From an uncultured virus (IMG/VR IMGVR_UViG_3300027832_000015) (taxonomy: Duplodnaviria; Heunggongvirae; Uroviricota; Caudoviricetes): 64,000 nt of DNA. Location of the stretch: IMG/VR virus record IMGVR_UViG_3300027832_000015. One strand, given 5' to 3'. Position numbers and translations under genes: made by a program. Below are positions 1 to 64,000 of this stretch, piece by piece. The number at the start of each line of letters is the position of its first letter. Within the stretch, counting starts at the first letter, position 1. The notes below the pieces were generated by a model, which was not told where the DNA came from, made no database searches, and worked only from the letters and a program-made list of their open reading frames with translations.

Positions 1-119
1 CCGAGGCTGAGCGAGCGCGAGGCCGCAACTCGGACAACGTCCAGCGATACGAGGGGATCTCAGACGGCTACCGAAACGCCGCTGGTCACATCCGATCGAA
101 AGGCAAGAGCGCACGATGA
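1..119 (+). CDS. partial hypothetical protein (3' end)
   Basis: Open frame from the window edge ending in TGA at 117-119, overlapping the next ATG (ATGA). Confidence 0.5.
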   Translation, partial: EAERARGRNSDNVQRYEGISDGYRNAAGHIRSKGKSAR

Positions 120-319
120 CCAGCAAGTACGCCGAAGCTGTCGCGTTGATGGCCGAACATATGCCACACTTTGACCGTGACGAGGTTGCAGCGATGATGG
201 AAGCACACGAAAGGGCTCGCCGGGCGGCGAAGATCCGAGCCTTCAAGGCGCAGAACGTTGTGCATATTGCATCTCGGGAGACAAGCCCTGGTCATCCTAC
301 GGAAACGAGCGAGCAATGA
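116..319 (+). CDS. hypothetical protein
   Basis: 67 aa, ATGA overlaps at both ends, typical phage operon packing. Confidence 0.7.
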   Translation: MTSKYAEAVALMAEHMPHFDRDEVAAMMEAHERARRAAKIRAFKAQNVVHIASRETSPGHPTETSEQ

Positions 320-867
320 TGACGACAGACCAGAGGGTCCAGCAGGTTGTACTACCGGAAGGCGTGGCCCGCAACATGTTCCCTGTCGTCACCGTCGTTC
401 GTGATCCGCACAACTTGCCGCCGACGATCACGTGGCTGGCAGGCCCGATCGAGTGCGAATGGTGCGTCGGTGAAGGCTGGCTATATGGCGACCCCGACCA
501 TTACGAGCGAGGGACCGAAGCGACAATGGTTTGTGAGGGCGACGACGGTGAGCCGACATGTCTTGGTCTGGGCTATCCGCCCATCGTTGAGGTTGTCAGC
601 GAACGTCTGGTGTGGACACGGGGGCAACCGTTAACCGTTCACGGTCGGCTTGCACTCGGGACACCCGTACCCGTCCACGGTGAGGACGATCAATCGTGGG
701 ATTGGGTGCCGTCGATCGAGATAGGGGACGAGGGCGCATGGTACTACTACGACCAGGCGTACTGCGATGACCCGAGCATCGAGACAAAGCCATCTGACAT
801 CTCGGACACCGTGGCTGGCACGCTCGTGCCTGGCGGTGTCGCCTATCCGGTGACGGTGGCGACATGA
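316..867 (+). CDS. hypothetical protein with CxxCxG-like Zn-finger motifs
   Basis: 183 aa, CEWCVGEG and TCLGLG motifs, overlapping neighbours. Confidence 0.75.
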   Translation: MMTTDQRVQQVVLPEGVARNMFPVVTVVRDPHNLPPTITWLAGPIECEWCVGEGWLYGDPDHYERGTEATMVCEGDDGEPTCLGLGYPPIVEVVSERLVWTRGQPLTVHGRLALGTPVPVHGEDDQSWDWVPSIEIGDEGAWYYYDQAYCDDPSIETKPSDISDTVAGTLVPGGVAYPVTVAT

Positions 868-1100
868 GCAACGACCGTGTTTACTTGACTACCAGCCACT
901 ACCGCCACCACTCCACAAAGACGCTTGCCGACACTCTGGCGGAAGCCAGCCGGACCGACTGGACGCCGTTCGATGTCTACGAAATCGACCTAACCCGACC
1001 TGATCGGCCGTCGATCCGTCTTGTCGCTTCACGCAGCAAAGGTGATCCGCCCCCGGTGACGGTGGAGACGCCGCGAGATGCGCACACTGTCACCAGTTGA
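864..1100 (+). CDS. hypothetical protein
   Basis: 78 aa, ATGA-coupled to the upstream gene. Confidence 0.65.
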   Translation: MSNDRVYLTTSHYRHHSTKTLADTLAEASRTDWTPFDVYEIDLTRPDRPSIRLVASRSKGDPPPVTVETPRDAHTVTS

Positions 1101-1138
1101 TCTATCACACCCCATCACGCACCAGAAAGGCCAGCACC

Positions 1139-1351
1139 ATGACCACCAACCGAGCAGACACGAAGAACCACTGCGTGCATTGCGAACGCCAGATCACCCT
1201 CGATACGAGGTGGCCCCGCCCGAAAGGATCATTGGGCATCTGGTATCACGACGACCTTTTGGACTACGACTCCTCAGGCTATTCGTGCGGCCTCGACGAC
1301 GGCGAAGACAACGAAGCCGAGCCTTACTCAACCCAGACGATTCCTCGATGA
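1139..1351 (+). CDS. small Cys/His-containing hypothetical protein
   Basis: ATG at 1139 after AGAAAGG RBS; CVHC...WYH...C. Confidence 0.65.
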   Translation: MTTNRADTKNHCVHCERQITLDTRWPRPKGSLGIWYHDDLLDYDSSGYSCGLDDGEDNEAEPYSTQTIPR

Positions 1352-1548
1352 GTGCCTTCCGCATGGAGCGCGACATGAGCGACCCGATCCTCATCGGCGG
1401 CGACTGGCTCGAAGACCCTGGCAGTCGTTACGTGCCGGTGGACTACCAGTCGGTGTTGGCGACTGTGACGGCTGGTATGGGGACACGTCAAGTCGATTAC
1501 GAAGAAGCGTTGCTTTCCCACACAGAGTCAGGTAACCTGTTGACATGA
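1348..1548 (+). CDS. hypothetical protein
   Basis: C-terminal part of the 1078-1548 ORF; ATG at 1348 overlaps the upstream stop. Confidence 0.55.
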   Translation: MSAFRMERDMSDPILIGGDWLEDPGSRYVPVDYQSVLATVTAGMGTRQVDYEEALLSHTESGNLLT

Positions 1549-1991
1549 TCGAATATCATGAATCCACCGACCTGTTCGAGATCGACGTAGAAGCAATCTG
1601 TCACGGGGTGAACACCCGTGGAATTGCTGGCGGTTTAGCCGCATCCGTGTTCAGCCGGTTCCCCGAGAACTATGAGGCGTACCAGAGAGAGTGCTCCCAA
1701 GGGAGGCTCACCCCCGGCATGATGATGAGCCACTACGAGAAAGACCAGTACGTCTACAACCTTGTGACCCAGAAAGAACCCGGGCCTGACGCAAAGATCA
1801 ACCTGATCGAATATGCGTTCACCGCAATGAGAAGCCATGCCATGGAGAACGATGTGAAATCCATCGGATGCCCTCAGGTAGGGGCCGGTATCGGAGGTCT
1901 TCAATGGAAATATGTGGATCAGGCCATCAAGAAGGTGTGGAGTACGGCACAGGGTGTCACCCTCCACATTGTCACCCGTGATAAGTTCTGA
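1545..1991 (+). CDS. macrodomain protein (TARG1/DarG/Poa1-like ADP-ribose hydrolase)
   Basis: DLF...AICHGVN...GGLA...F...FP, YVYNLVTQ, PQVGAGIGGLQW motifs. Confidence 0.88.
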   Translation: MIEYHESTDLFEIDVEAICHGVNTRGIAGGLAASVFSRFPENYEAYQRECSQGRLTPGMMMSHYEKDQYVYNLVTQKEPGPDAKINLIEYAFTAMRSHAMENDVKSIGCPQVGAGIGGLQWKYVDQAIKKVWSTAQGVTLHIVTRDKF

Positions 1992-1994
1992 ACC

Positions 1995-2192
1995 ATGAAC
2001 GAAAAAGAACTCATCGCTCTACTGAATGGCATGTCCGATGAAGCGTCGAGACTGATGCCGACGATTGAAGGACTCGCAGAGTATGCGCTGGACAACGAAA
2101 CGCCGGGGCTCGACGCCATGATCGCTGATGTCATGACCTACATGGCGTGGGTGAGGCAGTCTGTGGTGGGGTTGGCGAATGCTTCCGGTTGA
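1995..2192 (+). CDS. hypothetical protein
   Basis: 65 aa directly after the macrodomain gene. Confidence 0.6.
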   Translation: MNEKELIALLNGMSDEASRLMPTIEGLAEYALDNETPGLDAMIADVMTYMAWVRQSVVGLANASG

Positions 2193-2319
2193 GAGGTACT
2201 CGATCTGCCTTGAGTGTCCTCGGTTCCGCAAGGGTTTGCGTCAATGCAAGGAATGCGGATGTTTCATGCCTGTGAAGGTCAAGATCAAATCGCAGTCATG
2301 TCCGCTCGGCAAGTGGTGA
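2179..2319 (+). CDS. 46-aa Cys-rich protein (DUF6171-like)
   Basis: Not in ORF track; translates MLPVERYSICLECPRFRKGLRQCKECGCFMPVKVKIKSQSCPLGKW. Confidence 0.7.
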   Translation: MLPVERYSICLECPRFRKGLRQCKECGCFMPVKVKIKSQSCPLGKW

Positions 2320-2329
2320 CGGTCACCCG

Positions 2330-3085
2330 CTAGGCCGCCCAGCCTGCGTTGTAGCCGTACAAAAAGTCGATCTGAGGGACCGCATCCAGTTGTGCTGTCA
2401 TGCGTGTCGCACAGATCGGTGTTCCATGTTCGTTGTACTGGTCGAGCCGTGTGATCACGTTCCCGTAGGCGCGTCCTTCGATCTGGTGTGTCAGGTACAC
2501 CTTCTCGAAAGCGGCACCAGTGAACCAGTGGGTGACCAGCGACTGGGTTGATCCGAAGCGTCCGACTAGGTGGGCGAGGTTGATGGTGCCGAAGTCGGCG
2601 AGGACTGCTGACGCGGCGAGGTCGATGTCGTGGCCCTCCAGCCACATCATTGCCCCTCCACGTCGGAACCATCCTTTCAGATAGTCCCAGATGTTGTCAG
2701 CGCCACCGATCCCCCAGTCCCATTCGCTTTCACGGAACTGTGGGACGGTCACGGTTGGTGTCACGACACCATCAGGTTGGCTGTCTGTTGATGAGAGGAC
2801 GTTGGAATGTGCGATGAGCCGGTCACCCTGTGTGAGAGTCACTACAGTGACCCGTGACGAGTCAATTCGGTTCCGTGTAACAGTCACGGGTTCGTCAGGG
2901 TTCGCCTTGGCGTAGAAGAACGTCGATGTGTTGACTGGTCGTCCATCTTGAGCACCTGAAATTGTGGCCACCGCATGAAGGACTCCACCGAAGACGAACG
3001 GCTTTGCACCTCCTGTCCAGATCGAATGCTTCGACTCGGGATGAAAGTGCTCGTCTTCAGCGGAGTGCGATATGAACGTGCTCAT
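2330..3085 (-). CDS. putative double-hotdog (TesB-like) thioesterase-family protein
   Basis: 251 aa; VFGG-x-L-x-A helix, P-x-x-x-S-x-x-F strand, later LADF; by-eye resemblance only. Confidence 0.5.
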   Translation of the reverse strand: MSTFISHSAEDEHFHPESKHSIWTGGAKPFVFGGVLHAVATISGAQDGRPVNTSTFFYAKANPDEPVTVTRNRIDSSRVTVVTLTQGDRLIAHSNVLSSTDSQPDGVVTPTVTVPQFRESEWDWGIGGADNIWDYLKGWFRRGGAMMWLEGHDIDLAASAVLADFGTINLAHLVGRFGSTQSLVTHWFTGAAFEKVYLTHQIEGRAYGNVITRLDQYNEHGTPICATRMTAQLDAVPQIDFLYGYNAGWAA

Positions 3086-3402
3086 TGATCCCTGTCCATG
3101 GCGTGACCGATGGCTTTCAATATGTACTGTTCGACAGCGGTACTGATCGTGTCGGTGGCTAAAGGCCCGTCGATGGTGGCCACATGGCTCCCATCAGTCG
3201 ACATAATGTTGATGGTGTCTACCCGTAGGCTCCTGATCGTTTCAGCCGATTCTCTCAGCAGATGCGACGTGACGTCCACATGGAAGGTGTTTGCGTCCAT
3301 CACGTCAGCGAGCGCCGTCAAAGTGTCCTCGATCGGTTCGTCACCTACCTCCACCTTGACGACGGATCTCTCGGCAGCCTGACACTCTCTCGGTTGATTC
3401 AT
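3082..3402 (-). CDS. hypothetical protein
   Basis: 106 aa, ATGA-coupled on both sides. Confidence 0.7.
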   Translation of the reverse strand: MNQPRECQAAERSVVKVEVGDEPIEDTLTALADVMDANTFHVDVTSHLLRESAETIRSLRVDTINIMSTDGSHVATIDGPLATDTISTAVEQYILKAIGHAMDRDQ

Positions 3403-3677
3403 GGAGTGAATGATAGCGCAATCGACTGACCTACGTAGACGTTCGATGATCCGTTGTTGAGGGTGATCGTGTCATGGACGGCGTTCTGGATGTTGCCGTT
3501 GCAGTGCTTCTCAACGGTTGACCAGATGGTGGGGTCTTGGTGTGTGACTGTTCCGTATTGGGAGTTGCAGGTGTATGAGTCGAGGGCTTCGATTCGGTTG
3601 AAGATGAATAGGATGGTGAGGAAGGAGGCGGTGAATAGGGCGATGTAGGTGAGGGTGTTGTGGATGCGGTGACTCAT
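3399..3677 (-). CDS. membrane-anchored LysM-like protein (YneA/ChiZ-like architecture)
   Basis: N-terminal hydrophobic helix, then TIWS...V..I.TLN....VYVGQSI LysM pattern. Confidence 0.6.
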   Translation of the reverse strand: MSHRIHNTLTYIALFTASFLTILFIFNRIEALDSYTCNSQYGTVTHQDPTIWSTVEKHCNGNIQNAVHDTITLNNGSSNVYVGQSIALSFTP

Positions 3678-3837
3678 GGTGGTTAGGTTATCGCCTCTTC
3701 GACTCTAACCTTCCAACAGGCGCCATGCTGCTACATGTCTCTCTTATGCCACGACAGTCACCACGACGTCCATAGCTACCCGTGGGCCTCTTGAGCCATC
3801 ACACACGCCACCACGCTCGACACAGGCGCACACAGGG

Positions 3838-3972
3838 CCACACCTGACCCCTCCATCGCACATCAACCCCAGCACACACCGCAGACCCCACACCCCCACC
3901 CCCACACCTGACCCCTCCATCGCACATCAACCCCAGCACACACCGCAGACCCCACACCCCCACCCCCACACC
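3838..3972. repeat. perfect 64-bp tandem duplication (2 copies plus 7 nt)
   Basis: ccacacctgacccctccatcgcacatcaaccccagcacacaccgcagaccccacacccccaccc at 3838 and 3902. Confidence 0.93.
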
Positions 3973-4009
3973 CACAGCCCCGACAAACTTTTTCGATCAC
4001 ACAAACAAC

Positions 4010-4024
4010 CAGCGGGGGCCGCTG
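4010..4024. other. short inverted repeat at the C/A-to-G/T skew switch
   Basis: CAGCGG-GGG-CCGCTG sits where the composition flips. Confidence 0.7.
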
Positions 4025-4139
4025 TGTGGGGTTTTTGTTTTGGGGGGGTTGTGTTTAGTTTTATCTGGGTGGTGTTAGTGGGTGTAGGGGGGTTTGTGTT
4101 TTTTTGTGATGTGGTTCCAGATGTGTTTGATCTATTGTT

Positions 4140-4830
4140 TTATTGTCGTGGGGTTGGTTGTGTGTGGTGTGTTTTGGGGTGGTTGGTTGGGGTTTGTGGG
4201 TTTTGGGGGTTGTGGGGGTGTGGGTGTTTTCGTTGTGGGTGGTGGTGGGGGTGGTGTTTTTTTGTTTGGTCTGGTGGGTGTTGTTTAAATTTGTGGGCGG
4301 TTTTTTGGTGTGTGTGGTGGTTGCGGGTGGTGGGGTTGTACCAGTTTGGTTGGTTGTGGTTGTTGTGGGTTGCCCATGATTGTGTGATGTCGGGGAGGCG
4401 GATGTGGGTGTGTTTGGGTGTTCCCCAGTGGTGGGTGTGGTTGTGGATGATTTGGATGGTTTGGGCGATTGATGCTCCGGGCCAGCCGATGTTGTTGAGT
4501 GTTTGGTTGGTGTGGTTGGCGAGGATGTGGGGCCATGTGTGTTGGTGGTTGAGGGCGTATCCGGCGGTGATTGAGTTTCTTGCGGTGGGGAGGTCGGGGT
4601 TGGTGGTGGAGTTGGTGTCGTGCCAGTTTTGTTGGTTGACGGTGTAGGTGTGGTTGGGGATGGGGGTGTGCCAGTTTTGGCCTTGTGTTGTTTTTGTTCC
4701 GTTTAGATTTGTTTGTATGTGTGGGGGGGGTGAAGTGTTGGTATTGGATGTTTTTGTGGTGTTCTCATGCGGTGTGGTAGTCGAAGTCGATGATTGTTGG
4801 GGTGGTTTGTTTTAGGTATTCGGAGAGCAT
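4140..4830 (-). pseudogene. hypermutated SGNH/GDSL-hydrolase-like pseudogene
   Basis: ATG 4830 after AGGA; in-frame TGA 4767-4765; frameshift near the G8 run 4723-4730; then ARNSITAGYAL...TWPHILA...NNIGWPGAS...LPD, matching SGNH blocks I and II. Confidence 0.75.
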
Positions 4831-4874
4831 GGTTTGTCCTGTGGGTTTTGCCGTCGTGTTGGTTGGGTTTAGAT

Positions 4875-5060
4875 TTATCTGTTCTGTTTGGTTGGTGGGG
4901 GTCCGTGTTCGAGGGCCTCTTCCAGAAGTTTCCCGTCAATTGAAAATGTATTTTTTTCCTTGTTGTATCTTTCGCTGTGGGCGGCGAAAACTATCTCTCC
5001 GTCTTCAACGATGGAGAGTGCGGCGTCGTGGCTCGAATCGTTGATGCCGTAGATCCTCAT
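4875..5060 (-). pseudogene. truncated carbamoyltransferase (NodU/CmcH family, N-terminal 61 aa only)
   Basis: MRIYGINDSSHDAALSIVEDGEIVFAAHSERYNKEKN is the family N-terminus; stop after 61 aa. Confidence 0.85.
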
Positions 5061-5803
5061 CGCGGATCGTCGATATTCCAGTCGGGCGGAATTTTTTGTG
5101 GGTCGACATTTGGGATTTGTTCGGAGGGAATCATGTTTATAATTTCCCTGTAGTTGCTGAATCGTTTCCACCAGTCGTTGGGTAGATTTGGCAGGAGGTT
5201 GTGAATCAGGGTGCGGGCGTGTGGCCAGAATGATGTCATGACGAAACGTTCGCCTGAGGTGACCTCTGTGACTCCATGTAGGTATTGATGTGAGGCCGGG
5301 AACGCGATGAACATTCCGGGTTGTGGCCTGACTTCGATTCCTTGGTGCTCGAAGTAGGTTTGTCCACCTGTGAAGTCGTTGTTGAAGTAGAGCACGGACG
5401 CGATGTCGTATTGGTGGAGGCTGAGCGGGGCGTGTTCGCCCCTGATGGGGCTGAAGATGAGCGTTCCGTCTGAGTGTCCAACATCTGAGTGTGCTGACTG
5501 CTTGTCTCCCTGCACCCATTTACGCATGGCGAAGACGTTTGGTTGGAGAACGGTTTCTCCGAAAAAATCTTCGATGTGTGTTTTGGCTCGGAGGGAGATT
5601 TCCTCAAACAAATCTTGGAGGAAACTCCATTCGTTCTTATCCCTCAGCACGTTGGTGTCTTGTGACCAATGTGAACGCTCTTGGTAGTCTGCTCCTGCTG
5701 GCTGAACCCAAGGACATTCAGTGTTGAAGAAGTGCATGAATGTTCCGCACTCATTCTCTGAGAGGAAATTCGGCGCCACGTAAAGTTGGGGGGCGCTACT
5801 CAT
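5057..5803 (-). CDS. 2OG-Fe(II) oxygenase (prolyl-hydroxylase-like)
   Basis: HSD, SVLYFNNDFTGG, HGVTEVTSGERF motifs. Confidence 0.92.
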   Translation of the reverse strand: MSSAPQLYVAPNFLSENECGTFMHFFNTECPWVQPAGADYQERSHWSQDTNVLRDKNEWSFLQDLFEEISLRAKTHIEDFFGETVLQPNVFAMRKWVQGDKQSAHSDVGHSDGTLIFSPIRGEHAPLSLHQYDIASVLYFNNDFTGGQTYFEHQGIEVRPQPGMFIAFPASHQYLHGVTEVTSGERFVMTSFWPHARTLIHNLLPNLPNDWWKRFSNYREIINMIPSEQIPNVDPQKIPPDWNIDDPR

Positions 5804-5804
5804 G

Positions 5805-6149
5805 TCAGTCGTCTTCTGTTGCGTCGTCTTCTGTTGCGTTTAGGTTGTCATGATAGGAGGCGGCTAGGATTTGCGCCTGACGCTCCATCGTGATTGGGTC
5901 CAAAATCTTGGGGAGGCTCACTTCAAGATGGCCGATAATTTTGTAGGCGATAACGCTGTTCTCGGTGTCGACGTAGTGGGGTTGAAGGAGACGAAGGTAG
6001 TCCCCGTCCCACATGACCACATAGATGCGTGAATCGTCTCCGTCACCAAACTTGAAGGTACACATTTGCGTGTGCATCGCATGCCCGGCGGTGCTTAGTT
6101 CGGAAATTTGGTCGCTGTCGACGGTTGGGATTTCTGTCTCGTCACTCAT
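5805..6149 (-). CDS. hypothetical protein
   Basis: 114 aa in a tightly packed minus-strand run. Confidence 0.7.
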   Translation of the reverse strand: MSDETEIPTVDSDQISELSTAGHAMHTQMCTFKFGDGDDSRIYVVMWDGDYLRLLQPHYVDTENSVIAYKIIGHLEVSLPKILDPITMERQAQILAASYHDNLNATEDDATEDD

Positions 6150-6178
6150 ACTTTTATCCTAGATGATGGTTGTGTTGT

Positions 6179-6763
6179 TCATTGTTGGATAGCATAAAAA
6201 ATTGAAGCAAGTTGATGGATGTATAGGTTCCAACAGTCGGTCCAGAAAACTGTTCCGTTCGTCGGGTCTTGTTGACCGGCTTTCCAGAACTTTTTGTGCC
6301 TATCGAAAATCTGCCTGTTGGCGACTCCGACGACCCATGCCGTGTTGAACCGTTCGATCTCAGAGGAGTTGTTGGCGCTCCGTTGGAGAGAAACGAAGGC
6401 GTAGTAGTCGGCCATTTGATGTTCGTGGTTGTAGGCCGGAAGCGTTGCCTCGTAGTTGGGTCTAGGGGCGACTGTTCGATCTTTTGTTTTGACCTCGATG
6501 GTCTTTTTTTCGAGTTCAGCGTTGGTGATTCCGAGGTCGTGCTTCGTGGTGTACATGGGCTCGAATTGTATTTTGTTGTCCTCAAGTACCCGTTCGGACA
6601 CGATCTCGCCGAGGCATCCGACGATGTTGGCTTCTTCCTTGCGATGTGATCCTCGAAACACCGGGAGGCTTTCAGCCCTTTCGGTAGCCTTTCGATACAT
6701 ATCGGGGGTGATATTGACTTTCAGGAAACTGGTGTTTTGTCTGCCGGGCACGTCTCGTATCAA
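6179..6763 (-). CDS. PD-(D/E)xK restriction-endonuclease-like protein
   Basis: GCLGE...HDL...IEVKTK...DYYAFV pattern. Confidence 0.65.
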   Translation of the reverse strand: MIRDVPGRQNTSFLKVNITPDMYRKATERAESLPVFRGSHRKEEANIVGCLGEIVSERVLEDNKIQFEPMYTTKHDLGITNAELEKKTIEVKTKDRTVAPRPNYEATLPAYNHEHQMADYYAFVSLQRSANNSSEIERFNTAWVVGVANRQIFDRHKKFWKAGQQDPTNGTVFWTDCWNLYIHQLASIFYAIQQ

Positions 6764-6778
6764 CCATACGCAGATCCG

Positions 6779-7504
6779 TCAACGGTTGTTTTGTTCTGAA
6801 GCGAACTGTCCTGTCGTGAGGGCGTAGGGCGGATTGTCGATATGCCATACATTGACCACGATGACCTGCTTGATGCCAGACTCGATCGGAGTCGTCTCAT
6901 GGAGGCGGTGGCCAGCGTCGAATACGACAAGCCGGTCGGGTTTGCACGCGATCCGTTCCCGACGCTCGATCGGAGAGATCAAAGATGCGGTGTTTTCCTC
7001 TTCGAGTCTCATCGAGCCTTCATCGATGCCGTGTTCGTGAATCTCAAGAAACGACCCTGTTGATTCGCTGAATCCGTACCAGACGCAGCCGATCCTCGGA
7101 CCTTGGAACCATTGAGTGTCCGCGTACAGAAATGTGTCTTCGTCGACGTGCCTAGCAAGAAATTGGCCGTGAACGAAGGTGCGAACCCAGTATTCGAAGC
7201 CTGCCACTTCCTCTTCTGGGAAGGGTAGAAGTCCTGTATCCCGCCATATTTTCTCGATGAGGCGTTGCCGGTTGGTTTGGGCGGGGGATTCCCACCATCC
7301 TGACCAGAAAGCGTATGGCGCGTAGCAGTCAGATTGTTCTGAGTGAAATTCGTTGAGAGTCTTCCCTATGTTTTCTCCGGGCATTTCCGGAGGGAAGAAT
7401 GATTGATCTTCTCGTATCGGGTGTTCAAGGTCTGTTCCGGATACGAAATTATCAAAAACGAATAGGGTCATTTGTTGAAGATGGTGACCAGTCGCGCCCG
7501 CCAA
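6779..7504 (-). CDS. 2OG-Fe(II) oxygenase-like protein
   Basis: GFEYW...HVDED...RLVVFD...LHET; start may be the internal Met of MTLFVFD. Confidence 0.75.
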   Translation of the reverse strand: MAGATGHHLQQMTLFVFDNFVSGTDLEHPIREDQSFFPPEMPGENIGKTLNEFHSEQSDCYAPYAFWSGWWESPAQTNRQRLIEKIWRDTGLLPFPEEEVAGFEYWVRTFVHGQFLARHVDEDTFLYADTQWFQGPRIGCVWYGFSESTGSFLEIHEHGIDEGSMRLEEENTASLISPIERRERIACKPDRLVVFDAGHRLHETTPIESGIKQVIVVNVWHIDNPPYALTTGQFASEQNNR

Positions 7505-7746
7505 GATGGCTTCTCAAGGATCGTCACGTAAGTGATTTTTTCCGGCTCGGAAACGGGCGCCGTAACTGTTTCTATGTGTTGTTTTGGGCGCGGATCGAGG
7601 CCAGCGTATGGCCCTACGATCTTCCTAGGTGCAGCTTTTTTTGCGACCGTCTTTTTGACCGTAATCTTCTTAGCGGCAGATTTTTTTGCTGCCGGTGTCT
7701 TTTTGACCGCTTTCTTGACGGCCTTTTTTTTCTCGCTGTTTGCCAT
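7468..7746 (-). CDS. histone H1-like Lys/Ala-rich basic protein
   Basis: KKAVKKAVKKTPAAKKSAAKK repeats. Confidence 0.7.
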   Translation of the reverse strand: MANSEKKKAVKKAVKKTPAAKKSAAKKITVKKTVAKKAAPRKIVGPYAGLDPRPKQHIETVTAPVSEPEKITYVTILEKPSWRARLVTIFNK

Positions 7747-7791
7747 TTTGTGTTGCTCCGAATTCTGGTTTATTGAACTATTGTACTGGAT

Positions 7792-8421
7792 GTGGATCCG
7801 TATTCTGACACATATTCAAAGATCGCGCTGGCACTTACAAGCGCTCAAGTGGCCAAGGAAAGTTTGGTCGCTGAAGAAGGTGTCGGCAGCGATATTCCCT
7901 TCAATTTTTTCGGTTGGAGGGAGTCTGAACTCCTAATGATAGTTCAGTTAGACCCCAGCAAAATGAAAGAGCCAATGGCCGATCGGTTCGATCTTTGCTG
8001 CAGCGCAATGCAGGCCATGAGGCAATATTTCGGATGCACGGAAATAACATTTATTGCAGAAGGTATCCATTCGAGCAAGCCTGAACTCACCTCGGGGAAA
8101 GATCTCGCGCGATTGATGGCTGCCGAGTCTCCGTATGTCCGCGAATGTCTCACCGTGACCCACGTCAAACTGGACGACAACTACGTTCCGGAAGCAACAT
8201 TCGTATCTTGCACTTTCCAGTACCTTGCGGGAGAATTCGTTGTGTGGGACGACGAGAAGGCTTACACCCGTGGTGTTGGAAAAGTTTTGCGCGAAGTTCC
8301 ATTCCCGGCTATGATGGCCGCATCCCTACGGATGGGGTTCGAAGATCCTGATGATGAAGAGATAGACAGCATCATGGAGCACTTCCTTAGTAGGGGATTC
8401 AATGTAAATCATTTTGGGTAA
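7792..8421 (+). CDS. hypothetical protein
   Basis: 209 aa, GTG start, globular composition. Confidence 0.8.
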   Translation: MDPYSDTYSKIALALTSAQVAKESLVAEEGVGSDIPFNFFGWRESELLMIVQLDPSKMKEPMADRFDLCCSAMQAMRQYFGCTEITFIAEGIHSSKPELTSGKDLARLMAAESPYVRECLTVTHVKLDDNYVPEATFVSCTFQYLAGEFVVWDDEKAYTRGVGKVLREVPFPAMMAASLRMGFEDPDDEEIDSIMEHFLSRGFNVNHFG

Positions 8422-8444
8422 CCTATAGGTAGTAAGGTGGGGGC

Positions 8445-8756
8445 ATGAATCATCCTTTTTACAATTCGGGGAGCAGGTGGATCGATGGGCTGGAAGTCTC
8501 TTTCTCTCAAGCCACACGCGAGCCATGCATGGTGTGTGGCCATCCGACGGGGGATTGTGCGGGAAGCCTTCCGCCACCAGAAACAATTGCCGGGTTCAAC
8601 ACCATCGAGTCGCTGGTACCGCAGCAAACATTTCTCTTAGAGGAAAACATTTTCGAAGAACGGCAAATAACACCTTTTACTGTTGCTCGCGTTTTGAAGT
8701 ATCCAAAGGGAAAAATCATCCCGCTTCAAGAAGCAAGAAATCTAGGATTGGCTTAA
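8445..8756 (+). CDS. hypothetical protein with CxxCGH...C motif
   Basis: 103 aa; PCMVCGHPTGDC. Confidence 0.75.
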   Translation: MNHPFYNSGSRWIDGLEVSFSQATREPCMVCGHPTGDCAGSLPPPETIAGFNTIESLVPQQTFLLEENIFEERQITPFTVARVLKYPKGKIIPLQEARNLGLA

Positions 8757-8846
8757 CACTTTCCGTATTTTGTTACCTAGTACAATCAATAAACGGGCGT
8801 TACTAACCCGCAAAAAATCATCCAACTAAATTGAAAGAGTCCAATT

Positions 8847-10772
8847 ATGGCCCTGCTCGCAGAGGAATTCCTAGCCTCGTACGCCTCAAAGTCGCCTCCA
8901 TGGGGGTTCAATGGGATGGGGGAAATTGTTTACCTCCGCACCTACAGTCGCCCCAAAGGTGATGGAACCAGCGAAACATGGCCAGAAACGGTTCAACGAG
9001 TCATTGAAGGCGCCGTTGAAATCGGTGTTCCGTACACTCAGAAGCAAGCCGAAGCTCTCTTCGATCACATGTTCAATCTGCGATGTTCTTTCTCGGGTAG
9101 GGCGTTATGGCAGTTGGGAACTCCACTCGTTAAGGCGTTTAACGCAGCGTCGCTGAACAACTGTTACTTCGTGAACATCGAGAAGGTGGAAGATTTTGAG
9201 TTCCTTTTCGATCATCTGATGCTTGGTGGTGGAGTCGGATTCTCCGTCGAGCGTGCAAAGATTCACGAGTTGCCTAAAGTCAAGGCGTCAGTCGAAATCA
9301 CCAATGAGCGAAGCGACGATGCGGACATCATCGTTCCCGACAGTAGGCAGGGGTGGTCTCGTCTCGTCCATTCGGTTTTGAAGTCCTACTTCTATACGGG
9401 CAAGTCGTTCTCTTACTCTACGATCCTCATTCGCGAGTATGGGGCTCCACTGAAGACGTTTGGTGGCACCGCGAGCGGCCCGGGCGCCCTCATTGATGGC
9501 ATCGTAGATATCTGCAAGGTGATGGACGCGCGAGTGGGGAAGAAGTTGCGTTCCGTTGACGTCCTCGACATCTGCAACATCATTGGTCGCATTGTCGTCT
9601 CTGGCTCTAGTCGTCGTTCTGCACAGATCGCTATCGGTGACCCCGATGACGTCCTTTTTTTGCGTGCCAAGAACTGGTCTAGCGGTTCCGTTCCTGCGTG
9701 GCGAGCAAACTCGAACAACTCGGTTTATGCGGACTCTTGGGACGAGATCATCCCCGAGGTTTGGAAGGGTTACGACGGTTCTGGCGAGCCTTACGGTTTC
9801 GTGAATCGCAAGTTGGCCCGTCAATACGGGCGCCTTGGACATAAGAAGCCAGATCCGACCATCGAGGGATACAACCCCTGCGCTGAGATTGCTCTCGGCG
9901 ATGGAGAGTCTTGCAACTTGTCAACGATCTTCTTGCCGAAAATCGATTCGTTGGCTCAGTTCCGCGAGGTTTCTGAACTTCTCTACATGTGTCAGAAGCA
10001 GATCACACGGATGGATTACCCGTATGAGAAGACAACGAAGATTGTGTCGAAGAACGCCCGTTTGGGTCAGTCTGTCACTGGAATTTTGCAGTGCTCAGAG
10101 AAGCAACTGTCGTGGCTTGATCCGGTCTACGAGTATCTTGAGGGTCTCGACGAGAAATATTCGGAAGAGCACGGTTTCCCGAAGTCTGTCCGTCTGACAA
10201 CAGTTCAGCCTTCTGGCACGTTGGCTCTTCTTCCCGGAGTCACTCCCGGGGTTCATCCCGCTTACTCCCAGCATTACATCCGTCGTGTTCGGTTTGGTTC
10301 GTCTGATCCGCTCGTTGATTCGTGCCGTAAGCGTGGCTATACGGTCAGGTGGGACGTCGGCATTGACGGGCGAGAGGATCACACTCGCTACGTTGTGGAG
10401 TTCCCCTGCGAGTCGCCGGAGGGCGCTGTCTTGGCCGCAGATATGACTGCTGTGGAGCAGTTGGAGTGGGTGAAGAAGATGCAGACCGACTGGGCCGATA
10501 ATGCCGTTTCGGTAACAGTCTATTACCGGCTTGAAGAGTTGCCGGAAATTAAGCAGTGGATGTCAGAGAACTACACGAATGTCCTGAAGTCGGTGTCATT
10601 TTTGCTTCACGCTGACCACAACTTCCCGTTGCCTCCTTACGAGGAATGCACGAAGGAAGAGTACGAGAAGATGCTGGCCAAGATCGATTTCTCGGTTCCA
10701 TTGGTCCAGTCGACATTTACGGATGAATTGATGATCGATGACTGCGCCACCGGAGCGTGCCCCATCAAGTAG
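8847..10772 (+). CDS. nrdJ: class II (adenosylcobalamin-dependent) ribonucleoside-triphosphate reductase
   Basis: LRTYSR, GGGVGF, RRSAQIA, NPCAEI...CNL, TVQPSGT, C-terminal CATGACPIK. Confidence 0.96.
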   Translation: MALLAEEFLASYASKSPPWGFNGMGEIVYLRTYSRPKGDGTSETWPETVQRVIEGAVEIGVPYTQKQAEALFDHMFNLRCSFSGRALWQLGTPLVKAFNAASLNNCYFVNIEKVEDFEFLFDHLMLGGGVGFSVERAKIHELPKVKASVEITNERSDDADIIVPDSRQGWSRLVHSVLKSYFYTGKSFSYSTILIREYGAPLKTFGGTASGPGALIDGIVDICKVMDARVGKKLRSVDVLDICNIIGRIVVSGSSRRSAQIAIGDPDDVLFLRAKNWSSGSVPAWRANSNNSVYADSWDEIIPEVWKGYDGSGEPYGFVNRKLARQYGRLGHKKPDPTIEGYNPCAEIALGDGESCNLSTIFLPKIDSLAQFREVSELLYMCQKQITRMDYPYEKTTKIVSKNARLGQSVTGILQCSEKQLSWLDPVYEYLEGLDEKYSEEHGFPKSVRLTTVQPSGTLALLPGVTPGVHPAYSQHYIRRVRFGSSDPLVDSCRKRGYTVRWDVGIDGREDHTRYVVEFPCESPEGAVLAADMTAVEQLEWVKKMQTDWADNAVSVTVYYRLEELPEIKQWMSENYTNVLKSVSFLLHADHNFPLPPYEECTKEEYEKMLAKIDFSVPLVQSTFTDELMIDDCATGACPIK

Positions 10773-10992
10773 ATCGGTTGTGTTGTTGGCGGAACAGTTG
10801 CTCTTTGTTAGCTGGTTCCGCCAACAGTATGCCTTCTTCGTCGCATAGCCAGCAGGTCCGATTGTCGACCCAAAAAACGAGACATGGGGCGCAACCGTAA
10901 ACTGTTGAGGTCCATGACATCATCGCCAGTGCGCTGAATCCAACTTTTATCAGGTGGTCCTTGAGGAATTCGGCGGTCGGGTTGTCAGTCAA
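10765..10992 (-). CDS. small Zn-finger protein
   Basis: TTG start at 10992 overlapping the nuclease stop; CAPC...CWLC. Confidence 0.6.
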   Translation of the reverse strand: MTDNPTAEFLKDHLIKVGFSALAMMSWTSTVYGCAPCLVFWVDNRTCWLCDEEGILLAEPANKEQLFRQQHNRST

Positions 10993-11351
10993 GGCTTGAC
11001 ACCGAAATAGTTCGTTGCGTGCCCTGAATCTACGAGTTGTTCGTTTAGGGAAATCTCGCATTTTTCGTCGGCGTAGATGTTGGCAAGAAGACGACCGTAT
11101 TTGCCTTTTCCGTCTTTGAATGTCTGGACGAAACAGTCCTTGGTCCGGTCGAACCAGTCCTCGACGTAGGCTTTTGCGGCAAGGCCTAGTTCTTTTTCGG
11201 CAAGATTTTTGGTTCTGATCTCAGGGGTATTGATGCCGTACAGTCGGCACCTGACTTTGTGGTGAATGTTGAAACCTAAATCGATGGTCAGATCTACTGT
11301 GTCACCATCGACAACTCGTTGGAGTTTTGCTTTGTAGGTGTACAGGTTCAT
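10989..11351 (-). CDS. thermonuclease (SNase family)
   Basis: RVVDGDT, RLYGINTPE, GKYGRLLA motifs. Confidence 0.95.
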   Translation of the reverse strand: MNLYTYKAKLQRVVDGDTVDLTIDLGFNIHHKVRCRLYGINTPEIRTKNLAEKELGLAAKAYVEDWFDRTKDCFVQTFKDGKGKYGRLLANIYADEKCEISLNEQLVDSGHATNYFGVKP

Positions 11352-11518
11352 TCGTCGACAAACTTTTCAATCGAGTCCTTGTTCTTTTTGCGTAAAAAGC
11401 GGACACTGTCGTTCTCCACAACAATTTCTTCAAGGTCCTCTGGGGTTCCACGGAAATCTTTTCCGTGACGTTTGTACTCTTCCCAGTAGTCATTGTCAGC
11501 ATTACTGTTTCTCGTCAT
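11348..11518 (-). CDS. 56-aa hypothetical protein
   Basis: Not in ORF track; MTRNSNADNDYWEEYKRHGKDFRG...KFVDE, ATGA-coupled to the nuclease. Confidence 0.6.
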   Translation of the reverse strand: MTRNSNADNDYWEEYKRHGKDFRGTPEDLEEIVVENDSVRFLRKKNKDSIEKFVDE

Positions 11519-11535
11519 ACAATAACATTATACAT

Positions 11536-11569
11536 AAAAAGAAAATCCCCCGGGTGTTACCCCGGGGGA
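11536..11569 (-). terminator. intrinsic terminator after the major capsid gene
   Basis: tcccccggg-tgttac-cccggggga hairpin followed on the minus strand by TTTTCTTTTT. Confidence 0.85.
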
Positions 11570-11618
11570 AATTCCACATGGTGCGGCATGAATGCCGCCG
11601 GTTACGTACCGTTAAACG

Positions 11619-12944
11619 TTAGGCGTCTGCTGGTGCGGAGTTGAAGCTGACGGAGACGAAGGCCTCCGGACGCTTGACCGCGAGGGCCAGACGCTGCTCT
11701 GCGAGCACCACGATCGCGTTGCGAACGAAGAAGTCCGAGTGCTGCTCGGAGATCCGGATGTTCGCTTGCTCTCGATCGTACAACTGGGCGCCGGTACCGA
11801 ACGCACCGACGAGAGCGGTGCCCTCATCGATGGCCGGGGTCTCGACGACCGGGAGACGCCACACACGCGGTTCGCCACCAAGGGCGACCGAGATGGCTAC
11901 GAGGTACTGACCGTTGCTGTCCTTGGTCAACTCGATGTCTTCCCAGTCGTTCGGGTGAAGAACGACGCCGGTCGGCTCGTAGTAGGCAAGGAACGACAGC
12001 GTGGCGGCGCGACGAATCGCGTCAGCCTTGGTGTCGGGAACCGGTAAGGTTGCGCCGCTGGACCAGTTGTATGTCTGGATGCCAGCAGTGTTCAGCACAC
12101 CCTCAAGGTTCTCGCCGGTGCCGTCACCAGAGAGGATTTGAGCGTCCTCCTGAAGGCGGAGGCCGTACATCAACTCGTTGTCGATGATCGAACGCAACTG
12201 CGGCTCGTCGGCGAGCACGTTGCGGTGAGCGGCTTCCCAGTGAGCAATGGTCCGCACGGGCGCCTGAACGCCAGTGAAGGTCATAGCGGACTGCGGCTTG
12301 ACGCCGAACACGTTAGGCGTACCTGCCGTGCGTTCTGCCACGGTGGCGGCGTTGTTCGTGAATCCTGTCATCCGGAAGTACTCGACAATTGCTGCCGAGG
12401 TGGTTCGTACCGGGAACAGGTCGCGAACACGCTTGGTGCGCATCGGCGGGATGACGATGGGGTCACGATCGATCGTACCGAACTGCCCGGGGGTGCCTGA
12501 AGGCATAGCCGAGTAGAGGTCCTTGACGTCGTAGCCGTTGGCTGTGGTGAGGGCACCCTTGTACTGGAAGGGCGACGGCATGTTGGCGCCGTTACGTCCA
12601 CCCTGAAGGGTCTTGAACTCTTCTGAGCCGAGGAATGCTTCGCCAACGGACTTGTACCTGGTGCGAGCCTCGCGGAGGCCCTCTCCGGCGGCGGCGGCGG
12701 CGGCGATGGAGTCGCCTTCAGCCTCGGAAGCCCATGCTTCGACGCTCTCAAGCGACTGAAGGCCGGTGATCAATGACTTGATCTCCTTGATTTCCGTCAT
12801 GTTGCTGTCGAATGCCGACTTCTGGGCCTGATCGACAATGACAACGCCGTCTTCGATCTGGAATGAATCTGCGATCGCCTTGTTTGAGGCGGTCTTTTCT
12901 CGGAGCGCGGACTGCAACTCCTTGATGCGGTTTGCATCTTCCAT
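11619..12944 (-). CDS. HK97-fold major capsid protein
   Basis: Coiled-coil delta domain, VRTIAHW, ILSGDGTGENLEGVL, FVRNAIVVLAEQRLALAVKRPEAF. Confidence 0.96.
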   Translation of the reverse strand: MEDANRIKELQSALREKTASNKAIADSFQIEDGVVIVDQAQKSAFDSNMTEIKEIKSLITGLQSLESVEAWASEAEGDSIAAAAAAGEGLREARTRYKSVGEAFLGSEEFKTLQGGRNGANMPSPFQYKGALTTANGYDVKDLYSAMPSGTPGQFGTIDRDPIVIPPMRTKRVRDLFPVRTTSAAIVEYFRMTGFTNNAATVAERTAGTPNVFGVKPQSAMTFTGVQAPVRTIAHWEAAHRNVLADEPQLRSIIDNELMYGLRLQEDAQILSGDGTGENLEGVLNTAGIQTYNWSSGATLPVPDTKADAIRRAATLSFLAYYEPTGVVLHPNDWEDIELTKDSNGQYLVAISVALGGEPRVWRLPVVETPAIDEGTALVGAFGTGAQLYDREQANIRISEQHSDFFVRNAIVVLAEQRLALAVKRPEAFVSVSFNSAPADA

Positions 12945-13055
12945 ATGAATCTCCTCCTTGGAGAAATAATTTGGGTGAACGTGGTTGCAAAGACTACGTG
13001 AGCACGCGCCCTCTTACATAAAATAATAGACCAACCACAAGGGTTAATATTGCAA

Positions 13056-14723
13056 CTACAGGATTTTTTCTGATTTACCTTGCGGGGGATTTTGTTGGGC
13101 ACTTTTCCAACGATTCCTTACATAGTTGGAACCGGTCGACCCAAAGAAGTCATCAAACGACTTGTCATCATTGATCTCAAAAGCACCATCTCGCGTACGC
13201 TTGGCAATGAGCGACGGTGGCTGAACACTATTGTTCCACAGGTAGAAGTCATCAAACATATTGGACGTAATCTGACGTGGAACAATAGGCTGCAACTCTC
13301 CAGCAATTTGGCTACCGAACCACCCCGGGAGAACCGGACCACCAGAAGCCTTATTTATTGCATTGCGAGAAGCTAAGCGTCGATCGGCCTCAGCGCCCGG
13401 AATGTAGACAAAGTGCCCAACCGTCGCGTAACCGTTGTTTCTCGCCCACTTCAGGTGCTCTGTCCGCTTACCCGTTCCGGTAACGACCACGTCCGTGCCC
13501 GCCTCACGGGCAGCATCCATCGCCCTGTCCGTGACGGCCCTCGAAGCAGGGTGAACTGCCGCAGCGCCACGACCACCGTCCCACCCCTCAAGTTGAGTCT
13601 TGATCCAGTCCGGATCAATGAAGGCAGCTGCATTGGACGCTGGAACATCCAGAGTCCCATCCTCGACAAGAGTGGTTTTTCCTGAGCCGGTTGTTCCGCC
13701 AACAAAATGTAGCGTCCTAGCGCCGCCCGGCTTGTTTCTGTGCTCAGGGGCGACCCGATTGATGATTTTAGATGTCGCTTCTCGGCCACCAGAACCGACC
13801 CTGCCGGACCTCATGCCTGAACGGAGTTCTCTATACTTATCTACCGTGTCGCCACTCAACGCCTTTCGGACGCTAGGGGGAGCCTCTGAGTACCAGCCGG
13901 GATCACTGGCGATCAGTTTCTCCCAAGACGCCGCTGACGACTTCTTCGTCTTCGTTGCTTTCTTGACCGCTTTCCCAACTTTTCGTACCACTGCAGGTCG
14001 CTCGAAAGCTGTTGAGTCCTGAATCAGGCCGTCGTTGTCCCCATCGAGGGCCTTGGGGTCGTATGGCTGAGCGGAGCGGAGCGCCCTGCCGAGAGACTTG
14101 CCATACAACTCTTCGTTGAGAGAAACCTTGCGGCGCGGCTTTTTCTTACCGAGCCTGTCCTGCTCTTCTTCAAGGATTCGACGGGCCCTTTGACGTTCTA
14201 GCCGATCCCGGTATCTCCTGCCCAGCGCGGTCGATCCAGTGCGTCGAGCGTAATCGGTGATATTGCTACACGGTGTCCATACTGTATTTCCGCCGGTGGA
14301 GCGGCGACGAGCTACCCCGATGCAGCCCATTTGGCGAGCACGCCTGCGGGCGGAGTTTATGTCAGTGAAAACGTCCTCGTCTCCATCGAATGGAATGGAG
14401 GACGCAGCTTTGCCTCCAACTGCTCCTGAAACAAGGCCGCCGCCAGACATTGTGTCGATTGCAATGACGCCACGCTCGCTGAGTTCTTCCCAGTTCTTTT
14501 TGTTCTTAGATTTCTTTTTGCGGCCCTTGCGTTCGCGAACGCTTTCGTAATCACGCATTCTAGAAAGGACAGACTTTTTTTCCTGTTCGTTTTCGAGACG
14601 CTCGTACTCTTCGTGGGTTTTGCAAGCCATCCACGTTCCGTTTGGGTGTTGATGAGCACCAGCACAGCCGAGTTCTTTGGCTCGGCGCAGAGCCGCTGCC
14701 CTGTTTGCGGTGTCTCCGGACAT
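13056..14723 (-). CDS. head-operon protein: two DUF3721-like Cys repeats, DxDxDG box, C-terminal zeta-toxin-like P-loop kinase
   Basis: RRAKELGCAGAH...WMAC and RRARQMGCIG...WTPC; GGTTGSGKTT, IDPDWIK, DVVVTGT. Confidence 0.82.
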   Translation of the reverse strand: MSGDTANRAAALRRAKELGCAGAHQHPNGTWMACKTHEEYERLENEQEKKSVLSRMRDYESVRERKGRKKKSKNKKNWEELSERGVIAIDTMSGGGLVSGAVGGKAASSIPFDGDEDVFTDINSARRRARQMGCIGVARRRSTGGNTVWTPCSNITDYARRTGSTALGRRYRDRLERQRARRILEEEQDRLGKKKPRRKVSLNEELYGKSLGRALRSAQPYDPKALDGDNDGLIQDSTAFERPAVVRKVGKAVKKATKTKKSSAASWEKLIASDPGWYSEAPPSVRKALSGDTVDKYRELRSGMRSGRVGSGGREATSKIINRVAPEHRNKPGGARTLHFVGGTTGSGKTTLVEDGTLDVPASNAAAFIDPDWIKTQLEGWDGGRGAAAVHPASRAVTDRAMDAAREAGTDVVVTGTGKRTEHLKWARNNGYATVGHFVYIPGAEADRRLASRNAINKASGGPVLPGWFGSQIAGELQPIVPRQITSNMFDDFYLWNNSVQPPSLIAKRTRDGAFEINDDKSFDDFFGSTGSNYVRNRWKSAQQNPPQGKSEKIL

Positions 14724-14725
14724 GA

Positions 14726-15094
14726 TTAGGACTCGTTATAGTTGTAGTCCATCGAAAGACGAGCTACTTTCGGGTCGCTGATCTTCAGTTTCTCAAGTTT
14801 CGCTGCAGCCTTTTGAGCCTCAAAGGTCTCGTAGCCGTATCGCTTCCGGTACATCTCTGCTTCTTCAATTTGATCTTCGTAGTCTTCCCCAATGGCTGCG
14901 AACAAATCGTTATCTGGCGGATATGGCTTACCTGCCTCTCGTATTCGCATGATGAACTTTTGACGCATTTCTTGGTCAATCGAAAAAGGCGGGTAGTCGA
15001 TCGCGTGCGAGAAGCGTTTGTGGTAGTCACCGAACTTTTTGCGCTCCTCTACCTCCTCGTCGGTCAGATCAAGATCGTAGGTATTTACTGTCAT
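14726..15094 (-). CDS. small acidic protein, candidate immunity/antitoxin
   Basis: 122 aa, 2 bp after the ART-like gene and 2 bp before the zeta-like gene; function inferred from position. Confidence 0.6.
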   Translation of the reverse strand: MTVNTYDLDLTDEEVEERKKFGDYHKRFSHAIDYPPFSIDQEMRQKFIMRIREAGKPYPPDNDLFAAIGEDYEDQIEEAEMYRKRYGYETFEAQKAAAKLEKLKISDPKVARLSMDYNYNES

Positions 15095-15096
15095 GG

Positions 15097-18000
15097 TTAT
15101 CCTCTGGCTGCTTTGATCATTACTCTTGCTTCGATACCATCTATCGGCTGAGAGATATCAAGTACTGCGACCGTTCCGCGGTTATGGACAAGCACAACTT
15201 CGCCGTGATCGACGTAGTCGTATCCTAACATAGGGGCATAATAGCCAGCGTCGTGGGCGGACAATGACTGCATGTACCCCAGCGCATCCCACATTGGTTC
15301 GCGACGAGGGTCGTCTGGTTTCAACTTTGAATACTGATCAATCCATTGGTCATAAATTCTGCCCATATCTGACTGCTCAAGAAGTCCGGCAACTCCAAGA
15401 CGAGTTTCTGCTTCTTTCAGACGTTTTGTTATTGCCGCCGCAGCGTTTGCTGGATCCTCATTTTTGAGAACATCGGTACCCTGCTCAGAGATGAGCGATT
15501 CGACCTCTCTGGCCAACTTTTTGTGATCGTTCTGGATGTCATTGAGGTCTTTGCTGTCGATTCCGTTGCCGTCAGGATCAACGAATCCGACCATTCCCGT
15601 ACCGTAAGCACCCCAGTGGCTACTCTTTTCTGAAGCCCAGTATTCTCCCACGCCGTAAGCACGAGCACCCTGACCCGGGATGAAACGATCGTCGTCCTCC
15701 TTGTAGGAGTTGATGTAGCCGAGGGCCTTACTGTTCTCACGGCCGACGCCACGGTGGATGGGCGTCCATCCAGCATCAATCAATGTTTCGAATTCGTTCT
15801 CCGATAGAAGCACCGGCTTACCGTTCATTTCCCCGTTCTCCCAAAGATTCAGGAGAAGATCGTCAAACGTTTCCTTGTCGATTTCGCCTTTGTCTCGCCC
15901 GATGATCCGAGTCTGAACAAAGGCGAGGAAGTCAATGAAATTGTCATCGACCTTCGGTTTTCCGCCTGCGTCACGGGCAAGTGGAGTTTTCTGACGTCGA
16001 TCCTCGAACAGTTTGCGAATACTCTTCTCGGTACGCTCTCCACGCAACTTGCGTCGCGCCCTGCGGAGCAATCGCGCGAGCTTACGACGCGCCTTTTCGG
16101 TGGCAGCAATGTCGGACTGGGTGGCGGTACGACCGAGCAGAGAGTTCCGACGCATACGTCGGTTTTGGCGGCGCTGTTCGCGATCTGCATCGGGTTGCAT
16201 GATGCGGTCGGCGAAGTCCCTCCGACGTTTGCCGGCCTTCTTCGCTGCCCTTTCGGAAATTGCACCCCCTACGGCGCTGGCACTTGATGAACGCTCATCG
16301 TTATAGAAGGTCGATTCCTGACCGAGGCCCACCGATGCCGCTGTTGGGACGTCCTTGTTTTCTTTGCGAGCGTCCGTCATCACCCGCTTCTGCGTCGTGT
16401 CGTGGAGATGCTCCAGCATTGAGTAGTCGCCACGTAAGCGCATCTCGGCAAGAGTCTTGATGTCGTCTAGCTGCTTCCGCTTACTGGCGTAAACTTCGGG
16501 TGTGATTTCACCGTCTCCAAGACTTGAGTCAAGTGCTGACTGCAAAGTTTCCAGTAGGTCATTTTCCGGTACAATTTGACGCATCTCGTCTGGCGTCATG
16601 CCGACTGTATATAGGCCGTCATCGAGCATGTTTTGACGAGCCCCATCGAGCGGGCCGTTTTTCGTGAGGTCGTAGAACAAGGCACCTTCTCGCGCCCTTG
16701 CTGCATCACGGACAGATGCTTTCTGAGCATCATTCAAGTTGCCCCAAACCTGACCGTCTCTGTCGTTGACCTTGGTTATACCAGCGACGCCTCCGCGTTT
16801 CTTCCGTGAGCGCATGCCGCCACCAAGGCCGCGTGTTGCAGTGACGTCCATTTGTGCTGCTTGGCGGTCGGCCCTATCAATTCCTCTGTCGGGGGAAAAG
16901 CGGGGGGCCGCTTGGCGTGCTGAACGCATTCCATTTCCGGAGGGATCCTTTGGGGGTATCGAGTCGACCTTGCCGACCTTGCCGACACCACGATCCTTTC
17001 CGTTCTTCTTTGCGTTTCGTTCAAGATCGACGATTGCATCGCTGCCCCAGATCCGTCTGATCCAACGTTCGACATCGTGTTTTAAGGGCTTTCTGGGATT
17101 CCAATGCGTTCCCCGAAATAAAATACCTACTCCGATTTTTTCCTCGAACTTTGGGCTATTCGGTCCGGGCCACGTGCTGGTCACGTCGGTCCCCTGCTTC
17201 TTGGTCCAGTCGTACAGGCGGTCGGGAACAATAATTACCGACCCATTTCCGCCCGCATCGTGCAGAACAAAACCATTGGCCTCAAGCATTTTGAAGAAAT
17301 TTTGGTCACCGGCCTCGATGCGTTTGTGTTGCGGACGTTTCGCCTCGCCGTTGAGGCCGAAGTAAAGTTCAACCGTCCGCTTGTTTGAGGTGTCGGTAAT
17401 TTTGGGTAATTTTTCACTACTGACATTCGATGGATTGCCACTCGTTGGGTTCTTCGGGCTCTTCGGCGCCTTCGGCTTCTTCGGCCCCCTCCTTGATTGC
17501 AACCCGCTGATACTGCTAGAGCGACGCTCAGTCAGCGTGTCGAGAGTGTCATTCAGTATCTGAGAAAGACTAGAACGATCCGAATTAGACATGCCATCCA
17601 AAGGCCCATCGAGTTCGAGTTGGCGCAGGGCTGCCCGGAGGCGCCCCATGAACTCTGCGTTCGAACCGTAAACACCCTTTCCATCGAGGACCGTAGCGGC
17701 TTCCACGACGGCACTACTAATTCCGTTATTCATTTGCGCGTAGCCACCAAAATTAACGTCGACGCCATCGAGTAGTTCCCGTACTTCTTTTCCGGTTGCG
17801 CGCTCCTTGGAAGGGCGCATGCCCTTCGATTTCCTTATCGATTCGAGACCAAGAGAGTCTTCGACACCACCACCGAATTCGTAGGTGTTGCCGCTGGGGG
17901 TTTCAACGAAAAGCGAATGGTGACCGCCACCGTAGTCGCCGCGGTTACCCCAACTTGCCTCTCGAAAATATTCGTATCTTGCACCTTTGAGAGGCCCCTT

Positions 18001-19998
18001 TGTGATGCGTCCACGAACGGTTTCGTCTTCTCCGGGTAGTTGTGCGTCCCAGCCGGTGCGGCGACGGGCTGGTGTGTAATTGTTTGCGTTCTGCAAAATT
18101 TCGCCGGGGAATTCGCCGTAGAACTCTCGCACGTTTTCGAGAACTTCGTCGAAAACCATTTCCGTTTCATCGGGGTCAAACCCGTCGCGCTCAGCCGTAC
18201 GCCGCATGTAGTCGACGTTACGGTTGTGTGGGAAGATGTTGTCTGACTCACGTTGCTGCGTTGACCGTCTTCCTCGTAGGTCGCGTTGGAGTGCTCGCTG
18301 GCGACGAAGTTCGTCGGCGACAACCATTCCGTCGCGATAGTCGCCATCAAAATTATTGTCAACCCACTTTTCCCACTTTTGTGGAAACCATTGGTTTTCT
18401 ATTTCGGTGGACGGGTCGATGCCGAGTTCGTCTCTAAGTTCTGCGAGGCGTTCATCCGTGGCGCTAATGTACGCGTCCATCTCTTCGGGGGCTATGTCGT
18501 CAAGTGTGCGACGGCTACGAAGACCCGAGTACAGCTGGGCAATTTGGTCGTCGTCGAATCCAAGTTCGCGGAGACGCTCCTCGCGTCGATCCGCCATCCG
18601 CTTTATCCGTTCGGGGTCCTCAGGGATGATGTTGCCCTTAGAGTCTCGCTTGACTTGCCCGTCTGAGCGGGATAGGCGCTGTGAGCGCATACCGCCCGCC
18701 AGCAGCGGTTGCTCCCTGACCCACCGCTCCAACTCCGCGCCTGTCAGCAGCGGCCTATTTGGGTCCCTTGCCTCATCCGCTTCCATTTCCGCTAGCGATC
18801 GTCGAATTCCGGCGGCGGCGGCGGCGGCGAGCTTCTCGATCTCGTCGAACGGGAGGTCACCGGGGAGGTTGTCCCCGTACTTCTCGGGGAGTCCGAGATT
18901 TGTCGGGTCGTCCCTGCGCCTCCGCGCCGTCTCCGCTCTCACCCCGGCGCCTCTGCGGGCCTCTTGTTCGGCTGTCAGACCGAGGCTGCCGATTTTACCA
19001 TCATCCCGTTGGCGCCGTTCGGAGCGACGGCCCTGAATCGATGAGCCATCAATGCGGCGAACCAAACTCGACTGATCCCCAAGCAGCTCCCGCAAGCGGT
19101 TCTCGTCGAGGGCCGCGGCCGGATTCCCGGCACGACGCTCCTTTTCGATTTCCATTGAATCGCCGTCAACAAGGGCGGAGACCCGTCGAGCCATATTCTT
19201 TGGGACAGTGAACCGTGGGATGATTGGACGTTCCATTCCGGGCACGCCCTCAAATACGATCCCGTCACTGTCCCCATCGACCCGTCCGGTGATGTCAACG
19301 AAAGACATTCCTCGCGGTGCGGAACGAAGACCGCCTCCAACTTTTGGTCCAAGCGCTTTGACCTCTGGTTCGAATGGGCTCAGGCTGTATCCGCCGTGAT
19401 TTAGGAGGGACTCAGATTTTGCTTTGAGTACTTCCTTGACTGTGCGGCGAAGAATCCCTGTTCCGTTCGCCATATTGGAAAGATCGCTACCTAGGTGCGG
19501 GTTATTGTCCCTCGACTTGAATCGCATTCCCTTGGTCTCGATTCCGAGACCATCAACCCGAACCTTGGCCATAACCGACGAACGTGCGGTTTCGTTGAGC
19601 AGCGAGCGGACCTTGAATTCGACTGCGGTTTGGAAATGCTCGTCAGGGAAGAACGAGAGAGGGACGCCCGACATGTCGAGAATTTTGGTGTTCGCCCGAG
19701 TTTTAAATGAAGCCACGTGGACCATGTCATCTCGGTTTGGGAGCCTGACATCGAGATTCCCATCGATCATTTCGGCAAGAAGAGGCTCTTCCGACGCCGA
19801 CAAGCCTCGGAAGGCGCCGACTTCGATCCCGTATGGGAGTTCGTCTTCGATGCTTTTTGTTTGGATGTCGTTATACGCTTCCGCCCATGCTTCGCCTTTC
19901 GCCGAAAGGCCATAACAGGTTTCAGCAACTTCATCTCGAACGACTAAGCCAAACAGCTTTCCCGAAATTTTGTCTTTTACGATTGCGTACTGTTTCAC
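15097..19998 (-). CDS. giant modular head-operon protein with C-terminal ADP-ribosyltransferase-like domain
   Basis: 1633 aa; DGDSDG box, several G[LM]RS linkers, C-terminal IHRG...YGVGEYWA...GYDYV...EVVLVHNR. Confidence 0.72.
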   Translation of the reverse strand: MKQYAIVKDKISGKLFGLVVRDEVAETCYGLSAKGEAWAEAYNDIQTKSIEDELPYGIEVGAFRGLSASEEPLLAEMIDGNLDVRLPNRDDMVHVASFKTRANTKILDMSGVPLSFFPDEHFQTAVEFKVRSLLNETARSSVMAKVRVDGLGIETKGMRFKSRDNNPHLGSDLSNMANGTGILRRTVKEVLKAKSESLLNHGGYSLSPFEPEVKALGPKVGGGLRSAPRGMSFVDITGRVDGDSDGIVFEGVPGMERPIIPRFTVPKNMARRVSALVDGDSMEIEKERRAGNPAAALDENRLRELLGDQSSLVRRIDGSSIQGRRSERRQRDDGKIGSLGLTAEQEARRGAGVRAETARRRRDDPTNLGLPEKYGDNLPGDLPFDEIEKLAAAAAAGIRRSLAEMEADEARDPNRPLLTGAELERWVREQPLLAGGMRSQRLSRSDGQVKRDSKGNIIPEDPERIKRMADRREERLRELGFDDDQIAQLYSGLRSRRTLDDIAPEEMDAYISATDERLAELRDELGIDPSTEIENQWFPQKWEKWVDNNFDGDYRDGMVVADELRRQRALQRDLRGRRSTQQRESDNIFPHNRNVDYMRRTAERDGFDPDETEMVFDEVLENVREFYGEFPGEILQNANNYTPARRRTGWDAQLPGEDETVRGRITKGPLKGARYEYFREASWGNRGDYGGGHHSLFVETPSGNTYEFGGGVEDSLGLESIRKSKGMRPSKERATGKEVRELLDGVDVNFGGYAQMNNGISSAVVEAATVLDGKGVYGSNAEFMGRLRAALRQLELDGPLDGMSNSDRSSLSQILNDTLDTLTERRSSSISGLQSRRGPKKPKAPKSPKNPTSGNPSNVSSEKLPKITDTSNKRTVELYFGLNGEAKRPQHKRIEAGDQNFFKMLEANGFVLHDAGGNGSVIIVPDRLYDWTKKQGTDVTSTWPGPNSPKFEEKIGVGILFRGTHWNPRKPLKHDVERWIRRIWGSDAIVDLERNAKKNGKDRGVGKVGKVDSIPPKDPSGNGMRSARQAAPRFSPDRGIDRADRQAAQMDVTATRGLGGGMRSRKKRGGVAGITKVNDRDGQVWGNLNDAQKASVRDAARAREGALFYDLTKNGPLDGARQNMLDDGLYTVGMTPDEMRQIVPENDLLETLQSALDSSLGDGEITPEVYASKRKQLDDIKTLAEMRLRGDYSMLEHLHDTTQKRVMTDARKENKDVPTAASVGLGQESTFYNDERSSSASAVGGAISERAAKKAGKRRRDFADRIMQPDADREQRRQNRRMRRNSLLGRTATQSDIAATEKARRKLARLLRRARRKLRGERTEKSIRKLFEDRRQKTPLARDAGGKPKVDDNFIDFLAFVQTRIIGRDKGEIDKETFDDLLLNLWENGEMNGKPVLLSENEFETLIDAGWTPIHRGVGRENSKALGYINSYKEDDDRFIPGQGARAYGVGEYWASEKSSHWGAYGTGMVGFVDPDGNGIDSKDLNDIQNDHKKLAREVESLISEQGTDVLKNEDPANAAAAITKRLKEAETRLGVAGLLEQSDMGRIYDQWIDQYSKLKPDDPRREPMWDALGYMQSLSAHDAGYYAPMLGYDYVDHGEVVLVHNRGTVAVLDISQPIDGIEARVMIKAARG

Positions 19999-21953
19999 TT
20001 TTTACCTCCAAGCGCGATTACAATTTGTTCACGCTGGTTTTGAAGAATATCGATTCTATTTTCTACAATAGTCGAAACAATATTCAGGTGGGTTTTCTCG
20101 GCGGTACTCAACGACCCATCCGAATAGAGCCGATTCCGGTATCGCGTGAAACTAAACTTTCGCGCTTTTTCCAAAAGTTGAAATACTTGCTGCTGCATCT
20201 GACGTTTTTGCGACTCCTTCAACTCTCTATAATACTTGCTGTACACGCCTTCAATATTGACCGATTGAAACTTTCGTATGCGGGCTTTTGTTCTCTCGCT
20301 GATTTTGATTTCATCCAAATCGTAAAGTTCCGACTGAGCAAACAGTGGAACAGCAGTAGCCGTGTCGCCCTTTTTGAGAATGGCGATCGAATTTAGTTTC
20401 CGATTGGTAACGTCAGAAAGTAGGTCTGCGACCAGAAGTGCTGCCACTTGGTTCGTGTCAATGTCAGAAAGCGCAATATCTGTTGTCAGTTTGGAGCCAT
20501 CTACGACCGACTCTGGCGACTCGATCAACAGATTTTTCTTTGCCCCAGTGCCGGTAATCCCGTAGTCGGGTGTATCGATGCCCAAAAACTTCTGCACTTC
20601 AGCGGAAAACCCGTGATTAATATGATCGTTGGGACGTGTCGACTTGCGAAGAGCGTAAGACTTTCCTGATGTCGAGGTGTACAGATTCCCTTCTCTCTTG
20701 AAGATATTTGCTTCGCGAAGTGCTGCCTGCAGGATCGACGGACTGATTTGCGAAAGAGGCCCACCTTTTTTGATGATTGCAGCAGCTTGGCTTACATCTG
20801 TCACATCGTCCGTCGGCGAAGCAGGCTTCTTGGAGGCAGCCGTCTTTGGCTTTTTTGCTTTCTTGAACATGTCCCCGATAGTTTTACCTGTGGGGAGTTT
20901 CTCCGTGTAGGACATCCCGTCGCCGGTTTCTTCAACTAGGTATTTTAGTCGCGCTGCCGGGTCTGAACTGTTGTCTGTTTTGATTGCCTTGTTTACTGTT
21001 CGACCAAGTTTTCGACGTTCACCAACAGTAAGTTTTCGAACCTTTTTGATTTCGACGACCCCACCGTTGTTCAGGACATACGTCACGTTGGTTACACCAG
21101 TATTCGACATCAGGCCAAGTTCTTCCCCACCGAAATTGTCGACCGACTGCAACCGCATGACATAGGTTGCATCCTCCATGTCACGGTTGTCTGGAATTGT
21201 TCGTAGAACCGCGCTACTCACAACTGGTTCCAGAACGAAACTGTCTCGTCGGACAAGGCGAACAGCGTCTCCATCAACTTTGCTCATCCCTTTGATGATT
21301 TCGCCAACCGCCTTATCGCGGGCGACCGCATTCGTTTTTGGCGAGACCCGAGGAATTTGTGGACGTCGAACCGTCGTTACATTGCCCACGCCCGGGGAGC
21401 CAGTGATTGGATCGCCCTCAACGGTGTCGACTTGCATAGCACGCGGACCCCTGAGCGCCCTGCGAATGGCGGAAATTGCCCGACCGAGCGGTCCGGGAAG
21501 ACCGAACAGTTTTGCTCCACACGTCGACAAACGGTTATCGGTGAAACGGCCACCATACTGGTATCCCTCTGGACATCTGCTTGTTCCGTTGCCGGGAGAC
21601 CTGCGCCGTCTCCCACCCCCGCCGCCGGGAGTAAGTGCCCGCGCGATTCCGGAGCGAATGGGGCTCCTGTAGGGGGAAATGTTTCCCGGAAGGATTGCTG
21701 ATCCGACCGACTGGGCGGCCTGTCCGGCCCGGCTACTTGACCCGATGAGCCCAACGCGCTTTACTCGGTAGTTGCCATTGCGGACCGAAAGACCCTTGTA
21801 CTCGATGACTTCTTCTAGTCGGGCGCCGACTCCACGCAGATACGGCGTGTTGACTTTCGTGTTCAGATCGACCAGTATCACCCTTTTCACGCTGATGGCT
21901 GGACACGCCTCGCATCCTGTTTCTTTGTCGTACAAGAATGACTCAACCATCAT
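19995..21953 (-). CDS. head-operon protein with RCPxG box and C-terminal HipA/PI3-4-kinase-like (probably inactive) domain
   Basis: ~652 aa; RCPEGYQYGGRFTD; SAEVQKFLGIDTP...ADLLSDVTNRKLNS. Confidence 0.62.
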   Translation of the reverse strand: MMVESFLYDKETGCEACPAISVKRVILVDLNTKVNTPYLRGVGARLEEVIEYKGLSVRNGNYRVKRVGLIGSSSRAGQAAQSVGSAILPGNISPYRSPIRSGIARALTPGGGGGRRRRSPGNGTSRCPEGYQYGGRFTDNRLSTCGAKLFGLPGPLGRAISAIRRALRGPRAMQVDTVEGDPITGSPGVGNVTTVRRPQIPRVSPKTNAVARDKAVGEIIKGMSKVDGDAVRLVRRDSFVLEPVVSSAVLRTIPDNRDMEDATYVMRLQSVDNFGGEELGLMSNTGVTNVTYVLNNGGVVEIKKVRKLTVGERRKLGRTVNKAIKTDNSSDPAARLKYLVEETGDGMSYTEKLPTGKTIGDMFKKAKKPKTAASKKPASPTDDVTDVSQAAAIIKKGGPLSQISPSILQAALREANIFKREGNLYTSTSGKSYALRKSTRPNDHINHGFSAEVQKFLGIDTPDYGITGTGAKKNLLIESPESVVDGSKLTTDIALSDIDTNQVAALLVADLLSDVTNRKLNSIAILKKGDTATAVPLFAQSELYDLDEIKISERTKARIRKFQSVNIEGVYSKYYRELKESQKRQMQQQVFQLLEKARKFSFTRYRNRLYSDGSLSTAEKTHLNIVSTIVENRIDILQNQREQIVIALGGKK

Positions 21954-22600
21954 GCGCACTCTCTGCAGTCGTCGTCTCGCGTGAACTCGTTTACGAGTTT
22001 TGTTCCATCAGACATCTCGACCTCAAGTTCCCAGTTATCGTAATCGCGGAGATAGTTGGCAAAGGTTGGCTCCATTGCGACAAAGTCGGTTAGCACAGAA
22101 AATGCATGCTTGTAATCCATTTCGGTTACGACAGGTGGAATACCGTCGTCGAATCCAAGGCTTTTCATTTCTTGAAAATCGCTAAAGAAGACATCATCGC
22201 TGTCTTCCCAGTATCCTTCGAGAGACTTCTTGCCCTTTTTGAACCGTTTCTTCATCCTGCGATTGAAGTCGCCGTCGCTCCAATTCTTCAGTTTCTTGAG
22301 TTTCCCTTTACAGTTCTTCATGGTTGGATGGTGGCAGCCTTCATTCGGCCACAAACCAGTAGTTTCATGATGAAGCCAAGCGCATATTCTGCTCAACGGA
22401 TACAACTCCGGATGGTTCTTCAGGATTACCCTGCAGCGCGTGAAGCCTCCCGGCTTCCTCATGATTGGGCGCCAGTAGCGAAGAAGTCGCTCTAGGTTGC
22501 CGCGTCTTGGTCCACGTCCGCGAAGGACGTCGCCAGTGATACGCTCCTGAGGGAGGTCCAAAAGTATATCTTGAATTGCTTTGATCTCTAGATCAATCAT
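21950..22600 (-). CDS. conserved phage head-associated protein
   Basis: 216 aa; GNLERLLRYW...GGFTRC...CAWLHHETTGLWP, a motif I recognise from actinophage head-gene regions. Confidence 0.65.
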   Translation of the reverse strand: MIDLEIKAIQDILLDLPQERITGDVLRGRGPRRGNLERLLRYWRPIMRKPGGFTRCRVILKNHPELYPLSRICAWLHHETTGLWPNEGCHHPTMKNCKGKLKKLKNWSDGDFNRRMKKRFKKGKKSLEGYWEDSDDVFFSDFQEMKSLGFDDGIPPVVTEMDYKHAFSVLTDFVAMEPTFANYLRDYDNWELEVEMSDGTKLVNEFTRDDDCRECA

Positions 22601-22617
22601 GATACCTACAGTTTAGT

Positions 22618-23019
22618 TTATTCAGTGCCTTCTTCGGCGTTGGAACCCGAAGTCAACCGCTTGTGCCGCTCTTGTGATGCAATGCGTTCTTCGAGGGATC
22701 GAGTTGCTATAAGTTTTTTTGGGCGCTGCGATTTAGGTACATTTAGAAAACCGTACCTGAAACTGTTCCAAATCTGCTCATCTGTCTCGTCCCTGAATAG
22801 ATTGGTATGAGAAGTGTAAGAAATGTTGTAATCGTTATACATTTCTCGAATCAGAGTTATACGTTTTTCTGTATGCGGATCGCTACCAAACTCAATTTTG
22901 CGGAAAGCACCAATAATTTGGTCGCGCGACAAAACCTTTTCGGCCTGCGATCGGGTCACGCCAAGCACTTTTTCCACTTTCTCGTTCCAGTCAATTAACC
23001 ACTTTGGTTCTGAACCCAT
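22618..23019 (-). CDS. small protein, candidate immunity protein
   Basis: 133 aa, 7 bp downstream of the HExxH peptidase gene; function inferred from position. Confidence 0.6.
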   Translation of the reverse strand: MGSEPKWLIDWNEKVEKVLGVTRSQAEKVLSRDQIIGAFRKIEFGSDPHTEKRITLIREMYNDYNISYTSHTNLFRDETDEQIWNSFRYGFLNVPKSQRPKKLIATRSLEERIASQERHKRLTSGSNAEEGTE

Positions 23020-23026
23020 AAAATCC

Positions 23027-25525
23027 TCAATTAATCCTCATGTCGGCGTCCGGGAAAAGCCACTTCTGTACCTTCGCTACCACCGCCAGCTCTTCGTCGT
23101 TCAGGCCGCGGGTGCTATCTCCCCACTTAATAAATATTTCGTTGCCAAGAGCGTTCGCTGCCCCAAGTTCAGCAAACAACTCCATGTCATGAAAGTCAAA
23201 CAATATATCCGCGTCGCGGGCTATGTGCGCAGCCATATAGCTGGCCCATGGACCTTGTGATCCAAGTTTTGCGATCATTCGAACGAGTTCCCGCTCCCGT
23301 TCTGTCAGGTCATCGAAACGTTTTGTCCCAGCAAAGAATTGTTCGAGCAATGCGCGTAGCGCTGCTAGGTCGCCTATGCTCATCTTTCCCTGTAGATCAC
23401 TTAGGATGATCGCCAGATCGTCGTACGCCGCTTTGGTAAGAGCTTCTCGAACGTTGATCGAACCGAGGCTGGAATCCAGAAGTTGCCGAACCGTAATGGC
23501 ACCATCTGTTCCGGGTACCCGAAGTGGCCTAACGGTGTCAACTTCTCCCCGCTGTTTGGCCATGTCGCCGAGTCGTATCATTGCTTCGACGATTGGCTTT
23601 ACATCCTCAGCGGTAACAGCTGGCGTATCCTTGGTTTTGGGCAGGCCATGTTCGAGCATCAACGCCAAGTCGGGCACGGGGATTGGGGTCCCGTCCGAGA
23701 GTTTTAGGATTGGTGCAACGACCCTGCCATTCCATGGCGTCTTACTCATGTAAGACATTGGGGTTGAAAATAACTCGCTATTTTGACCCACCAGTTTAGC
23801 GAAAAACATTTGGTGGATTTGATCCCACGCGATTGGATCGCCAGCCTTCCACGAGTGGCCAGTTGGGTTGGGGAAAACCCGACGACCCAGTGCGTTAAAA
23901 AAGTCTGCGATCCCCTGCGACGCTCCAATTTTCTGACCGCTCCCATCGGCTTTCGCGATCGGATTGTTCCAGAGGCCATCGAGGCGGGGATTCTCGGAGT
24001 CCATCCCGGCCAACAAATGCTGCATAACGGCGTAATCCCCATACTTTCGCACCAATATTTGTTCTCTGAGCGCCCGTTTTACTTCCGTGTCCGACATCGA
24101 TTTTTCGATATGTTCTTTTACTCTGTTGTGTACGTCTAGAACGGTTAGTCCTTCATCTCGATCGAAGCCCGCAGCAGAAAGAGCGTCATCCATCGACATT
24201 GTCATGTGGGCAACGTGCGTCATTTCATGACTGGTGATAGCGCGTTGAGCCATAGCCCGGGCCTCCTGCCATGCTTGCACCGATTCAGCGTCGCCGAAGT
24301 CGCCGGGAGTGTCTTCCAGCATGGTGAAAAACATTTTGTTTACTTCCAACTGGAAATTGCCGAAATCATCCAAATTCCCGCGTTTGTCGTAACTCGTCTC
24401 CTCTTGATATTTTACCTTAAACATCATCGATGGTGTGTCATCGGGTCCGACCGGGACGAAGTCGAAGCCATTGGTGAATTTCGCGAGCCTCTGCCTTCCC
24501 TTATACTCGATCGATCCATCGGCGGTATTGAATCCGGGCTGATTTAGACTATAAGCGGAAATGTCGAATCTCATGTCGTTGAGTCGCTGGTTCCAACTCA
24601 ATGCCAACATGAAGCCCATCGCGTGCTCGTAATGCGCTGGAAGAAGCTCATTATTGGCTAACTTGTCAGCAAAATAGTCTGCTTTTGAAACTCCGCTAAT
24701 AAAGTTTGGGTGCGCTTGGTTCATCGCTGAACGAAGGTCTCCGTACGTTTTGATTGGTTTTCCGCCATGGAACATGTCGAGAACGCGCTTCGTATCCTTC
24801 TCGTAAATGTTACTGTAATGCTCCTTTGATCGCTGCACCCAACGGTCACTCGGAGTACTAGGCAGATAATTCCGAATAGAGGCCATTCCGGTTACTTGCC
24901 GTGCCTCAATACGGTTTTGTGCCCGCCGAAACTTTTTTGCTCGCCTCACCTGACGAGAGGAAACGTCCGCAACCGCACCCGAAACGCGTCGAGCAAACTG
25001 TGTTCCCTCCTGCACGAAACCGTCACCGTCCGCATCTCCCGAATCGGGATCGAACGTTGCCCCACGAACGAAACCGCGAACGGCGCCCGTCGCCCGATCA
25101 CCAATGCGCCCTGCTCCGCGCCTAAGCGCCCGACCGAGGGCTTTCTCGTGATTGCCGCTGGACATCAGCGACTTCAACTCGCTCGCGCGCACTTCCTTTT
25201 CTTCGATGATCTCTTCTGCCGATTTCGAGTTTGTCTTGGGAAACTTTAAAATGGTTTCAGTTCCAGCCAGCATGCTGTCGGGGATTGGCTGCACTCGGCT
25301 TTCGATGATGTTCCGCCAACGATCATTAGGGGAATCGACACCAGACCACAGGAATTCGTGAAAATCTGACGTCAAGATGCGCTTTACCGGCTTGTGCGCG
25401 ATGAAGGATAAAAAATTTACGTTATGGGTTTTCCGTTCCTTGTCGACGAGCACACCATCTGACTCTCCATCGATAACAAAATAAAGTGTTCCTACACTGG
25501 TTCTACCTACGGGGATCGCTTTCAT
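23027..25525 (-). CDS. head-operon protein with DxDxDG box and zincin-like metallopeptidase domain
   Basis: 832 aa; DADGDGFVQEGT; HEMTH at 24229-24215 and distal ELFAE. Confidence 0.72.
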   Translation of the reverse strand: MKAIPVGRTSVGTLYFVIDGESDGVLVDKERKTHNVNFLSFIAHKPVKRILTSDFHEFLWSGVDSPNDRWRNIIESRVQPIPDSMLAGTETILKFPKTNSKSAEEIIEEKEVRASELKSLMSSGNHEKALGRALRRGAGRIGDRATGAVRGFVRGATFDPDSGDADGDGFVQEGTQFARRVSGAVADVSSRQVRRAKKFRRAQNRIEARQVTGMASIRNYLPSTPSDRWVQRSKEHYSNIYEKDTKRVLDMFHGGKPIKTYGDLRSAMNQAHPNFISGVSKADYFADKLANNELLPAHYEHAMGFMLALSWNQRLNDMRFDISAYSLNQPGFNTADGSIEYKGRQRLAKFTNGFDFVPVGPDDTPSMMFKVKYQEETSYDKRGNLDDFGNFQLEVNKMFFTMLEDTPGDFGDAESVQAWQEARAMAQRAITSHEMTHVAHMTMSMDDALSAAGFDRDEGLTVLDVHNRVKEHIEKSMSDTEVKRALREQILVRKYGDYAVMQHLLAGMDSENPRLDGLWNNPIAKADGSGQKIGASQGIADFFNALGRRVFPNPTGHSWKAGDPIAWDQIHQMFFAKLVGQNSELFSTPMSYMSKTPWNGRVVAPILKLSDGTPIPVPDLALMLEHGLPKTKDTPAVTAEDVKPIVEAMIRLGDMAKQRGEVDTVRPLRVPGTDGAITVRQLLDSSLGSINVREALTKAAYDDLAIILSDLQGKMSIGDLAALRALLEQFFAGTKRFDDLTERERELVRMIAKLGSQGPWASYMAAHIARDADILFDFHDMELFAELGAANALGNEIFIKWGDSTRGLNDEELAVVAKVQKWLFPDADMRIN

Positions 25526-28500
25526 TCGCCAACCTCACGTAATGCCGCTTCGTACACTGGGCTATGACTATCTAAGGATTTGGAACCACGCATGTTTCGC
25601 ATCCCCTGTTGAACGATGGGTCGGAGGGTGGCTTGGCGTGCGGAAACTTCATCGTCCAAGCGAACAAGCAGTGCTTCCTCGACGTTACGGACACGACCGA
25701 TTCGTGCGCCAGAATCCGTTGAGGAGGTGAGGTCTCTTCTACTGAAGAGATCGATGCCATCCGCGTTCGTGTACCTGACGTTTACGCCCGCACGATCAAA
25801 TCGAATCCGATCGGCATTTGCGGCGCGATGCTGGCGAAGCAGGTTTGCGCTTTTGATGTTTGGTAGGCGACCGTTTGAAAGCGACTCTAACAAGAAGTCG
25901 ATTTCTGCATCGGACCATCCTGCTCTTTTTAGATTCTGTGCGGTTCCGCTCGCTTGGAAGTCGATATCTCCGCGACGCAATTCGAGCCTCTTCCAGCCAA
26001 GGGAATCGATCGGAACATCAATCCGCTCGATGTCCGCAATGTCGAATCCGCCAGCGATTGCTGTTTCCATTGGAATGTCTGCCGAACCAAAACTTCTTGG
26101 AAGACGTGTCATCATCCCGTTTTGTTCGACTTCGGGCGGCATGTCACGCATCTGCACGCCACGAAAATCGCCGGTAAGTCCAGCGTGTAAAAGATTTCCC
26201 ATCCGTAAGGCTGTATCGCCTTCGCCTCGTCTAGAAACTGCCAACTGGGAAGCGTAGCGACGAGGGTCGGTGTCGTTCAGGCGGGTCATCGCGGCGGGAT
26301 CTCGGAGAATGTCGCCAAGAGCGTATGCCGACCTCATCGACACTTCCGGTCGGAGAACGATGTCTGACTCCCCATACGGGGAAAGAGGTCCATGTGGAGA
26401 GTCGCCACTGTGGTCGAAGAAGCCGGAGCGACGCAATGCGGGGAATCCGCCACGTCCGCTTCGCTCTAGGAGGTCGTCGACAATATTATCGTGTACGGCA
26501 TGGGTGGCGTGTCCAATGAGTGGTCGACTATCGGGTGGCGCACCCGTCGGCCAGCCATTGTTCCGTTCGAATTCGGCCATCATCATTGAACGATCCGCCC
26601 GCGTTGGACTTCCTGTTTCAAGCAGGTCATTCAACTCGTCGGAAGAAACGCGGCTGCGAACCCGGCGGTCAACGCCCTCATGCCATTGCTCTGCCGCCTC
26701 GGCAACCTTTTTGGTGACAGCGTCGCTTCCTGATCGCTCGATGAAATCGCGAGTTTCCGGCGTCATCGAAAATTCACGACCATCTGCGGTGCGTAGGTTG
26801 TCGCTGAGGTCGCCGTCTGCAAGTCTGTCGGCGGTGAGGATCATGCTTGTCGCGGTGGAGCGGTCGAGCGTCTGGTCGCGGGCCGAAAAGTCTGGGTTGA
26901 ACGGCTCGATGGAGTTGTCCGCAAAGCCTCGATCCATGTCATTGCGACGCTTGATCATTTTTGTTCGGACAGCAGAATCTTGGCTGAAGTGAGACCTGAC
27001 GTGACGGGGTTGTTCAACCTGCCGACCACGAAGGACTCTTTCTAGGTCAGAGCGTTCACGCATTTCGGCGACGCTTCCCGGATTGCCCCATTCGGACATG
27101 TCTCCGAGTAGCCGACCAGCGAAGTCGGAGGATGATTCCTGACGCGAAGGAATCATGGTTTGGACTCCGTCGACGTCTTCGACGACGTCGAACGAGCCGG
27201 GGGGCAGGGTGAGTTTAGAATTTTCTCCGTCCTCATTTTCGCGCCACATTCCACGCGATCCCTTCGGCACAACTATTTTTGTGCGGTTTCCGGAATTCGC
27301 GTAGTCGATGTTGCTTTCCTCGCGGGAAGAAACTACTTGCAGTTCTACGAAACCTCTGGACCTCTTTGACCGCAGTCCATCGAGTAGGAGTTGGAAACTC
27401 CGTCCGTCCTCCGCTTCGATGTAGGTGTCGATCGGGATCAGGTCGTCGCCGTCGTCAAATATGACGTATCCTTCAACAGTTTCAGATACTGGGTTCCGTT
27501 CCATCGCATCCAAAACAGGAAGAATGGTTTCGGCAATTTCTTTTGAAGGAGATGGATGTGGGCCAGTGTTGTCCACTTCCTGCCCGCGAACCTCTGCCGC
27601 TCGCTTAACCGCATCTTCGAGGTCGGTTCCACCATGAACGTAACTTTTGTTCCGTTCCTTTAGGTCTTTGGTCATTGCGGCTTGTTCGACATTGTTCATG
27701 GAGCGCATCGCTTCCATCGACTGCTCCGAACCGTGCCCTGCTGGATCCTCTGTCCACGATTTTGGCGCATCCGGGTAGCGTCCGGGAATGCTTTGTTCGG
27801 TTTGGATCATCGCCTGCCGATAGCGGTCATCGTCGTAAATTTCGTCGTCGTCGCCAGCATTCTTTTTGTAAGGCTTCTTCGACTTGCGGAAAATTTTTCC
27901 AGAATCGTTCCGTTCAAATTTGCTGGAACGTTCTTGCCTGATTTTATCGCTGGCGTTACGGCGTCGAGCATTCTCGTCGGCGATCTGCGCCATTCCCTTT
28001 GACGCCATCCACAGGCGTGCGGTGTCGTCGTCGTCTAATTGCTCTCCGGCGTCAATTCGTTCGAGCAGTTGATCGGCGTCAGTCTGTAAGACCTTAAATC
28101 TGCCATCTAGGCCGTCGGCGCCCAACTGACTGTAAGGGACGTCAGGCCATCCCCATGTTCTGGCAATTGATTTGCGTGGAATCTCTTGGTTGCCGCCTCT
28201 CTTGTCATCAGGTCGACCGCCGTGGCGGGCAATGAAGTAACGCTCCATGAGATCCCATGGTCCCTGAGTCGAAAGAATTTCTCCCGTTTCCTTATCAACC
28301 ATCCATGTAATTTCACTTGGAATGATGCTCAGTTCCGTGTCGTCCGGAACGGGTGAGCCCGGAGGGCTGTTCGGTGGATTCGTGGCAGGGATGTTGGGTG
28401 GGGTTGGCGGGGGTGTATTTCCCGGAGGTGCAGGCGACCATTTCGGAGGTCCGGATGGAGTTACGGGCGAGTTGATATCCGACTTCCCATTCATCCACTC

Positions 28501-30564
28501 GATTTGCTGATCAATCAGATCACTGTCGATGACGCCCATTTTCTGAAGAGCACGAAGTTCGGTCATGCCCTCCATGAGCATGACTGCAAGGGTGATCCCT
28601 GATTCTTGTCTGAGCGGGCCCTCTCCGTTTTCTCCCCAGAATTCCTTGACTTTGTCTTGGTAGTATTTACCGGACAGGATGTGAAGCATGCTTCCTTCGA
28701 AGGCATGGATGCCGACGGGAGGAAAACCCTCCGGCAGGTATTCCGCTGGAAGGAGACCCTGTATGACGCTGTTCAATGCCTCCCCCCACTGCTCGTTACT
28801 CCACTGATCAGGTGGATCCGTCAAAGCCACCACCCCATTTTTACCCACCGCATAGGTGACACCACGATTGTTCCAATCGTCAATGACCAGTTTCTGAACA
28901 GCGGCGTACTGCTGCAGATGGCCCATTTCGTGGTAACCAATATGTCGCGCCTGCGCTTGGAGCGATCCATGCCGCGCGGCAGAAAGGTCAGACGCGTACC
29001 TGTCCTTCCAACGCTCTAGATCGATCTCGCCCTGAAAGAATTCTTGAAGCGCCTGCCATTGCTGACCCTCGCTGCCGGTTCCATCCGTTGAGACGATCCT
29101 GATCTTTCCGTCGTCCAGATAGAAGGCTCCATCATCATCGATCATTGGTCGCAGAACTTGGACGAGCGGGTTGACCTCCATGGTCATGCCGAAACCAGTA
29201 GTGTTTTGGTAACTAATTGGAGAGAGTTCCGCTTCGGTCAACCAGTAATTTTCGAGATTCCCATTTTCGCGACCGGCATCGTATGGCCTGAAAGTTATTT
29301 TTTTGAGGAGGCGCACTGATTCAGGGTCGTCATGGAACTCGTGGAGGATGGACTCAAGAGTCCCTCTGAGTACATCGTGATGTCGATCAACGAGGATCTC
29401 CACCATCTTTGCCGCGTCCGCTGGGTCAACTGACGGATCAACGTAGTCGAGGTAATCCTGACGAAGCCTCGCATCCAGATTCTGGAGATTCTCCAAAAGA
29501 GTTTTGTTCGGGTCGTAGACGGAATCTCCAAAAATGCCGGAGAACAAGCCTTCGAATTCGACATCCCACATGCCGTTGTTCCTCAGACCCAAAATGGTGT
29601 CCCACAAGTCTGCGTTTAGGTCGGTATCACCAGTTGCAGACACCATCTTTCGCAACGTGTCCAGCGCTGCATCTTTTTCCGCAAGCCGTTGATCGAAAAC
29701 GCTTTTTGGGGCAAGCATCTGCGAGGCCGCTTCCATTGCGCGCCTGTTGGAAGCAAAACGCGGATCATCCGCATCAGCTTCCAGCATCTCCATGTACCGC
29801 CCCATCGCTACATGGTTGTTGAACCAACTACCTACACGACCAAGCCGTCGGATGGCGGATACTGGGGCCACGAAACAGTTGGTCCCGAACTCGTCCGTGA
29901 ACTGGTTTGCTGCCGGAGTTCCGGGAGGACAACGGAATTTTCCTAGTTCGTCGACGATGACACCAATTGCTCTCGCTGAGCGGGAACCGAGACTGCCGCC
30001 GGGGACAACTGAGCCGATGCTCCTACCGAGAGCTTTCGTTTCCACTCCGTCAGGAAGAGACTTGACGTTTACCGTTCGCTTCGAATCTTCGATCCTTGCG
30101 CCAGTTCTTGGGTCCGCTTCGTATTCGTTGACAATAATTTTCGGCGTCTTTTTTTTGAAGGCAAGCGCCTCCATCATCCCCAATCGCCGCTCGTCTGGTC
30201 GAAGTTCCTTGGGGGGAGAAACCCACCCGAAGTTTGGTTCATCGCCCTTGCGGAGCATATCCTTTGCGGTCACATGCAATTTTAGAACATCGCCGGGTTG
30301 ACGCGTCTTGTTCGGCGCAAACCTTACTTCTGGTATGGTCTCCTTGACACCGGAACCGGCGGTCCTCTTCTGGGACTCCTTGTCGTTCCCGCCGACGGCG
30401 TCGCCGATGAGCGCTTTGACGGACCACTCTGCATCAATCTCTGATCTGGTGCTGGAGATTGCAGCGTGAATACGGAACTGTTGGCCTAGCCACTCGTAAT
30501 CACGACGGTGGGTGCCTAAAACTCGTTCCGAATGTATATATCTGGTGGCTCGGGTTAGGGCCAT
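25522..30564 (-). CDS. giant modular head-operon protein: RCPxG box, HExxH peptidase, two divergent ART-like domains
   Basis: 1680 aa; HEMGH at 28932-28918; IVVPKGSRG...LTLPPGSF (VIP2-like); RPLIGH...YGESDIVLRPEV...GD...ETAIAGG...DIERI (DUF3626-like). Confidence 0.68.
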   Translation of the reverse strand: MALTRATRYIHSERVLGTHRRDYEWLGQQFRIHAAISSTRSEIDAEWSVKALIGDAVGGNDKESQKRTAGSGVKETIPEVRFAPNKTRQPGDVLKLHVTAKDMLRKGDEPNFGWVSPPKELRPDERRLGMMEALAFKKKTPKIIVNEYEADPRTGARIEDSKRTVNVKSLPDGVETKALGRSIGSVVPGGSLGSRSARAIGVIVDELGKFRCPPGTPAANQFTDEFGTNCFVAPVSAIRRLGRVGSWFNNHVAMGRYMEMLEADADDPRFASNRRAMEAASQMLAPKSVFDQRLAEKDAALDTLRKMVSATGDTDLNADLWDTILGLRNNGMWDVEFEGLFSGIFGDSVYDPNKTLLENLQNLDARLRQDYLDYVDPSVDPADAAKMVEILVDRHHDVLRGTLESILHEFHDDPESVRLLKKITFRPYDAGRENGNLENYWLTEAELSPISYQNTTGFGMTMEVNPLVQVLRPMIDDDGAFYLDDGKIRIVSTDGTGSEGQQWQALQEFFQGEIDLERWKDRYASDLSAARHGSLQAQARHIGYHEMGHLQQYAAVQKLVIDDWNNRGVTYAVGKNGVVALTDPPDQWSNEQWGEALNSVIQGLLPAEYLPEGFPPVGIHAFEGSMLHILSGKYYQDKVKEFWGENGEGPLRQESGITLAVMLMEGMTELRALQKMGVIDSDLIDQQIEWMNGKSDINSPVTPSGPPKWSPAPPGNTPPPTPPNIPATNPPNSPPGSPVPDDTELSIIPSEITWMVDKETGEILSTQGPWDLMERYFIARHGGRPDDKRGGNQEIPRKSIARTWGWPDVPYSQLGADGLDGRFKVLQTDADQLLERIDAGEQLDDDDTARLWMASKGMAQIADENARRRNASDKIRQERSSKFERNDSGKIFRKSKKPYKKNAGDDDEIYDDDRYRQAMIQTEQSIPGRYPDAPKSWTEDPAGHGSEQSMEAMRSMNNVEQAAMTKDLKERNKSYVHGGTDLEDAVKRAAEVRGQEVDNTGPHPSPSKEIAETILPVLDAMERNPVSETVEGYVIFDDGDDLIPIDTYIEAEDGRSFQLLLDGLRSKRSRGFVELQVVSSREESNIDYANSGNRTKIVVPKGSRGMWRENEDGENSKLTLPPGSFDVVEDVDGVQTMIPSRQESSSDFAGRLLGDMSEWGNPGSVAEMRERSDLERVLRGRQVEQPRHVRSHFSQDSAVRTKMIKRRNDMDRGFADNSIEPFNPDFSARDQTLDRSTATSMILTADRLADGDLSDNLRTADGREFSMTPETRDFIERSGSDAVTKKVAEAAEQWHEGVDRRVRSRVSSDELNDLLETGSPTRADRSMMMAEFERNNGWPTGAPPDSRPLIGHATHAVHDNIVDDLLERSGRGGFPALRRSGFFDHSGDSPHGPLSPYGESDIVLRPEVSMRSAYALGDILRDPAAMTRLNDTDPRRYASQLAVSRRGEGDTALRMGNLLHAGLTGDFRGVQMRDMPPEVEQNGMMTRLPRSFGSADIPMETAIAGGFDIADIERIDVPIDSLGWKRLELRRGDIDFQASGTAQNLKRAGWSDAEIDFLLESLSNGRLPNIKSANLLRQHRAANADRIRFDRAGVNVRYTNADGIDLFSRRDLTSSTDSGARIGRVRNVEEALLVRLDDEVSARQATLRPIVQQGMRNMRGSKSLDSHSPVYEAALREVGE

Positions 30565-30587
30565 TGGGACCCACTCTTTCCCGGCGC

Positions 30588-31940
30588 TCAGGCGAGACCG
30601 TCGACGTCGCCGTCCTCGTTGGTTAGCATTTCGAACTCCGCAATCGACTGCATGAACGCGGCATCAACGTCCGAAAGGACATCTGCCTTCTTTGAGGCCG
30701 ACCAGTTGGCGGGAAGCATGTCTTCCTTGCCCATTTCACGAGCGCGCTTCATGATGTGCTTCTTCGCCGTCTCCTTGTCGGCTGCGCGACCGTGGGCCAT
30801 GATGGCGTTACGGAGATCGTCGACGTTGGAGATAGGGAACGAACCGTCAGACATGGCGAGGCCCTCTTTGGCCATCTCCTCACGCTGTTCCTCGTTGAAG
30901 GCGCGCTTGAGGGCGATCTCTGCGGCTTCCGCCTCGATTTCTTCTGCCTCGTCCGGCTCGTAAGCGTCGTATCCAAGAACCTCGCCGTCGAGGGCGACGA
31001 ACACGTCGTACGACTTTCCGTCAATTCCATCAATCTCGACTGCGTAGCAGTCAAAACCTTCGAAGGTGTCTGGTTCGACCGCCATCACTGAACCATCGAG
31101 CCCGTCGAGGCTTTTCACTGCGATATCGCATGCCTCGGTGAAGCCGATAAGTTCCGTTTCCTCGTACAAAGACTTCTGCTCGAAAACTGAATCGTCGAGG
31201 CGATGGAAGGCGAGAACTTCGCCCGTAGTTCCTTCCATGTAGACCTCGATCGCTCGCCCATCCTTGACTTGAAGATCGACGATGTAGACGTCGCTGCTCT
31301 GGGCGTAGCCGGAATCAATAACCGTTCCGTCGAACTCGGCCTCCGCTTTGCCTTCAATCTCGATGAGACCCGGCATCCCCTTCTCCGACATGCACCCGCC
31401 CGGGCAGTCGTCGCACATGCCGCTGCTTCCGGAGTAAACCTTGCGATCGATTGCGCAAAGGAATCCGGATTTACCGACGTTTGCTGTTTTCTTGCCCATC
31501 GTATTCAGGCGACGCTTGCGGGCATCACCCATCCAGCGCTTGGCGACGGGGGCGTCCTCTTCGTCTTCGTCGTCTTCGTCGTCTTCGTCGTCTACGGCGG
31601 TGTCGTCGTCGGTCTCGGGATCTGACTCGACGTCGGTGGCGTCTTCCTCGTCGGCCTCGGGATCAACGTCGGGGGCGTCCTCGTCTTCCTCTTCTTCGTC
31701 GTCAATTTCAGAGCCAACGGCGGCGAGTGCCTTTTCCACCAACTCGTCCTCGTCGTCGATTTCTTCCATTTCCTCATCGGAAACTGGAACCATCTTCATG
31801 GAAACGGGTATTGCTCCGCACTTTCCACAGACTTTCGCGCCCGCCGTGTATCCGCACTCATCTCCACTGAGACCTTTTGCGCACTTAAGAACACCACCGT
31901 CAGCGTCAATCTTGACAACTGCTTTCTCGTCGTAACTCAT
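30588..31940 (-). CDS. acidic head-operon protein with Cys clusters, PepSY-like repeats and DUF6582-like C-terminus
   Basis: ATG 31940 after AAGGAG; CGKCG, CDDCPGGC; two Y-x-V-[ED]...GEVL repeats; DGSFPI...LRNAIMAHGRA...HIMKRAREMG...LPANW. Confidence 0.7.
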   Translation of the reverse strand: MSYDEKAVVKIDADGGVLKCAKGLSGDECGYTAGAKVCGKCGAIPVSMKMVPVSDEEMEEIDDEDELVEKALAAVGSEIDDEEEEDEDAPDVDPEADEEDATDVESDPETDDDTAVDDEDDEDDEDEEDAPVAKRWMGDARKRRLNTMGKKTANVGKSGFLCAIDRKVYSGSSGMCDDCPGGCMSEKGMPGLIEIEGKAEAEFDGTVIDSGYAQSSDVYIVDLQVKDGRAIEVYMEGTTGEVLAFHRLDDSVFEQKSLYEETELIGFTEACDIAVKSLDGLDGSVMAVEPDTFEGFDCYAVEIDGIDGKSYDVFVALDGEVLGYDAYEPDEAEEIEAEAAEIALKRAFNEEQREEMAKEGLAMSDGSFPISNVDDLRNAIMAHGRAADKETAKKHIMKRAREMGKEDMLPANWSASKKADVLSDVDAAFMQSIAEFEMLTNEDGDVDGLA

Positions 31941-32124
31941 CGTTGCTGGCTCCTTACAGTGCATGTTCTTGAGTAGACAATCATTTTGAAAATACTACAC
32001 CTTCACATGGCATCATAGCCTTAAGGCGTGGAGACCACGCAGAAGTATTTGGGGTAATTTTCACTAAGACCGTTTGTCAAATTGTACCCTAGATTGGTGT
32101 TGGTTGAGGGGAAAGCCCAAATAA

Positions 32125-35100
32125 TCAATTGTTCGGGATGCTGACAGTCCTTCCTTGAGAGTTTGTCCTCTCCTGTGTCCGGCTAGTTATTTCTTCAGTT
32201 GTCCCCGTTATGAATGTTCCCATCGCTGCTTCAGCAAAAATATCAAGGAGCCTCGTGAAAATGTCTACCCTTGATCCGCCTGTTTCCATTTGTCGATCGA
32301 CCACGACCATGAGGGCGTCCATTATCTGGTCTACCTCGTCTTGGGTGACCGTAACTGTTCCGACGTTCGTCCTGCGGTCACCAAGTTTTCCGGAGTCTTG
32401 ACGGCCCATAATGCCCTGCAAGAGTCTAAGCGCGTCAGATGTTTGTCTGTCGCTGCTTGAGCGTGCTTCTCTAATTTCCTTGTCGAGAGAATCTTCAATC
32501 TTTTTGAAGAATGTTGCCTCTTCAATAATCTGGGTGCGACCCTTTTTCTCGGAGCGAAGGCCGCCAACGCTTCTCGAATTCGCATATTCCTGAACAGATT
32601 CACTTGGCTTATAGTTGCGCATTGAGCGCATGCCAGCCTCTGAAAGGAAACGCGCAGCCCCCGTTCCGGTATTAGGGATATCGTCTTCATCAATCCCGCC
32701 GACCCGGAGGGCAGCGGCCGAGTCGCCCTGCTCGATGGCGCCATTACGTTGGTAGCCGTCGACCATCTCGCCAATAACCGTATTCAACGATCGTGCCGCT
32801 TGCATACTCGCAGACTCTTTTGCTGTGAGTTCCCTGCCTTGGAACTGCTCCATGTATTCATCGAGCGTGGCTTGCATTGATTCGAGCATCGTCATCGTGA
32901 CCTCGTCGCCCTCGTTGGTAAGATCAGAAAGAGCATCCCAAACCTCTTGATGATCCTCTGATGCATCACCGTCAGCAACGGCGTCGGCGAGACGTGTTTG
33001 GTTCCCTGAGACACGTTTGTCAACTTTAGATAGATCCCGTTTGCGTTGTTCCGTCCATTGGGCCGGGGAGATTTCTGGCGACTGTTCCTCTGGAACTGCG
33101 TCTCCAGTGGGCTGTTCGGGTGGAGCGGATGGACTTGGTGCTGGCGGAGTATTGGCCAATTCCTGAGTGATTTGACGTCGCCGAGACTGGCGTTCTTCCC
33201 TGCGCTCCTGCTCCTCTATCTTCTTGCCTATTTCTGTGGAAAGGCGCCGGAAATCGACTTCCTTCATGCCGCTCTTCTTGGGAGAATAAAAAGCATAGAG
33301 TTCGTCAAACTGCTGATCTGGGGGTAGTTCATCCCATCCTTCGGGTTTGATTTCTTCCCACTTTTTGCCCACATTTTGGCTGTTTGCAATTCTGGTACCC
33401 ATTGGGCGCCCGGGCCGGTTGGCTGTTTCTGCTACAGCCGACGAACGCTCCTCCGGGCCGGGTCGCTTACTGGAACGGAGACCGCTTCCGCGCGCCGACT
33501 GCGCTCCGTCAAGAATTGACCACCCCTTGGGGGAGATGTCGTCAACTTCTAGACCAGCAAACCGATCCCTGATGGGCGGCTCGGATTCAGACTGGCCCCA
33601 TTCCAGAAGGCTGGACATGTTGCGCTTTGTCATGCCGGGAGGTGTTGGTCTTTTACCAGCAAAACCACCGCCCTTCTTGAGATTGGGTGATTCGTATGTC
33701 CCATTTGGCGACAGGGCGGCAAAGTCGATTATGTCTTTTGCCGCACGCATGGGGGCTGGGACTTCGCTGGACTCGTTCCGCTTTGCGTACTCGTTGAACC
33801 CTGACTGAATTCTTTGAGCCAAATCTTGAGGCATCTTTTCAGAGTTGCCTTGGAGCCATTTGTCGAGTTCGGAAAACGCTGTAATTCCCTGAGCATTTTT
33901 CTGCTCCCGTTCCAATGAGCGACGAATGTCGCCGCGCTCATCAGCGTTGAGTTTCAGGGAGACGCCGTTTTCTGGAATCCGAGAGTTGCTCCGGGGTCCC
34001 ATGGAGTTCATTTTCTGACGGTCCGGGTCGAGATTGCCGTCAACCCATTTTCCGTTCCTTGCTCCACCCTTCATCCGTGAAAGAAAGTCCGACAGTTCAA
34101 GGATGGAACCCGAATCATCGTCGCCAATGCGAGAGTTCAGGGTGTCGATAGCAATCTGCAAATTTGAACGATCAATTATCGACGGTCCTGTTTTGGGGTC
34201 GATCTGAGATGCGAGCGATCGCAGCGTATCTGCTACCGGTCGGTCAAGTGATGCGTTGTCGACAAAATCCTGAAGCGTCTCAGCGTAGGAGATACGATCA
34301 CGTGCAGGCGCCGCCAATTCGATCTGATCGCTGTTCTTCCGCGACCTCATTCCACGTCCACGATTTTTCCGAGTAAACCACTCTGCCGCCTCGTTCACTC
34401 CGTCGCGAAGTTTTTTGCTTTTATCTCTAGTGCTGTAAGGGCTATTGTTTGCGGCGCCGGTCAAGGTTGGTTGTTGGACGAATTCTCTCGCCTCGTCAGC
34501 CGACGGGATTCTTTCATTGATCCAACTGATGTCCTCTTCAAGAATGGACCGCTCGACTCGATTGTCATCAAGATCGTTGATCGCCTCAAGCGTCTGATCC
34601 ATGTAGTAGGCGTAGTCGCCCTCTTCGATCACGTCGGCGTCGAAGTTGTCTTTTAGCCACTTTTCTGCCGCCGCCTCCGGATTACTTGAGTTGCGGATCT
34701 CATCAAGTTCATATTTGTTCATTGACAGAGAGCGAGTAGCGGAACGCAGTTGATCGCGCATATCGCTTTCGTCTTTATTCAGATCACTGAGTTTCTCCTC
34801 GACCTGCTCTGCGTAATCAGCCAAGTCGTCAACGTGATTGCTGATTGAAGAAATTCGATCTTCGGATTCCCCAAGTTCGGACAAGTCGTCTAGGAACCAT
34901 GATTCGTAATTATCTGAAAGGCGTTGAGCGTCTTCTGGGGTGAACTTGTCTGCTCCACCCAATCGATTTGCCAATATGGCTGTCGCCAGTTCCGTATTGG
35001 AACGACCTTGTTCTGTTTCAAGAATAGACATTGCCCATAAGTCGTCGTACGACTTTCCGGCACGCTTCTTCATGGCTTCGACTTGTGAAGAAACGATCTC

Positions 35101-37056
35101 TTTAGCTTCGTCAAGCTCGTCCTTGATTTCGGCGAAATCCATTTTTTCAAGACGATTCTTATATGTGTTTTTACGCATAGACCGAAGACCTTCATCTCCG
35201 GTTCCAGTGTTTGCGGATGGCGCCTGCGGAAGGTTCGGTAACTTTGGTGTTGACGGCGTGGCTGGGCGCTCAAAGGGCGAGCCCTCCTGAACCAAGCCAT
35301 CGTTGTCGCCGTCTATTGCGTTTGGATCGAACCGTTGCGTTACGGCCCGCAGGGACCTAAGTGCTTTTTTTGAACCACCCCCAAAGATGTTCTTGCTGGC
35401 ATTATAGATTGCCTGCATGAACTCTTCGGTTGTCCCTGAGAGCACTTTGATTCCGTGCTCGGTCACCTCGACTTCGGTTTTGTGATACTCGAAGATTGGA
35501 TCGAGGGCTTCTTTGACCCTGAAAACCTGCGAGGGGTCGCACTCAATGATGACGTTTTGCTGTTCCTCATTGAAACCCGACATTTCTGACATGTATTCGA
35601 GTGACTTCTCGTCGTCGTCGTGATGCTTCTCTCGCTGACGGAAAATGTCGGCCATCGTCGGCTCGGGCGTTTCCTGAGCGTAAGCCCTACTCGTGGAATG
35701 ATTCGGCTTTGTCCGCATAGAGATCGCTGGCATCCGGGGAGGGACAACGGCACTCATGGGCTGGAAGGTCATCTGAGGAACGACCCTTTCCGGCTTTCCG
35801 AACATGTACTGCTGCGTTTCCCGGTCCCAATGATACGGAAGGCGGTAGTACTTCTTCATTCCTTCTTTCATCTTCGCAAAGACGACGAGGTTCCCGGTTG
35901 CGGTCATCAATTGGATTGGAGCCTGAACCCGTGAAGCGATCTCTATTTCAAGAGAATTTCGCTTTTCTGGGCTAAGAGGCTGAGCCGCTCCGTCGGAGAA
36001 GATGTCACGATTCGGTTCCGGCTTCCTTGCCGAAATCATCTGCATCATCATGTGATTCTTCTCGGAGACATCCGTGATCTCGTCATCAAAATCGATTTCG
36101 TCGCCCCAGACGCTCTTCACTTGCTCAAGTACGTGATCGAGAGCAATTTCCTCAAACTCTTCCTCGAAAAATGATTCGTAATCAGAGAAATCGAACTCTT
36201 GTTTCCATTCAGCATCTTTTTTCTTTGAGCTTTCGTAGCGCTCAAGGAGTCGGCGACCCTTTGCGGCAAGTTTTGCGGCATCGCTACGGTCCTGAGGGGA
36301 TGGTTCTCCCCATGCTGCAGCAGAAAGCGCTAGTCGGGTCGGCTTGCCGTCCGGTTTCTTCATTGGGCCCGAAGGATTCGTGAAGAATCGCGTCAAGAAA
36401 GAGCCCTTCCTGCACATCTTCTGCGGCGTGTTTGCGGCTCCGCGAACTCCCGGCTTCAGGTTTGCGCCATCCGTCTGAGCGAAGTGACTGCGCCCCTCGG
36501 CGGTCAGACCACCCTCAGGGTCTTTGAGTTTGGCTTGCTTGATTGAGATCGTTCCAGTCAACTGGTTCGCTCCGTGGAGAACCGGGCTGACCTCGTAAAG
36601 TTCGACTTCCTTTAGGACGTTCGCCTGCTTTGAAGGGTCGAAAACTGCGTCGAGCGTTTTGTATCCAATTGACCATTCCTGCTCAAGGCCGAAGAATTGG
36701 ACATTGGAAAACGCCTCGCGACCTTTTTCTGAGTTCAGGTTGAACTGAACCTTCGCGTACAGTCCGCCAATTCCTGCCCTTTTCATCTTTTCTGGGAGAC
36801 GAGGGTCGGAGGCTGGAACCTCATAAATCTCAAGGATTTTCCCGATTGGGTCGTTCCAGTTGTGTCCCCATACGACGCGCGGCTTCCTGCGCTTCAGGCT
36901 TCCGTCGAACACTCCGGGTGCGCAAATATCACCGACGGAGTCCTTGTTGCCGATTCCGGCGACGAAACACTCCACGATGCCCTTGGCATCATTTACGGAA
37001 ACTTGACCGGCGGGTGCCGCTTTGAACTCGATATCATCGAATTGTGAATCAGGCAT
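32125..37056 (-). CDS. HK97-family prohead protease fused to a ~1450-aa modular extension
   Basis: GNKDSVGD, WGHNWNDPIG, WSIGY, ELYEVSPVLHGAN in the first ~180 aa; then DUF6321-like domain, DGDNDG box and G[LM]RS linkers; ATG 37056 follows AAGGGAG. Confidence 0.9.
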   Translation of the reverse strand: MPDSQFDDIEFKAAPAGQVSVNDAKGIVECFVAGIGNKDSVGDICAPGVFDGSLKRRKPRVVWGHNWNDPIGKILEIYEVPASDPRLPEKMKRAGIGGLYAKVQFNLNSEKGREAFSNVQFFGLEQEWSIGYKTLDAVFDPSKQANVLKEVELYEVSPVLHGANQLTGTISIKQAKLKDPEGGLTAEGRSHFAQTDGANLKPGVRGAANTPQKMCRKGSFLTRFFTNPSGPMKKPDGKPTRLALSAAAWGEPSPQDRSDAAKLAAKGRRLLERYESSKKKDAEWKQEFDFSDYESFFEEEFEEIALDHVLEQVKSVWGDEIDFDDEITDVSEKNHMMMQMISARKPEPNRDIFSDGAAQPLSPEKRNSLEIEIASRVQAPIQLMTATGNLVVFAKMKEGMKKYYRLPYHWDRETQQYMFGKPERVVPQMTFQPMSAVVPPRMPAISMRTKPNHSTSRAYAQETPEPTMADIFRQREKHHDDDEKSLEYMSEMSGFNEEQQNVIIECDPSQVFRVKEALDPIFEYHKTEVEVTEHGIKVLSGTTEEFMQAIYNASKNIFGGGSKKALRSLRAVTQRFDPNAIDGDNDGLVQEGSPFERPATPSTPKLPNLPQAPSANTGTGDEGLRSMRKNTYKNRLEKMDFAEIKDELDEAKEIVSSQVEAMKKRAGKSYDDLWAMSILETEQGRSNTELATAILANRLGGADKFTPEDAQRLSDNYESWFLDDLSELGESEDRISSISNHVDDLADYAEQVEEKLSDLNKDESDMRDQLRSATRSLSMNKYELDEIRNSSNPEAAAEKWLKDNFDADVIEEGDYAYYMDQTLEAINDLDDNRVERSILEEDISWINERIPSADEAREFVQQPTLTGAANNSPYSTRDKSKKLRDGVNEAAEWFTRKNRGRGMRSRKNSDQIELAAPARDRISYAETLQDFVDNASLDRPVADTLRSLASQIDPKTGPSIIDRSNLQIAIDTLNSRIGDDDSGSILELSDFLSRMKGGARNGKWVDGNLDPDRQKMNSMGPRSNSRIPENGVSLKLNADERGDIRRSLEREQKNAQGITAFSELDKWLQGNSEKMPQDLAQRIQSGFNEYAKRNESSEVPAPMRAAKDIIDFAALSPNGTYESPNLKKGGGFAGKRPTPPGMTKRNMSSLLEWGQSESEPPIRDRFAGLEVDDISPKGWSILDGAQSARGSGLRSSKRPGPEERSSAVAETANRPGRPMGTRIANSQNVGKKWEEIKPEGWDELPPDQQFDELYAFYSPKKSGMKEVDFRRLSTEIGKKIEEQERREERQSRRRQITQELANTPPAPSPSAPPEQPTGDAVPEEQSPEISPAQWTEQRKRDLSKVDKRVSGNQTRLADAVADGDASEDHQEVWDALSDLTNEGDEVTMTMLESMQATLDEYMEQFQGRELTAKESASMQAARSLNTVIGEMVDGYQRNGAIEQGDSAAALRVGGIDEDDIPNTGTGAARFLSEAGMRSMRNYKPSESVQEYANSRSVGGLRSEKKGRTQIIEEATFFKKIEDSLDKEIREARSSSDRQTSDALRLLQGIMGRQDSGKLGDRRTNVGTVTVTQDEVDQIMDALMVVVDRQMETGGSRVDIFTRLLDIFAEAAMGTFITGTTEEITSRTQERTNSQGRTVSIPNN

Positions 37057-37154
37057 GGTTTCTCTCCCTTTGATCATTATCAATGATAAACGACTGGAGA
37101 GTAGGCTGATGCAACTACGGCATTGTAATTATTCTGTTTACGGAAACAGGGGTG

Positions 37155-39152
37155 CTATTTACGTAAACGCCATGCCCGTCGTGCCTCGGCTTCAGCGACC
37201 TTGGAAGGAGAATTAGCCAGAAGATTTACAAAATGGCTAGTGACGGATGCTTTTACAACCGTATTCCTGATCTCGGGAGAAGAAATTCCGTACGAGGAAC
37301 GAATTTCCATTGTCAATTCTTCTCGCGACTGATCGACGATTGACCTGATTCGACCAAGAGCGGCATTCGCTGCCACGACCATTTCTTCGCTGAAGTTGAC
37401 AGACTTGCCTTCCATATTTTCCTTCATGATCGCCATAAGTACAGGACGAATGTCTTCGTCATATTGCTTGTACCAAACATCTGCTGGCATGAACATGTCG
37501 ACATCGAGAGTTCCTTCGAGCAACGCCTTCCTGCACTTCGACCCGGAAGCCTTCTCGATGACCACCCTTTGCTGACGCTCCATCAACCGCTCAATGCTTC
37601 GTTCAAGAATCTGAGTCCAACGCTCAAGCCCTTGTTCTTCCGCGACCTTGATTTCAATATTTTTGAATGCCGGGTCCGCCAATTGACCGTCCGGCTGTGC
37701 GGCAACAGCCGCTTGAGGTGACCCCTGCTCCGACGCCATTGATCCCTGCATCGTATTTGGATCCAATGGCGGCTGGTTCTGTGCAGCGACTTCACCCACC
37801 CCGCCCATCTCTGGGTCGCCGGACTGTTCTCCGCCCGGGTCGGCACCCGGAGGCATCCCGGGAACTCCCGGCTGAGGCCCGCCCATCTGCATCTCTGGCT
37901 TGGGCATTTCCTTTTCGGTATTGGCAACTGGCGTCAAGTTGGGGTTCATGAGCAGCGAGTCAGCAAGATCAGACTTGACCTTCTTCTTCCCTGTTGCCGT
38001 GCGGTATTCGTTGGGGCTAATGAGGCCCTGCTGGAGTTCCTGAAGCAAATACTGCTCTCGCTCCTGCTTGTAGATCACGAGGATCGGCACTTCACTGGTG
38101 TCGAAATCGATGTAATGCTCATCGTCGAGTTCATCCAGCGACCGGGCAAGCGGCTCCAAGTGCGGCATCATGGTTTCGATCCAGAAGACGCGGATTTCCT
38201 CTGCGGCATTCGAGAAAGTCCTGCCAGAAGCATTACCGATAACGGACTCCGGCACGCCGAAGGAGGCAAGGATCTCCTCCTTGGTTATTTGGCGCATCTG
38301 GATATAGGAAGCATCACGAGGGTTCGAAGATGTGTCCACGTAATCGACGCCATCTTCGGACGCGATTACCGTGGTTCCACCAACGCGACCAAGGTTTCCG
38401 CGGAAGCGGTTCGCAAGTTCTGCCTTGTCGTCCTCGTCAATGTCCCCCTTGAGGACCAGCAGGCCACCCGGACGTCCATCGTTGAGCAGGTAGTTCCGGT
38501 TGTAAAGTTTCGCCAAGTTCTCAATCTCGATAGCAACACCAGCGGATTCCATCGGAGTCAAGGAAAGGTATGGGTCAAGTGGGTGCGGTTTCCTGACCCA
38601 AATAACTTCACTAGGGGGAAGTATGATCTTGTCACCGCTTGGCATCGAAACCTCGTACCCGGAGACGAATGTCTTCGGGTCGGGGATGGGTGCCGTGTGC
38701 TGTGGCGGCAGGAGGTTGATGCCAATAATTCGCCCATCACGACCGCGAACTTTTTCGATAAAGGCCCCACGGCTACTCATCAGCAATTGCGACGACAAGC
38801 GGTAACGGAAAGCGAACGAATTTTCACCAATATTGCTCTTGACGTTCAGTAAATCAAGGACCGAGGAGTTTTTCGCCTTAGATTTGGTGACGATTTCGCC
38901 TTCGGGGTCATTGTTTTTACGTAGCACTACCGGCAGCCGGGCTTGGTTTCCGGCGATCGCATCAATACACCGAGACACCCATACGACTTTCGCCATACCT
39001 TCTCGGTACGCCCGCTCGATGTCCCACGAATCTCGATACGCCCTGCCTGCAAAGTTGACGTTATTGGCGACAGGTGCCCCCACGCCAACTTTGGCAGCCT
39101 TGCTCGCCGAGTTTCCACCAAGCGACTTATTCTCCGTTGAGTTCCATGCCAT
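37155..39152 (-). CDS. HK97-family portal protein with Pro/Gly-rich and helical C-terminal extension
   Basis: VSRCIDAIA...LP, NDGRPGG, EILASFGVPESVIG, ISPNEYR motifs. Confidence 0.94.
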   Translation of the reverse strand: MAWNSTENKSLGGNSASKAAKVGVGAPVANNVNFAGRAYRDSWDIERAYREGMAKVVWVSRCIDAIAGNQARLPVVLRKNNDPEGEIVTKSKAKNSSVLDLLNVKSNIGENSFAFRYRLSSQLLMSSRGAFIEKVRGRDGRIIGINLLPPQHTAPIPDPKTFVSGYEVSMPSGDKIILPPSEVIWVRKPHPLDPYLSLTPMESAGVAIEIENLAKLYNRNYLLNDGRPGGLLVLKGDIDEDDKAELANRFRGNLGRVGGTTVIASEDGVDYVDTSSNPRDASYIQMRQITKEEILASFGVPESVIGNASGRTFSNAAEEIRVFWIETMMPHLEPLARSLDELDDEHYIDFDTSEVPILVIYKQEREQYLLQELQQGLISPNEYRTATGKKKVKSDLADSLLMNPNLTPVANTEKEMPKPEMQMGGPQPGVPGMPPGADPGGEQSGDPEMGGVGEVAAQNQPPLDPNTMQGSMASEQGSPQAAVAAQPDGQLADPAFKNIEIKVAEEQGLERWTQILERSIERLMERQQRVVIEKASGSKCRKALLEGTLDVDMFMPADVWYKQYDEDIRPVLMAIMKENMEGKSVNFSEEMVVAANAALGRIRSIVDQSREELTMEIRSSYGISSPEIRNTVVKASVTSHFVNLLANSPSKVAEAEARRAWRLRK

Positions 39153-39154
39153 AC

Positions 39155-39373
39155 TTACTCAAGTCCTAGTAACAGGCCAAATGCGCCGCTCGCAACTCCA
39201 GCGACAACAAGCCCCCATCCCGTAGAAATGGAGATGGCGACACCTGCGCTGGTAAGCACTATAAATGATAGCATCAAGAGGTTGGCGGCATTCTTTCTAG
39301 TGAATAATCTTCGAAAAAAAATTGCCAGCCGCATTCTAATTATCGCGACCTTCTTCGGTCCTTCTTTAGGCAT
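39155..39373 (-). CDS. small two-helix membrane protein upstream of portal
   Basis: 72 aa, basic N-terminus, two hydrophobic segments. Confidence 0.7.
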   Translation of the reverse strand: MPKEGPKKVAIIRMRLAIFFRRLFTRKNAANLLMLSFIVLTSAGVAISISTGWGLVVAGVASGAFGLLLGLE

Positions 39374-39433
39374 GGGTCACAACTTAGCGCATCTTCCTAC
39401 AGTATGGTAGGAACAACCACGAAGAGGTAAGCA

Positions 39434-41866
39434 ATGGCCGAACCAGACTGGGGCAAGGTTCTGGAATACCTAGAACCCAAGAAGCCCCAATACTGCCCAG
39501 AAGAAGCATCGTTGACACAGAAGGTGTTCCTGCGGACATACGCCCTTGAGGCGTTTTTTGGCGGAGCAGCTGGTGGTGGGAAAGCTGTTTCGGTAGACAC
39601 ACCCATACCCACACCCGAAGGTTTCAAACCAATCAAGGACATCCACCCCGGCGACGAAATCTTTGGCCTAGACGGTAAACCATACTACGTCCTAGCCGAG
39701 TCTGAGATACACAAGAAGCCGACGTACCGTCTAACCTTTGACGACGGGTCCAGTGTCGCCGCCGCTGACGACCATGAATGGCTCACATACGACGCCAAAG
39801 ACATGGAAAGGCTCACCAAAGGAACCGACGAATACAGAGCTACCCGTAGAGCTACAAGAGAATCACGGGCCACTATGTCCCAAGGCCCCCGTAAATCGCT
39901 AGCCGTAGCCGAACGAAACAGGGTGGAATCCGCTAAGAATATCAAACCGCAACCTACCGGCAGCATCCGTACCACACAAGAAATTGTGGACACGCTCACG
40001 GTCCGCGGCGGGCGAGCTAACCACGCTATCCCTGTAGCCGCAGCTATCCAAACCCCACACGTAGACCTACCCATCGACCCCTACACGCTAGGGGCGTGGC
40101 TTGGAGACGGCTACTCTTCTGCTGGATCGATATGTGGCGAAGACCCTGAAATATGGGATGAGTGCCCATACGCAATCAAGTCTGTACGCCACCCCATTAC
40201 AGACAACGCCAACTATGCCATAGTCCTGTTTGACGGCTTAAGAACACTTCTACGAACTAATAACCTCCTCAACAACAAGCATATTCCTCACGCTTACCTG
40301 TGGGCCTCTGAAGAACAACGTGTCGCAATACTCCAAGGCCTCATGGACACTGACGGAAACGTGAATGGAGCTAGCGTCGAATTCGTAAACACAAACAAAA
40401 ACTTGGTAGAAGGCGTGGCGCATCTTGCACGCTCACTCGGAATGAAAGTTAATGTTCGAGAAGGACAGTCCACCCTTTACGGTATTGTAAAGGGACTCAA
40501 ATGGACGGTAAAGTTTGCTGCCAACAGGACTGTGTTCAAACTGGCACGAAAGGCCAACACGCAGAAAATTGCTGCACGCCGCACAAACAGGTTCCGCTAC
40601 ATCAAGGGTGTCGAACTTCTTGGGGACACCAACGTCAAATGTATCAAAGTTTCGTCCCCCGACAACCTGTTCCTATGCGACGAGCACTTTATCCCAACAC
40701 ACAATTCGTCGGCCCTTCTGATGGCTGCCCTTCAGTACGTCGACGTTCCGGGCTACAGCGCGATTCTCTTCCGTCGAACGTACGCCGACCTCGCTCTCCC
40801 CGGAGCCATCATGGACCGTTTTCAGTCGTGGCTCGCGAATGAAGAGGATGTCAGGTGGAACGCCAACAATTACACGGCGACCTTTCCTAGTGGTGCCCGC
40901 ATCACCTTCGGCTATCTAAACAATGTGAACGATTATTTACGCTATAAGGGATCAGAGTTTCAGTTTATTGGGGTGGACGAGGTGACGGAAATCAGGGAAT
41001 CTGATTACCGGTACCTATTCTCTCGCCTCCGTCGCCCGGCGAGCGGCCCGCTGGCAAAGGTTCCGCTGAGGATGAGGGCGGCATCAAACCCTGCTCCCAA
41101 CTGGGTCCGTCAACGGTTCATCGTTGAGGGAATGGCAGCTGGGAGAATTTTTGTCCCATCGAAACTTACCGACAACCCGGGAATTGACGCAGAGTCGTAC
41201 CGTCAGTCACTGAGTGAGCTTGATCCCGTCGAGCGACGTCGGCTAGAAGAGGGCGATTGGTGGTCGACGACCCTTGGCTCGCTGTTCGAGAGGGAGAGTA
41301 TCGTCCTGCTGGACCCTCACGAAGTGCCAGAAATTACGTCGGCGGCAAGGGCTGTTCGTTTTTGGGACTTGGCGGCATCGGAGCCATCTCCCTCTTATCC
41401 TGATCCGGACTGGACGGTCGGAACCTTGATGCTTTTCGATAAAGGGATCGCCCATATTTTGGATGTCCAGAGGGCGAGGGTGAAGGGCGAGAAGGTCGAG
41501 CAGCTGATCGCCCAGACCGCATACGAGGATGGTCACGCCGTTGCGATCAGGATGGAGCAGGAGCCGGGTTCGGCGGGCAAGGCGCTGGTGGATCAGTACG
41601 CCCGATATGTGCTTTCCGGTTTCGACTTTGGGGGGATTCGCTCGACGGGAGATAAATTGACTCGCGCTCGTCCGTTTGCTGCCGCGGTTGCAAATGGGAA
41701 CGTGCGCTGTGTAAGATCAGTGTGGCTGACGGATTGGCTTGACGAATTGTCATCCTTTCCTGAAGCCGCGAACCACGACGACCAAGTCGACTCCGCTGTC
41801 GGCGCTTTTACATTTTTAACCGGATTGGGTTTGCCTCAGCGGAAAAGAATCGCTATAGTCGTCTAG
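39434..41866 (+). CDS. terL: terminase large subunit (intein-interrupted)
   Basis: Walker A GGAAGGGK|S, Walker B FIGVDEV, ASNP, nuclease WDLA...EQEPG...HDDQVDS. Confidence 0.96.
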   Translation: MAEPDWGKVLEYLEPKKPQYCPEEASLTQKVFLRTYALEAFFGGAAGGGKAVSVDTPIPTPEGFKPIKDIHPGDEIFGLDGKPYYVLAESEIHKKPTYRLTFDDGSSVAAADDHEWLTYDAKDMERLTKGTDEYRATRRATRESRATMSQGPRKSLAVAERNRVESAKNIKPQPTGSIRTTQEIVDTLTVRGGRANHAIPVAAAIQTPHVDLPIDPYTLGAWLGDGYSSAGSICGEDPEIWDECPYAIKSVRHPITDNANYAIVLFDGLRTLLRTNNLLNNKHIPHAYLWASEEQRVAILQGLMDTDGNVNGASVEFVNTNKNLVEGVAHLARSLGMKVNVREGQSTLYGIVKGLKWTVKFAANRTVFKLARKANTQKIAARRTNRFRYIKGVELLGDTNVKCIKVSSPDNLFLCDEHFIPTHNSSALLMAALQYVDVPGYSAILFRRTYADLALPGAIMDRFQSWLANEEDVRWNANNYTATFPSGARITFGYLNNVNDYLRYKGSEFQFIGVDEVTEIRESDYRYLFSRLRRPASGPLAKVPLRMRAASNPAPNWVRQRFIVEGMAAGRIFVPSKLTDNPGIDAESYRQSLSELDPVERRRLEEGDWWSTTLGSLFERESIVLLDPHEVPEITSAARAVRFWDLAASEPSPSYPDPDWTVGTLMLFDKGIAHILDVQRARVKGEKVEQLIAQTAYEDGHAVAIRMEQEPGSAGKALVDQYARYVLSGFDFGGIRSTGDKLTRARPFAAAVANGNVRCVRSVWLTDWLDELSSFPEAANHDDQVDSAVGAFTFLTGLGLPQRKRIAIVV
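39584..40705 (+). mobile_element. 374-aa Ala-start (class 3-type) intein with LAGLIDADG homing endonuclease
   Basis: Starts AVSVDTPIPTPEG, ends PTHN before Ser; DHEW, VKCIKV, PTHN give the Trp/Cys/Thr triad; LGAWLGDG and LQGLMDTDG. Confidence 0.93.
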
Positions 41867-41901
41867 TAATCCACCCACTCCAACTACTACCGGAGACATA
41901 A

Positions 41902-42402
41902 ATGACTACTAACCCGATTGAGGACGTGAAGACTCTTCGTCGCCTCATCATGACACTTGACAAAATCGTCACCGATTACATCGAGGGAGATCCGGACCCA
42001 GCCGAAGCAGCCGGTCTGTTCCTTGAAATGAACCTCGCAAAGCTCGACGTTTCATACCTGTATTCGTCCGTCGAGGGTCGATTGATCTCTCTCTTGAAGG
42101 ACGACATCATGACGTTGCGTGACGGAGCCATAATCGAGCGCAGGACCGCTTCGTCTCGAACCAAATGGCAGCACAAAGAGATTGCGTCAGCCGTAGTTGA
42201 CCGCATCATCCGCTCGTCCGTCGACGTCGATACCGGTGAAGTGATGCTCGCTCCGACGGATATCGCCATGAAAATTCTGGACTATGTCCAGCCTTCGTAC
42301 TGGCGTGCAAAAAAACTCGGAGAAATTGGGATCAACCCAGACATGTACTGCGAGTCCGAACACAAAACCAACATCGTCGTTCGAAAGGGGAACGCAGAAT
42401 GA
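41902..42402 (+). CDS. hypothetical protein
   Basis: 166 aa after GGAG RBS, coupled to the recombinase gene. Confidence 0.8.
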   Translation: MTTNPIEDVKTLRRLIMTLDKIVTDYIEGDPDPAEAAGLFLEMNLAKLDVSYLYSSVEGRLISLLKDDIMTLRDGAIIERRTASSRTKWQHKEIASAVVDRIIRSSVDVDTGEVMLAPTDIAMKILDYVQPSYWRAKKLGEIGINPDMYCESEHKTNIVVRKGNAE

Positions 42403-43064
42403 CCGTCAGTCACCTACTCCAACAATTTTCGGAACCATTTCCGAAAGAAGTTGAACGAAGCCTCAAAAAGGGTGGAGTCAACCTCATCTACATCCCAGTC
42501 AGCGAAGTGATCACTCGCCTCAATAATGTTCTGGGTCCTGACAACTGGACCTCGGAAATCATCCGTTGCGAACGCGATTCGCTTGATCCCGAGTTCGTCG
42601 TCGCCCATGTCCGACTTGTCATAACATTCGAGGGCGAAGACGGCTTCCAGAAAATGGTTGCAAAGGATGGCGTCGGAGGTCAGAAGATTAAGCGCACGAA
42701 GCAGGGCGACATTGTCGACCTTGGTGACGAATTCAAGGGCGCTGTTTCCGATGCTCTCAAAAAAACCGCCCAGCAGTTAGGCATCGGTCTCTACCTTGCT
42801 CGCACCGGCGAGTCTCTAGCCATCGAAGTCGAAGCGTCGCGTCCTGTTATCGACGAAGCAACAGTTGAGTTGTGGACCAAATTCTTGGGCTACACGAAAG
42901 AGATGAACGCTGACCAAAAGGCCGAGTTGGGTAACGTTTGGTCGGAGTTCTCTGACGGAGCACCAAAACCGACCCTCGATACGGCTACGGCAGAAGATTT
43001 GGAGTTCCTGATCGTTGAGTCCACCCGCATCTCGCTTGGGGGCGAATGGACTGAACAGGAATGA
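42399..43064 (+). CDS. Rad52/Rad22-like (Sak) single-strand annealing protein
   Basis: YIPVSEVITRLNNVLG...W, KGAVSDALKK.A..LGIGLYL. Confidence 0.88.
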   Translation: MTVSHLLQQFSEPFPKEVERSLKKGGVNLIYIPVSEVITRLNNVLGPDNWTSEIIRCERDSLDPEFVVAHVRLVITFEGEDGFQKMVAKDGVGGQKIKRTKQGDIVDLGDEFKGAVSDALKKTAQQLGIGLYLARTGESLAIEVEASRPVIDEATVELWTKFLGYTKEMNADQKAELGNVWSEFSDGAPKPTLDTATAEDLEFLIVESTRISLGGEWTEQE

Positions 43065-43846
43065 CGAATTTGGTGGTCGAGCCACTCGTTCCCCCTCCGC
43101 ATCTTTCTCCATCGTCAATGGGGACGTTCAATCAGTGCCCGCAGAAATTTAGGTACAGCAAGATTGAACAAATATCCGATGAGCCAACTTCTGCAACCCT
43201 GATGGGCAACTTCGTACACGAAGTCCTCGAATATTTTTACGCCGCCCAAAGCGAACACAGGACAATCGGAACGCTTAAGACTTTGGCGAGTACAACGTGG
43301 GAGAAGAGCGATTGGCTGGATCGAGTCACCCCTTGGATCGGCAATGACGCTGAAGTGATCAGAATGTTCCGTTGGAACTCTTGGTGGTGTCTGGAAAACA
43401 TCTTCAAGGTCGAACAACCAGAGACCGTAGATCCAACCTATATCGAATACGAACTGAATGGCGATCTCGCAGGGGTGAGGTTGAAGGGATTCATTGACCG
43501 TCTGACGATCAACGACACAGAGACGGTCATCGCCGATTACAAGACAGGCAAAACTCCGCAACCGAAGTGGGTTGCCGACAAGTTTTTGCAGTTGAAGATT
43601 TATGGTTCCCTAACTGTCGAACTTGGTGTTGGGCGACCCGATTATCTTTCCCTGTTGTATCTAAAAGACGGAACCCTTTTCCGTCACGAATTCACGGATG
43701 ACGACATCGAGGAGACTCGCGTCTACGTCAGGACAACAAAAGATGCCATCGATAAGGCGTGCGCCACTCACGAGTTCGAAACCCGAAAGTCACGATTGTG
43801 TGACTGGTGCGCATACAAGCGCATCTGCCCAGCATGGAGACGTTAA
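43061..43846 (+). CDS. RecB/Cas4-like PD-(D/E)xK exonuclease
   Basis: LSPS...CP, GFIDRL, DYKTGK, QLKIY, CDWCAYKRICP. Confidence 0.92.
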   Translation: MTNLVVEPLVPPPHLSPSSMGTFNQCPQKFRYSKIEQISDEPTSATLMGNFVHEVLEYFYAAQSEHRTIGTLKTLASTTWEKSDWLDRVTPWIGNDAEVIRMFRWNSWWCLENIFKVEQPETVDPTYIEYELNGDLAGVRLKGFIDRLTINDTETVIADYKTGKTPQPKWVADKFLQLKIYGSLTVELGVGRPDYLSLLYLKDGTLFRHEFTDDDIEETRVYVRTTKDAIDKACATHEFETRKSRLCDWCAYKRICPAWRR

Positions 43847-44349
43847 TGCTTACCGATGACATTTTTGCGCAGATGGTCGCCGAGGAAGTGAAGAACAAAC
43901 TTACACCATCGCGAAGATCAGAGTTGATGCAAAAAGAGAATTGGGACAGGTGGAAGCGCGCCCTAGGAGGTCTCATGAACAACATCAACGAACAGATCGA
44001 CTCCCTAAAAATTGACGCCGAGGCGGACCATTCCCGCTATCGGGCAATGGGTAGCGATGGCAAGAATCTTGTGGAGATGGCGGAGGCTGCATATTCGCAG
44101 CGGTTAAAGAAAATCAATCGCTTTAGATTCCATGTAGAGAATCGTCTCGCTCAAGTTGACAGCATGATTCAGGGTAAGGGATTGGTTGAGGAGGCGTCAT
44201 CTAATGATGTCGAGTTCTACAGGAACGCGATTGAAGAGCATCGAAAGCTGCTAGACCAGCACGACATAGAGGCAACGGCGGTGGATAAAGCCCTGTGGGC
44301 GGCTCTTGAGCGCAGATGGGAATTCGATCAGATTAAGGTGGATTGGTAA
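43846..44349 (+). CDS. hypothetical coiled-coil protein
   Basis: ATG 43846 overlapping the upstream stop (TAATG). Confidence 0.8.
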   Translation: MLTDDIFAQMVAEEVKNKLTPSRRSELMQKENWDRWKRALGGLMNNINEQIDSLKIDAEADHSRYRAMGSDGKNLVEMAEAAYSQRLKKINRFRFHVENRLAQVDSMIQGKGLVEEASSNDVEFYRNAIEEHRKLLDQHDIEATAVDKALWAALERRWEFDQIKVDW

Positions 44350-44702
44350 TGAAAAGAACTCCCTTGAATAAGAAATCCTCCCTAAAGCGAAGTGGCTTTT
44401 CTCGCCGCCGGAGCAAGAAAATGGAGGAGACTTACAAGGAGCGTCGAAAGCTGGTGGAACGCATGTTGGGCGAGCAGCCGTATTGCCAAGCGTGCCCTGT
44501 TTTCGCCAGACATGATGGAGTTGCTACATATGTCAGGAATGGGAGCGTTGACATCCATGAACTTGTTCGACGAAGTCAGGGTGGATCGATCTTGGATGAG
44601 TCGAACTGTATGGCTGTGTGTCGGCCTTGTCATATGCGTATTGGAAATAACCCACAACTTGCTTTCGATTTAGGTCTCGCTAAAAAGAGTTGGGAAAGAT
44701 GA
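44349..44702 (+). CDS. HNH endonuclease-like protein
   Basis: CQAC...DIHE...RSQGG...NCMAVCRPCH. Confidence 0.82.
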   Translation: MKRTPLNKKSSLKRSGFSRRRSKKMEETYKERRKLVERMLGEQPYCQACPVFARHDGVATYVRNGSVDIHELVRRSQGGSILDESNCMAVCRPCHMRIGNNPQLAFDLGLAKKSWER

Positions 44703-45211
44703 TTCCTTTAGGTATCGATCCTTCGCTTACGTCATCTGGTTTCTGTGTTGGGGACAAGATGTTTAGCTATAACCCTAAAACGAAAGGCGTGGAGAGACTT
44801 ATCGAGATCCGGGATTTGATGATTTCGCTGATCGAAGATGAATCTGTTGATGCCGTAGTAATCGAAGGTTACGCCTTTGGCGCACGCAACTCTCATGCGC
44901 ATGGGCTTGGAGAACTTGGCGGAGTGCTGCGGGTTGCTGTACGCGAAGCAGATATTTGCTTGGTGGACGTCCCACCCACTCTTCGCGCGAAGTTTGCTAC
45001 TGGTAGAGGAAACGCAAGTAAATCTGAGGTCGTCAGCGCCGTTTCTGCTCGAACCGGAATCCTTTTCGAGGGCAGAGGCGCTGATGACATGTGTGACGCT
45101 TGGCTGTTTAGGGAGATGGCGTGGGCGGCGAAGGGTAGAAGCAAATATGAGTGGCCAAAACTGAACTTGGACGCTTTGGAAAAAATTGACTGGACCGAAC
45201 TTCCATTTTAA
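44699..45211 (+). CDS. ruvC: RuvC-like Holliday junction resolvase
   Basis: LGIDPSLTSSG, VVIEG, FATGRGNASK, DMCDA. Confidence 0.9.
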   Translation: MIPLGIDPSLTSSGFCVGDKMFSYNPKTKGVERLIEIRDLMISLIEDESVDAVVIEGYAFGARNSHAHGLGELGGVLRVAVREADICLVDVPPTLRAKFATGRGNASKSEVVSAVSARTGILFEGRGADDMCDAWLFREMAWAAKGRSKYEWPKLNLDALEKIDWTELPF

Positions 45212-45219
45212 GGAGCATT

Positions 45220-45564
45220 ATGAACAGGCGATCACAACCTATTAGTCAAGTTGAGATTGAAGAAAGTCTTTTGCGTCTCGTAGACGATCTGGAAGATGAG
45301 ACTGAAGCATTCGAAGTCCTCTCAGAAGATCTCGCAAAGAAAGAGTCGCTCTACAAAGCAAATTGGGCGAAAGAGTACCTTGGTGCAAAAGGCTCCATCA
45401 AGGAACGCGAGTCATGGGCTGATTACAAAATGGCTGACGCTCACTACGACTACAAGATTGCCGAGGCTCTACTGAAGGCAAAGCGTGAAAAATTGTTGTC
45501 GTTGCGGACGGCTATCGACGCCATGAGAACACTGAATGCAAATGTTCGCGCTCAGGTTGTGTGA
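45220..45564 (+). CDS. helical hypothetical protein
   Basis: 114 aa after AAGGAG RBS. Confidence 0.8.
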   Translation: MNRRSQPISQVEIEESLLRLVDDLEDETEAFEVLSEDLAKKESLYKANWAKEYLGAKGSIKERESWADYKMADAHYDYKIAEALLKAKREKLLSLRTAIDAMRTLNANVRAQVV

Positions 45565-46181
45565 TGAGTTCTGATCGTTACAACTCGTTCCCTATAGTGT
45601 CGCTGAATGGGTACGTTGCAGATTTAAGTTCCGGCTACGGCATCAAAAATGACGTAATTGTTTCTCAGATCATCGACTATGACCAAGTGGTTGATCCAAC
45701 CGGAAAGATGTCGCTAGAGAACAACCACACCTATTACGAGGACAACCTTCTCCCTGACACCGAAGAAATAGAGCATCTGAAGAGTGTCATCGTTGAAATC
45801 ATGTCGGACATAACCGGGCGAGATTATCTGATCACCGAAAGTTGGTCGATCATTCTCGAATCGGGCCAATCGATATCCGCTCACTCTCATAACGTCCACG
45901 CCGCGGTCGACCTGAACGAATATTTCGCTTTTGCATACTATCCGTTCGCTCCCGCCGGGTCGTGCTCCCTGCAGTTTCTTTCGACCCACAGCAACACGAT
46001 CAGCACGACTGTTTCAGCGGGAATCAAAACTGGGACTTTGTTGATCTTCAACTCCTACCTCCTCCACTGGACCAACCGTCAAATGGGTGGATCGGACAGG
46101 GTCAGCGTGAGTGGCAATCTTGCTCCAGTTTCCCCGACTACGGTGCCAATGGACGACTGGTCGAAATACTCTAAAGGATAA
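45564..46181 (+). CDS. putative 2OG-Fe(II) oxygenase
   Basis: SW...HSH...YY...LLIFNSYLLH...RVSVSGN. Confidence 0.8.
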   Translation: MSSDRYNSFPIVSLNGYVADLSSGYGIKNDVIVSQIIDYDQVVDPTGKMSLENNHTYYEDNLLPDTEEIEHLKSVIVEIMSDITGRDYLITESWSIILESGQSISAHSHNVHAAVDLNEYFAFAYYPFAPAGSCSLQFLSTHSNTISTTVSAGIKTGTLLIFNSYLLHWTNRQMGGSDRVSVSGNLAPVSPTTVPMDDWSKYSKG

Positions 46182-46191
46182 ATACTTAGCC

Positions 46192-46977
46192 ATGATTGAA
46201 AACATCGATAAATCTCTCAAAAGTTTACTCGTCGACATCGACGGCCTTCGCCCCTTGGAAGGTAATCCTCGAAAGGGAAACGTGGATGCGATCATGGCGT
46301 CGTACCGAGAGTTCGGTCAGATGAAACCCATCGTGATTCACGTAAGTGACGATGGTTCCAAAACCGTGAAAACCGTGATTGCGGGCAACCATCAGTTGGA
46401 GGCGGCGCGACGACTGGGCTGGACGCAAATAGCGGCCGTCCAAATGGATGTCGATCCAGAAAAAGCCGTAGCGTTTGCTCTTGCTGACAATAGGACGACG
46501 GAAATGGGTCACAGCGATTCCGCTCTCGTCTACGATTTGATGCAGACGATTCAAGAGTCCGACTACGATGATCTTTTTGAAAATCTTGGGTGGGACGAAT
46601 TCGAAATTGCTGTTCTCGAAGAATTTTCCTACAGCCAGTCAGGCGATGTTGCTTCCTCTGGCGGTTTCACGCCGCCGGTAATCACTGTTCCGGATCCCTT
46701 CCAGTTCAACGTTGAGCCCGCCGTTGACGGCGAGGAAGCGCGAATCGTTGCTGGCCCAGACGTCGACCACAAGCAGGTCGCGATTCAAGGGAGTACCGTG
46801 GCATCGCCGGGCTCTGCACCTCAAGCGGTCGTTCAATACACACTTGTTTTTGATGACCCGGCCCAGCAGCGACGATGGTACGACTTTATTCGTTGGCTGC
46901 GGAACGACGTTGGTTACGACGGTGACACTACGGCTCAAAAAATAATTTCGTTCATCGATGCGCACTCGGAAGTGTGA
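46192..46977 (+). CDS. ParB-like N-terminal domain protein
   Basis: GNPRKGN...FGQMKPIV...IAGNH.LEAA..LGW...ADNRT; likely start MIENIDK at 46192. Confidence 0.88.
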   Translation: MIENIDKSLKSLLVDIDGLRPLEGNPRKGNVDAIMASYREFGQMKPIVIHVSDDGSKTVKTVIAGNHQLEAARRLGWTQIAAVQMDVDPEKAVAFALADNRTTEMGHSDSALVYDLMQTIQESDYDDLFENLGWDEFEIAVLEEFSYSQSGDVASSGGFTPPVITVPDPFQFNVEPAVDGEEARIVAGPDVDHKQVAIQGSTVASPGSAPQAVVQYTLVFDDPAQQRRWYDFIRWLRNDVGYDGDTTAQKIISFIDAHSEV

Positions 46978-46978
46978 T

Positions 46979-47098
46979 GTGGTTTACGAATATGGATTTG
47001 TTGAACTCGATGACGCGATGGCAGATGAAGCATTCTTCAAGAAAAAAACTCCGGTAACATTTGCATCTTGGGTGGGAAACGGTACAGTTGGTCCATGA
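46979..47098 (+). CDS. 39-aa hypothetical protein
   Basis: GTG-start ORF filling the gap; stop overlaps the next ATG. Confidence 0.4.
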   Translation: MVYEYGFVELDDAMADEAFFKKKTPVTFASWVGNGTVGP

Positions 47099-48243
47099 CT
47101 CGACAGAGAATGTTCTTAGACATGAGTTGCGTAGACGCCGCTCGCGAGCGCATCCGTCACGTCTACGACACGTTCGACACTGTCTGCGTCCAGTTTTCCG
47201 GAGGCAAAGATTCGACGGCTGTCCTGTACCTTGCCAAGGAGCTTCACGAAGAGCGTGGCCTCGGTCCGGTCAAGGTTATTTTTAGAGACGAGGAGATGGT
47301 CTCGCCCGTCGTCCTTGATTACGTCGAAAAGGTACGCAACTTCGACTGGATTGACATGGAGTGGTACTGCCTCCCATACGGAGCAGAGATCTGGGTTCTG
47401 GGCCGTCGCGAACCAATCCTTCTCTGGGACGAAAAACGCCGCAAAAACGGGCGCCTCGTGCGGGATTTCCCCGAAGGTGCAATTACTGGATACCACTTCG
47501 GTATTGATCACACCGAGGGCTTGCCTGAGTCGGTTGACTATTACACGATGCAGGGCAAAAAGGGTTCAACCGCATTCATTACTGGCGTTCGCGCCGCGGA
47601 GTCAATGGTTCGCTATAGATCATGTGTTCAGAAGTTGCATGAAAATTACATCGTGAAGCCGTATCGGATGAAGAGCAGCATTCCGATGAAATTTGCAAAG
47701 ATTATCTACGACTGGAACACGAACGACGTTTTTAAATTCATCTCGGAAGAGCATGACGCCCCCTATTGTGAGTACTACGACTTGGCGGCGATTACGGGGT
47801 CGAACACCAGAGTTGGCATCCCACTCCACTCCGTGGCAATCAGGAGAATCGGTGATCTCGTAGCGACTGAGCCAGATTTCTACGATCGGCTATGGGAGTG
47901 CTTCCCCCAGATCGACGCTCAGCGCAGATGGTGGAAGGATTATGACATCGAGGCTGTTATTGAGAACTATTCCCAGATGGGCTGGGATGGGGTCAAGCAG
48001 GTTATCGATACGTTAATGCTTGGATCCGCCGAGCGTTCGCGGGCGCAGGCGTATACGGCTGATTTTCGTCGCAAGCACGCTAAGGACCCATATTCGTATC
48101 CAATGAACTGGCTAATACGAAACCTGATACTGAATGAAATTACAGTTGCTGCTGCAGCGCCAGTAGGACCGGGGACGAGGGCCGATACCCTGCGTAAGAA
48201 GGCTCGTCAAAAACTAGCGGAAGAGCAAATTAATGCAAATTGA
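47095..48243 (+). CDS. PAPS-reductase-family PP-loop protein (IbrA/DUF3440-like)
   Basis: FSGGKDS, FRDEE, WYCLP, GVRAAES, IYDW...DVF. Confidence 0.88.
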   Translation: MTRQRMFLDMSCVDAARERIRHVYDTFDTVCVQFSGGKDSTAVLYLAKELHEERGLGPVKVIFRDEEMVSPVVLDYVEKVRNFDWIDMEWYCLPYGAEIWVLGRREPILLWDEKRRKNGRLVRDFPEGAITGYHFGIDHTEGLPESVDYYTMQGKKGSTAFITGVRAAESMVRYRSCVQKLHENYIVKPYRMKSSIPMKFAKIIYDWNTNDVFKFISEEHDAPYCEYYDLAAITGSNTRVGIPLHSVAIRRIGDLVATEPDFYDRLWECFPQIDAQRRWWKDYDIEAVIENYSQMGWDGVKQVIDTLMLGSAERSRAQAYTADFRRKHAKDPYSYPMNWLIRNLILNEITVAAAAPVGPGTRADTLRKKARQKLAEEQINAN

Positions 48244-48784
48244 AATGGTTCCAACCGAAGAGTTGAACATTCCATCTTGGAACGCAACACATATTCTTAG
48301 ACCGGATCTTCTGGTTTTAGCGGAGTCGATGGCCACTGACGGAGCGCTTTCGCCCTTGATCGTTCAGCGTTCTGGCTCGAACATCATTGATGGCTCTCAA
48401 CGGCTAAAGTTGATTCTTGGCAACAAGCACCTTTTAGAGATGTTTCCTGAGGTTCCGGTTCTCTGGAAAGATGTTTCAGACACAAAGGCCATGGTTATGC
48501 ACGTCCAACTCAATCGCGGTCGCGGTTCAGTTGTGGCGAAACGATTGTCGGCGATTGTTCGGACCTTGTTTCGCAGCCGGGCCATGAATGTTGTCGACTT
48601 TAAAAATAGTTTTTGCATGAAGGGCGATGAATTGGAACTGCTGCTTGATGGAACAATTCTCAAGCAGCGGAAAGTCGCAAACCATAGATATTCTCGTGCT
48701 TGGGTTCCCGTCGAAGCACCTCCGGGGACGATTGAGTCGGAAGGGTCCTTTAGGGCCGAGGTGCCTCCAAATCAGGACCGGTAA
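48233..48784 (+). CDS. ParB-like protein (IbrB-like)
   Basis: WNA...PLIV...IIDGSQR...LNRGRG. Confidence 0.82.
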   Translation: MQIEMVPTEELNIPSWNATHILRPDLLVLAESMATDGALSPLIVQRSGSNIIDGSQRLKLILGNKHLLEMFPEVPVLWKDVSDTKAMVMHVQLNRGRGSVVAKRLSAIVRTLFRSRAMNVVDFKNSFCMKGDELELLLDGTILKQRKVANHRYSRAWVPVEAPPGTIESEGSFRAEVPPNQDR

Positions 48785-48807
48785 AAACCCGACGAAGTCT
48801 TTATTGG

Positions 48808-48816
48808 TGCTACAAT
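48808..48816 (+). promoter_or_regulatory. extended -10 promoter candidate for the neck/tail operon
   Basis: TG-C-TACAAT in the intergenic gap. Confidence 0.55.
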
Positions 48817-48852
48817 TGGCATGTAACAACCACTTTTCGAAAGGGGTGCAAC

Positions 48853-49005
48853 ATGAATCAACCGAAGAAAAGAAGTCGAGCCTTTAGACGTTCTGGTAAA
48901 AAGCGTCGTGTAGCCCGCTCAATTCGTCAGCTTCTAACACGCAAGCTGACACGAGATAAACGGATTCGAGATATCGTCAAAAAACGTCGTTTGAAGATAG
49001 TCTAA
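48853..49005 (+). CDS. 50-aa highly basic protein
   Basis: Not in ORF track; AAGGGG RBS; 23 of 50 residues are K/R. Confidence 0.65.
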   Translation: MNQPKKRSRAFRRSGKKRRVARSIRQLLTRKLTRDKRIRDIVKKRRLKIV

Positions 49006-49008
49006 TTT

Positions 49009-49635
49009 GTGCTCGTTTCAATTTACGATTTGACGACTTATATGGACATCACGTTTTCGCTGCGTCAACAAGATGCGGCGGAAATGGTGTTGGATGGTCT
49101 TCAGAGTGAAATGGAGACCTATCTTCGTCGCCCAATCGAGGCATCCAGTTCTGTAGAGGAGCACACGCTCGACAACAACCATGTTGGCGTTCCGATGTCG
49201 TCGTTTTTCTACAATACGTCTCTTGGTGCGACGATGTCGCCGATCAGTTATACCCAGCCGCCCACCACCCTCTACCTTGCGAACACTCCGATTGTTGGCG
49301 TTTCTCAAGTTCGGATCAAGCAGAATCTCCAAACTGAGTGGGTTGTAATGGAGAACGAACGTGACTATGTCGTCCGGCGTTATGGTCTAGATTTATACAG
49401 AGGCTGGGCAGATGATCGCGTCGAGATCACCTACAGCGCCGGTCTAGATGGTGAAAATATCAAGGTTTTCAAGTTGATGATCTTGCGTGCCGCTACTCGG
49501 GAAATGCAAAACATGCATGACGATGTCGTGGGCGTCAAAGATCTCGAACCAAGAAATGTTGCAGTCGCAGAAACTGGCTTCCTTGACAGAGAACTTATGA
49601 TCTTGAAGAAGTATCGACGTGTGCGAGTTGGCTGA
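49009..49635 (+). CDS. head-tail adaptor/connector protein
   Basis: ETYLRRP, PIVGVSQV, VEITYSAG, ILKKYRRVR; position before neck genes. Confidence 0.8.
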   Translation: MLVSIYDLTTYMDITFSLRQQDAAEMVLDGLQSEMETYLRRPIEASSSVEEHTLDNNHVGVPMSSFFYNTSLGATMSPISYTQPPTTLYLANTPIVGVSQVRIKQNLQTEWVVMENERDYVVRRYGLDLYRGWADDRVEITYSAGLDGENIKVFKLMILRAATREMQNMHDDVVGVKDLEPRNVAVAETGFLDRELMILKKYRRVRVG

Positions 49636-50093
49636 TGGGTAAAATCCACATCGATCTCGATTGGGATCCGACGGACATGCGAGATCAGGTCACCGACATG
49701 GATGACAGATCTGACGAATTCAAACCTATTTTCCGAAAAATGCAGCGATACTTTGAAAACGAATGGTCTGAGAATATAATGGCGAACGGCCTAAAAGTCG
49801 GTGGGTGGAAACCTCTCGATGCAGAATATGCTGCATGGAAATCTAAGCATGTTCCCGGCGCTCCACCCATGATCAGATCTGGATCCCTTTTCTCAAGCCT
49901 TCGAGACCTTCGCGGAGCCCCAAACGAAATAAACAAAACCTCAGCCACGTTCGGGACAAACATAAAATACGCCAAGTTCCATCAATACGGTACAACCAAA
50001 ATGTCGAAGCGTGAAATTGTTTACGAACCAGTCGAGTTCCGCAGAGACTGGGGAGACAAGATCGCTAGATACATCGCGGACGGGCAAGTCTAA
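49635..50093 (+). CDS. phage virion morphogenesis protein (Mu gpG-like)
   Basis: WKPL...SGSL..SL...GTNIKYAKFHQYGT..M..R. Confidence 0.88.
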   Translation: MGKIHIDLDWDPTDMRDQVTDMDDRSDEFKPIFRKMQRYFENEWSENIMANGLKVGGWKPLDAEYAAWKSKHVPGAPPMIRSGSLFSSLRDLRGAPNEINKTSATFGTNIKYAKFHQYGTTKMSKREIVYEPVEFRRDWGDKIARYIADGQV

Positions 50094-50692
50094 TGTTTCT
50101 CATGCATGGCGCACATTTCGCCAAATCCTATGTTTCAACATATCTTAATAACGATATTCCGACACGGATCGTCTCCTATCGGAACGGATGGAACTTGGAT
50201 AGCGAACAACTTCCTTCTCCGGAAAAATACCTCACGTACGAGCCGATAGCACTGGATGCGTGGCCAACGATTATCACGGTCGCAATCTCAATGTCTGGGA
50301 TGGAGAGGGACGGCTGGTATAAAGGCAACCCTGAGTATCGGGTCAAATACAGTATGCGTACATACGTATGGGTGCGTGACGAGGGCTCCGATGCAGCAAC
50401 AATGATGCGCGACAGGTTGACGACAGTTGTTCGTTCTGCTCTTCTTGATCGCCCGTGCTTGAAGGCCACCGATCCTAGAGAAACTTTCATGGCGTTGATT
50501 GACGAGGGAACCTTGCGGGAGGAGTACTCGGACCTCACGCTCCTGAAGGGTGACAGGGTTCTCGCTGGGGCGTATCTTTCTTACGATCTTGAAATCAATG
50601 AGATCGTTGCTCGCGAGGACGTTGGGACCGTCTCCGAATTCCAGTTGATGGAAGTTGTTGCTGGCCCGACTGGGGGGGCGTTTGATTTATGA
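50093..50692 (+). CDS. putative tail terminator/completion protein
   Basis: 199 aa; position between neck and sheath genes. Confidence 0.6.
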   Translation: MFLMHGAHFAKSYVSTYLNNDIPTRIVSYRNGWNLDSEQLPSPEKYLTYEPIALDAWPTIITVAISMSGMERDGWYKGNPEYRVKYSMRTYVWVRDEGSDAATMMRDRLTTVVRSALLDRPCLKATDPRETFMALIDEGTLREEYSDLTLLKGDRVLAGAYLSYDLEINEIVAREDVGTVSEFQLMEVVAGPTGGAFDL

Positions 50693-50946
50693 GTGACTGT
50701 TCGTGCATCAAGTTGATGAATGGGCTTTCTGACGTGTTTGGCTTCGATCACGCACGACAGAATTGTTTCGTCATCGCAAATTCAAGTCAAAACCCTGTTG
50801 AACTCTGCGGCGGTGGCCATAGCGCCGCACCCGGTGACATTTGGCTGATTTTTAAAGACGACTACGTATCTGGGGTTTCGAGTTCGAACTCGAAGGTGAA
50901 GGTTTTAGCAAAATTTGGCGCAAAATCCCAATTGCTCAAGTCCTAG
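50689..50946 (+). CDS. hypothetical protein
   Basis: 85 aa, ATGA-coupled. Confidence 0.55.
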   Translation: MSDCSCIKLMNGLSDVFGFDHARQNCFVIANSSQNPVELCGGGHSAAPGDIWLIFKDDYVSGVSSSNSKVKVLAKFGAKSQLLKS

Positions 50947-50963
50947 TACGGTACAATAAATAG

Positions 50964-51311
50964 ATGGCGAAAAATATTTTCAAACAGGTCTCTAAAGCTG
51001 AGTGCCTTGCAGCAGCAGCAGAGGGAAATATTGGTATCTGCAATTTGACGTCACAAAAAGTCGAAATCGACGATGAAGGCCATTTCGTCGAGGCGCGAGG
51101 TCACGCAATCGTTGGCAAAACGAACCCGATGATTGAAGTTCTTTCCGCTAGGGGAACCATCGCAGTCAACGAAAAGAAGGCCGAGGATTCGAAAAAAGTC
51201 TTCAAGTCTTCCAAGCGGACTGATACAAAGGAATTGGAAGTAGAAAGTGCGGTTGAAGACGATCCCGCAATTTCCGAGGAAGAAGTATCGTCAAAGATCG
51301 ATAACGTCTGA
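50964..51311 (+). CDS. hypothetical protein
   Basis: 115 aa, TACAAT just upstream. Confidence 0.7.
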   Translation: MAKNIFKQVSKAECLAAAAEGNIGICNLTSQKVEIDDEGHFVEARGHAIVGKTNPMIEVLSARGTIAVNEKKAEDSKKVFKSSKRTDTKELEVESAVEDDPAISEEEVSSKIDNV

Positions 51312-51396
51312 TAATCTATAAGTGACAGTTCAGTTTCAGAGCATAAAGTTCTGAAACTTAAATCAGTCGCCAGCAAACGGAAGAAAAGGAAGCCCT

Positions 51397-52872
51397 ATGC
51401 CGGGAGTCGTAATCAGCACAGCAGTCCGCACGGGTCCCGCCGGGAACACCGTTCGGGAAACATCGCAGGCCTTCTTCGTCGGCTTGTCCGATCGTGGATC
51501 CTCGACGCGGGCGGTGAAAGTAACCAGCACCGAGGAATTTCAGAACGTCTATGGCGGATATGTCAGTTATGCATATCTCCATGACACTGTTCAGACTTTC
51601 TTCGAAGAGGGCGGAACACAGTGCTACATCGGTCGCGCTGTCGGCCCTGGTGCCACTACCGGCTTCCTGACGCTCGAAGACGACGCGCAGACAGATTCCC
51701 TCACCATCACCGCAAATGGTGCTGGTGCATGGAGCGCCAATGTCAGGGTGGCCGTCATCGCTGGCCTCGCCGCTGGATCCCGTCAGCTTCAGTTGACCTA
51801 CGCCAACGTCATCATCTTCAACACTGGCGATATTCTCACCGTTGCGGAAATGGCCGGAAAGATCAACCGAGACACGACCGCGTCCCACTACATCACAGCA
51901 GAAGTCGTCGGTGCAAACCTTCCCGCAATTCTCACGGCCACGGCGATTTCGACCGGCGATGATGATCGCGCGAATGTGACACACGCCGAGTACAACAGCG
52001 CGCTCACGCTTTTCCTTGACTCATACGGCGCTGGCGTTGTAGCCAACCCTGAGAGCACGGTCGATCAGGTCAAGGCCGGATTGATTACGCACGCGAATTC
52101 ATACAACCGAATCTGCTACATCCACCTCCCGGCCGGAACGCCGGTCGCGGACGACGGGGCAGACAATGTCGCAGATGTGGCGCGTTCGCTGACGGCTTCG
52201 ACGGAAAACGCCGAGCATGCTCAGCTGATTTTCCCTTGGGTATACAAGCCGACAGACATCGCTGGCGTCAACCGTATGATCCCGCCGGTCGGCTATGCCG
52301 CCGGTTGTCGGTCACGGGCACACAACCAGATTGGTGCCCAGCAGGCCGGTGCAGGAATCATTTCAAGCGCCCGCTACATCAACGGACTTGAGTATGACCT
52401 CGACAAGGCGAATGGCGATCGACTCGATAGCGCAAACGTTGTCGCTATCCGCCGAATCAACAATGCGATTCGCATCTACGGGGCTCGCACACTGTCTTCC
52501 GACACGTCGAACTTCCGGTACATCACCGGACAAGACTTGGTCAACCATGTGGTCGTTGAGGCCAACCGTTCGCTTGAGGATCTCCTGTTCAGTGTGATCG
52601 ACGGGCGGAACAACATTTTTGCCAGCGTCGAAGCCAAGATGATCGCAATTCTTGAGCCTCTTCGTCTCGCTGGAGCACTGTATGAGGCGTTCGACCTCTA
52701 CGGGAAGCGGATCGACTACGGATACACCGTCAAGTGTGACAAATCCCTGAACCCAGTCACCCAGTTGGCTGATGGTCTCGTTAAAGCTAAGGTCGGAATC
52801 CGCGTGTCAAGCGTCGGAGACAAGATCGAGGTCGACATCGTCAAGAGCAACTTGACGGCGTCGGTCGTCTAA
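51397..52872 (+). CDS. contractile tail sheath protein
   Basis: MPGV, FFEEGG..CYI.R, PPVGYAAG, IRIYGARTL...FRYI. Confidence 0.95.
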   Translation: MPGVVISTAVRTGPAGNTVRETSQAFFVGLSDRGSSTRAVKVTSTEEFQNVYGGYVSYAYLHDTVQTFFEEGGTQCYIGRAVGPGATTGFLTLEDDAQTDSLTITANGAGAWSANVRVAVIAGLAAGSRQLQLTYANVIIFNTGDILTVAEMAGKINRDTTASHYITAEVVGANLPAILTATAISTGDDDRANVTHAEYNSALTLFLDSYGAGVVANPESTVDQVKAGLITHANSYNRICYIHLPAGTPVADDGADNVADVARSLTASTENAEHAQLIFPWVYKPTDIAGVNRMIPPVGYAAGCRSRAHNQIGAQQAGAGIISSARYINGLEYDLDKANGDRLDSANVVAIRRINNAIRIYGARTLSSDTSNFRYITGQDLVNHVVVEANRSLEDLLFSVIDGRNNIFASVEAKMIAILEPLRLAGALYEAFDLYGKRIDYGYTVKCDKSLNPVTQLADGLVKAKVGIRVSSVGDKIEVDIVKSNLTASVV

Positions 52873-52887
52873 TCGGAGGAATAACAA

Positions 52888-53352
52888 ATGTCTAAGACTT
52901 CACAGCGACAGATTCTCGCCGACATCGCGCCGGTGGACAGCAATCATCCCAAGTGGGAGGGCTTCCGCTTCGCTCAAGTTTCGGGTGGAGAGATCACCGC
53001 TTCAGTTGAGAAGATCTATGAGGGGGGTGCGAAGTTCCCATCCGTGCTTTGCGCGCCTTTCGAGATTGGTGACATCACGCTGACGGCTCACTTCGACGAC
53101 GATTACACTGAGAGCGACGGAGCCAGCGGAATTGCCAGAAAGTTGGCTTCGCTCCGCCCTCTCGTTGGTCAGGCGTACTACAACGTCAACATCAAGACGT
53201 ACGACTGCGACATCGAGGTGCTTGGCACCGACCGGGTGTACACCAGCGCCCTGCTTGTTGGGCTCACCGAGCCAGAAGGTGACTCGTCCTCTGGGGCGCC
53301 AGCGACATTCGCGCTGACGTTTGCAATCCAGAGCGTCAACTCCACCACCTGA
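52888..53352 (+). CDS. tail tube protein
   Basis: 154 aa after sheath; FAQVSGG...DITLT...EPEGDSSS...FALTF. Confidence 0.8.
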   Translation: MSKTSQRQILADIAPVDSNHPKWEGFRFAQVSGGEITASVEKIYEGGAKFPSVLCAPFEIGDITLTAHFDDDYTESDGASGIARKLASLRPLVGQAYYNVNIKTYDCDIEVLGTDRVYTSALLVGLTEPEGDSSSGAPATFALTFAIQSVNSTT

Positions 53353-53384
53353 TTTATCCGCGTCTGGCTTCGGCCTAGCACTTT

Positions 53385-53425
53385 AGAGACCCTTTTCCTT
53401 CGCTGGAGAGGGGTCTCTTTATTTT
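53385..53425 (+). terminator. intrinsic terminator after tube gene
   Basis: agagacccttttcc-ttcgct-ggagaggggtctct hairpin plus T-rich tail. Confidence 0.8.
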
Positions 53426-53471
53426 ATGAGGAGTTCCGTTCGGGGTAACTCCGATGTGCTAATTTTTCAGC

Positions 53472-53990
53472 ATGACCGAAAGCCTTTACATCGAAGAAAA
53501 TGAGCCCTCCGCTGAGCCCGCAAAGGCCTCAAAAGCGAAGGCTTCCATCGTTTCCCCTCTCTCCCGTTTGAAGGAAACCATTTCAAAGAAGGTGGAGCGA
53601 TCAGTGATCCACCTTGAGGTGCCGGACCGCAAGGGGGTTTACCTCATTATCAGCCCCAACGTAGCGCAGAATCAGATGAAGAGCTGGCGGCGCAACGCTG
53701 GCGAAGATTCCAAAAAGGGCATGGATCCAACGAAGTTTGCCGCTTACGTCGTTGGCCATACGACCACCGGAATCATTATGGATGGCGAGGAAGTGTTTGA
53801 TGCGGACGGCAATTCTCTGAACTTTGCATCCAAAGACGTTTTGGAGTCGACGGACACAACGAGGCCTGTACCTGACGCCGTTTTGGCATTTTTCAATCTT
53901 GACCCACACGTCGAGCAGGGTGCTCTAGCGATTCTGGAGGCAGCTGGCTACGGTGACACCGTTGAAGCGGTGGACCCTACGAAGGACTGA
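53472..53990 (+). CDS. tail assembly chaperone
   Basis: Between tube and tape measure; ends in DPTKD. Confidence 0.78.
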   Translation: MTESLYIEENEPSAEPAKASKAKASIVSPLSRLKETISKKVERSVIHLEVPDRKGVYLIISPNVAQNQMKSWRRNAGEDSKKGMDPTKFAAYVVGHTTTGIIMDGEEVFDADGNSLNFASKDVLESTDTTRPVPDAVLAFFNLDPHVEQGALAILEAAGYGDTVEAVDPTKD

Positions 53991-54175
53991 TTGACGATTT
54001 AGCCGATGATGGCTACGTAATCAGTGCTGCGCGACTAGCGGAATTGTGGGGAACTAGCCCTATCGACTTGTTATCTGTAGATGATGACGAATGGTTGGTA
54101 CTTATGGCATGTGCTAAAGTGGTAGAGCGCGATCGTGAAGAATCGGAGCGTAAGCGCAAGCATAATAATCGCTAA
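53972..54175 (+). CDS. -1 frameshift extension of the tail assembly chaperone
   Basis: Open -1 frame from GGACCCTAC: LIDDLADDGYVISAARLAELWGTSPIDLL...RKRKHNNR. Confidence 0.68.
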   Translation, partial: GPYEGLIDDLADDGYVISAARLAELWGTSPIDLLSVDDDEWLVLMACAKVVERDREESERKRKHNNR

Positions 54176-54192
54176 CCTGAGGGTTGAGACCT

Positions 54193-57100
54193 ATGGCTGA
54201 TGCAAGTCTAGTAATCAAGATTAGTGCGACTGGTGAACGCAACCTCAAGTCGATCCGTAGAGACCTTGACAGGATTAGCGCCTCCGCTGTAACTACTTCT
54301 GCAGCCCTGCAGGCTTTCGCCCGGAGTTACAACGACGCTTGGGACAAACACCTCAAGAACGTCGAAAAGAACTTCACACGGCACTTCGACGACCTCGATC
54401 GGATGGTCTCAATGGCCGGTGGCACGCTGCTGAAAGGGCTCGGCTTGGCGCTCAAGGCAACCGCTGCCGAGTTTGTCCTAATGGGCGCATCAATGCTTGG
54501 TGTTCACGCACTGTTTGCTACCGGCAACTGGTTGATGAAGGGTTACCGGGGGGCAATGGCCCTGTTGGCTGGAGCGGCAGCGTCGACTGCCGTGGCTCTT
54601 GCTTCTGTGGCGGCCGCAATCCGCGAACAGAGCGCCGCAATGTACGCTTACAAGGCGACCGGATACAAGCAGTTTGGAGACAACCTGAATCGCGTCCGTG
54701 TAGTTATGCGCGGTCTAGAAACAGATACCCGTTTCGCTTCCGTTGGGGTGGAGAACTTAAACGCAGCGTACGCAGCAGTCTCCCAGAGGTCGACGTTCAC
54801 GGCAGGTTCTCAGGGCCTACTGAGTGGTCTTATGGACTTTGCTTCAGCAGGTCAGCCATTAGAGCAAGGGGTCAAGGCCGCTGGCCAATTGATCGGCATT
54901 CTCCAAGATCCAAAAGCATCGTTTAGCGAGATAACCAAATCCGCTGAAGCGCTTGGTCCAGCCATGCAGAAGGCGATGAAGGAAGCTGAGAAGCAAGGCA
55001 TCAACACCGCAACTGAACTGAAGAAAGCAATCAACGACGGCACGCTCGTTTCGATGGGTGGCGTTGAAGGCCAGTTCGATGCAGTAAACGGAACTCTCGT
55101 GAGCATCATGAAGGGCGGCTTCAACCAAATTCGCTCAATGTTTGCTGATATGGGTCAACCTTTCCTCAAGCCGTTGAAGGAGGCTGCTGACGAGATCCTT
55201 GTCATCTTCAAGCGCACGTTCATGCGGCTACGGGGTGACCTTGGCAAGTTCGGCACGGGATCGTTTATCACCTCGCTTGTGAGTATGTCCGAGAAACTCG
55301 AAAATGTGTTCGTGAAGTTGATCCGTGATTACTTGCCTCAGGTTATCGGAATGTTCGGCAGGTGGTCCGATAAGTGGGATTCTTTCACAAATGGATGGAA
55401 CAGGCTTCTCGACGGGATGCGGCCACTTATAGATGGGGCGAAAGTTCTTGAAGGTGTTCTAAAGAACATCTTCGGTCCTGTCTGGACCCAAATTAAAGAA
55501 AAGTTTGGCTCTTTCAACGACCAGCTTAAGGAGAACGAACCTCAACTTTTATCATTCGGTACTGCTCTGGGTGACATGCTTGTCTCCTTTAGCAAAGTGA
55601 CCGACAAGATGCGCGAGCTTTTCTTCACGGCGCTTCCATTCATCACCAAAATGCTTGAAGGCGTCAAGCAGATCACGGATCTCCTCGGCACGATGCTCGG
55701 TTCTATGGGGAAAATTTTTGGTGGTAAGGGTGACGGTTTTGGTGCTTTTGGAATGTTGATGGGCCTCGGCCTTATCGGCCGTTCAATGAAAAACACTAAA
55801 GGCGGATTTGTTCAGAAATCGATGGTTTCGAGCATGAACGTTCAAGCAAATCAAGTTACCGTCACGGGCGCAACTGCAGGTGGGCAAATGTATCCGGGTG
55901 CAGCAACATCTCAGCAAGCGTTTAATACACCCTATGGTCCGGGTCGCACTGTTGGCGGGCTGGGTGGTGGTGCTGGATCTGGATTTTTGTCCGCAAGAAA
56001 TGGTCCGACATCTAATTATTACCCACCCGGATCTTTAGGTGGACCTATTAGTCACCGCGCTGGAGTGGCTCAGGGTATGTCCTCGGGGCAAGTTGCTGCC
56101 TATAACAAAGGTACCCGTGCGGCAGCGGCGGCACAGGCTCCGATGACCTCTTCCGGCATGACGGGTTTGCCAAGCCGATTGCAACAGTTCAGTGGCTCTA
56201 GAGGCCCCCGGGCCATGCGCAACAACTCTAAAATGTACGGCAATTTTAGTAAATACAATAACTCTGCAAGTGGAAAAATGGGAACGATGGTTGGTCTCGG
56301 CCTGCTCAGTTCCGTAATGCCGGAAGAGACACAAGGCGCAATGTCCTTAGGGGCCAGTCTTGCAGTGATCAATCCTGCCCTCGGTCTTGGCGTTGCAGGC
56401 ATCGGTACCGCCATGACTTCAAAGAATGCAGCTGTCGGCGTCGGCGGCGGTGTTGTTGGTGGAGCAGCATTGGGGATGATGGTCGCTGGCCCTGTGGGTG
56501 CTGCTGTTGGTGGAATTCTTGGTGGAGTACTCGGCGGGATTAAGGCCAACAGCAACAAGCACAATGCTATGAGGGAAGAGGCTCGCGAACAGGGTCGTAG
56601 CGCAAGTAAGCAAATTCTTGAAGGGCTGATGACGGGTATAAGCGATGCGTCTAAAAACGACGACATCAAAGCGTTCACATCGGAAAATTTGGGCGAGACG
56701 CTCGGTTTGAATCTGCTGGATGATGCGGTGAAGGATTCGTTCGACTTCCAGAAGCAGAATGGTTTGAGATCGCATGAGCAGCGTCAGGCTCTTGTTGAAA
56801 AACTTTACGCGCAACGCGACGTTCTCGGATTCGAGATGTCTGAAGAAGAAAAGAAAAAAGCACTTGAGAAGCCAAACGAATTTTTGGAAACGATCAATAA
56901 AGAGTTGGCTCCGACGTTTGAAGCGGCAACTGAAATCACCAACAAATTCGAGTCACGAATGGACTTGTTCACGTCTTCTCTTCGCATGACAGAAGAGGAA
57001 GTGATGAGGCTTGCTCAGACCACTGGCGTGAACCTTTACGATGCCGCACAAAATACCGGAGACATGATAAAGCAACTTGCTGACGGGCTGATTACTTCAA

Positions 57101-58308
57101 AAGAAAAGATGGATCAAGCGATGGCAGATATCGGCGCCAGAGGGATGTCGAAGCTATCTGTAGAGAAGAGGCGCCTTGAAGCCCCACATGTCATGGACGA
57201 AGCAGCCCAAAACATCTTGGATATGTCACGATCTGGAAACTTCGATACCGCTAATGCGGTTGGGCTGACGGAGGACATCTATGGAGGCCTAATTGACTTT
57301 TACGAAGGTGACACTACGAAGGCGATGCTCACTTTTCTGGATCAGTTTGCGGATGGTAAAGCGTTCGAAGAGGGGAACACGCTGTCAGCCATGAAACCTG
57401 CAGACATAGCAACTTTTCTGGCGGCTATTCAACCTGCATTGGACGAGATGCAAAGCGGTAGGGATAAAATAGGTTTCGATCTGTTCTCTGGCATTTTTGC
57501 TGACTCTGGACTTTCTGTCGTACTCAAAGACCCTGAATACTTTTCTAAACTGACTGACAAGCAACTTATCGCATTTGGCGATAAATTTACAGCTGAAAAC
57601 ATTAAGGACAAGTCAGGCATCGAACTGAAAGATATGTTGGCAGAATTGTTCCCAGATATGCAAGCGAAGTTTGAAGTGGTGGAGGACATCATTGCGGGGG
57701 CGGCGCTAGATCTAGAAACAAAGTCCGCTGAGTTCGTGGCAGCATTGACCGGCATGATTACCGCACTGAGCAATGGTTTGAGCAATCTCAATATCCCGGA
57801 TCCGCCAGCACCGGTTCCCGACACCGGCGTCGATCCCGATACGTCGACTCCTCGTGGGGACACGCTTTCATCGAGATACTCGCGAACAATGTCAGCGCAC
57901 AGTCAACTAGATTCGATGGCGTCGGGTAAACGATTTGTTACTTCCGGCTGGCGTAACTTCGATCTTGGCAGCCCAAGTTCAGACCACGTCAATGGCCGCG
58001 CATATGATTTGACCGGACAGAATCTTGGTGCGTACAAGTCCCTCGTTGACGCCAGCGGAGGGTTTGGGGAGTTCCATGGTTCCGCTGGAAGCCGCCATCT
58101 TCACGTTGTTCCTAATACGTCTGGTGGGGCGCCGATGGGCGATTCATCGTCACCTGCGACACTCGGTGGTGGCGGCGGCGGCGGGATGACCAACAATAAT
58201 AACTACACGATAAATATTAACGGATCTGATCAGTCGCCGGAACAAATTGCTGAGGCTGTAATGCAACGGATAAAGAGCGACGAGATGTCAATGAGTGAGC
58301 GTCGCTGA
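54193..58308 (+). CDS. tape measure protein with C-terminal M15-like peptidase domain
   Basis: ~1371 aa helical Ala/Gly-rich protein; VTSGWR...SDHVNGRAYD...HLHV. Confidence 0.9.
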   Translation: MADASLVIKISATGERNLKSIRRDLDRISASAVTTSAALQAFARSYNDAWDKHLKNVEKNFTRHFDDLDRMVSMAGGTLLKGLGLALKATAAEFVLMGASMLGVHALFATGNWLMKGYRGAMALLAGAAASTAVALASVAAAIREQSAAMYAYKATGYKQFGDNLNRVRVVMRGLETDTRFASVGVENLNAAYAAVSQRSTFTAGSQGLLSGLMDFASAGQPLEQGVKAAGQLIGILQDPKASFSEITKSAEALGPAMQKAMKEAEKQGINTATELKKAINDGTLVSMGGVEGQFDAVNGTLVSIMKGGFNQIRSMFADMGQPFLKPLKEAADEILVIFKRTFMRLRGDLGKFGTGSFITSLVSMSEKLENVFVKLIRDYLPQVIGMFGRWSDKWDSFTNGWNRLLDGMRPLIDGAKVLEGVLKNIFGPVWTQIKEKFGSFNDQLKENEPQLLSFGTALGDMLVSFSKVTDKMRELFFTALPFITKMLEGVKQITDLLGTMLGSMGKIFGGKGDGFGAFGMLMGLGLIGRSMKNTKGGFVQKSMVSSMNVQANQVTVTGATAGGQMYPGAATSQQAFNTPYGPGRTVGGLGGGAGSGFLSARNGPTSNYYPPGSLGGPISHRAGVAQGMSSGQVAAYNKGTRAAAAAQAPMTSSGMTGLPSRLQQFSGSRGPRAMRNNSKMYGNFSKYNNSASGKMGTMVGLGLLSSVMPEETQGAMSLGASLAVINPALGLGVAGIGTAMTSKNAAVGVGGGVVGGAALGMMVAGPVGAAVGGILGGVLGGIKANSNKHNAMREEAREQGRSASKQILEGLMTGISDASKNDDIKAFTSENLGETLGLNLLDDAVKDSFDFQKQNGLRSHEQRQALVEKLYAQRDVLGFEMSEEEKKKALEKPNEFLETINKELAPTFEAATEITNKFESRMDLFTSSLRMTEEEVMRLAQTTGVNLYDAAQNTGDMIKQLADGLITSKEKMDQAMADIGARGMSKLSVEKRRLEAPHVMDEAAQNILDMSRSGNFDTANAVGLTEDIYGGLIDFYEGDTTKAMLTFLDQFADGKAFEEGNTLSAMKPADIATFLAAIQPALDEMQSGRDKIGFDLFSGIFADSGLSVVLKDPEYFSKLTDKQLIAFGDKFTAENIKDKSGIELKDMLAELFPDMQAKFEVVEDIIAGAALDLETKSAEFVAALTGMITALSNGLSNLNIPDPPAPVPDTGVDPDTSTPRGDTLSSRYSRTMSAHSQLDSMASGKRFVTSGWRNFDLGSPSSDHVNGRAYDLTGQNLGAYKSLVDASGGFGEFHGSAGSRHLHVVPNTSGGAPMGDSSSPATLGGGGGGGMTNNNNYTININGSDQSPEQIAEAVMQRIKSDEMSMSERR

Positions 58309-59756
58309 TGGCTGTTGGCGACTGGCCAAGTTTCAGCGGGGGCGCAGATATTTCTTTTGTCGACCGCACGCCGCCCGGAACAATCGTCACAGCAGCGGGC
58401 GGCCCTGGGAGACGCTCTGGTGTCAAGTATATGGCGACCACCCGATTTGGACTCATCAAGATAAACGCCTTCAAGTATCAGATTGTTACAGCTTACGTCA
58501 GAGAGTCGCAGTCATTTAACGGAGCAAAAGAAAAACTTTATGACTGGCTCCCCCTTCGGGGAGGTTGTTACTTGACTGTTGCCCGACCTATCACTGGGAT
58601 ACATTATTATGGAACAAACTTTGGTACTGCTTCTCGTGATCGGAATTCTTATCATTTTTTAGATGGGTCAAAAAGTAGTGGCGGAGTAAGTTGCGTGAAA
58701 GAATCAGACGGGTCGTACTTATACGCCGTTAAAGCTCCGCAAGCAAAATGGATTTCGGGCACTTATTACTACCGTCAGAATGTAGGTGTGTACATGCCCC
58801 TTTTTTCTTTTGCTACCAAAGAAGGCTCGGAGGCAAGCGGTTGGGCGTTTACGAACAGGCCGCAGGGGGGCACCCCCAACGCAGTTGCTCCGTTGGGTCC
58901 CAATGTCGGCCCCTTGCTGCCGTTTATGCCAGCCCCACAAACAAAACTACCGTCAAGTGGCGGAGGCGGAGGCGGAGGCGGTGGAGGAGGCGGTGGAGGA
59001 GGCGGTGGCGGACAGCCATCTGCAAACGTCGCCCCAACCCCAGCAGAAACCAAAGTTGTTGTTCGCGTCCCATACGGATACACCAAACCACCAACCAAAG
59101 GAATCGAGAACCGTCCTCGAATCGTCCAAAACTACGTCGAATACATCAAAGACTCTTCCACCAAACTCGGATACAAACAGATCACCGGTCAAGAAACGTT
59201 CCACTTCCCGTACGTCCCCAACAACATCTCATATTCCGGTCTAGGTTCAGAGTGGACCAATATTGATAGGCAAGGAAATTATCCCCTTGTCGAATGGTCG
59301 AAGTGGCAATTGATGAGGGTCGAGATGGAATTCTTGTTGGCCGAAGACCGTGCTGTCGGTGGGGGAATTTTAGTTCCTGACGGCATTTTTGTTAGCGTTA
59401 AGAACCGGATCAATACCCTGCGGAAGATGGCTCAAAGGCAGGCACCAGTTTCTGTTTTCAATCTCGATGATCTTTTCCGGATTCAGGTGCGACGTGCGGC
59501 AGCAACCAGAAAGCCGATGCAGTTTGTGATTGCGGACATTAACGTCTCTTCAAGTAGAAGGTCGATGGACTCGAACGAGAAGGAGATTACAGCAGCGACA
59601 GTCAAACTGACGTTGCAGGAAATCTTGATCGAGAATGTCACTATCGTAAAAATGTCACCTCCGCAGTTTTCGGAACCAATTTTGGCGAATCGGAGAGGGT
59701 CGGATACGACTTCTAGCGATGGTTTCAATGATCCCCTGTTCCATTGGGGCTTCTGA
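58308..59756 (+). CDS. tail/baseplate protein with poly-Gly linker (tube-initiator-like C-terminus)
   Basis: Follows tape measure; FPYVPNNISYS...W..IDRQG.YP...A.VKLTLQE. Confidence 0.65.
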   Translation: MAVGDWPSFSGGADISFVDRTPPGTIVTAAGGPGRRSGVKYMATTRFGLIKINAFKYQIVTAYVRESQSFNGAKEKLYDWLPLRGGCYLTVARPITGIHYYGTNFGTASRDRNSYHFLDGSKSSGGVSCVKESDGSYLYAVKAPQAKWISGTYYYRQNVGVYMPLFSFATKEGSEASGWAFTNRPQGGTPNAVAPLGPNVGPLLPFMPAPQTKLPSSGGGGGGGGGGGGGGGGGGQPSANVAPTPAETKVVVRVPYGYTKPPTKGIENRPRIVQNYVEYIKDSSTKLGYKQITGQETFHFPYVPNNISYSGLGSEWTNIDRQGNYPLVEWSKWQLMRVEMEFLLAEDRAVGGGILVPDGIFVSVKNRINTLRKMAQRQAPVSVFNLDDLFRIQVRRAAATRKPMQFVIADINVSSSRRSMDSNEKEITAATVKLTLQEILIENVTIVKMSPPQFSEPILANRRGSDTTSSDGFNDPLFHWGF

Positions 59757-60808
59757 TGGCTGCCGAAACAAATTCGGCTCCGCTCAACGAGCGCAGGAAA
59801 TACATTGTTTTTGATGATCCATCACTACTCGGTGCCGAAACAGACATAACAAATAGTTTAATATCTGCAAAATTTAGTTCAGGAATTGATCTTGCCACAC
59901 AGCTAACTTTAGAAATAGTTGACCCAAATTTTAGTTTTGCAAGATCAAATTACTTCTCCATAACGAGAGATGTTTACTTTAAAAGCAACTCTCTCGGATC
60001 AATCAACGAGTCATTGAAAGTATCAGGACAAATTGCGTTAGAACGACTCAAATATCACCATCTTGAGGTGTCTGCAGTTACCTGCAGTGGAGGACCGGGA
60101 ACTTCTCCAATTTGGACAATAGAATGCAGAACTAAAGCGATCCAACAGATGAGACGGGATCGCAACCCCGGAGCAATTGAGGGCGCCTCTCAGAACTATG
60201 TGATCACGGCTGGCCGAAAGTACGGAATGAACACAGTTGCCGAAACGACGTCGAAATCGAAGAATATCAACAAGGCATCAAACGACAGGCGCTCCGACTC
60301 CGCATGGGATGTCGTCAAGAGCCTCGCTAGTGAGGCCAAATTTATAACGTTCGAATCGGATGGGATTCTATTTTTTGCTTCACAAAAATGGATGCTTGGC
60401 CTATGGGGTTCAACTCGGACCAATTTTGATGCGGATTTGATTACACGTTACGGCGGACTTCTCCGAAATGGGTACAACGTCATTCCTGTTCGCTACCCCT
60501 CAAAAGAATCCGACATTATTAGGGTTCATCAAATGCCTCAGATGAGAAGATCCGATAACAATCCGCTGCTTGTTGAGGGTTCAATGGTGGTTGACTCTAT
60601 TGCCGGGTCGATTCTCAGGCCGGGAATGACCATTCAACTCACCAACTACCCAACATTTGAGGGCCTGTACCTAATAAGTCAGGTTGACTACAATGTTCTT
60701 ACCAACGATCCAGCGACAATCACTTTCCGCTCACCAGAACGCGAAGATAAAGACATCATAGACTACGTAGTCGGCGCAACGAGTCCTTCGACGGCCTACT
60801 CAAACTGA
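59756..60808 (+). CDS. baseplate hub protein (gpD/gp27-like)
   Basis: LTLEIVDP, SAWD...LA.E..F..FESDG.LFF, LRPGMTIQL...GLYLISQV. Confidence 0.75.
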   Translation: MAAETNSAPLNERRKYIVFDDPSLLGAETDITNSLISAKFSSGIDLATQLTLEIVDPNFSFARSNYFSITRDVYFKSNSLGSINESLKVSGQIALERLKYHHLEVSAVTCSGGPGTSPIWTIECRTKAIQQMRRDRNPGAIEGASQNYVITAGRKYGMNTVAETTSKSKNINKASNDRRSDSAWDVVKSLASEAKFITFESDGILFFASQKWMLGLWGSTRTNFDADLITRYGGLLRNGYNVIPVRYPSKESDIIRVHQMPQMRRSDNNPLLVEGSMVVDSIAGSILRPGMTIQLTNYPTFEGLYLISQVDYNVLTNDPATITFRSPEREDKDIIDYVVGATSPSTAYSN

Positions 60809-60822
60809 GAGGATGAGTACTG

Positions 60823-61203
60823 ATGGCTGGACAATCATATTCTACTGTCGTTGGCGGTTCGTCGAATCCTGAACCGGGCGGACTACTCTATTTCGCCACA
60901 GTTCATTCGATTTCCAACGGAAAACTTCGAGTAAATGTGCCAATGCTTGGTTTCATTAGCAGTCCGTGCGATCACCTAAATTCCTATGGGAACGACAGGT
61001 ATGCAGTCGGCGATCGGGTCGTTGTCGGTTTTCTTGAAGGCGGAAAACAGTATCTGGTGCTGTTCGGTCGCGTGAACCACACTCGGACCGCTTTCCCCAC
61101 ATACGGACAGTACTTGGCACTTGCCGGTCGAGTTTCTGCACTCGAATCTACCGTAGCAACACTACAAGCTGCCGTCACGGCACTCCAAGGACACACCCAT
61201 TAA
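60823..61203 (+). CDS. baseplate spike protein (gpV/gp45-like)
   Basis: OB-fold GDRVVVGFLEG and terminal GHTH. Confidence 0.75.
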   Translation: MAGQSYSTVVGGSSNPEPGGLLYFATVHSISNGKLRVNVPMLGFISSPCDHLNSYGNDRYAVGDRVVVGFLEGGKQYLVLFGRVNHTRTAFPTYGQYLALAGRVSALESTVATLQAAVTALQGHTH

Positions 61204-61253
61204 TAAGAGCACATGCTAACGTCGTGTAAACTGGAGTTTGTAAGGAGATCAAC

Positions 61254-61550
61254 ATGGACGCAATCAAATTTCCGCTAAAATTCAGCAAGGCCGGTATCGA
61301 CCGCTTAACAGACGGAACAACCGACTACTACAAGCAACTACTCGCTCTTTCCATAATCACCGAACCCCACTCACTCCCAATCACACCAGATTTTGGGATT
61401 TGGGACCCAACATTCAACACCGTGGAAAAAGGTCAATTTGTCCTGCACGCGGCAAGATTTGTGCCGGAGGTCGAGATCGGTGAGATCGACTCCAGCGTTG
61501 ACGACAGCGGACAGAACATCGTATCTTTCTCATTCACGGTTAGGGGCTAA
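61254..61550 (+). CDS. gp25/gpW-like baseplate protein
   Basis: IKFP...TEP...P..PDFG..DP.F...FVPEV. Confidence 0.78.
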   Translation: MDAIKFPLKFSKAGIDRLTDGTTDYYKQLLALSIITEPHSLPITPDFGIWDPTFNTVEKGQFVLHAARFVPEVEIGEIDSSVDDSGQNIVSFSFTVRG

Positions 61551-61555
61551 TCGCC

Positions 61556-62785
61556 ATGCCTGCAGATTTTTCTCAGTACGTCGATCTGATACCATACGAT
61601 CTATCCCCGACCGACGTTTATCTGGGGGCGATCGAGTTGGGTCGTGTCGTCCTGCCTGAATTCGAGATCCGCCAAGGAACACCAGACGACGCGATGTTGC
61701 AAGCGTTCTCCTATATTACGGCACTCAACGTTGGAGCAATCAACCGGATACCACCAAGACTCATGGAGGGAATCGCCGCCCTGATGGGGGTGCCGCGGAA
61801 CTATGGCCAAAAGGCTACGGTTTCGGCGACGATAACACTAAACGACTATGAGTCTTTCGTGTTGCCTATAGGGACTATTTTTATTCACTCGACTTCGACA
61901 GTCGTTGGGGTGATGACGACTCAATACGAAACGACAGAGGCGGTGAGCGTTGACCAGTCTGACGCGGAAGATGGCTCGGGAAACCCAAATCCTGTCCCAA
62001 CCGTAGATGTTCAGTTGGCGGCTTCCTACGTTGGAATCAGCCCACACATTAATGCCGGAGACAATCTTCAGGTGGAAACGATCCTCCCTCAAATTGCGTC
62101 CACCATTTATTTAGGAGACTTTTTGAATGGAAGCAATCCGGAGGACGGTTCTTATTACCTGTCACGGGCAAGAACCTATCTTGAAAGCCTGTCGTCCAAT
62201 ACGGCAACCGCACGACAGGTGGAAGCGCACGTTCTGACAACTTTCAATTACGCTACGCGTTGCAAGGTGTACGATCTGACCGATAGTGATAGTTCGGTTT
62301 TGTTCACCGCAACCGACGCTCCGGGTAATGCAGCGATATTTGTTTGGGGTGTTGAGGCCGCCGTCACCTCAAGTCGTCTTTACGATATTCTCGTTTCCGT
62401 CACAACCAAATCAACCGCAGGCCTGTACTTTACGGCTTCCAACTTTACAACGGTGAATGTGGGAGTTCAGGCCAGTGTCGCCTACAACTCTTCTTACGTT
62501 GCTGCAGATGTTGAAGATGCCATTACTGTTGCGTTGCTAGGGTTCCTGTCCCCCAATGGGTTCACTAGCAAGGCCGAGAAGATCAAAGTGACTGAACTTC
62601 AATCAATCGTTTCCAGTGTTGATGGTGTCGATTTTGTCGACAGTTTGACAATTTCCGATGCCAGCAACCTTCCTAGCGGCATTATTCAGCTGAATGCAAA
62701 TGGGGACATTGAATTCTTGAGGAAAGGCCTTCTCGCCACGAGTAATGAGTTAAACATTTCAATTTCATTGTTCAGTCAATCATGA
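61556..62785 (+). CDS. baseplate J-like wedge protein
   Basis: LMGVPR, LPIGT, G..PE....YLSR, VDGVDFV. Confidence 0.85.
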   Translation: MPADFSQYVDLIPYDLSPTDVYLGAIELGRVVLPEFEIRQGTPDDAMLQAFSYITALNVGAINRIPPRLMEGIAALMGVPRNYGQKATVSATITLNDYESFVLPIGTIFIHSTSTVVGVMTTQYETTEAVSVDQSDAEDGSGNPNPVPTVDVQLAASYVGISPHINAGDNLQVETILPQIASTIYLGDFLNGSNPEDGSYYLSRARTYLESLSSNTATARQVEAHVLTTFNYATRCKVYDLTDSDSSVLFTATDAPGNAAIFVWGVEAAVTSSRLYDILVSVTTKSTAGLYFTASNFTTVNVGVQASVAYNSSYVAADVEDAITVALLGFLSPNGFTSKAEKIKVTELQSIVSSVDGVDFVDSLTISDASNLPSGIIQLNANGDIEFLRKGLLATSNELNISISLFSQS

Positions 62786-64000
62786 CAGTCGAAGACGCAA
62801 ACCTCTTAAACGGGTATGATGCCCTTGAGGCGTTCCGACGTACCGACTTGAGTGTTCGACCGGTTTCTGAAGTGACTTCGAATCACACTTGGACCAGTAA
62901 CAATGCGTCGATGGTTGTTTCAGAGGAGGAGTCGCAGCGGTACGTTGCTAACTATTTTTCACTTGCGGTTACCCCTAATAACACAAACACTGTAACCGTG
63001 TCGCTGCCGAGTATTGCACTTCCGGCTGATAGACCCAAAAATTTTGTTTCAGAGTTGCATATTTCGGTGTACAGCAATTCCAGCATGTCAGTTTCTGCTC
63101 GCATCGCCCCAAGCGGCGAAAGCCTCCCAAGTTGGGGAGCCACAACAACGCGTCCGACGGCATGGGAGGTTGTTCGGTCAAATACATTCAGCGTGCCGAC
63201 AGATGCTGGTTACACGCACGCGAAGACTTCCATTACGTTCTCCGGACATGACGGGCAACCTTTTTACATAACAATGCCGGTTTTTAGCAATGACCTCTTT
63301 TTCCGCGAAAGCGGTTTTGTGAATGTGGCTCGCCGGTTCATGCCTTCATACTACTGGGACATCGACTCTCAGCAGGAAAATCCCAGCAACCCGATGTACC
63401 GTTTGTTCGATATTTTCACTCGCCACGCGAACGAAACATCTGTGACGTACGAAAAGTACTTCAGCTTTGAGCCAGACGAGCGTTTAGCCACCGACGTCGA
63501 CGGCGAACTTACACTCAGCACTTTGGTGAACCCAAGTGTGATCGATCCGGCAAACCGGTCTTGGCTGTCCCAGTTCACGGGGGCGGCGTTGCGCTCCAAC
63601 GCTGATGCAATCAACTTCGAATACGATGTGTTCACGAAAGAAACCAACGTTTCCGGCAATTCTGTAAACGCAGGTGCCCTCTGGTCTGTTGTTGACTTGC
63701 ATGCCGATATGGGCGAACTTGCTACAAACGGAATTTCATCAGATGACACTCTAAGGGACATCGTTGACCAGTTCGTCACAAGTGGATCTGCTGTTACTTG
63801 GGACATGGTAAAGGGTTCTGCCGGATCTAACAAAACTGAACTAACAACTATTACGTATACGGCGGCTACGACGTCTCCTGCATTGGCATACACTTACGAG
63901 GGTCCGTTCAGTCTGCCCGTCACTGATCCGGTCTCGTTGCGTCAATCCGATCTTCATGGCATTATCACTGCGGCTGACGACCTTTCCAGTTCTTCGCTAA
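62782..64000 (+). CDS. baseplate wedge/tail protein, partial (runs off window)
   Basis: ATG 62782 overlapping the upstream stop, frame open to the edge; MPSYYWDID...PMYRLF...WLSQFTG resembles P2 gpI-like wedge proteins. Confidence 0.7.
   Translation, partial: MTVEDANLLNGYDALEAFRRTDLSVRPVSEVTSNHTWTSNNASMVVSEEESQRYVANYFSLAVTPNNTNTVTVSLPSIALPADRPKNFVSELHISVYSNSSMSVSARIAPSGESLPSWGATTTRPTAWEVVRSNTFSVPTDAGYTHAKTSITFSGHDGQPFYITMPVFSNDLFFRESGFVNVARRFMPSYYWDIDSQQENPSNPMYRLFDIFTRHANETSVTYEKYFSFEPDERLATDVDGELTLSTLVNPSVIDPANRSWLSQFTGAALRSNADAINFEYDVFTKETNVSGNSVNAGALWSVVDLHADMGELATNGISSDDTLRDIVDQFVTSGSAVTWDMVKGSAGSNKTELTTITYTAATTSPALAYTYEGPFSLPVTDPVSLRQSDLHGIITAADDLSSSSL

Follow-up and report, generated by a model that had tools for sequence, protein, structure and literature searches.

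A dead SGNH-like esterase gene in a strand-skew island of a freshwater phage, and a possible start of outward DNA synthesis at the point where the skew flips

The locus and its dead esterase gene

The stretch of 64,000 nucleotides analysed here (the window) comes from an uncultured freshwater phage with actinobacterial hosts. The features around the locus are listed below together with their counterparts in two related phage sequences, L004 and G003.

3399..3677, minus strand: first intact gene past the skew island, 92 aa, function unknown, conserved in L004 and G003
3701..4000, plus strand: C/A-rich arm, A+C 0.74, rising to 0.81 within 3801-4000
3979..3999: conserved motif by the flip, CCCGACAAACTTTTTCGATCA, corresponding to CCCGAAAAACTTTTTGGCTCA in L004
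4010..4024: hairpin CAGCGGGGGCCGCTG at which the skew changes sign, terminator-like on the minus strand, with a T-rich run then on the plus strand
4020..4900, plus strand: G/T-rich arm (G 387, T 366, A 64, C 64; G+T 0.855)
4025..4084, minus strand: where an HNH endonuclease gene has been lost, leaving about 78 nt against 556 nt in L004, the last HNH codons still alignable
4140..4830, minus strand: SGNH/GDSL-like esterase pseudogene, ATG at 4830-4828, frame stop at 4142-4140
4875..5060, minus strand: carbamoyltransferase stump of 61 codons, the first ~55 of them homologous
5057..5803, minus strand: intact gene for a 2OG-Fe(II) oxygenase, at present 1.0-1.8 kb away from the flip

An earlier note, made from the letters alone, had read the low-complexity tract at 4140-4830 as a decayed SGNH hydrolase on the minus strand. 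This reading is supported by the presence of intact orthologues in three related phage lineages: L004 10169-11011 (280 aa), P0001 (291 aa), P0002 (293 aa) and G003 103136-104017. The pseudogene is the third paralogue in an SGNH-like family specific to phages. The minus-strand frame 4811-4143 was confirmed as originally given, and the dominance of His, Asn, Gln, Thr and Pro is evident, as 161 of its 223 residues are T, H, N, P, Q or K.

All four orthologues carry GDS (AGDSITAG), which we take to be SGNH block I, whereas the window copy has lost the motif and reads ARNSITAG. The derivation of RNS (AGA AAC TCA, 4580-4572) from GDS is thus correct for the residues and wrong for the proposed ancestral codons GGA GAC TCA, the orthologues using GGC GAC AGC (L004) and GGC GAC TCA (G003). 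The premature TGA at 4767-4765 stands where the orthologues have TGG, as had been proposed. Two further kinds of lesion were found: the C8 run at 4730-4723 carries a +1 frameshift, and deletions have removed ~150 nt from the 3' third, with which the C-terminal DxxH block, presumably block V, is gone. This block reads DNNH ahead of PG..H..IAE in P0002 and G003 and NNNH in P0001; the segment is deleted in L004 and absent from the window. The decay is, as the earlier note claimed, worse toward 4020: G+T reaches its highest values, 0.90-0.92, in 4101-4400, and reliable alignment of the gene was limited to its 5' 590 columns. A profile search with the window fossil matched zero families. The window copy lost its function first and drifted afterwards.

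The assignment to the SGNH superfamily rests on the intact orthologues. Pfam Lipase_GDSL_2 was matched over block I only (E 6.6e-4, 20.7 bits vs a cut-off of 32.9), and a profile search against the PDB gave seven matches, all of them GDSL/SGNH proteins, with E-values of 0.023-0.73. A structure model of P0002, built from a 10-sequence alignment (pLDDT 73, pTM 0.76), found as its best Foldseek match the GDSL protein 4rsh_A (E 4e-4), together with TesA entries, CE2 esterases and PAF acetylhydrolases, at a TM-score by target of ~0.45. The model thus supports, with moderate strength, a predicted SGNH flavodoxin-like fold. As in TesA and other GDSL lipolytic proteins (PDB 1ivn, 4rsh), GDS and DxxH are found in intact orthologues, and SGNH structures are the best-matching ones. 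Unlike these proteins, the family is rare, phage-specific and below the Pfam threshold, two paralogues of the gene have GCS in place of GDS, and the window copy is dead. Searches among 5.8 billion proteins returned three homologues (one being the window fossil) and five homologues. A BLAST search of GenBank phages with window 3000-6000 gave zero matches, scans of viral contigs with the 2OG oxygenase, esterase and carbamoyltransferase found only two lineages beyond the window's own, and one metagenome scan added two further short contigs.

Comparison with L004 revealed that the accessory locus is collapsing in the window lineage: 3.3 kb are deleted, the HNH gene is lost, and the esterase gene bears nonsense, frameshift and deletion lesions. 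Between window 4912 and 4838 the equivalent of L004 6892-10161 (3,269 nt) is missing; this comprises the remainder of the carbamoyltransferase gene together with a pair of SGNH-like paralogues. Protein identity among the tandem paralogues of L004 is 27-32%. The L004 HNH gene (11082-11594; Pfam HNH_3 2.1e-10, phrog_826 1.1e-43) is also found in G003 and lies 60-100 nt from the flip in both. With its HNH domain and its presence or absence between collinear genomes it has the features of a free-standing homing endonuclease, cleavage being putative. The C/A-rich arm at 3701-4000 contains no recognisable gene, and relatives carry a DUF5872-like gene at that position. A tblastn search of window 3600-4300 for protein-level remnants of the DUF5872-like and HNH genes gave a best E-value of 0.12, and none was accepted.

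Low-complexity G/T sequence is error-prone in principle, and at a likeness setting of 85% surplus low-complexity contigs stack at 3840-4241. That the tract is an assembly or base-calling artefact is nevertheless so improbable as to be negligible, since it recurs in other assemblies and runs. The 155,887-bp contig L002 from a different metagenome is 100% identical across 6 kb, L007 from a third metagenome aligns over 1129 bases with one gap and 0 mismatches, and Logan contigs from four runs of four studies, one of which is possibly the source of the window, contain no other letters; in all, three other assemblies and the contigs of four runs agree. The only differences in the Logan contigs are the copy number of a 64-nt tandem repeat and a few indels in low-depth contigs. 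The repeat, at 3838-3965, is present in two copies in the window and one in other samples. Moreover, the diverged orthologues show the codon-position structure typical of real genes. The polymorphism of matching spectrum for which the earlier note proposed to look was not seen in the contigs of the four runs, which are blind to rare variants.

Composition and direction of change

The plus strand of 4140-4830 contains 313 G, 275 T, 52 A and 51 C, a G+T content of 0.851. Across 608 further windows of 691 nt from these 64 kb, G+T averages 0.514 (sd 0.031) and does not exceed 0.601. With 200-nt windows, the sole outliers are 3701-4000 (0.19-0.31) and 4001-4900 (0.80-0.92). Over the 881 nt of the G/T arm the GC skew is +0.55 to +0.85 and the AT skew -0.57 to -0.81, and within each arm the GC and TA skews show equal sign. 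The skew island extends ~1-1.5 kb to each side of a fixed point, the conserved hairpin at 4010-4024, near which the 64-nt tandem repeat and the conserved motif are also found. An apparent G/T-then-A/C junction at ~3690 was not counted as part of the island; it probably reflects a preference for C-ending codons within a Phe/Ile/Leu/Thr-rich segment of the gene at 3677-3399, the 5' part of which has third-position G+T of 0.08 and 0.00. Skewed patches within long genes (G001 132,451-132,950; G003 9,051-9,450; G004 54,201-54,550) were likewise set aside, as their third positions are unbiased; these look like low-complexity protein segments.

In the intact orthologues the synonymous sites are saturated with the bias. 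Their third-position G+T is 0.05-0.07, compared with 0.25-0.34 at positions 1 and 2 and with 0.34-0.42 at third positions of adjacent genes. Where the third-position value is 0.07, the first two positions have 0.25-0.27. Along the coding strand of L004, the third-position value is 0.07 in the third SGNH gene (SGNH3) and 0.06 in the HNH gene, and then 0.85 in the DUF5872-like gene; the corresponding genes of G003 give about 0.05, 0.07 and then 0.94. The skew accordingly changes strand at a fixed point while the genes keep one orientation. The bias is therefore older than the death of the gene, and it predates the split of the three phage lineages.

The direction of change on the window branch was determined from singletons in the 590 reliably aligned columns. 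On the coding strand we counted eight G>A, ten T>C, four G>C and one T>A, and no change from amino (A, C) to keto (G, T) bases, whereas exchanges between A and C were directionless (11 C>A, 12 A>C). The net direction proposed earlier, G>A plus T>C on the coding strand or C>T plus A>G on the plus strand, thus holds for 18 of the 23 changes with none in reverse. No motif was found in the sequence context of these 23 changes, a small number. On their own branches, keto-to-amino changes stand against the reverse at 4 vs 11 in L004 and 6 vs 10 in G003, with no net loss. A local, directional process tied to a site near 4015, as the earlier note had it, is supported; that the process by itself erases genes is contradicted by orthologues which remain intact under equal bias and show no net loss on their own branches. 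Since selection on the window copy is gone, its remaining coding-strand G and T are being replaced.

A larger comparison was possible at a second island, described below, between the related loci L029 and L044. Here 126 directional transitions and 48 directional transversions, which on the gaining strand read C>G or A>T, were counted, against 15 and 3 in the reverse direction. In the same pair, whose exonuclease gene is 86% identical, one small gene is found in opposite skews, the directional differences numbering 106 vs 10 and 68 vs 8. These spectra come from coding DNA of 78-86% identity, where selection and multiple hits blur the counts, and by our estimate roughly one quarter of the C>G class is due to double hits. 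The bias covers all four keto-to-amino substitution types, and the directional changes are not restricted to C>T and A>G: transversions make up 5 of 23 on the window branch and 48 of 174 (~28%) between L029 and L044. A spectrum made only of the two deamination transitions is therefore not supported in the form proposed; these are the largest directional class (18/23), with a remainder that they do not account for.

The transversions bear directly on the reading that spontaneous or enzymatic deamination of single-stranded DNA is responsible, C giving U and A giving hypoxanthine. The strand often left single would be the plus strand to the right of 4015 and the minus strand to its left. In vertebrate mitochondrial DNA, the heavy strand undergoes C>T and A>G changes graded by the time it spends single-stranded. 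As in the phage, the two transitions enrich one strand in G+T, and third positions of genes on the opposite strand are nearly free of G and T; the phage pattern differs in being local (~1 kb), flipping internally and including about a quarter of transversions. An origin of the phage pattern in deamination is consistent with the two transitions being the largest directional class (18/23 and 126/174), with a polarity that, by our derivation, matches the lagging-strand template of a bidirectional origin, and with a literature on mitochondrial asymmetry. However, C>G and A>T on the gaining strand are 22-28% of the directional changes and 6- to 20-fold commoner than their reverse, and they are not direct products of deamination. 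Since ~28% of the changes in the larger comparison are transversions, pure deamination is insufficient. In addition, a search of the 156-kb record, covering 178 crude ORF calls at E<=1e-5, detected no deaminase, and the contigs of four runs contain zero variants. If a double-strand break were resected, the strand laid bare would be the other one and the polarity would be reversed; by this derivation deamination of 3' tails after resection was ruled out. Single-stranded exposure is one possible cause, and as the full explanation we consider it unlikely, though it is the likeliest of the rival readings.

Flip points and a second island

In both L004 and G003, the flip centre aligns with the hairpin at 4010-4024. 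The second island, of equal polarity, lies beside replication-initiator genes in the window phage and in many related phages. It is located between whiB and a helicase-loader-like gene and adjoins an O-like/DnaD-like initiator gene. An island was found at the matching syntenic place in 13 of 21 related loci; the other eight keep the same genes without it. In the complete G003 genome the minimum of the cumulative skew falls within ~1.5 kb of the second island. The 141-nt terminal repeat of this genome may be an assembler overlap only and was not used for placing physical ends. Among G001, G003 and G004, six of six adjacent island pairs run A/C then G/T, these pairs representing 3-4 syntenic loci.

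We tentatively propose, at a confidence that falls somewhat short of an even chance, that the flip points are recurrent starts of outward DNA synthesis. Within the island, substitutions lean strongly toward G+T on the strand that runs 5' to 3' away from the point and toward A+C on its complement. Synthesis would begin at an origin-like site, or else in the repair of a recurrent break. The strand made outward would gain G and T through uncorrected G.T, T.G, G.G and T.T mispairs, and deamination of the displaced parental strand, which has equal polarity, may add to the two transitions. The initiator and loader neighbours of the second island and the skew minimum near it provide an origin-like context that supports such starts, and the HNH gene near the flip in L004 and G003 gives the first island a break-site context. 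The single polarity of the island pairs, the flip without a change of gene orientation, and the changes in place seen in the exonuclease gene, the 2OG gene and the small gene of L029 and L044 speak for it as well.

Several observations argue against synthesis starts. The window flip has no replication gene nearby, and the genome-wide cumulative skew has no turning point there. The composition of the initiator gene, 0.6-1 kb away from the second flip, is unremarkable. Islands in some cases have sharp edges (<150 nt) that coincide with gene ends, a pattern better explained by replacement of gene cassettes or tracts than by a smooth decay with distance. Genes converge at the second island, so that an origin there would place every gene head-on to the forks, and the skew minimum is confounded by gene orientation. 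Finally, a net skew from symmetric replication would require that leading- and lagging-strand errors differ.

The convergence of genes at the second island, with the coding strand A/C-rich on both sides, is also what transcription-linked asymmetry would predict, where the flips are convergent dominant transcripts meeting at a two-way terminator and the template strands gain G and T, for example in repair patches at stalled polymerases, or where A/C-rich unstructured RNA is selected. The terminator-like hairpin at the window flip, the mild A/C richness of coding-strand third positions genome-wide, and the climb of the skew toward the 3' end of the upstream gene string are consistent with this. 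However, genes at the window locus are co-oriented across the flip in L004 and G003 with opposite skews (0.05 vs 0.85-0.94), and likewise at ~4,600 in G001, so that strong antisense transcripts would be required; nothing shows any. A sigma-70 promoter scan of 3300-5300 gave one site, against 1.2 expected, located away from the flip, and no RNA run contained the window DNA. Classical transcription-associated deamination moreover targets the non-template strand and has the wrong sign. We regard a transcriptional cause as distinctly unlikely.

We place slightly less weight still on selection or biased conversion for a G/T-rich strand, which might serve as a functional element, for instance an initiation zone prone to R-loops or quadruplexes, or an array of protein-binding sites. 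The bias does follow the product base and not the source, coding-strand changes that yield A or C being favoured and those between A and C neutral; the flip motifs are conserved; and the tract is 83.5-84.6% identical between the window and L004, compared with 69-74% for flanking genes. A two-letter alphabet, however, itself predicts high identity. Furthermore, close relatives differ by 100-250 nt in the place of the flip and are recoded wholesale there, islands cover unrelated genes, and the eight loci lacking the second island have retained the same genes.

The sharp edges at gene ends might alternatively be explained by import of cassettes from donors of extreme composition, the island being a foreign mosaic. 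In support of this, the genes are accessory and rare, and an HNH homing endonuclease is present. A donor was searched for and not found, however, and the core exonuclease gene grades into the island inside its own frame, as in G001, where G+T in this conserved gene falls from 0.40 to 0.00 between 2.5 and 1.3 kb from the second flip, relatives having 0.4-0.5. Orthologues at the matching syntenic site are skewed in some lineages and unskewed in others, and L029 and L044 carry one gene in opposite skews. The 2OG gene, brought 3.3 kb nearer to the flip by the deletion, has itself shifted in part, and in the same sense, afterwards, with 89 G/T-to-A/C changes vs 49 in reverse relative to L004. Import is thus very improbable.

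Relation to GRINS, and a possible one to actinobacterial mismatch repair

The closest known system is GRINS (PNAS 2021). These are defined by a length >500 bp, a mean absolute GC and TA skew >0.15 and a duplicate of >80% DNA identity elsewhere in the cluster or genome, although single-copy skewed regions were noted as well. In Actinobacteria, where they are commonest, 15% of them overlap with genes for endonucleases; the paper also mentions phages. They were described without a mechanism, the authors' suggestion being that tautomeric bases are copied with errors that produce C>T and A>G. The length and skews of the phage island lie above these thresholds, and it shows the third-position correlation used to recognise GRINS. 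In both, GC and TA skews are intense and rise and fall together over 0.5-1.5 kb, and one strand switches abruptly from G+T to C+A within 1 kb. Third codon positions are affected most in both while working proteins are still encoded, and the negative arm is rich in Pro, Thr, His and Gln. The island differs in lacking a duplicate (searches of its own record and of the 156-kb record each gave one match to the tract), in belonging to a phage genome and not to a biosynthetic cluster, and in having fixed flip points of one polarity, one of them beside replication-initiator genes. Furthermore, the pseudogene and its intact orthologues make the changes countable, and these include transversions that the tautomer idea does not predict.

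A possible link to mismatch repair comes from Corynebacterium glutamicum. There the leading strand of the wild type showed C>T 67 v 40 and A>G 48 v 13, a preference ascribed to G.T mispairs, and NucS/EndoMS was reported to cleave only G/T, G/G and T/T mismatches (PMC6159521, Takemoto et al. 2018). On these figures C>T and A>G changes enrich the leading strand in G and T, as in the island, and the keto:keto mismatches that the enzyme targets are exactly the intermediates of the island's four directional substitution types. The effect reported there is genome-wide and less than two- to four-fold, whereas that of the island is at least ten-fold over ~1 kb. A literature search for papers naming both GRINS and NucS matched only unrelated ones.

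By extension of synthesis starts at the flip points, skew islands and GRINS could be footprints of one strand-asymmetric step of DNA metabolism in actinobacteria, in which the outward strand keeps mispairs of the NucS/EndoMS class. Synthesis would start at fixed places, either an origin beside initiator genes or repair at the break site of a homing endonuclease or another break, and mispairs would persist because synthesis escapes NucS or because NucS cuts and re-repairs repeatedly. We offer this as a speculation that is more likely to be wrong than right by a wide measure. If true, it would account for the sorting of keto and amino bases, the two transversions, the polarity round a point and the preference for Actinobacteria and their phages.

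The counts argue against both pure deamination and a tautomer-only origin, since both predict transitions only, and in favour of a keto/amino class effect instead. This phage family provides a simpler system for skews of the GRINS type, being single-copy and syntenic with a sign switch at a point. Its related lineages span the range from no skew to saturated skew, one island lies beside replication-initiator genes, and with living orthologues of a dead gene at hand, every change can be counted by direction and type. For annotation, caution is needed, as skew tracts give long spurious ORFs on both strands and Thr/His/Asn/Pro/Gln-rich 'proteins'. If the flip points are indeed starts of DNA synthesis, the skew could locate origins or break sites in genomes of uncultured phages, and the cause of GRINS would be testable in nucS mutants.

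The skew tract and the gene beneath it

The plus strand of the window is 85.1% G+T between 4140 and 4830; another 608 stretches of equal length average 51.4% (sd 3.1, maximum 60.1). To the left of 4010 the composition is the mirror image, with 81% A+C in 3801–4000. We refer to such zones, which reach roughly 1–1.5 kb to either side, as skew islands, and to the point where the sign changes, here a hairpin at 4010–4024, as the flip. The tract was reproduced in other assemblies, which answers the concern that it might be an artefact. Six kb including the tract show zero differences from G001, a 155,887-bp record derived from another metagenome; a third metagenome supplied a 1,231-bp contig that aligns across 1129 bases with 0 mismatches and a single gap; and Logan contigs from four runs in four studies, one run being perhaps the source itself, contain 0 other letters. 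The sole variation among assemblies and contigs is the copy number (1 vs 2) of a 64-nt repeat and a few indels in low-depth contigs.

3838–3965: perfect 64-nt tandem repeat, two copies in the window, one copy in the third assembly and in the contigs of three other runs

The two-letter composition also creates long open frames on both strands in 4020–4900, such as 4024–4647 (plus strand, 207 aa). Gene callers would report these frames as Gly/Val/Trp/Cys-rich or Thr/His/Pro-rich proteins.

The earlier note read the tract as a decayed SGNH hydrolase gene, rewritten by C>T and A>G changes on the plus strand, the two deamination signatures of single-stranded DNA. The observation is confirmed and the interpretation partly supported. 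The minus-strand frame 4811–4143 gives the translation described, T, H, N, P, Q and K together account for 161 of its 223 residues, and the codons AGA AAC TCA (4580–4572) and TGA (4767–4765) are both where they had been placed. Intact homologues were found in two related phages and in a protein collection. In L004/G002, whose flanks are about 71% identical to the window, the orthologue lies in the same locus, place and orientation, and is intact with 280 codons and 84.6% DNA identity. G003 (complete, 137 kb) has the same gene order minus the second SGNH-like paralogue, and the two orthologues from the protein collection, P0001 and P0002, have 291 and 293 aa. The motif AGDSITAG is present in every intact copy, and DNNH ahead of a conserved PG..H..IAE is kept in P0002 and G003. 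The Pfam GDSL match falls below the family cut-off, a PDB profile search returned seven weak hits, all GDSL/SGNH, and the best Foldseek matches of a predicted model (pLDDT 73) were GDSL proteins, TesA and carbohydrate esterases. The evidence for an SGNH/GDSL assignment agrees but is only moderate.

L004 locus: intact carbamoyltransferase, two SGNH-like paralogues, the orthologue of the fossil, HNH endonuclease, then the flip and a DUF5872-like gene
4140–4830, minus strand: fossil with TGG>TGA, a +1 frameshift in a C8 run, GDS>RNS, deletions (~150 nt) and an absent C-terminal block

Compared to L004, the window has lost 3,269 nt, from the interior of the carbamoyltransferase gene through the end of the second SGNH-like paralogue. 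The HNH frame is deleted apart from its last codons, and a protein-level search of the window locus detected nothing of the DUF5872-like gene. The accessory locus around the fossil is collapsing. Two Ser codons, the catalytic one at 4574–4572 and another at 4471–4469, are AGC in L004 and TCA in both the window and G003. As a switch between the Ser codon families takes several steps, the codons would imply that Ser was kept under selection through a long stretch of divergence.

Near the fossil lie the carbamoyltransferase, SGNH-like esterases and a pair of 2OG-Fe(II) oxygenases, one of which matches Tet_JBP weakly (window 4878–7504; L004 6001–10187). A clear Tet_JBP oxygenase is encoded at 37,983–38,963 of G001, and in G004, another related phage sequence, one skew island spans genes for a DNA methyltransferase and a 2OG oxygenase. 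By comparison with phage TET systems, this combination resembles a DNA base-modification cluster.

Bias on living genes and direction of change

In L004, G+T at codon positions 1, 2 and 3 is 0.25, 0.27 and 0.07 for the orthologue and 0.34, 0.34 and 0.06 for the HNH gene, with third-position values of 0.34–0.42 in neighbouring genes. This pattern in intact genes is that of purifying selection against a saturating mutation or fixation bias. In the fossil the values are 0.18, 0.17 and 0.08, which indicates that selection is relaxed. The bias predates the fossil and acts on functional genes too.

Changes were assigned to branches in 590 reliably aligned columns of three lineages, a base differing in one lineage alone being taken as a change on that branch. 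The window branch carries 8 G>A, 10 T>C, 4 G>C and 1 T>A with 0 in the reverse direction, and 23 changes between A and C (11 and 12). The L004 branch has 4 changes toward A/C and 11 away, and the G003 branch 6 and 10. A pairwise count against L004 across 808 nt gives the same picture (G>A 29 v 2, T>C 20 v 4, G>C 9 v 3, T>A 9 v 2). The two transitions proposed earlier, G>A and T>C on the coding strand, do dominate, but transversions of the same effect are also strongly one-sided.

The centre of the flip is conserved among the three lineages and comprises a hairpin and the motif GAAAAAGTTT..CGGG (minus strand). Directly past the hairpin, the DUF5872-like gene has a third-position G+T of 0.85 (L004) and 0.94 (G003), and it shares its coding strand with the genes before the flip. 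Transcription of the flanking genes can be ruled out as the simple cause, since the bias changes sign while gene orientation stays. Some island edges are sharp, as in G003, where third-position G+T drops from 0.40 to 0.08 in the space of 150 nt where one gene ends and the next begins; other edges are graded.

Further islands and the source phage

A second island, larger than the first, lies at about 139.3 kb of G001 (region 136.8–144.6 kb, outside the window). On its plus strand third-position G+T falls from 0.40 to 0.00 through an exonuclease (3' part), an HslV-like peptidase and WhiB. Past the flip, the minus strand carries a helicase-loader-like gene (0.12 on the coding strand), adjoined by an O-like/DnaD-like initiator gene; ordinary-composition genes, the initiator gene included, interrupt the island. 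This initiator-side island recurs in synteny in 13 of 21 related loci (L025–L045), where WhiB third-position G+T is ≤0.20; in the remaining 8 it is 0.40–0.60. Its flip is not fixed to one base pair: in L029 and L044, 86% identical in a neighbouring core gene, the positions differ by 100–250 nt, and the same small ribbon-helix-helix-like gene has opposite skews (L029 11,085–11,545; L044 11,207–11,665). Their directional differences at this island comprise 126 transitions and, as C>G or A>T changes of the gaining strand, 48 transversions, compared to 15 and 3 in reverse; by our own estimate, roughly one in four of these transversions could be due to double hits.

Another flip lies at about 4.6 kb of G001, with a VRR-NUC-like nuclease gene on one side and, on the other, an HTH gene preceding a large terminase gene; this part of G001 may belong to a different phage. 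Adjacent island pairs in G001, G003 and G004 run A/C then G/T in 6/6 cases, representing only 3–4 syntenic loci. As this order is invariant under reverse complementation, the polarity is real. With islands masked, the cumulative skew of G003 reaches its minimum no more than about 1.5 kb from the initiator-side flip, where gene convergence confounds the signal.

From 951 to 64000 the window equals the opening 63,050 bases of an IMG/VR virus record and is identical to bases 42,072–105,121 of G001 (98% complete). Positions 1–950 equal G001 1–950, which is not contiguous with the rest in G001; the window is a composite, with G001 1–950 joined to 42,072 onward at 950/951. G001 may itself be a chimera or carry a 41-kb extra segment, because it has two terminase/portal/capsid sets and two recombinase modules (ERF, SSB and Gam at 30–32 kb; Rad52, PD-(D/E)XK and RuvC at 83–86 kb). 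A large terminase gene at 39434–41866 (plus strand) of the window is split by an intein-like LAGLIDADG homing-endonuclease domain. The WhiB gene and the sources of relatives point to freshwater actinobacteria as the host group.

Relation to GRINS and possible mechanism

The closest described phenomenon is GRINS, duplicated elements of intense nucleotide skew. The two have in common intense GC and TA skews that are correlated and change sign abruptly, an emphasis on third codon positions, an enrichment in Pro, Thr, His and Gln, prevalence in Actinobacteria and overlap with endonuclease genes, and the GRINS mechanism is presented as unexplained (PMC8256042). The defining repeat was found neither in the window's own record nor in G001, so the tract falls outside the definition of a GRINS; its counterpart is the single-copy skewed regions that the GRINS paper mentions (PMC8256042). 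In the paper library searched, nothing on GRINS and nucleotide skews concerns phages, judged by titles and abstract openings; the full GRINS name occurred together with phage in the GRINS paper alone (PMC8256042), and no relevant paper there linked GRINS with NucS.

The A/C-then-G/T polarity means that G and T are gained by the strand that leads outward from the flip in the 5'→3' direction. At a bidirectional origin this strand is both the nascent leading strand and the template for lagging-strand synthesis; at a repaired double-strand break it is the fill-in or copy-synthesis strand on either side. Resection 5'→3' leaves the other strand single-stranded. The leading strand of Corynebacterium glutamicum favours C>T and A>G, which that study attributes to G.T mispairs in leading-strand synthesis and a strand bias of NucS/EndoMS, an actinobacterial system described there as cutting only G/T, G/G and T/T mismatches (PMC6159521). 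The four directional substitution types are, we infer, exactly those with keto:keto intermediates on one choice of strand and amino:amino on the other. Changes between A and C, which pass through mixed mismatches, show no direction. The definition of the classes accounts for part of this agreement.

The 178 crude ORF calls of G001 yielded neither a deaminase nor a DNA polymerase (E≤1e-5). Lacking a polymerase among these calls, the phage probably relies on the replisome of its host, which its own initiator and loader would recruit. We tentatively favour, as a possibility short of probable, that DNA synthesis starts repeatedly at the flip and runs outward, that G/T-type mispairs on the outward-made strand stay uncorrected, and that deamination of the displaced strand may contribute. 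The start site at the window flip could be repair at a break, because in relatives the HNH gene lies 60–100 nt away, or it could be a secondary origin.
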